The notes beneath the pieces were generated by a model that worked only from the letters and a program-made list of their open reading frames with translations, ran no database searches and had not been told where the DNA came from. Source: an uncultured virus (IMG/VR IMGVR_UViG_3300012271_000008) (lineage: Duplodnaviria; Heunggongvirae; Uroviricota; Caudoviricetes). From it: 20,000 bases of DNA. This document shows, piece after piece, positions 1-20,000 of this stretch; within the stretch, counting starts at the first letter, position 1, and every line of letters begins with the position of its first letter. A program made the translations under genes and the position numbers. The stretch lies in the IMG/VR virus record IMGVR_UViG_3300012271_000008, positions 54,713-74,712 of that record. One strand, given 5' to 3'.

Positions 1-46
1 TTAAAAAAAATAAATCAAATTTAAGGTATTAAAACAAGAAAAAACA

Positions 47-328
47 ATGAACAAAGTAACACGTAAAAAGAGATATTCATCTCCAGATGAAGTGATTAGA
101 TCACTATCAACTAAAAATGATGTAAGAATTGTATCTGCAAAAGATGGCAATCAAATTGTAAGAGTACTATCTAATAGTGCTAGAGGTAGAAAAAATGATC
201 TAGGTAATAGTAGTCTTGGAAAAATAGACTATTTAACAAATCATTGTGGTAACAAATTTACTAAACAAATAGTAGATAAGTTTGAACCAAAAAAGCCTTT
301 TAAAAAGAAATACCCTACAACAAGGTAA
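47..328 (+). CDS. hypothetical basic phage protein (93 aa)
   Basis: ORF with A-rich upstream region, followed by a strong hairpin; no recognisable motif. Confidence 0.7.
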   Translation: MNKVTRKKRYSSPDEVIRSLSTKNDVRIVSAKDGNQIVRVLSNSARGRKNDLGNSSLGKIDYLTNHCGNKFTKQIVDKFEPKKPFKKKYPTTR

Positions 329-330
329 TT

Positions 331-372
331 AAGTAAATACTACTGTGTAGAAATATGCAGTAGTATACTTTT
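331..372 (+). terminator. stem-loop, probable intrinsic terminator or RNA-processing hairpin
   Basis: 13-bp stem ATACTACTGTGTA (337-349) / TATGCAGTAGTAT (354-366) with 2 GU pairs and a GAAA tetraloop, extended by AAGT/ACTT; short T run follows. Confidence 0.55.
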
Positions 373-381
373 AAAATATCA

Positions 382-495
382 ATGAGATTAAAATTAAAAT
401 TGTTTTATTTATTCAGATTGAATAAAATTACAAAGAATTTAATAAAAAATGGAGTAGTATCCAAAAGAGACCTAATAAAAATTAACAAGAAATGA
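382..495 (+). CDS. small basic protein (37 aa, MRLKLKLFYLFRLNKITKNLIKNGVVSKRDLIKINKK), not in ORF track
   Basis: Fills the intergenic gap; its TGA overlaps the next ATG as ATGA (492-495), typical of translational coupling. Confidence 0.5.
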   Translation: MRLKLKLFYLFRLNKITKNLIKNGVVSKRDLIKINKK

Positions 496-1220
496 ACAAA
501 TTAAAAATTGGATTAGTAACAAATATGACTGTAAGAAGTCATGTAGGCATGGGAATTGCTTATGTAAGATTTTGTGAAGAAATAGCAAGAAGAGCCGAAA
601 AAACATTAAATTTAGTATTAATACATCATACTAATGATTTTATTAAAGACTTAGACATTTTAATATTACCTGGTGGAGCTGACGTAGATCCTGCACTTTA
701 TGATGAAGAATTATCTTCATTAGTAGGTCGTTTAGATCCACAGAGAGACTTTTTTACTAGAAATGTATTACCATTATATGTTGAGAGTAAAACGCCTATA
801 TTTGGCATTTGTAGAGGTCATCAAGAATTAGCTGCTCATTTTGGTATGAAGCTTATTCAAGATAAGATAGAACCTTTGTCTGAATATGTATTTGGAGCAG
901 TTATAGAAAAAGTGGAATTAAAGAATTTCTTTAATACTCATGCTTCTGGTGCTAAAAAAGGAGAATACATATTAATAAAAGATGAAAGAGTTAATCACAT
1001 TATGGATGTTAATTCTAGACATCATCAATGTGTTAAAGTTTGTGACACTGAAAAAGCAGTTGTAACAGCAGCTCTAGGTAAAATTGATTCTGGTAGAATA
1101 GAAGCAATGGAATATATAGGTTATCCTATAGTGTCTGTACAATGGCATCCTGAAATTTTGTTTGATACATATACTATGAGATCAATTGAATTACTACTAG
1201 AATATGAAAAAAAAGATTAA
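492..1220 (+). CDS. class I glutamine amidotransferase, peptidase C26 / PuuD-like gamma-glutamyl hydrolase
   Basis: PGGADVDP oxyanion strand, GICRGHQ nucleophile elbow, VNSRHHQ, VQWHPE (Cys-His-Glu triad). Confidence 0.92.
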   Translation: MNKLKIGLVTNMTVRSHVGMGIAYVRFCEEIARRAEKTLNLVLIHHTNDFIKDLDILILPGGADVDPALYDEELSSLVGRLDPQRDFFTRNVLPLYVESKTPIFGICRGHQELAAHFGMKLIQDKIEPLSEYVFGAVIEKVELKNFFNTHASGAKKGEYILIKDERVNHIMDVNSRHHQCVKVCDTEKAVVTAALGKIDSGRIEAMEYIGYPIVSVQWHPEILFDTYTMRSIELLLEYEKKD

Positions 1221-1275
1221 AATAGTAAAGATTATTAATTTTGAGTATTACTCAAGATTTGGAGCACCTTTTTAA
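1204..1275 (+). CDS. possible 23-aa peptide (MKKKIKIVKIINFEYYSRFGAPF)
   Basis: Short ORF overlapping the end of the upstream gene; too short to be sure. Confidence 0.3.
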   Translation: MKKKIKIVKIINFEYYSRFGAPF

Positions 1276-1309
1276 GGTAGGATCAAAGCCGTGAGAACCT
1301 AATTCTCAA

Positions 1310-1380
1310 GAACACACATAGCTTAATGGTAAAAGCATTTTTTAAAAAAGATTATGGTTCGATTCCATGTGTGTTCGCTA
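1310..1380 (+). tRNA. tRNA-like element with collapsed anticodon arm (pseudo-tRNA)
   Basis: Acceptor GAACACA/TGTGTTC; D arm GCTT-AATGGTAA-AAGC; T arm TATGG-TTCGATT-CCATG; anticodon region reduced to TTTTTTAAAAAAG; ends G-CTA. Confidence 0.65.
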
Positions 1381-1655
1381 TGTATAGTAAAATAGAAGGA
1401 AAAGAAGGTGAATATTTAAAAGAAGTAAATGATTTGTTTGAAAATAATGGGATAGATGATTTTATAATTGATCATGATGATTATGTAGAAAAATCAGTTA
1501 AAAACCAGAAACCTATAAGAGGTTTTTATTTTTGTACAAATAATAGAGAAATTAATATTCAATTGGAAGAGATAAATACTCTAAGAATGGACGTTTTTAA
1601 AGGAATGTGTGCAGTAAAATGTTTAAAAGAAGTAGAAAATGTATTACCGTTTTAA
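1380..1655 (+). CDS. hypothetical protein; start revised to ATG at 1380 (MYSKIEG...)
   Basis: The ORF-track N-terminus (1326-1379) lies inside the tRNA-like element; C-terminal motif shared with 1931..2260. Confidence 0.6.
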   Translation: MYSKIEGKEGEYLKEVNDLFENNGIDDFIIDHDDYVEKSVKNQKPIRGFYFCTNNREINIQLEEINTLRMDVFKGMCAVKCLKEVENVLPF

Positions 1656-1953
1656 ATTAAGATCAAAAATATTTTTAGTATTGTTATCAATATTAACATT
1701 TATATTAACAATAAGTTTTATTGTTAAAAATTACGAGAATTTACAATTTTTAGTAATGTTTTTTATAATTATTATTTTTGTCTTAATATATCAAGGATTA
1801 ATAATAAGTAGTAAACTTACTCAATTTAATTTAGGATTTGAGGATTGTAAAAGAAATAAAAGTAAAAAGAAATTAATAATAGATGAAGATTATCATTTAG
1901 GTTATAATTTCTATATAAACAAAATGTTTAATGAACAAAATAGAAAAAAATAA
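1639..1953 (+). CDS. small membrane protein with two predicted TM helices
   Basis: Two long hydrophobic stretches (IFLVLLSILTFILTISFIV; FLVMFFIIIIFVLIYQGLII). Confidence 0.65.
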   Translation: MYYRFKLRSKIFLVLLSILTFILTISFIVKNYENLQFLVMFFIIIIFVLIYQGLIISSKLTQFNLGFEDCKRNKSKKKLIIDEDYHLGYNFYINKMFNEQNRKK

Positions 1954-2260
1954 AAAAAATGTTATAACAAGTCATAAAGGTATTGTTAACTTTTATGCAG
2001 GCCATTATGATACACTTTTAAAAAATCATTTTGAAGTAAAATCTTGTATTATACCTAAAATGGAATTAGGTTTTAAAAAAGCAAATGATGGCGAATCTAC
2101 TTTTGTTTTTCATAGTAGGCAAGGAAGAGAATTTACAATTAAATTTGATTTTCCTAAAAAATTACCTCTTAAACTGGTAAAAGCTTTTGCAGCTGTAGAA
2201 TGTTTAAAAAATGTTCAATCTGTTATTATGAATGATTACTATCATAATAACATTTATTAA
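1931..2260 (+). CDS. hypothetical protein, partial paralog of 1380..1655
   Basis: C-terminal VKAFAAVECLKNVQSVI resembles FKGMCAVKCLKEVENVL. Confidence 0.7.
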   Translation: MNKIEKNKKNVITSHKGIVNFYAGHYDTLLKNHFEVKSCIIPKMELGFKKANDGESTFVFHSRQGREFTIKFDFPKKLPLKLVKAFAAVECLKNVQSVIMNDYYHNNIY

Positions 2261-2264
2261 AATA

Positions 2265-2339
2265 TCCCTATACTCCATACAAGGTATGTGAGTGGGAAGG
2301 TTGGTATGACTCTATTACAGTACCTTAAACTGTAAGAGT
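2265..2339 (+). ncRNA. candidate structured intergenic RNA with two hairpins
   Basis: Hairpin 1: TCCC..ACTC-CATAC-AAG-GTATG-T-GAGT-GGGA (2265-2297). Hairpin 2: ACTC..TTACAGT-ACCTTAA-ACTGTAA-GAGT (2309-2339). Confidence 0.35.
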
Positions 2340-2386
2340 AATTATTCTATACGTTAATTAAAATCCTAGTATAGTAGGTAAACAAC

Positions 2387-2608
2387 ATGTATTTAATTAT
2401 ATTTGAAAATCACCTTAAAAGAGTTTGGAAACAATTTGGTAACTATCACAGAAGATTCTATTGGAAGCCTGGTCAATATCAATATTGCCAGCAAGGTAAA
2501 AGAATCTTGTGTAGAAAAGAAGTCCAAGAAGATAGAACTCTATTTTTTAATGCTATAACAGGCGAAGAAGTTATTTTAACTAAAGAAGCAACAGTAGAAG
2601 CAATATGA
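2387..2608 (+). CDS. hypothetical protein (73 aa)
   Basis: ORF with ATGA coupling to the next gene. Confidence 0.6.
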   Translation: MYLIIFENHLKRVWKQFGNYHRRFYWKPGQYQYCQQGKRILCRKEVQEDRTLFFNAITGEEVILTKEATVEAI

Positions 2609-2847
2609 GAGTAATATCAATTGAAGACATTAAATGGTCTTTAGATCTTAAAAAAAGATTTAGTAATTATCCTAAGCTACCTAATGCTTTAGTTCAACAG
2701 TGTTTTACTGGTGGAGATTTAGAACATGGTAGAGTTGAAAGAGAATATAGAGGGAGTCACATCTCAATATATTCTTTTCAAAGAAGACTCAGAAATTGGG
2801 AGAATAATTATCAAATGCAATCAATAAATAATTTAAACAAAAGATAG
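2605..2847 (+). CDS. hypothetical protein (80 aa)
   Basis: Tightly packed ORF in the operon. Confidence 0.6.
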   Translation: MRVISIEDIKWSLDLKKRFSNYPKLPNALVQQCFTGGDLEHGRVEREYRGSHISIYSFQRRLRNWENNYQMQSINNLNKR

Positions 2848-2848
2848 T

Positions 2849-3265
2849 ATGAAAAAAAGATCATTATATTTTGAAAACAAATCTAAGTTTAAAAAAGTAA
2901 AAATTGCTAGAAAAGTAAAAGCTCCTAAGCCTGGAAATCCTAATGCAGCTAAGTTTAACCCTCCTATAAAAAGTACATATCTTCAAAATTATTTTTTAGA
3001 TGAAAATTGTCCAAGAACTTCTGAAGAAAATGGAAATTTAAAAGTATTTTCAACTGGAATTCCTAACAGAGCCACAAGAAAATCAATGATGGGTCAAGCT
3101 AAGATGCCTAATTCTGGAAACAGAAAAATGACTAGAGGTAGAAAAAAAACCTATTTAATGGTTAATAAATTCATAAAAGTTAAAAAAATAACTAAAAATG
3201 GATTTAAAATTTTTTACAAAAAAGTTCAAGTAAGTTTAATTCACGTTTATAACAAATTTAGATAA
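2849..3265 (+). CDS. highly basic hypothetical protein
   Basis: Lys/Arg-rich 138-aa ORF with TAATG coupling to the next gene. Confidence 0.7.
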   Translation: MKKRSLYFENKSKFKKVKIARKVKAPKPGNPNAAKFNPPIKSTYLQNYFLDENCPRTSEENGNLKVFSTGIPNRATRKSMMGQAKMPNSGNRKMTRGRKKTYLMVNKFIKVKKITKNGFKIFYKKVQVSLIHVYNKFR

Positions 3266-3573
3266 TGAGAAAAAAAGAACAAGTAGTAAATCAAGAAAAA
3301 GTGTATTTCTTTTATGGTAAAAGAGGTAAAAATCAAATAACTTTAGGAGGAATAGTTAACCCTAAAGATAATACTAAAATGACTATTGGTCTTGCACAAT
3401 GTCATAAAAATGATGTCTTTAAAAAAGAAAAAGCAAGAATGATTGTAACAGGTAGAGCTGTGACTCATTTAGAAAATAGGGATAATAGAGAAAATGAATC
3501 TATGCAGATAAATATAAACCCTAAAAATCCTGGAAGAGAGTTTTCTGCATTTGCACAAGCATACTGTGATTAA
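3265..3573 (+). CDS. hypothetical phage protein with G-x-A-x-C-x3-D-x-F-x9-RA-like motif
   Basis: IGLAQCHKNDVFKKEKARMIVTGRA resembles a motif common in small phage proteins; function unknown. Confidence 0.7.
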   Translation: MRKKEQVVNQEKVYFFYGKRGKNQITLGGIVNPKDNTKMTIGLAQCHKNDVFKKEKARMIVTGRAVTHLENRDNRENESMQININPKNPGREFSAFAQAYCD

Positions 3574-3595
3574 ACATTTTTATAAATTATAATAT

Positions 3596-3620
3596 AGGGG
3601 ATTAATTTCCCCTTTATTTT
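3596..3620 (+). terminator. intrinsic terminator
   Basis: AGGGGA-TTAATT-TCCCCT stem-loop followed by TTATTTT. Confidence 0.65.
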
Positions 3621-3713
3621 GGTCAATTAAACTCATTGGTAGAGTTCTAGACTTTAAGTGATTAAGTTCACCCAAATCCTGAGTAATAAGTTCGATTCTT
3701 ATATTGACTGCTA
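3621..3713 (+). tRNA. tRNA-like element, possibly Trp(CCA)-derived, with an 18-nt insertion in the anticodon loop
   Basis: Acceptor GGTCAAT/ATTGACT with G discriminator; D arm ACTC-ATTGGTA-GAGT; T arm ATAAG-TTCGATT-CTTAT; anticodon region CTAGA-CT-[TTAAGTGATTAAGTTCAC]-CCA-AA-TCCTG pairs poorly; ends G-CTA. Confidence 0.65.
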
Positions 3714-3725
3714 TTATTTAATATT

Positions 3726-4262
3726 ATGAATATAATTAATTTTAAAGTAATAGCTATACTAACACTAATAACAATTAGTGGATTTTGTATAACACCTACA
3801 AAGGTTGTGGAAAAACCTGTAGTTATAGAAATCCTATGTGAAGAAGATACTTACATAGAAGAAAAAGAAAACATATTTAATTTAATTGACAAATACTGTG
3901 CAAAATACAATGTATGTAATGCCGTAGTATATCAAATAGGATTAAACGAATCTGGATGGCCTAACCCTAATAACTTAGAATATACTCAAAAAGTATGGGA
4001 TTGTGGTGCATTTAGTTATGGTGATATGCAAATATGGGAACCAACTCGTAAAAGTATGTTTAAAAAACTTAATTTAAGTGATACAACTAGAGAAAACTGT
4101 TTGCACGCTAGCATATATTATTTACATTTAAAATATGTAAAATATGGCAGTTGGTATAAAGCTAGATTTGCTTACGGTAGAGGAAGTTGGAGACCAGAAA
4201 ATACTTGGAAACCAATAGAAAAAAGATTTATGAACAAACACAACTGGAAACAATATGACTAA
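3726..4262 (+). CDS. lytic transglycosylase (SLT/lysozyme-like) with N-terminal signal or TM anchor
   Basis: Catalytic ES motif (IGLNESG), YGDMQI (GLMQ-like), FAYGRG (AYNxG-like), hydrophobic N-terminus. Confidence 0.75.
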   Translation: MNIINFKVIAILTLITISGFCITPTKVVEKPVVIEILCEEDTYIEEKENIFNLIDKYCAKYNVCNAVVYQIGLNESGWPNPNNLEYTQKVWDCGAFSYGDMQIWEPTRKSMFKKLNLSDTTRENCLHASIYYLHLKYVKYGSWYKARFAYGRGSWRPENTWKPIEKRFMNKHNWKQYD

Positions 4263-4267
4263 TAAAA

Positions 4268-4879
4268 ATGAAGATAACTAAAAATAAAGTTTTTTCTAAT
4301 AGAAGTTTTAACAATAAAATATATTACAAGACTCATAAAAATGCACCAAAATATGGTGCAGAGTCTTGTTTTTCATTTTTAAATTTAAACTCAAACTATT
4401 TAAAAATTGAATTACACAAACATTCTGATATTACAAGAAAAGAATTCTTAGAATATTTAAGAAAAATGAAATTAATTTTTAAAGATTTAGAATACAAAAA
4501 AGAAAAAAAGAAATATTATTTAATTATGGGTAGTTCTTTATTACCTAAAGGTACTTTAAATTCTAAAAAAAAAACTCTTGCAATTCTAACAATAATTAGA
4601 TTTTTATGGGAAAGCCATGGAGATTGTTATTCTGTTTCTTTTATTAAAGAATTTGTAAATGATAATCGTAGAATAGAAACTATGATTAAATTTTCAGAAG
4701 CATTCAATAATAATAAAGATAAAATCTATTATTCTTCAGGACATGGTATAGATAGCCTCAATAATAAATCAAAAGGAATAGTAATTCAAACTTCTAAAGA
4801 ATTTTTTAGTAAAGATAAAGATAGTGTGACAGGTTATTTTGCAAGAAAAGAATCTAAATTTAAACCAAAAGCAATATGA
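4268..4879 (+). CDS. hypothetical protein (203 aa)
   Basis: Long ORF with ATGA coupling to the amidotransferase. Confidence 0.75.
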   Translation: MKITKNKVFSNRSFNNKIYYKTHKNAPKYGAESCFSFLNLNSNYLKIELHKHSDITRKEFLEYLRKMKLIFKDLEYKKEKKKYYLIMGSSLLPKGTLNSKKKTLAILTIIRFLWESHGDCYSVSFIKEFVNDNRRIETMIKFSEAFNNNKDKIYYSSGHGIDSLNNKSKGIVIQTSKEFFSKDKDSVTGYFARKESKFKPKAI

Positions 4880-5484
4880 AAAAAGTATATGTAATAGGAA
4901 ATGCAGTAAATTATGCTGAATTTTTAAAAGATTTTGAACTAACTAATGATTCAAAATCAGCAGATCTTATAATTTTAACAGGAGGAGAGGATGTAAGTCC
5001 TGAACTTTATGAAGAAGATTCTCATCCACATACAGGAAACAATCCTGTAAGAGATGCTAGTGAAATAAATTCTTGGAATAAAATAAAACAAGAAAATCCT
5101 GATGTTTTAACTATGGGTATATGTAGAGGGTCTCAATTGGGATGTGTGTTGTCAGGTGGAAAACTTGTACAACATATGAATCATCCTTATATGCACAAAG
5201 TTTCTACACCAGAAGGTAAAGATTATGAAGTAACTAGTACCCATCATCAAATGCAATATCCTTTTAATCTTAATGAAAAAGATTATGAAATTAAAGCTTA
5301 TTGTAAAATAACAGGTAGTACTTATGCAGAAGGAGTTCCAGCAGGTATGGAAAAACCTCCTGTAGATCCTGAAATAGTATTTTATAATAAAACTAAAATA
5401 TTAGCAATACAAGGTCATCCTGAAATGGTTCCTAACAGTGAATTTGCTTTAGAAGTAAATAATCTGGTTAATAGTCTTATTTAA
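4876..5484 (+). CDS. second class I glutamine amidotransferase (peptidase C26-like)
   Basis: TGGEDVSP, GICRGSQ, STHHQ and IQGHPE motifs. Confidence 0.92.
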   Translation: MKKVYVIGNAVNYAEFLKDFELTNDSKSADLIILTGGEDVSPELYEEDSHPHTGNNPVRDASEINSWNKIKQENPDVLTMGICRGSQLGCVLSGGKLVQHMNHPYMHKVSTPEGKDYEVTSTHHQMQYPFNLNEKDYEIKAYCKITGSTYAEGVPAGMEKPPVDPEIVFYNKTKILAIQGHPEMVPNSEFALEVNNLVNSLI

Positions 5485-7496
5485 TGAACTATATAGTAAC
5501 TAAAAATCCTCAATTTTTTAAAAAGATTGGGGATTATAATTACTGTGCATTAGAAGATTTAAATTTAAAATCTACAATAGCTGTAGATAGTGAAACTACA
5601 GGATTAGATTGGAAAACAGAAGATATGTTTTGCATTCAAATAGGAACAGGAGAAGATAATTACATTATAGATTTTTATACATCTGAAAATGCTTATACTT
5701 TTTCTGATGTTATACCGTATTTAAAAAATAGAGAACAAATATATCATAATGCTAATTTTGATTTAGGTTTTTGTTATAAGTATGGTTATTATCCTGATAA
5801 AGTTGGTGATACTTTTTTACAAAGTAAATTATTAACTAACGGAATTCCTTCTTTTATCCAAGGAAATGATTTTGGATCTGTAATGGAAAGAGTATTGCAT
5901 ATTAAATATGATAAGCAAGACCAAAAAACTATTAATGTAATTAAATTATCTACTAAAGAATCAATACAATATTGTTTTAATGATGTAGATAAGTTAATTG
6001 AATTGCATACTGTTCAAAATAAAATAATTGATGCTAAAGGTATGAGTGTAACTTATAATGTTCATAAAAACTATGTATTAGCTATAACTTATGTTGAACA
6101 ATGTGGGGCACCAATAGATGCAGATAGATTAAAAGTTAAAATTAAAATAGATTTAAAAAAATTAAAAAAATCTGAACAAATAGTAAAGAATTACATTTTA
6201 GATAATTTGTCTAGTAAATTTCATGTTCAACAACATAATATTTTTAATATTGTTAAATTAGGAGTTTCATTATCATCTCCAATACAAATGGTTCCAGTTT
6301 TTGAAGAAATGGGAATTAATGTATTAGATAAAGATAATAAAAAATCTATTAACAAAGATGTTATTAATAAATCTAAACATGAATTTCTAACAATTTGGAA
6401 AGATTATCAAGATGCTAAACAACAAGTTAATTCTTATGGTCAAAATTTATTAGATCAATTAATTGATGGAAGAGGTTATAGTTCTTATAATCAAATGTTA
6501 GATACTGCTAGAATATCAACTAGAAGTAAAACTTTTAGTAGTCTTACTTTACCTGCAACTGAAGAAATGAGAGCATGTATTAAAGCCAAAGAAGGTTATG
6601 ATATTATATGTGCTGATTATGCTGGTCAAGAAAATGTTGTTACAGCAGATCTTACCAGAGATAATGCTATGTTAGAATCTATATGGAAAGATTTAGATTT
6701 ACATTGTGCTTTTGCTAGAATGATTTTTCCTGAATTAAAAGATTTACCTGACAATATTATCATGGAAAAATTTAGTAAGGAAAGAAAATATAGTAAAGCT
6801 CCTAGATTTGCATTTGCTTATGGAGGTTCAGCTTACACTATACATGTAAATCAAGGTATACCTTTAGAAGAAGCTGAAAAACTTGAAAAGCTTTTTAAAG
6901 AACTTCACGCAGGTATATACAAAAAAGGTGATGAAACATATGCTGAAGCAATAAGAGTTGGTTACATAACTTCTGCAGGAGGTTTTAGACTTCATTTATC
7001 TTCTTATAAAAGATTTAAAGCTTTAAGATTTGAAAATGAAATGTATACTGATTTAGATTGGGAACAATATAATGCTGGTAAAGAAGAACATATTAGATCT
7101 ATAGAAGAAGGAGATGATTATAAAATAGGTAATGTATTAGCTTATAGAAAATATAGAGACATGAAACCTGTAGTTTCTGAATTTGCTAAGTTAAAAGGAG
7201 ATTATATGAGATTATGTCTCAATAATCCTTCTCAAACAACTGCAGCTCATCAAACAAAAACTGCTGCAGCTATGTTATTTAACGAAATTAAGAAAAATAA
7301 TCATTTAGGGAGAGTATTAATATGTATTATACCTCATGATGAATTTGTTTTAGAGTGTGAAAAATCTTTATCCAATAAATACAAAACTATATTAGAAGAT
7401 TGTATGAAAAAAGGAGGAGATTATTTTTTAAAAAGTAAAGATTTAACTATGAAAGCTGATGCCAATGTAAAAGATGATTGGTGGTTAGCTAAATAA
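5484..7496 (+). CDS. polA: family A DNA polymerase with 3'-5' exonuclease, no 5' nuclease
   Basis: ExoI DSETTGLD, ExoII HNANFDL, ExoIII YCFNDV, motif A ADYAGQE, DLH, motif B RKYSKAPRFAFAYGG, motif C IPHDE. Confidence 0.95.
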   Translation: MNYIVTKNPQFFKKIGDYNYCALEDLNLKSTIAVDSETTGLDWKTEDMFCIQIGTGEDNYIIDFYTSENAYTFSDVIPYLKNREQIYHNANFDLGFCYKYGYYPDKVGDTFLQSKLLTNGIPSFIQGNDFGSVMERVLHIKYDKQDQKTINVIKLSTKESIQYCFNDVDKLIELHTVQNKIIDAKGMSVTYNVHKNYVLAITYVEQCGAPIDADRLKVKIKIDLKKLKKSEQIVKNYILDNLSSKFHVQQHNIFNIVKLGVSLSSPIQMVPVFEEMGINVLDKDNKKSINKDVINKSKHEFLTIWKDYQDAKQQVNSYGQNLLDQLIDGRGYSSYNQMLDTARISTRSKTFSSLTLPATEEMRACIKAKEGYDIICADYAGQENVVTADLTRDNAMLESIWKDLDLHCAFARMIFPELKDLPDNIIMEKFSKERKYSKAPRFAFAYGGSAYTIHVNQGIPLEEAEKLEKLFKELHAGIYKKGDETYAEAIRVGYITSAGGFRLHLSSYKRFKALRFENEMYTDLDWEQYNAGKEEHIRSIEEGDDYKIGNVLAYRKYRDMKPVVSEFAKLKGDYMRLCLNNPSQTTAAHQTKTAAAMLFNEIKKNNHLGRVLICIIPHDEFVLECEKSLSNKYKTILEDCMKKGGDYFLKSKDLTMKADANVKDDWWLAK

Positions 7497-7504
7497 ACAA
7501 GAAA

Positions 7505-7945
7505 ATGAAAAAATATAAATTAATAAAAGCATACCCTGGTAGTCCTAAATTAGGATACATTGTTGAAGCTAGTAATCATAGTATGTTTAAAAATCAAGCA
7601 TATTATCGAGGTGTAAGAATTAATAGCTCAAATAATCAAGAATTTTGGGAAGAAATAATTGAAAAACCTTTATTTACAACAGAAGATGGTGTTGATGTAT
7701 TTGAAAAACAAGAAGTTTTTGAACTTATTAATAATACAAAAATTTTTAGAATTACGTTTTTAAAATGTACTTCAATGACTGGTAAAAATAGTAGAAAATA
7801 TTTTTCAACTAAAGAAAAAGCTGAAAATTATATATTAATGAATAAACCTTGTTTATCTTTAAATGATGTATTTAATATGGGTGGTAAAAATAATTCTATA
7901 GCTTTTAAAAAAGGTCTTAAAGATATAGTAAAAAGTAAATTATGA
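7505..7945 (+). CDS. hypothetical protein of the MKKYKLIKxYPGSP family, paralog 1
   Basis: Shares YKLIKxYPGSP, EFWEEIIEK, TxDGxDxF and NKP motifs with the next ORF. Confidence 0.8.
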   Translation: MKKYKLIKAYPGSPKLGYIVEASNHSMFKNQAYYRGVRINSSNNQEFWEEIIEKPLFTTEDGVDVFEKQEVFELINNTKIFRITFLKCTSMTGKNSRKYFSTKEKAENYILMNKPCLSLNDVFNMGGKNNSIAFKKGLKDIVKSKL

Positions 7946-8097
7946 AAAAATATAAATTAATAAAAAAATATCCTGGAAGTCCTCCAATTAATACTATTAT
8001 AGAAAATCATAAAGGTACTAATATGTATTTTTATAATAGATTACTAATTCAAACTCCTAATAAATATTCAGAATTTTGGGAAGAAATAATTGAAAAA
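7639..8097 (+). repeat. identical 28-bp direct repeat (7639-7666 and 8070-8097); also a 24-bp repeat at 7505 and 7942
   Basis: AGAATTTTGGGAAGAAATAATTGAAAAA occurs twice; ATGAAAAAATATAAATTAATAAAA occurs twice. Confidence 0.85.
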
Positions 8098-8706
8098 GAT
8101 TATGAAATATTAGCTTATTATTGTCCAACAAGAAATAATAATAATGTATTTCATAAATATGATTCTAAAAGTGATGGTAAAAAATGGGGGTGTACAACTT
8201 CTGTAACTCATGTATTTATACCTTCTGAAAATTATAATACAATTCATTCAGTTAAAAGATTGTCTGATGGTCAAATATTTACTACAGGTGATGATATAAA
8301 ATCATGTAATGATGTAAATTATGTTATTCAAGGTTTTTTTATAGAAGATAAATCTAATGAAATACAAATAAGAGTTTGTAACTCTTTTGGTAGTTTAAGT
8401 TTAAATTTAGTAGAAAATATCACACAACCAATATTAGTAACACAAGATGGTTATGATATATTTGATGGAGATATTTTTCATTACACTAATCTTATTGATT
8501 TTACTAAAACATTAAATGTAAGATCCAATAAAAATCATATACCTAATCCTGAAAATATTAAATTTAAAAAAGTAGAAGCATTAAATTGTTGGATTAAAAT
8601 TAATAAACCTACAGTAAGTATTAAACAATTATATGATTTAATAACTTTTAGACGTCACGAAGATATTGTTGAAAATTTAGAAACATTAATACGCACACTT
8701 AAATAA
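7942..8706 (+). CDS. hypothetical protein of the MKKYKLIKxYPGSP family, paralog 2, with an internal insertion of about 105 aa
   Basis: Same motifs as 7505..7945, with an extra central region containing IHSVKRLSDGQIFTTGD. Confidence 0.8.
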   Translation: MKKYKLIKKYPGSPPINTIIENHKGTNMYFYNRLLIQTPNKYSEFWEEIIEKDYEILAYYCPTRNNNNVFHKYDSKSDGKKWGCTTSVTHVFIPSENYNTIHSVKRLSDGQIFTTGDDIKSCNDVNYVIQGFFIEDKSNEIQIRVCNSFGSLSLNLVENITQPILVTQDGYDIFDGDIFHYTNLIDFTKTLNVRSNKNHIPNPENIKFKKVEALNCWIKINKPTVSIKQLYDLITFRRHEDIVENLETLIRTLK

Positions 8707-8709
8707 ATA

Positions 8710-9126
8710 ATGGATAAAATATACTGTAAAATAGAAAAACAAATGTATGCTACTGAATTTCTTAGATTAGGATTCACAGCTACTAGAAATAGTATTCCAG
8801 GTAAATTTGTAGAAACTTTTCACGATGAAGAATGTTCTGTGACACAGTGTAAAGTAGCAAGAAGAACCTTTCAAGATTTATATGCTATAATTAAAACTTA
8901 TTACCCTAAATATACTAAAAAAAATGTTGCAAATATGTTAAAAACTTTACATAAAAGTGATAATATATTTCCCATATGGTGTCATGCTCAAGATAAAATA
9001 GTTTTTATAAAGCAAAAACCTAGAGGTGAAAATTTATTAATAACTCATTACATTCAAAATGAAAGTTGGACAGCAACAGGTAATGGTAATTATTCTTGGA
9101 AGAATATTAACAACTTAATGATTTAA
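8710..9126 (+). CDS. hypothetical protein, related to the N-terminal domain of 10188..11144
   Basis: ETF..QC...RRTFQDL..IIKTYY...C..DKIVF vs ETY..QC...NRSFNDI..LVNNYF...C..SQIAF. Confidence 0.75.
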   Translation: MDKIYCKIEKQMYATEFLRLGFTATRNSIPGKFVETFHDEECSVTQCKVARRTFQDLYAIIKTYYPKYTKKNVANMLKTLHKSDNIFPIWCHAQDKIVFIKQKPRGENLLITHYIQNESWTATGNGNYSWKNINNLMI

Positions 9127-9130
9127 AAAA

Positions 9131-9592
9131 ATGTTTGGAACATATAGAATAACACGAGAAATTGACGAAAAAATTTATTATTATAATCAAAGTGAAAACC
9201 AATACGCTGTTTATAATAATAAAGGAGAACCTTTATTTAGTTTTAGTATAGCTCCTTTTAGTAGTTGTAGTAGTTTAATAATTAACAATCTTTATGCAAA
9301 TAAAAATTTAATATCAAATGTAACATTAAAAGAATTATTTTTTTCTATGTTTCAGCATGGTATGATTATAATTTTTCAAAATGCAAGTAAACCTAATTAT
9401 AATACATTATTAAGTTTAGATTTTATAGATTATTGTAGACTTCCAGGAAAATATATAAACAGCAGTCCTGATGCTCTTGATTCAGTTGAAAAAGACAATT
9501 GTTTAAGTATGATGGTTTTAACAAAAAAATCTTTAGAAAAAAGTTCAAAAACTAGCATAGAAATGCTAACAAAATTAAAAACAAAAAAATAA
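9131..9592 (+). CDS. hypothetical protein (153 aa)
   Basis: Tightly packed ORF with TAATG coupling. Confidence 0.7.
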   Translation: MFGTYRITREIDEKIYYYNQSENQYAVYNNKGEPLFSFSIAPFSSCSSLIINNLYANKNLISNVTLKELFFSMFQHGMIIIFQNASKPNYNTLLSLDFIDYCRLPGKYINSSPDALDSVEKDNCLSMMVLTKKSLEKSSKTSIEMLTKLKTKK

Positions 9593-10191
9593 TGATAAAA
9601 ATTATCTGTAAAGAAGTAAAAAACTTTAAATTGACTATTGATAAAGAATATGAATCAATTGAAGAAAATGAAACTAAATATATTTTAAGAAATGATACTG
9701 GAGCAAAAGTACAATATTCTAAAAAATTATTTAATGTAAAAAGAGAAGAACCTGTAGTTGAAGCACCTTTAACTTTAGAAGAAGAACTTGAAGAAATATC
9801 TGTAGATTTAAGTATGAATGAGGATGAATGTTATGTAAGCATAAATGGTGAAACACGAACTTTAAATTATTATGAATCTGTTATGAGTTGTGGTATTTCA
9901 GAAACTAATGGAATAAATTTTATAATAGCAAAAATAGATAATTCACATTTTAATTATAAAAAGCAAATATTGCATTATATTTTTAAAGAAATGGCTGATT
10001 CTGACCGAAAAAACATATTATTAGTAAGTATGAATATTAATAATTATTCTTATACAGATTATTTCGTTGAATTAATGAATAATTTTTCATTAAATCAAAC
10101 AGAAGCAATTAATCCAAATTCAGGAAATACAATAAAGTTATTTGTACTTGATTATGCAAAATTAAGAGAATCTAATATTGAACAATTATGA
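9592..10191 (+). CDS. hypothetical protein (199 aa) with SCG and NPNSGNxI motifs
   Basis: Tightly packed ORF with ATGA coupling. Confidence 0.75.
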   Translation: MIKIICKEVKNFKLTIDKEYESIEENETKYILRNDTGAKVQYSKKLFNVKREEPVVEAPLTLEEELEEISVDLSMNEDECYVSINGETRTLNYYESVMSCGISETNGINFIIAKIDNSHFNYKKQILHYIFKEMADSDRKNILLVSMNINNYSYTDYFVELMNNFSLNQTEAINPNSGNTIKLFVLDYAKLRESNIEQL

Positions 10192-11144
10192 AATTATACT
10201 GTAACGAAGAATTAAACACAAGTAACGTGTACGCATTTTTAGAAGATTATTTTTTTAAACAAACTCCAGAAACTTATAAAGTAGAAAATGATGGTTTACA
10301 GTGTGGAGCTAATAAAAATAGAAGTTTTAATGACATAAAATCTTTAGTTAATAATTATTTTGAAAATGTAACAGATTCAGAATTAGCTTTAGCATTATTA
10401 ACTTTATGTAATGAACCTAATTGTTTAAGATTTGTAACTTGTCCAGAAATAAGTCAAATAGCTTTTTTCCATTGTAAATATAAATTACATGGTTGGGTTA
10501 GTATGATGTATAAGGATAGTAATTTAAGTTCTAGCTTAGGAGATTTTAAAGGATATGATTTAGAAGTATTAGAAAAATTAGCAGGTATTAAACTAAAAAG
10601 AGTATACTTTGAAAATCCAAATTATTATGGAAGAGAAGAATTACCTGTAAGTAATATAAAAGATGATTTTTCATTAGATAATATTATAAATAAAAGATCT
10701 ACTTCTAAAGATAAAGTTTCTGAAGCTGAAAAAGTTAAAATACCTCATTTACTTGACACAATTAAACAAGATCAAGCGAATGAAGCAATAGATGAATGTT
10801 TTCCTAAACCAATACCTTCAATTGAAGATGAAGAAGTAGAATCAGAAGAAAATCTTGTTAAACTTCCTTATGAAGAACCTGATTTTTCTGAAATGCCTAG
10901 AACTGCTGTTGGTTCAGCAAGAGCAGGAAGAAAGCATTCAAGAAATTGGGCTGGGTATATTAATGAACATGAAAAATTAAATAGACAATTTCGACAACAA
11001 GCTGCTAATCTTTATAACAATATGCCAAAACCAGAAGACAGGCCAATGAATAATAGTTTTAATGGAAAAATGGATAGTACTGATTATGCAGTGCAACCAA
11101 ATTCACATAGTAATAGTTTTCCAGTAGAACCTTTAAAAGAATAA
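10188..11144 (+). CDS. hypothetical protein: N-terminal QC/RSF domain plus a low-complexity acidic/polar C-terminal region
   Basis: 318-aa ORF; the frame stays open for 25 more codons after the TAA, to 11222. Confidence 0.75.
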   Translation: MKLYCNEELNTSNVYAFLEDYFFKQTPETYKVENDGLQCGANKNRSFNDIKSLVNNYFENVTDSELALALLTLCNEPNCLRFVTCPEISQIAFFHCKYKLHGWVSMMYKDSNLSSSLGDFKGYDLEVLEKLAGIKLKRVYFENPNYYGREELPVSNIKDDFSLDNIINKRSTSKDKVSEAEKVKIPHLLDTIKQDQANEAIDECFPKPIPSIEDEEVESEENLVKLPYEEPDFSEMPRTAVGSARAGRKHSRNWAGYINEHEKLNRQFRQQAANLYNNMPKPEDRPMNNSFNGKMDSTDYAVQPNSHSNSFPVEPLKE

Positions 11145-11244
11145 TTAAATAAAGTTTCTAATAAAGCATCAATTATTAGTATAGATGATTTAAAAGGATT
11201 GAATCCTAATATACCATTTTAATAAATAAATAAATAAAAATAAA

Positions 11245-11715
11245 TTGAATAAAACTGATGATACAATAAAATTGTTACAATCCATAGGGATTATGAAACA
11301 ATTAGTAAACAGAGGATTTATTCACAACGAAACAGAATTAAATTTTACAAACCAAGCATTACAAAAAATAAAACAAGCACCGAAAAAACAAGATAACGTT
11401 TTAGAGTGGATAAATGATTATAGGGAGATATTCCCTAAAGGAATAAGATCTGGTGGAATGCCAGTTCGAGGTGATAAGCAATCTTGTCTTAAAAAGATGA
11501 GAAAATTTATAATAGAATACCCAGAATATGAAACTGATTTAATAATAAAAGCAACTAAAAACTATGTAGAAAATAAAGCAAGATCACAGTATGCTTTTAT
11601 ACAAACCGCACATTATTTTATTTATAAGAATAATATGTCAACATTAGCTAGTGAATGTGAAAACATTTTAGAGAATAATGAAGATACATTAGACGACTTT
11701 GAAGTAGGAATGTAA
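11245..11715 (+). CDS. putative replication-associated protein (possible helicase loader or initiator)
   Basis: TTG start after an A-rich tract, TAATG-coupled to the helicase, acidic C-terminal tail; function inferred from position only. Confidence 0.55.
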   Translation: MNKTDDTIKLLQSIGIMKQLVNRGFIHNETELNFTNQALQKIKQAPKKQDNVLEWINDYREIFPKGIRSGGMPVRGDKQSCLKKMRKFIIEYPEYETDLIIKATKNYVENKARSQYAFIQTAHYFIYKNNMSTLASECENILENNEDTLDDFEVGM

Positions 11716-12800
11716 TGTTTGATAATACTTTTGAAAAAATAAAAAGTAATTGGGATAATTTTAAAAAAGGTTTAGTTAATACTATTCCATTTGAGAATTT
11801 TCCAACTTTAAACAAACATATACCAGGAATAATTAAAGGAGTTTATTATATAGTTACTGCAAGTAGTGGTGTTGGTAAAACACAATTAACCAAATCATTA
11901 TTTGTATTAGAACCTTATAAATATATAAAAAAATATAGCGATAAAAATTTAAAACTTAAAATACTTTATTTTGCTTTAGAGGAATCTAAAGAAGAATTTA
12001 CTTTAGGTTTAATATCAAATAGATTGAAAGTAAAACATAATCTTTCATACAGTGTTTTAGATTTACAAACCTATACTAATAAAGTTATTAGTCAAGATGT
12101 ATTAAATAAAATATATGAATGTAGAGAATACTTTCAAGATCTAGAAAAATATTTAGTAGTGGAAGATAGTATATCTAATCCAACAGGTATTTATAAATAT
12201 GTAAGAGACTATTCTGAAAAGAATGGAACTCATCATTACAAAACTTTAAATATACAAGGAAAAGATGAAAAGATATATTCTCATTATACACCTAATGATT
12301 TAAATGAATTTGTAATAGTAATTACAGATCATATTAGTCTTCTTCAAGAAGAAAAAGATGGAGTAACAGGTCAAATGATGAATAAACATCAAACTATAAC
12401 TAAGTGGTCAGCAGATTACTCTAGAAAACAAATTACTAAACATTTTAAATACGCTGTAGTAAATGTACAGCAGCAATCTGCAGATAAAGAAAAAATGCAG
12501 TTTACTAATCAAGGACAAAGTATTGAATCTAAGTTAGAACCAAGTTTAGATGGTCTAGCAGATAACAAATTAACACAACGTGACGCTTTAGTAGTGTTAG
12601 GTTTGTTTGCCCCTGATCGTTATGAAATAAGAAAACACTTAGGACATGACATAGTAAAATTAAAGGACAACTATAGATGTTTAAAAATATTAAAAAACAG
12701 ATTAGGTCGTCCAAACTTAAAAAAGGGTCTATACTTTGATGGTGAAACAAACACTTTTAAAGAATTAGACTCACCCAGTAATATAGAGGAGAAGGATTAG
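11715..12800 (+). CDS. DnaB-like (SF4) replicative helicase
   Basis: Walker A TASSGVGKT, H1a YFALEE, Walker B VITDHISLL, H3 VQQQ, Arg-finger KNRLG. Confidence 0.88.
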   Translation: MFDNTFEKIKSNWDNFKKGLVNTIPFENFPTLNKHIPGIIKGVYYIVTASSGVGKTQLTKSLFVLEPYKYIKKYSDKNLKLKILYFALEESKEEFTLGLISNRLKVKHNLSYSVLDLQTYTNKVISQDVLNKIYECREYFQDLEKYLVVEDSISNPTGIYKYVRDYSEKNGTHHYKTLNIQGKDEKIYSHYTPNDLNEFVIVITDHISLLQEEKDGVTGQMMNKHQTITKWSADYSRKQITKHFKYAVVNVQQQSADKEKMQFTNQGQSIESKLEPSLDGLADNKLTQRDALVVLGLFAPDRYEIRKHLGHDIVKLKDNYRCLKILKNRLGRPNLKKGLYFDGETNTFKELDSPSNIEEKD

Positions 12801-14295
12801 ATGAAGAAGGAAATAATTACTAAAGAGGAGAATAGCGAAGTTGAAGTTTTTTTGCAGAAACTTATTGATTCAAAAAAATTACCAACACACGTTAAGACAG
12901 TATCAGATGCGTTTGCAATTAAGCAAATGGGAGAAGAGTTAGGTTTTGCAACAATGCAAAGCTTTCACTATATAATTCCAATACAAGGTAAACTTAGTTT
13001 ATCAGCTAAAGCAACAGGAGCACTGTTACGAAAGGGAGGAATACAATTTCAAACTGTAGAAGATGGAGTATACGTTTATGAAGACGGAACTGTATCTGAA
13101 TACAAAGACTCTACAAAAAAGCCTATTGACATTAGAACAAAAATTCGTTTTGTTCGTGGAGATATGGAAGAATTTACCACATTCAGTTGGAAAGATGCAG
13201 AAGGCATGGGACTAACTGGAAAAGACAATTGGAAGAAAATGCCTAAAATTTGGGCAGGATAAATTGGATAAATTGTCTGGAAAGCTAAGTAAAATATTAA
13301 AAAGAAAGCATTGGTGTGTTAGATTCCACCGCAGAGGGTCAATACCTAATTAATCAAATGGTAGTGTGAGTACACTTTCTTTTTATATTTTATAAGCCAA
13401 TCAGCAGCCAAGGTTAGAGCTAAAAGTTCTTTCAAGGTTCAACGACTAGGTATTGAAACTGCAGTCCGCAGAATATAATATACCCACGAAAATCCAAAAT
13501 AAATTTGTTTATATCATTTAATTGCCGTACCTTTGTAGTATGGAAAAATTTAAAAAATTAAAGGGGTATGAAGGTTGCTATGAAATTAGCAACTTAGGAC
13601 GTGTCAAAAGTTTAAAAAGAAAAGGGGTACCAAAAGATATATTTAAATCTACATGTACAAACCCTAATCATGGATACATTGACATACAGTTAAGACTAAA
13701 TAATAAAGTGTCTACAAAAAAGCTACATAGATTAGTAGCTCAAACATTTTTAAAAAATCCATTAGATTTACCAGTTGTAAATCATAAAGATGGTAATAAA
13801 ATTAATAATGTGTTAGATAATTTAGAATGGTGTACACATAAAGAAAATATTTTACATGCTCATAAAATGGGTTTAACTAATATGTGCAGAGGTAATAATC
13901 ATCACAATATTAAAATTAAAGTAGAAGATTTATGTAAAGTTTTTAATATGAAAAAAGAAGGATTTAAAAATTATGAGATTGCTAAAATCTTTGATGTTAA
14001 TCCAGCTACCATATCAAAAATTCTTAAAGGAAAACGTCAAACAAATTTATTATGATATAGTCTGACCTATATGGAAACATATAGAAGTAGAGGATAAAGA
14101 GCCTTTACGTTAACAAAAGTGAAATTTATGTTATGGGCTCGTTGCTTATCAGCAGGAGCTAACAGAATTGGTGCAGATCTTTTATTGGGTCTTTATACCA
14201 CAGAAGAATTATTTGACCATATGGTTGAAGGTTCTACTGAGGTAAACCGTAATGAAGAAGGAGAAATTATTGAAATTGTTGAAGAAAAAAAGTAA
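12801..14295 (+). CDS. RecT/Red-beta-like single-strand annealing protein, spliced: join(12801..13244,14122..14295), 205 aa
   Basis: Removing the intron gives in-frame ...GKDNWKKMP|KFMLWARCLSAGANRIGADLLLGLYTTEEL..., matching the W-x2-x-P-x2-ML-x2-R...G(L/M)Y-x2-EE C-terminal signature of RecT-family proteins. Confidence 0.8.
13504..13535 (+). promoter_or_regulatory. Bacteroidota housekeeping-sigma promoter (-33 TTTG, -7 TAnnTTTG) inside the intron
   Basis: TTTG (13504-13507), 20-nt spacer, TACCTTTG (13528-13535), 4 nt before ATG 13540. Confidence 0.7.
13540..14055 (+). CDS. NUMOD4-HNH homing endonuclease with C-terminal HTH (171 aa; start revised to ATG 13540)
   Basis: NUMOD4 KGYEGCYEISNLGRVKS; HRLVAQTF..VNHKDGNKINN..NLEWCT..EN..HA; C-terminal EIAKIFDVNPATISKI. 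Confidence 0.92.
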   Translation: MEKFKKLKGYEGCYEISNLGRVKSLKRKGVPKDIFKSTCTNPNHGYIDIQLRLNNKVSTKKLHRLVAQTFLKNPLDLPVVNHKDGNKINNVLDNLEWCTHKENILHAHKMGLTNMCRGNNHHNIKIKVEDLCKVFNMKKEGFKNYEIAKIFDVNPATISKILKGKRQTNLL

Positions 14296-14313
14296 TATAG
14301 AAGAGATAGAATT

Positions 14314-15012
14314 ATGAATTGGGAAAATATAAAAACAAAAAATGAAAAAGGAGGCTTATACACAGGTGTAAGTAATTTTAAGATAGATGCAGTTAATCCT
14401 ACAAAAGAGGAGTTATCTGAAATATTAGGTATGACTTTAGAAAATGAATTAACATATGAAAATAGAATAGACATAAGACTATCTAATGACGATGTTAATA
14501 CAAAAACTTCATTTTGGTTAAAAGATGAAGAAGTTAAAACTGATAAAGATGGTGGCAAATTTATGTATATTAATGGCTTAGGCCAAACTACATGGGGACC
14601 AGATGTGGATTCATTACCAGACTGGTATGATAGAAAAGATGTTAGAATTGCTCGTAAGGGTGAAGCAGATATTTATTCTTTTATGATTGGTTGGTTGAAT
14701 CCTGACCTAAGAGATGGTGAACTAGTATTACCTTTTGAAGAGCTTTGTAATGGAGATGTAAGTTCTCTTAAAGGTGCAATAGAGCACTTTAGCGACAGAG
14801 AAGTAAAAGGTGTTCTAGGAGTAAAGAATGGTAAGTATATGGAAGTTTCACCTAGAAACTTTGGTCATGCTAATTTAGACAATATGAAGCGATTTGAAAG
14901 ACTTGTGGAAAATTGGAGAAATGTACATTCTACTGTAGAATATGGTAAATATGAAGCTCCAAAAGAGCCTAGTATGTTAGATTCTGGTGAATCTGATGAT
15001 TTACCTTTTTAA
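14314..15012 (+). CDS. putative single-stranded DNA-binding protein
   Basis: Acidic C-terminal tail ending ESDDLPF, located between the annealing protein and primase; fold not verified. Confidence 0.55.
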   Translation: MNWENIKTKNEKGGLYTGVSNFKIDAVNPTKEELSEILGMTLENELTYENRIDIRLSNDDVNTKTSFWLKDEEVKTDKDGGKFMYINGLGQTTWGPDVDSLPDWYDRKDVRIARKGEADIYSFMIGWLNPDLRDGELVLPFEELCNGDVSSLKGAIEHFSDREVKGVLGVKNGKYMEVSPRNFGHANLDNMKRFERLVENWRNVHSTVEYGKYEAPKEPSMLDSGESDDLPF

Positions 15013-15026
15013 GTAAACAATAATAT

Positions 15027-15055
15027 AAGGGGTCTAATAGGCCCCTTTTTATTTT
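15027..15055 (+). terminator. intrinsic terminator
   Basis: AAGGGGTCT-AAT-AGGCCCCTT stem-loop followed by TTTATTTT. Confidence 0.75.
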
Positions 15056-15061
15056 ATAAAT

Positions 15062-15370
15062 ATGAAATTACATAAAACAAGAGAAGGAAATTTAATTAAA
15101 TTATGTGATTTAAGTGACAATCATTTAAATAATATAATTAATTTAATAAAAAAAAGAGCTAAAAAGGGTGTAACTTTAAAATATGGGGGAGGAGAAAATG
15201 ATGACTCTATGTATTATGATGAAGAAGAATTATCTTATGAAAATAGTTTACTTTTTTTAGATTATTTTGCTTATAAAAAAGAACTTATAAAAAGAAAAAT
15301 AAAAAATGAAAACATTGATACTGAACAAAATCTCACAGGAAGATATAATGGAACGGTATTTTCCAGGTAA
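15062..15370 (+). CDS. hypothetical phage protein (T-x-x-G...L-S-D-x-H-L-x-N motif)
   Basis: HKTREGNLIKLCDLSDNHLNNII resembles a small phage protein motif; overlaps the primase start. Confidence 0.65.
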   Translation: MKLHKTREGNLIKLCDLSDNHLNNIINLIKKRAKKGVTLKYGGGENDDSMYYDEEELSYENSLLFLDYFAYKKELIKRKIKNENIDTEQNLTGRYNGTVFSR

Positions 15371-16322
15371 AATTTCTTTTAACACTAATTGTAAAAATCC
15401 TTGGAGAAATGACACTAATGGTAGAGCTTATTTTGATTATAACAATGGAAATTTAATATTTATTGATTGGGCGTCTGAAAAAACACATATGGATTGTTTT
15501 TATGTAGCACAAAAAGCATTAGAATTGGATTCATTTAAAGATGTTTGCAATACTATAGCAAAAGATTTTAATTTAGGCTTACACAGACCTAAATCTTTAG
15601 ATGATTATAGTACAATTAAAAAACACAGTTTTGTATCAAAAAAACCAAGAATGACACAAGAAATTAAAAAAAATGAAATAGGTAAAGCAAGAATAGCAAT
15701 AGTAACTCAAAAATTCAATGAAATAGATTTAAGATATTGGTTTCAATACCATATAACTTTACCTACTTTAATTAAATTTAGAGTAAGAGCTTGTCACAGA
15801 GCTTGGATAAGAGGTGATTTTTATTATGAATATAAACAACATGATCCAATGTATGTTTATGCAGAAAAACAAGAAGATTTTAAATTGTATAGACCTAGAG
15901 CTGCAAAGTTTTTTAAATGGAGATCTAATATGGTAGGAGGTATTTTAGAATGTTGGGAACAACTCCCAGAAAAAGGTGAAATACTTATTTTAACTAAAAG
16001 TAGAAAAGATGTAATGACATTACATGAATGTGGTTATAGTTCAGTAGCTTGTAAATCAGAAAGTAGTTTAGTATCTAATAATGCTATAAATTTGTTAAAA
16101 AAGAGATTTAAACATATTATAGTATTTTATGACAATGATGAAGCTGGTAAAATTTATTCTACAAAAATAAAAGAAGAATATGATTTAACTTCAATTGAAT
16201 TACCACAAAATAAATCAGGAGATTTACCAAAAGACCCTTCAGATTTTATACAAGTTTACGGAAAAAAAAGTTTAATAAAATTTTTACATGAAAACATTAG
16301 CAGAAATATACGACAAGGATAA
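15306..16322 (+). CDS. DNA primase (TOPRIM) with a degenerate N-terminal zinc-binding region
   Basis: ILILTKSRKDVMTL, FYDNDEAG (DxD) and PKDPSD; N-terminal NPWRND..FIDW resembles CHC2 region lacking most Cys. Confidence 0.82.
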   Translation: MKTLILNKISQEDIMERYFPGKISFNTNCKNPWRNDTNGRAYFDYNNGNLIFIDWASEKTHMDCFYVAQKALELDSFKDVCNTIAKDFNLGLHRPKSLDDYSTIKKHSFVSKKPRMTQEIKKNEIGKARIAIVTQKFNEIDLRYWFQYHITLPTLIKFRVRACHRAWIRGDFYYEYKQHDPMYVYAEKQEDFKLYRPRAAKFFKWRSNMVGGILECWEQLPEKGEILILTKSRKDVMTLHECGYSSVACKSESSLVSNNAINLLKKRFKHIIVFYDNDEAGKIYSTKIKEEYDLTSIELPQNKSGDLPKDPSDFIQVYGKKSLIKFLHENISRNIRQG

Positions 16323-17178
16323 TGCATTAATTAGAATAATAAATGATGATATGTGTTGTGATGGATTAAGAAGAACTAGAGAATTTATTCATCCAAATTT
16401 AAAAAAAATAATTATAACATCAAGTGCTTATACTTTTAAAGAAAAGTATCTTAAATTTTATGAAGACATTATTAAAGAATTATTTCCAGAAGGAGTAGAA
16501 TATTTTAATGATAAACTTAAAGTTAAACATAAATTAAGAGTTGAAATAGATTTAGAAATTATACCATTTTGTTTAATAAACATAATTTGGGCTATTTTTA
16601 GAATACCTTTTTATTGCATTGGAAGTTGTCATTATAAAGAATTTCTTAAATTAGATGATTCTATTAATTTGTGGGATAAACTTTTTATTTCTAATTCTTT
16701 TTTTAGAAGAACTGGTTATGATCTTTTTAGTACTTCTTTTATAAATTATATTAATTTTAAAGATTATATAAGTACAGTTAAAAAGAAAAATAAAGCTTTT
16801 TTAACTAAATTAAATACTCCTTATCAAAAGTTTAGAAGAAATTTATTTGAATCTGTGGACTTTGCTCCTAATGTAATACTTGATGTAAAACCAGAAAATA
16901 TCATTAAATTTTCTACTATAGATAATGTAAAAAGTTTTAAGGTTACATATAGAATATTTAGTGCAGATCATTCAGAAATAACATTTAAAAAGAAATATTG
17001 TCGTAGTTGCACACCACAAAATTGTGGAGGATGTTCTTATGACGAACAAATTTTAACTATAAAAGAAACTCAACAAATAGCTACAAATGAAGAAATTGAA
17101 AATTTTTTAAAAACATTACCATTAAACAGAGTTAATCAAGATATTAAAAATTTAATAATTAAAACTTACAAGAAATAA
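16288..17178 (+). CDS. hypothetical protein with Cys cluster (CRSCTPQNCGGC)
   Basis: 296-aa ORF immediately upstream of the COOH-NH2 ligase. Confidence 0.7.
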   Translation: MKTLAEIYDKDNALIRIINDDMCCDGLRRTREFIHPNLKKIIITSSAYTFKEKYLKFYEDIIKELFPEGVEYFNDKLKVKHKLRVEIDLEIIPFCLINIIWAIFRIPFYCIGSCHYKEFLKLDDSINLWDKLFISNSFFRRTGYDLFSTSFINYINFKDYISTVKKKNKAFLTKLNTPYQKFRRNLFESVDFAPNVILDVKPENIIKFSTIDNVKSFKVTYRIFSADHSEITFKKKYCRSCTPQNCGGCSYDEQILTIKETQQIATNEEIENFLKTLPLNRVNQDIKNLIIKTYKK

Positions 17179-17179
17179 T

Positions 17180-17914
17180 ATGAAAAAACACAATTTTACT
17201 ATAGGAACAGATCCAGAATTTTTCCTTAAAAACACAAGCAACGGCAATTTTGTACCAGCATCAGCATTCTTTTTAGAACATAATAAGGATAATCCAAAGA
17301 AATTTGGTAATGGCTTTGGAGTACTAAGAGATAATGTAATGGTTGAATTTAATATTCCTCCTTCAGATTGCAAAGAAGATTTTATTGCAAACATTTATCA
17401 AGGATTAGATTTAATAAGAAGAAGTGTACCAGAAAACATAGATTTTTCTTTTCAAGCTTCTGCTGAATTTTCAAGTGAAGATTTAAAGAATTTTGAAGGA
17501 GGTTATGAATTTGGTTGTTCTGAATATTTTAATGTTTATGATCTAGTAATTAAGAATCCTAAAAAAACTAATACAAGATTTGCAGGAGGACATATTCACG
17601 TTGGAATGCCAACTAAAATGACAGAAGATGATTTAGAAAGAGTAATTAAAATATTTGATTACAATTTAGCTGTACCATCTTTTGAATTAGATGATGATGA
17701 ATTAAGAAGAGAATACTATGGTACTCCAGGTTGTTTTAGAATAACACCTTATGGATTTGAATATAGAAGTTTGTCTAATTTTTGGTTAGCAAGTGACGAA
17801 TTAATATCTTGGGCATACGACCAAGTAGAATTAAGCATAGAACAGTTTTATGATGGAATAATAATTTCTGCAGAGCAAGTTTTACAATCAATAGAATTAA
17901 AAGAACAAGTGTAA
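17180..17914 (+). CDS. phiEco32-like COOH-NH2 ligase type 2 (glutamine synthetase/GCS fold)
   Basis: IGTDPEFFL, DNVMVEFNIPP, RFAGGHIHVG, RREYYGTPGCFRITPYGFEYRSLSNFWL. Confidence 0.9.
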   Translation: MKKHNFTIGTDPEFFLKNTSNGNFVPASAFFLEHNKDNPKKFGNGFGVLRDNVMVEFNIPPSDCKEDFIANIYQGLDLIRRSVPENIDFSFQASAEFSSEDLKNFEGGYEFGCSEYFNVYDLVIKNPKKTNTRFAGGHIHVGMPTKMTEDDLERVIKIFDYNLAVPSFELDDDELRREYYGTPGCFRITPYGFEYRSLSNFWLASDELISWAYDQVELSIEQFYDGIIISAEQVLQSIELKEQV

Positions 17915-18267
17915 TGGATAAAATTAAACAAAATAATAAATTAATTGCTATATTTTTTTTAAAAACATTAGATAATGTGTATTATAGATTACCTATTAGT
18001 ATTATAAGACATACTAGTTATGGATTTGTAAATTTAGGAAATGAACACAAATTAAAATTTAATACTTCTTGGGATTGGTTGATGCCATTGTTAGGTAAAA
18101 TAGAAAGCTTAAATTACAAAATTACTATTAGTTCAGATTGTACTACTATTTCTAATAAAAGTACAATAATAATTGAAGCTCAACATAAAGGAGATGACAA
18201 ACTTAACAACACTTATAAATCAGTGTTACAATTTATTAATAAATATAATAAGAAAAATAAAATATGA
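17914..18267 (+). CDS. hypothetical protein (SWDWLMP motif)
   Basis: NNKLIA..LKFNTSWDWLMP..KIESL; coupled to neighbours on both sides. Confidence 0.75.
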   Translation: MDKIKQNNKLIAIFFLKTLDNVYYRLPISIIRHTSYGFVNLGNEHKLKFNTSWDWLMPLLGKIESLNYKITISSDCTTISNKSTIIIEAQHKGDDKLNNTYKSVLQFINKYNKKNKI

Positions 18268-18635
18268 AAGTAGCAGTTTACGGAACATTAAGAGAAGGTT
18301 ATAATAATAACGGAGTTTTAGGAGAGTCAGTTAAAATAGGATTAGGTTGGACTAAAGATAAATATCAAATGTCAGCAAATGGAATTCCGTTTGTACATCC
18401 TAATATAGAACTATCACCTATTAGAGTTGAAGTGTATGAAGTTACACCAGCACAAATGCCTATGGTAGATAGATTAGAAAGTTATAATCCCCAAGATCAC
18501 GATGGTTCTTGGTATAAGAGAGTTCCAACAGAAATTACTTTAGATGATGGAGAAGATATAGAAGCTTCTGTATATTTTAATGAAGATGAAGGAGTAGAAA
18601 TTATCAAAACAGGAAATTATGCGGACTACAGATAA
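18264..18635 (+). CDS. gamma-glutamylcyclotransferase (GGCT/AIG2-like)
   Basis: N-terminal VAVYGTLREG, EVYEV, VDRLE (catalytic Glu), YKR. Confidence 0.9.
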   Translation: MKVAVYGTLREGYNNNGVLGESVKIGLGWTKDKYQMSANGIPFVHPNIELSPIRVEVYEVTPAQMPMVDRLESYNPQDHDGSWYKRVPTEITLDDGEDIEASVYFNEDEGVEIIKTGNYADYR

Positions 18636-19443
18636 AAAAATAAAGAAAAAAACCTTATTACATGTTAGGACAAGACATCCTTCTCATGGTATATTAAGAA
18701 GAAATCCATTATTAAGAACATTTGGTAAAAGAATTCTATTACGTTTAGGAAGTATAACTCAATTAAATGGCATTAGACCTTATAATTTAGAAATAAATTC
18801 AGTAGATGGTATTAAGAATAGCTCTGATAAGCTTAAAATGAAGAAATGCTTTGATTTAGCTAAAGTATCTCATTGTTTTTGGTATAGATTTGATTTAACT
18901 TCTAAAACTTTTTTAAAAAATGGAGTATTAAATGATGATAAAAAAACATTAAATGATATGTTTTTTCCTATCATAGCTAAAGGACGTTTTGGATCAAGAG
19001 GTAATGCTAATACAAAAATAGATAACATAGAAGAATTCAATACTTGGTTAAATGGTAAAGATTTATCTAGATATTTATTTGAATTATATTTTAATGGAGC
19101 TAGGGAGTATAGATTACACGTTAGTAAAAATGGATGTTTTTATACAAATAGAAAATTAAGAAAACAAGATGCAGAAGAAAGATGGTTTTTTAACAATTTA
19201 AATTGTGCATGGATGTTGGAAACTAACCCTTTATTTAAAAAACCAGATACTTGGGATGCAATTGTAGAAGATTGTGTAAATGCTTTAGATGCTGTTGGAT
19301 TAGATTTAGGAGCATTTGATGTTAGAACTAATAAAGAAGGAGATTGGAGAATTATTGAAGTTAATTCTGCACCTTCATTTGGTGAGATTACATCAGAAAA
19401 ATATATTCAAGAACTTAATAAAATAATACAAGAAAACAAATGA
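18619..19443 (+). CDS. ATP-grasp peptide/amide ligase (RimK- or YheC/D-like)
   Basis: DKLKMK, PIIAK, GSRG loop, REYRLHV, GLDLGAFDV, IIEVNSAPS (ExN metal motif). Confidence 0.88.
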   Translation: MRTTDKKIKKKTLLHVRTRHPSHGILRRNPLLRTFGKRILLRLGSITQLNGIRPYNLEINSVDGIKNSSDKLKMKKCFDLAKVSHCFWYRFDLTSKTFLKNGVLNDDKKTLNDMFFPIIAKGRFGSRGNANTKIDNIEEFNTWLNGKDLSRYLFELYFNGAREYRLHVSKNGCFYTNRKLRKQDAEERWFFNNLNCAWMLETNPLFKKPDTWDAIVEDCVNALDAVGLDLGAFDVRTNKEGDWRIIEVNSAPSFGEITSEKYIQELNKIIQENK

Positions 19444-20000
19444 TAATATTCATATATTTATTACTATTAATAATAAGTTATGCCATAGGTATAGCAAATA
19501 ATAAAATCAATTTTAATACACTTTATTGTGGATTAATTGGTTATTGTGGAGAAGTTACACCTGATAAAAATGCTTTAAAAATATTAGGAATTATGAATGA
19601 TACTAGAGGAGGAGATTCTTGTGGTATTTATTCAAATAAAGAAGTATTTTATGGAGTTTATAATAATTCTTATTTTAAAGACTTTTTTGTTGATAAACCT
19701 TTTCCTACTATAAGTAAAGAAGATTTTACTTGTATAATGCACGCAAGAAAATCAAGTGTAGGTTGGCAAAAAACTTCTGCAAATGCTCATCCTTTTCTAT
19801 TAAAAAATCAAGAAGGTGAAGCTGGTTTTGTAGGTGCTCATAATGGTACTTTAAGAAATTGGATACAATTATGTAAAGACAGAAACATTAGTATTATTAA
19901 TATTGATGTAGATTCACATGGATTACTTGCTTGTTTATATAAAGACAAAACTTTTAAAGTTTTAAGTGAGTATGAAGGAGGTGCAGCTTTATTATTTAAA
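19440..20000 (+). CDS. class II (Ntn) glutamine amidotransferase with a 29-aa hydrophobic leader; 3'-truncated by the window; not in ORF track
   Basis: Manual translation from ATG 19440 (ATGA overlap): MIIFIYLLLLIISYAIGIANNKINFNTLY-CGLIG...RGGDSCG...HARKSSVG..NAHPF..AHNGTL..DVDSH. Confidence 0.9.
   Translation, partial: MIIFIYLLLLIISYAIGIANNKINFNTLYCGLIGYCGEVTPDKNALKILGIMNDTRGGDSCGIYSNKEVFYGVYNNSYFKDFFVDKPFPTISKEDFTCIMHARKSSVGWQKTSANAHPFLLKNQEGEAGFVGAHNGTLRNWIQLCKDRNISIINIDVDSHGLLACLYKDKTFKVLSEYEGGAALLFK

Follow-up and report, generated by a model that had tools for sequence, protein, structure and literature searches.

Gene organisation at the amidotransferase locus

Within the window, meaning the whole 20,000-nucleotide stretch of DNA that was analysed, the following genes and features were identified around a glutamine amidotransferase gene:

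17180..17914, plus strand, COOH-NH2 ligase gene (Pfam PF14395, E 4.5e-15)
18264..18635, plus strand, gamma-glutamyl cyclotransferase-like (GGACT/AIG2) gene (Pfam PF06094, E 9.9e-17)
18619..19443, plus strand, ATP-grasp (RimK/S6-glutaminyl-transferase-like) gene (PHROG phrog_2599, E 4.3e-33; weak Pfam match to R2K, E 0.04)
19440-19442, plus strand, ATG start codon of the amidotransferase, in an ATGA overlap with the upstream stop (window sequence)
19443..19496, plus strand, hydrophobic core of the leader, residues 2-19 (IIFIYLLLLIISYAIGIA), predicted TM helix (KD15, AF2, homologous runs)
19497..19526, plus strand, polar/basic linker of the leader, residues 20-29 (NNKINFNTLY; family position counts, coil in AF2)
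19527..19529, plus strand, TGT codon of Cys30, presumed N-terminal nucleophile of the mature enzyme (invariance, profile alignment to PurF Cys1)
19527..20000, plus strand, class II (Ntn) glutamine amidotransferase domain (Pfam GATase_6, E 3.3e-6; Foldseek)

The ATP-grasp gene corresponds to a 274-aa ORF (18619-19443) whose TGA stop (19441-19443) shares letters with ATG 19440, and this ATGA junction confirms that the only in-frame ATG is coupled to the ATP-grasp stop, as described in the original prediction. From ATG 19440 the frame reads MIIFIYLLLLIISYAIGIANNKINFNTLY, followed by the TGT at 19527-19529 (Cys30) and by GLIGYCG. A leader of 29 residues lies immediately N-terminal of Cys30, its linker ending at the presumed scissile bond Tyr29-Cys30. 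The amidotransferase domain runs off the end of the window and of the contig, the full protein (P0002) comprising 587 aa.

The amidotransferase domain and its presumed nucleophile

In the AF2 model the amidotransferase domain (residues 31-270) was obtained with a pLDDT above 95, and Foldseek identified GFAT-1 (6svq, E 6.5e-12), PurF (1ecf, E 2.6e-10) and GlmS (1xff, E 6e-10) as structural relatives, with AsnB (1ct9) and EgtC (4zfk) also being matched; model and matches together point to the alpha-beta-beta-alpha sandwich of the Ntn fold. A single-sequence phmmer search of P0002 against the PDB gave chance matches only. With a family profile built from 150 relatives, Cys30 aligned to Cys1 of mature E. 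coli PurF (1ecb, 6czf; E about 1e-17 to 9e-17), and the same profile matched GFAT1 and GlmS. This Cys is conserved without exception among the aligned relatives (150 of 150); R56, H101, R103, N135, G136 and D158 are invariant too, in leader-bearing and leaderless forms alike, and for the GHtR, HNG and DSe motifs the alignment shows counterparts in PurF. Following the PurF/GlmS literature, H101, R103, N135, G136 and D158 are assigned the roles of the oxyanion-hole Asn-Gly and of the glutamine-binding Arg/Asp, and both of these elements of a class II amidotransferase are present in the protein. The gene product is a glutamine amidotransferase of class II (Ntn), and the phage that encodes it is crAss-like. 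That Cys30 is the homologue of an N-terminal nucleophile, as had been proposed, is borne out by its alignment with PurF Cys1, and as a consequence of this homology cleavage between Tyr29 and Cys30 is the natural expectation. For the C-terminal 273 residues, Pfam gave only the sub-threshold DUF7584, the Atlas no usable match and Foldseek no match against the PDB at E <= 0.001, and VIA-align wide matched residues 181-273 of the C-terminal model only to generic helical bundles (Z <= 8.0).

Translation start of the leader

The nearest upstream in-frame stop is TAA 19419-19421, located six codons 5' of ATG 19440. Between this stop and the Cys codon no in-frame ATG, GTG or TTG other than ATG 19440 was found, either in the window or in the identical locus L005, nor is there a near-cognate start codon beside Cys30, the -1 codon being TAT and the -2 codon CTT. 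The earlier observation that LY precedes Cys30 and that a directly adjoining in-frame start is absent was reproduced on the window sequence, and ATG 19440 is shown, as read from the DNA, to be the sole possible translation start. A contig of run X1 spans 19200-19590 with zero differences to the window, two 151-nt contigs of study X2 (19367-19517 and 19500-19650) carry two changed letters each and no gaps, and an independent viral contig (88,950 b) encodes the identical 186 residues; as these independent contigs agree without indels, a sequencing error is excluded. The sequencing runs listed for this stretch include no RNA data set. The two escape routes considered in the original prediction, namely a non-canonical start beside the Cys and a read error at 19524-19526, were thus looked for, and neither was found. 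Homologues starting with Met-Cys, which had been envisaged in combination with such an error, do exist, the accompanying error being absent.

Distribution of leader and Met-Cys forms

A search at E <= 1e-3 gave 1,803 representatives of clusters related to the amidotransferase, 158 proteins were examined, and related loci were searched with a 35-row alignment. Among the matches found first, 5 of 11 possess a leader. Conservation of a hydrophobic leader among homologues, as raised in the original prediction, was found in 105 of the 158 related proteins (leaders of 20-48 residues; 49 Met-Cys, four fragmentary or unclear) and in 46 of 81 viral loci read from DNA without a gene caller, the remaining 35 being leaderless. 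In detail, these 81 loci comprise 45 with a leader, one with a leader and a Met at -1, 33 with ATG-TGT and two with GTG-TGT. At each of the 35 leaderless loci the ATG or GTG abuts the Cys codon and is itself preceded by an in-frame stop at a distance of 1-17 codons, and the median gap between start codon and upstream gene is 10 nt with leader (46 loci) and without (35 loci) alike. N-terminal extensions consist of either one residue or at least 20, the only shorter ones belonging to P0038 and P0075, which appear to be N-truncated. The isolate Cellulophaga phage phi14:2 encodes a 31-residue leader (g040) with V-I-S just before the Cys; a genome scan yielded five loci, every one on a MAG contig rather than in an isolate genome, and gave no information on the host.

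Between the near-identical loci L060/L056 and L061/L067 the leader codons constitute a clean indel, and in the tree the leader forms are intermixed with the Met-Cys forms; 35 changes between the two are counted, and well-supported branches force at least 15 of these. No GAT-domain column convincingly separates leader from Met-Cys forms (best p 0.0008, uncorrected). Having been lost often, the leader is dispensable. The comparison of relatives shows that it belongs to a widespread, conserved and modular type, homologous across more than 100 diverged family members, and that lineages without it always begin exactly Met-Cys.

Anatomy of the leader and selection acting on it

Residues 2-19 of the window leader have a KD15 of 2.89 and contain no charged residue, and AF2 places a helix over the same residues (pLDDT about 92 and about 85 for its two blocks), followed by a linker modelled as coil (pLDDT about 62). 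Across the family the uncharged run has a median length of 18 residues, and net charge is higher after this run than before it in 95 of 103 leaders. An uncharged helix of TM length and a positive-inside bias, as they characterise signal anchors, are hence predicted for the window leader and for the family. Membrane assessment was based on Kyte-Doolittle values and on an approximate Hessa scale; the latter gives -3.7 for the window leader and a sum below 0 in 14 of 46 DNA-verified leaders (median +0.9), for which reason many leaders are only marginal TM segments by this crude measure. Of the earlier description of the segment as TM- or signal-like, the TM-like part has endured, given the uncharged run (median 18) and the AF2 helix over residues 2-19, and the signal-peptide layout has not.

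Counted over 103 leaders, L occupies position -2 in 88, K position -8 in 55 and position -6 in 43, F position -9 in 43, N position -4 in 40 and T position -3 in 21, with position -1 being variable (Y20 S20 N17 A16 G13). The family linker is Lys/Pro-rich, with F-K-P-K at -9..-6, and the window linker carries the family pattern K(-8), N(-4), T(-3), L(-2), Y(-1); further upstream, His is found at -16 in 27 of 105 leaders. The pN/pS of the leader amounts to 0.29-0.33 vs 0.17-0.20 for mature residues 1-100 when 36-44 pairs are picked by mature identity, and to 0.38 vs 0.34 for the mature part when 61 pairs are picked by leader identity, the pairs being non-independent in both comparisons. The leader is shown by these ratios to be under purifying selection.

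Cassette and neighbouring genes

The gene set of the cassette found in the window recurs in phi14:2 and in cr108_1, and in L005 an Amidoligase_2 gene is located downstream of the amidotransferase. Among the 30 largest ORF families at the 81 loci no neighbour gene was associated with leader status (smallest Fisher p 0.044, uncorrected), and no membrane protein was identified among the conserved neighbours of these loci. About a third of the systems do without the leader. The broader suggestion that the leader would point the whole system at a membrane or envelope substrate was not sustained, as these leaderless systems exist, no neighbour family tracks the leader and a conserved membrane neighbour is absent.

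Proposed function of the leader

On the analysis presented here, the leader is rather probably an N-out/C-in membrane anchor and at the same time a propeptide that is removed by Ntn-type self-cleavage. The amidotransferase would be made as a precursor with its 29-residue leader, the helix of which would insert into the inner membrane in N-out/C-in orientation, and since positive charge is located after the helix and not before it, the catalytic domain would be expected to remain on the cytoplasmic side, held there by the linker. Next, the folded Ntn domain would cut its own Tyr29-Cys30 bond via an N-to-S acyl shift, as suggested by propeptide-bearing PurF (MEROPS C44), and this cut would free the Cys30 alpha-amino group, turn on the glutaminase activity and let the enzyme go, with a peptide of about 29 residues remaining in the membrane. 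The leader would thereby serve as a latency and localisation device outside the chemistry, which may explain why many lineages dropped it. The extension is found to abut the Cys directly, the leaderless relatives are exactly Met-Cys (35/35 loci), and position -1 is variable with position -2 being conserved. That extensions comprise either one residue or 20 and more could mean that processing needs the whole leader, involving for example a membrane-bound protease, and is not purely intrinsic.

Any such function presupposes that the leader is real. An artefact, be it a wrong start, a sequencing error or an AT-rich open spacer with true initiation beside the Cys, might be suspected from the base composition, as the leader stretch has 16% GC vs 26% for the window and is consequently enriched in codons for Ile, Leu, Phe, Tyr and Asn, and as a KD15 of at least 2.0 is attained by 8% of random stop-free window blocks. 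The KD15 of 2.89 seen in the window leader is reached by 5 of 476 stop-free 28-residue blocks (six frames, 26% GC window), and at the 81 related loci a KD15 of at least 2.0 within the first 28 residues occurs in none of 689 non-GAT ORFs (>=100 aa) vs 43 of 46 leaders. Against an artefact stand the lack of a start or near-cognate codon adjoining the Cys, the concordant independent contigs with zero indels, the open frame of all 46 leader loci (ATG at -24 to -35, with the median gap of 10 nt given above), the leader pN/pS of about 0.3 and the motif positions conserved among leaders; with start, contig, open-frame, pN/pS and motif evidence all contrary, this reading is refuted, its remaining probability being practically nil. 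An export signal (Sec/signal peptidase I, or a lipoprotein signal), which would place the enzyme in the periplasm or at the envelope, is suggested by the order of a hydrophobic N-terminal segment and a cleavage-type site right before the Cys, by the 48 of 105 leaders that satisfy the -3/-1 rule, by V-I-S before the Cys of phi14:2 and by the precedent of the penicillin V acylases of Gram-negative bacteria, Cys-Ntn enzymes whose Cys1 is exposed by signal-peptide cleavage. However, the -3/-1 rule is violated by 57 of 105 leaders, Tyr occupies -1 in the window protein, and the classical lipobox [LVI][ASTVI][GAS]C fits 1 of 105 leaders. In the window the Cys is preceded by T-L-Y and is separated from the core by a charged linker. 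Moreover, K/R is found within -10..-1 in 101 of 105 leaders (any charged residue in 102) and in residues 2-6 in 20 of 105, the reverse of a signal-peptide layout, and the window leader itself lacks K/R before the core and carries Lys22 in the c-region. The hydrophobic run (median 18) has TM length and not h-region length, and sister proteins without a leader can only reside in the cytoplasm. The cytoplasm is also where glutamine-dependent amide transfer with ATP-using partner ligases takes place, and a lipid attached at the Cys would mask the thiol and the amine on which catalysis depends. Export of the enzyme, one of the options of the original prediction, is therefore disfavoured by the missing positive n-region of the window leader, the K/R between helix and Cys, the Tyr at -1 and the near-absence of a lipobox; export or lipidation of the amidotransferase is unlikely, and very little credence is given to the leader being an export signal.

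An uncleaved leader would make a permanent anchor, either for a tethered enzyme with an internal Cys30 or for a scaffold or ammonia-dependent subunit, and the conserved combination of a TM-like helix and a basic linker is consistent with this. It is difficult to reconcile with the start codon abutting the Cys codon in 49 protein representatives and in 35 of 35 leaderless loci, which argues that selection keeps a free N-terminal Cys, with the catalytic-type residues being equally invariant in both forms, with the best-conserved leader position (Leu -2) adjoining the presumed scissile bond and with the established requirement of class II GATs for the free alpha-amine of Cys1; a permanent anchor is thus considered quite unlikely. 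If the leader is cleaved, its main product may be the peptide itself, a membrane peptide of about 28 residues with a role in infection, rendering this a two-products-in-one gene. Protein-level selection beyond hydrophobicity (F-K-P-K at -9..-6, His -16 in 27/105) and the behaviour of the leader as an independent module speak for a peptide product, but at least 15 losses of the leader occurred with no sign that genes nearby compensate for it, and the conserved linker positions adjoin the cleavage site and fit a processing role equally well, so that this is held to be improbable, if worth naming. A small chance is likewise granted to a combined scenario, in which self-cleavage at the membrane would yield an active amidotransferase for the cassette and would also leave in the host membrane a conserved peptide (about 28 residues, N-out, with a basic C-tail) that has its own infection role, the repeated precise loss then reflecting a host-specific need for the peptide or for delayed activation.

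Comparison with known systems

Self-cleaved N-terminal extensions have precedent in class II GATs, as described in section 6.1 of PMC9140057. Like the propeptide-bearing PurF proteins (Bacillus subtilis PurF, human PPAT; MEROPS C44), the phage protein is a class II Ntn GAT with an extension before the catalytic Cys, which in the phage protein would probably have to be removed as well, and in both cases some relatives are extended and others Met-Cys, E. coli PurF beginning at Cys1 in 1ecb. The acceptor part of the phage protein differs from that of PurF. The known PurF-type propeptides are short (11 residues) and polar, whereas the phage leader comprises 20-48 residues with an uncharged helix of TM length and a basic linker, and no likeness between the two is recognisable by eye. 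In the textbook view, class II amidotransferases act in the cytoplasm and require their nucleophile at residue 1; their known N-terminal extensions are either Met or a short polar propeptide, and no GAT propeptide is known to be membrane-inserted. Literature searches yielded no description of a class II GAT with a hydrophobic leader, the cassette member included. Here, a large phage-specific family places a membrane-type helix before the nucleophile.

With single-pass N-out/C-in signal-anchor proteins the leader shares the uncharged N-terminal helix of about 18 residues and the C-side positive charge (95/103 leaders); signal anchors are normally permanent, whereas the phage leader precedes a nucleophile that is expected to sever it. 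In lipoprotein and Sec signal peptides, as well as in the penicillin V acylases, a hydrophobic leader also ends directly at a Cys, which there becomes residue 1 and presumably does so in the phage enzyme. From these the phage leader differs by its lipobox count (1/105), the lack of a positive n-region, its charged pre-Cys stretch and the cytoplasmic enzyme class to which it is attached. The neighbourhood resembles the phage amidoligase cassette, which was reportedly described by Iyer et al. in 2009 as comprising COOH-NH2 ligase, ATP-grasp, GGCT/AIG2, GAT-II and Amidoligase_2 and as occurring in phiEco32-like and crAss-like phages: the window has PF14395, PF06094, ATP-grasp and GATase_6, with Amidoligase_2 following downstream in L005. 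If self-cleaved, the leader would be a zymogen switch that occurs naturally on an Ntn enzyme and is tethered to the membrane, and it would offer a first handle on where and when this long-unexplained cassette acts. The natural leader/leaderless pairs together with the culturable phi14:2 make the idea of a membrane zymogen directly testable.

The amidotransferase gene and its start

The amidotransferase (GAT) gene starts at ATG 19440, which overlaps the TGA of the preceding 274-aa ORF in an ATGA junction, and its frame reads MIIFIYLLLLIISYAIGIANNKINFNTLY, followed by Cys30 (TGT 19527-19529) and GLIGYCG. The nearest in-frame stop 5' of this ATG is TAA 19419-19421, no in-frame ATG, GTG or TTG was found between ATG 19440 and the Cys codon in the window or in the identical locus L005, and neither of the codons abutting Cys30 (CTT TAT) is a near-cognate start. 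The original prediction had hence described the start, the frame, the hydrophobic leader and Cys30 correctly, as judged by the window DNA and L005. The window forms the final 20 kb of a viral contig of 74.7 kb, so that the gene is truncated at base 20000; an independent viral contig of 88,950 b encodes the same residues, and the full-length protein (P0002) comprises 587 aa.

The gene belongs to a phage amidoligase cassette of the kind that Iyer et al. reportedly described in 2009, which is adjoined in the window by genes for primase, DnaB and DNA polymerase A, and which is also present in the closest isolate, Cellulophaga phage phi14:2 (Crassvirales).

Amidoligase cassette of the window
17180-17914: COOH-NH2 ligase
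between COOH-NH2 ligase and GGACT: ORF of unknown function, 117 aa
18264-18635: GGACT
18619-19443: ATP-grasp, directly 5' of GAT
from 19440: GAT with leader
downstream of GAT: Amidoligase_2 gene, seen in L005

Two more amidotransferase-type genes, at 492-1220 (E 4e-30) and 4876-5484 (E 2e-14) on the (+) strand, are of another class and match Peptidase_C26 / class I GATase. Together with GGACT and three ligases, they give this phage an uncommonly large range of enzymes of the gamma-glutamyl type. The window of this phage (26% GC) also carries a tRNA-Leu (anticodon TAA) at 3621-3711 (+) in the region of the replication module, and a NUMOD4 plus HNH_3 homing-endonuclease-type gene at 13522-14055 (+), flanked by the helicase and the region of the primase.

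The protein matches Pfam GATase_6, and a profile of 150 relatives matches PurF (E 1.3e-17 to 9e-17) as well as GFAT1 and GlmS, with the profile Cys aligned to residue 1 of mature PurF chains and the GHtR, HNG and DSe motifs aligned to their PurF counterparts. Invariant among these 150 relatives are C30, G31, R56, H101, R103, N135, G136 and D158. In the AF2 model (mean pLDDT 85.3), residues 2-19 form a helix and residues 20-29 a coil of pLDDT about 62; the GAT domain, for which Foldseek returned GFAT-1, PurF, GlmS, AsnB and EgtC, has a pLDDT above 95. Judged by the profile alignment, the invariant residues and these fold matches, Cys30 corresponds by homology to the nucleophile at the N-terminus of class II amidotransferases. 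The C-terminal half of P0002 (273 residues, 315-587; L005:3943-4761), presumably the acceptor domain, is modelled with good confidence (pLDDT 84) as a three-helix bundle and a domain rich in beta structure, but neither family nor fold searches with it returned an informative match.

Distribution and conservation of the leader

Among the first 11 database matches, five carry the leader and six a Met-Cys start. The leader of g040 of phi14:2 counts 31 residues, and cr108_1 and Lbo-JY46 have a Met-Cys start with a stop 2-4 codons upstream. An exhaustive phmmer search at E <= 1e-3 yielded 1,803 cluster representatives, 103 of them with E <= 1e-30; the best 150 of the 1,803 formed, together with the initial matches, a set of 158 proteins. 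Independently of gene callers, the DNA 5' of the Cys codon was read in 81 loci (L005-L085, L063 being phi14:2, and L005 and L073 one contig), including the best 80 of 172 viral loci confirmed out of 191 pattern matches. The comparison of homologues, proposed earlier as a check of conservation, found the leader in both sets: 105 of the 158 proteins (20-48 residues, median 28) and 46 of the 81 loci, the latter with 40 distinct leader sequences. The remaining proteins start with Met-Cys (49) or are fragments or unclear (P0023, P0038, P0075 and P0158); in these protein counts P0146 was classed by eye and two rows were set by hand. At the DNA level, 45 loci hold a leader ORF with ATG at -24 to -35 and one (L070) a leader plus Met at -1, while ATG-TGT was read in 33 and GTG-TGT in two, leaderless loci having an in-frame stop 1-17 codons 5' of the Cys codon.

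The gap from the upstream gene to the GAT start has the same median of 10 nt in both classes, hence the leader codons lie within the gene and are not spacer. A KD15 of at least 2.0 in the first 28 residues was found in 43 of 46 leaders versus 0 of 689 other ORFs of at least 100 aa from the same loci. The pN/pS values of the leader versus the mature protein, which are descriptive only since the pairs are non-independent, were 0.29-0.33 versus 0.17-0.20 (mature residues 1-100; 36-44 pairs by mature identity) and 0.38 versus 0.34 (61 pairs by leader identity).

Some single loci deserve mention. L070 (~3991-4065) has a whole hydrophobic leader and an ATG at -1 (…KPTNYLM|CGIFAWVG), and is possibly an intermediate between both forms or a two-start gene. 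In the leaderless L018 and L025 (~4012-4017), GTG abuts the Cys codon and a stop lies 5 codons upstream. Long gaps to the upstream gene of at least 100 aa (299 nt in three leader loci, 796-837 nt in three leaderless ones) suggest small genes inserted directly ahead of the GAT start in some phages. In Klebsiella phage KpnP_VR7901 (OM103162.1, L086:2486-2600) the amidotransferase CDS is annotated as starting 16 codons past the catalytic-type Cys (CGLVGLAG); no ATG was found 5' of this Cys, ATT abuts its TGC and GGAGG lies 8 nt upstream, so that this type II amidotransferase likely uses the ATT start, yielding Met-Cys, and the deposited start is likely wrong. Genome-collection matches to GAT amounted to 5 loci, all on MAG contigs; L088 (104,255-b contig), L087, L089 and L090, with the MAG labels Allosphingosinicella, uncultured archaeon, Polaribacter and Chitinophagaceae, are probably phage contigs that were binned with MAGs, one of them having the size of a crAss-like genome.

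Modularity of the leader

In a FastTree phylogeny built on 153 rows of the mature domain, proteins with the leader are intermingled with those starting Met-Cys, with 35 changes, of which well-supported branches force 15 or more (shuffled labels: mean 41; 7 of 500 shuffles as low as 35), a count that cannot separate gain from loss and in which recombination is possible. The linker motif being common to distant clades, the sequences suggest a single origin with many losses. Comparison of L060 and L056 (leader) with L061 and L067 (Met-Cys) revealed a clean indel of precisely the leader codons within closely similar flanking DNA, and N-terminal extensions count either 1 residue or at least 20, the sole shorter cases looking N-truncated. 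No column of the GAT domain separates the two forms (best uncorrected p 0.0008), none of 30 neighbour gene families is tied to leader status (smallest p 0.044), and no hydrophobic protein was found among the conserved neighbours of GAT.

Anatomy and predicted topology

Best-match relatives provided 103 leaders for the position and net-charge counts and 105 for the K/R, lipobox and -3/-1 counts. The order is Met, a short, mostly uncharged N-tail, a charge-free hydrophobic run (median 18 residues) and a linker, whose pattern the window protein shares with K at -8, N at -4, T at -3, L at -2 and Y at -1.

Linker residues by position before Cys (n=103)
-9: F 43
-8: K 55
-7: P 27
-6: K 43
-4: N 40
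-3: V 25, T 21, I 16
-2: L 88
-1: Y 20, S 20, N 17, A 16, G 13

Within one large subgroup, a mid-helix His stands at -16 (27/105), often followed by Tyr (21/105); the window protein has Ser13-Tyr14 at -17/-16, one position upstream of this His-Tyr.

The net charge past the hydrophobic run exceeds that ahead of it in 95 of 103 leaders, and K/R occurs within -10 to -1 in 101 of 105 and within residues 2-6 in just 20. According to the positive-inside rule, charge layout predicts the orientation of a membrane anchor; with the charge following the helix, the leader is predicted to be an N-out/C-in anchor that keeps the enzyme in the cytoplasm. A crude sum on the Hessa scale gave -3.7 for the window leader and was below 0 in just 14 of 46 leaders, hence membrane insertion, although plausible, is not assured for every leader.

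Proposed mechanism and alternatives

We infer a mechanism in which the helix would dock the nascent GAT in the inner membrane, N-out/C-in, the folded Ntn domain itself would cut Tyr29-Cys30, and the cut would free the alpha-amine of Cys30 and thereby activate the glutaminase. Self-cleavage is described for class II amidotransferases of MEROPS C44 (PMC9140057, section 6.1). A mature N-terminus at Cys is argued for by three results: all leaderless forms begin exactly with Met-Cys (35/35 loci), the best-conserved leader residue adjoins the presumed scissile bond, and P1 is variable, unlike the site of a sequence-specific protease. This membrane-docked, self-cleaved leader is the reading that we consider probable, if by no means secure.

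An export or lipoprotein signal is, by contrast, very unlikely, as the charge layout is the reverse of that of a Sec signal peptide (K/R late, seldom early), a classical lipobox is matched by 1 of 105 leaders, and the -3/-1 rule, although followed by 48 of 105, is broken in the window protein by Tyr at -1. The earlier idea of an envelope target for the whole system finds no support either, a third of otherwise identical cassettes being leaderless. A leader retained as a permanent anchor is quite unlikely. That the leader peptide is the main product appears unlikely as well. An artefact is barely credible: the sequencing error envisaged as a refutation of the leader does not apply, as contigs of public runs agree with the window: the contig from run X1 spans 19200-19590 with 0 differences, and two from X2, another study, extend over 19367-19650, each differing by 2 letters and free of gaps. 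The runs listed included no RNA run.

Comparison with known systems

While the leader is well supported as an observation, the mechanism of its action is unproven. The literature searched held nothing on a hydrophobic leader of class II amidotransferases. PurF of B. subtilis is a self-cleaved enzyme of this class, and the PurF-type propeptide is the closest known case to the phage GAT leader, which differs from it in length, in its TM-like core and in its basic linker.
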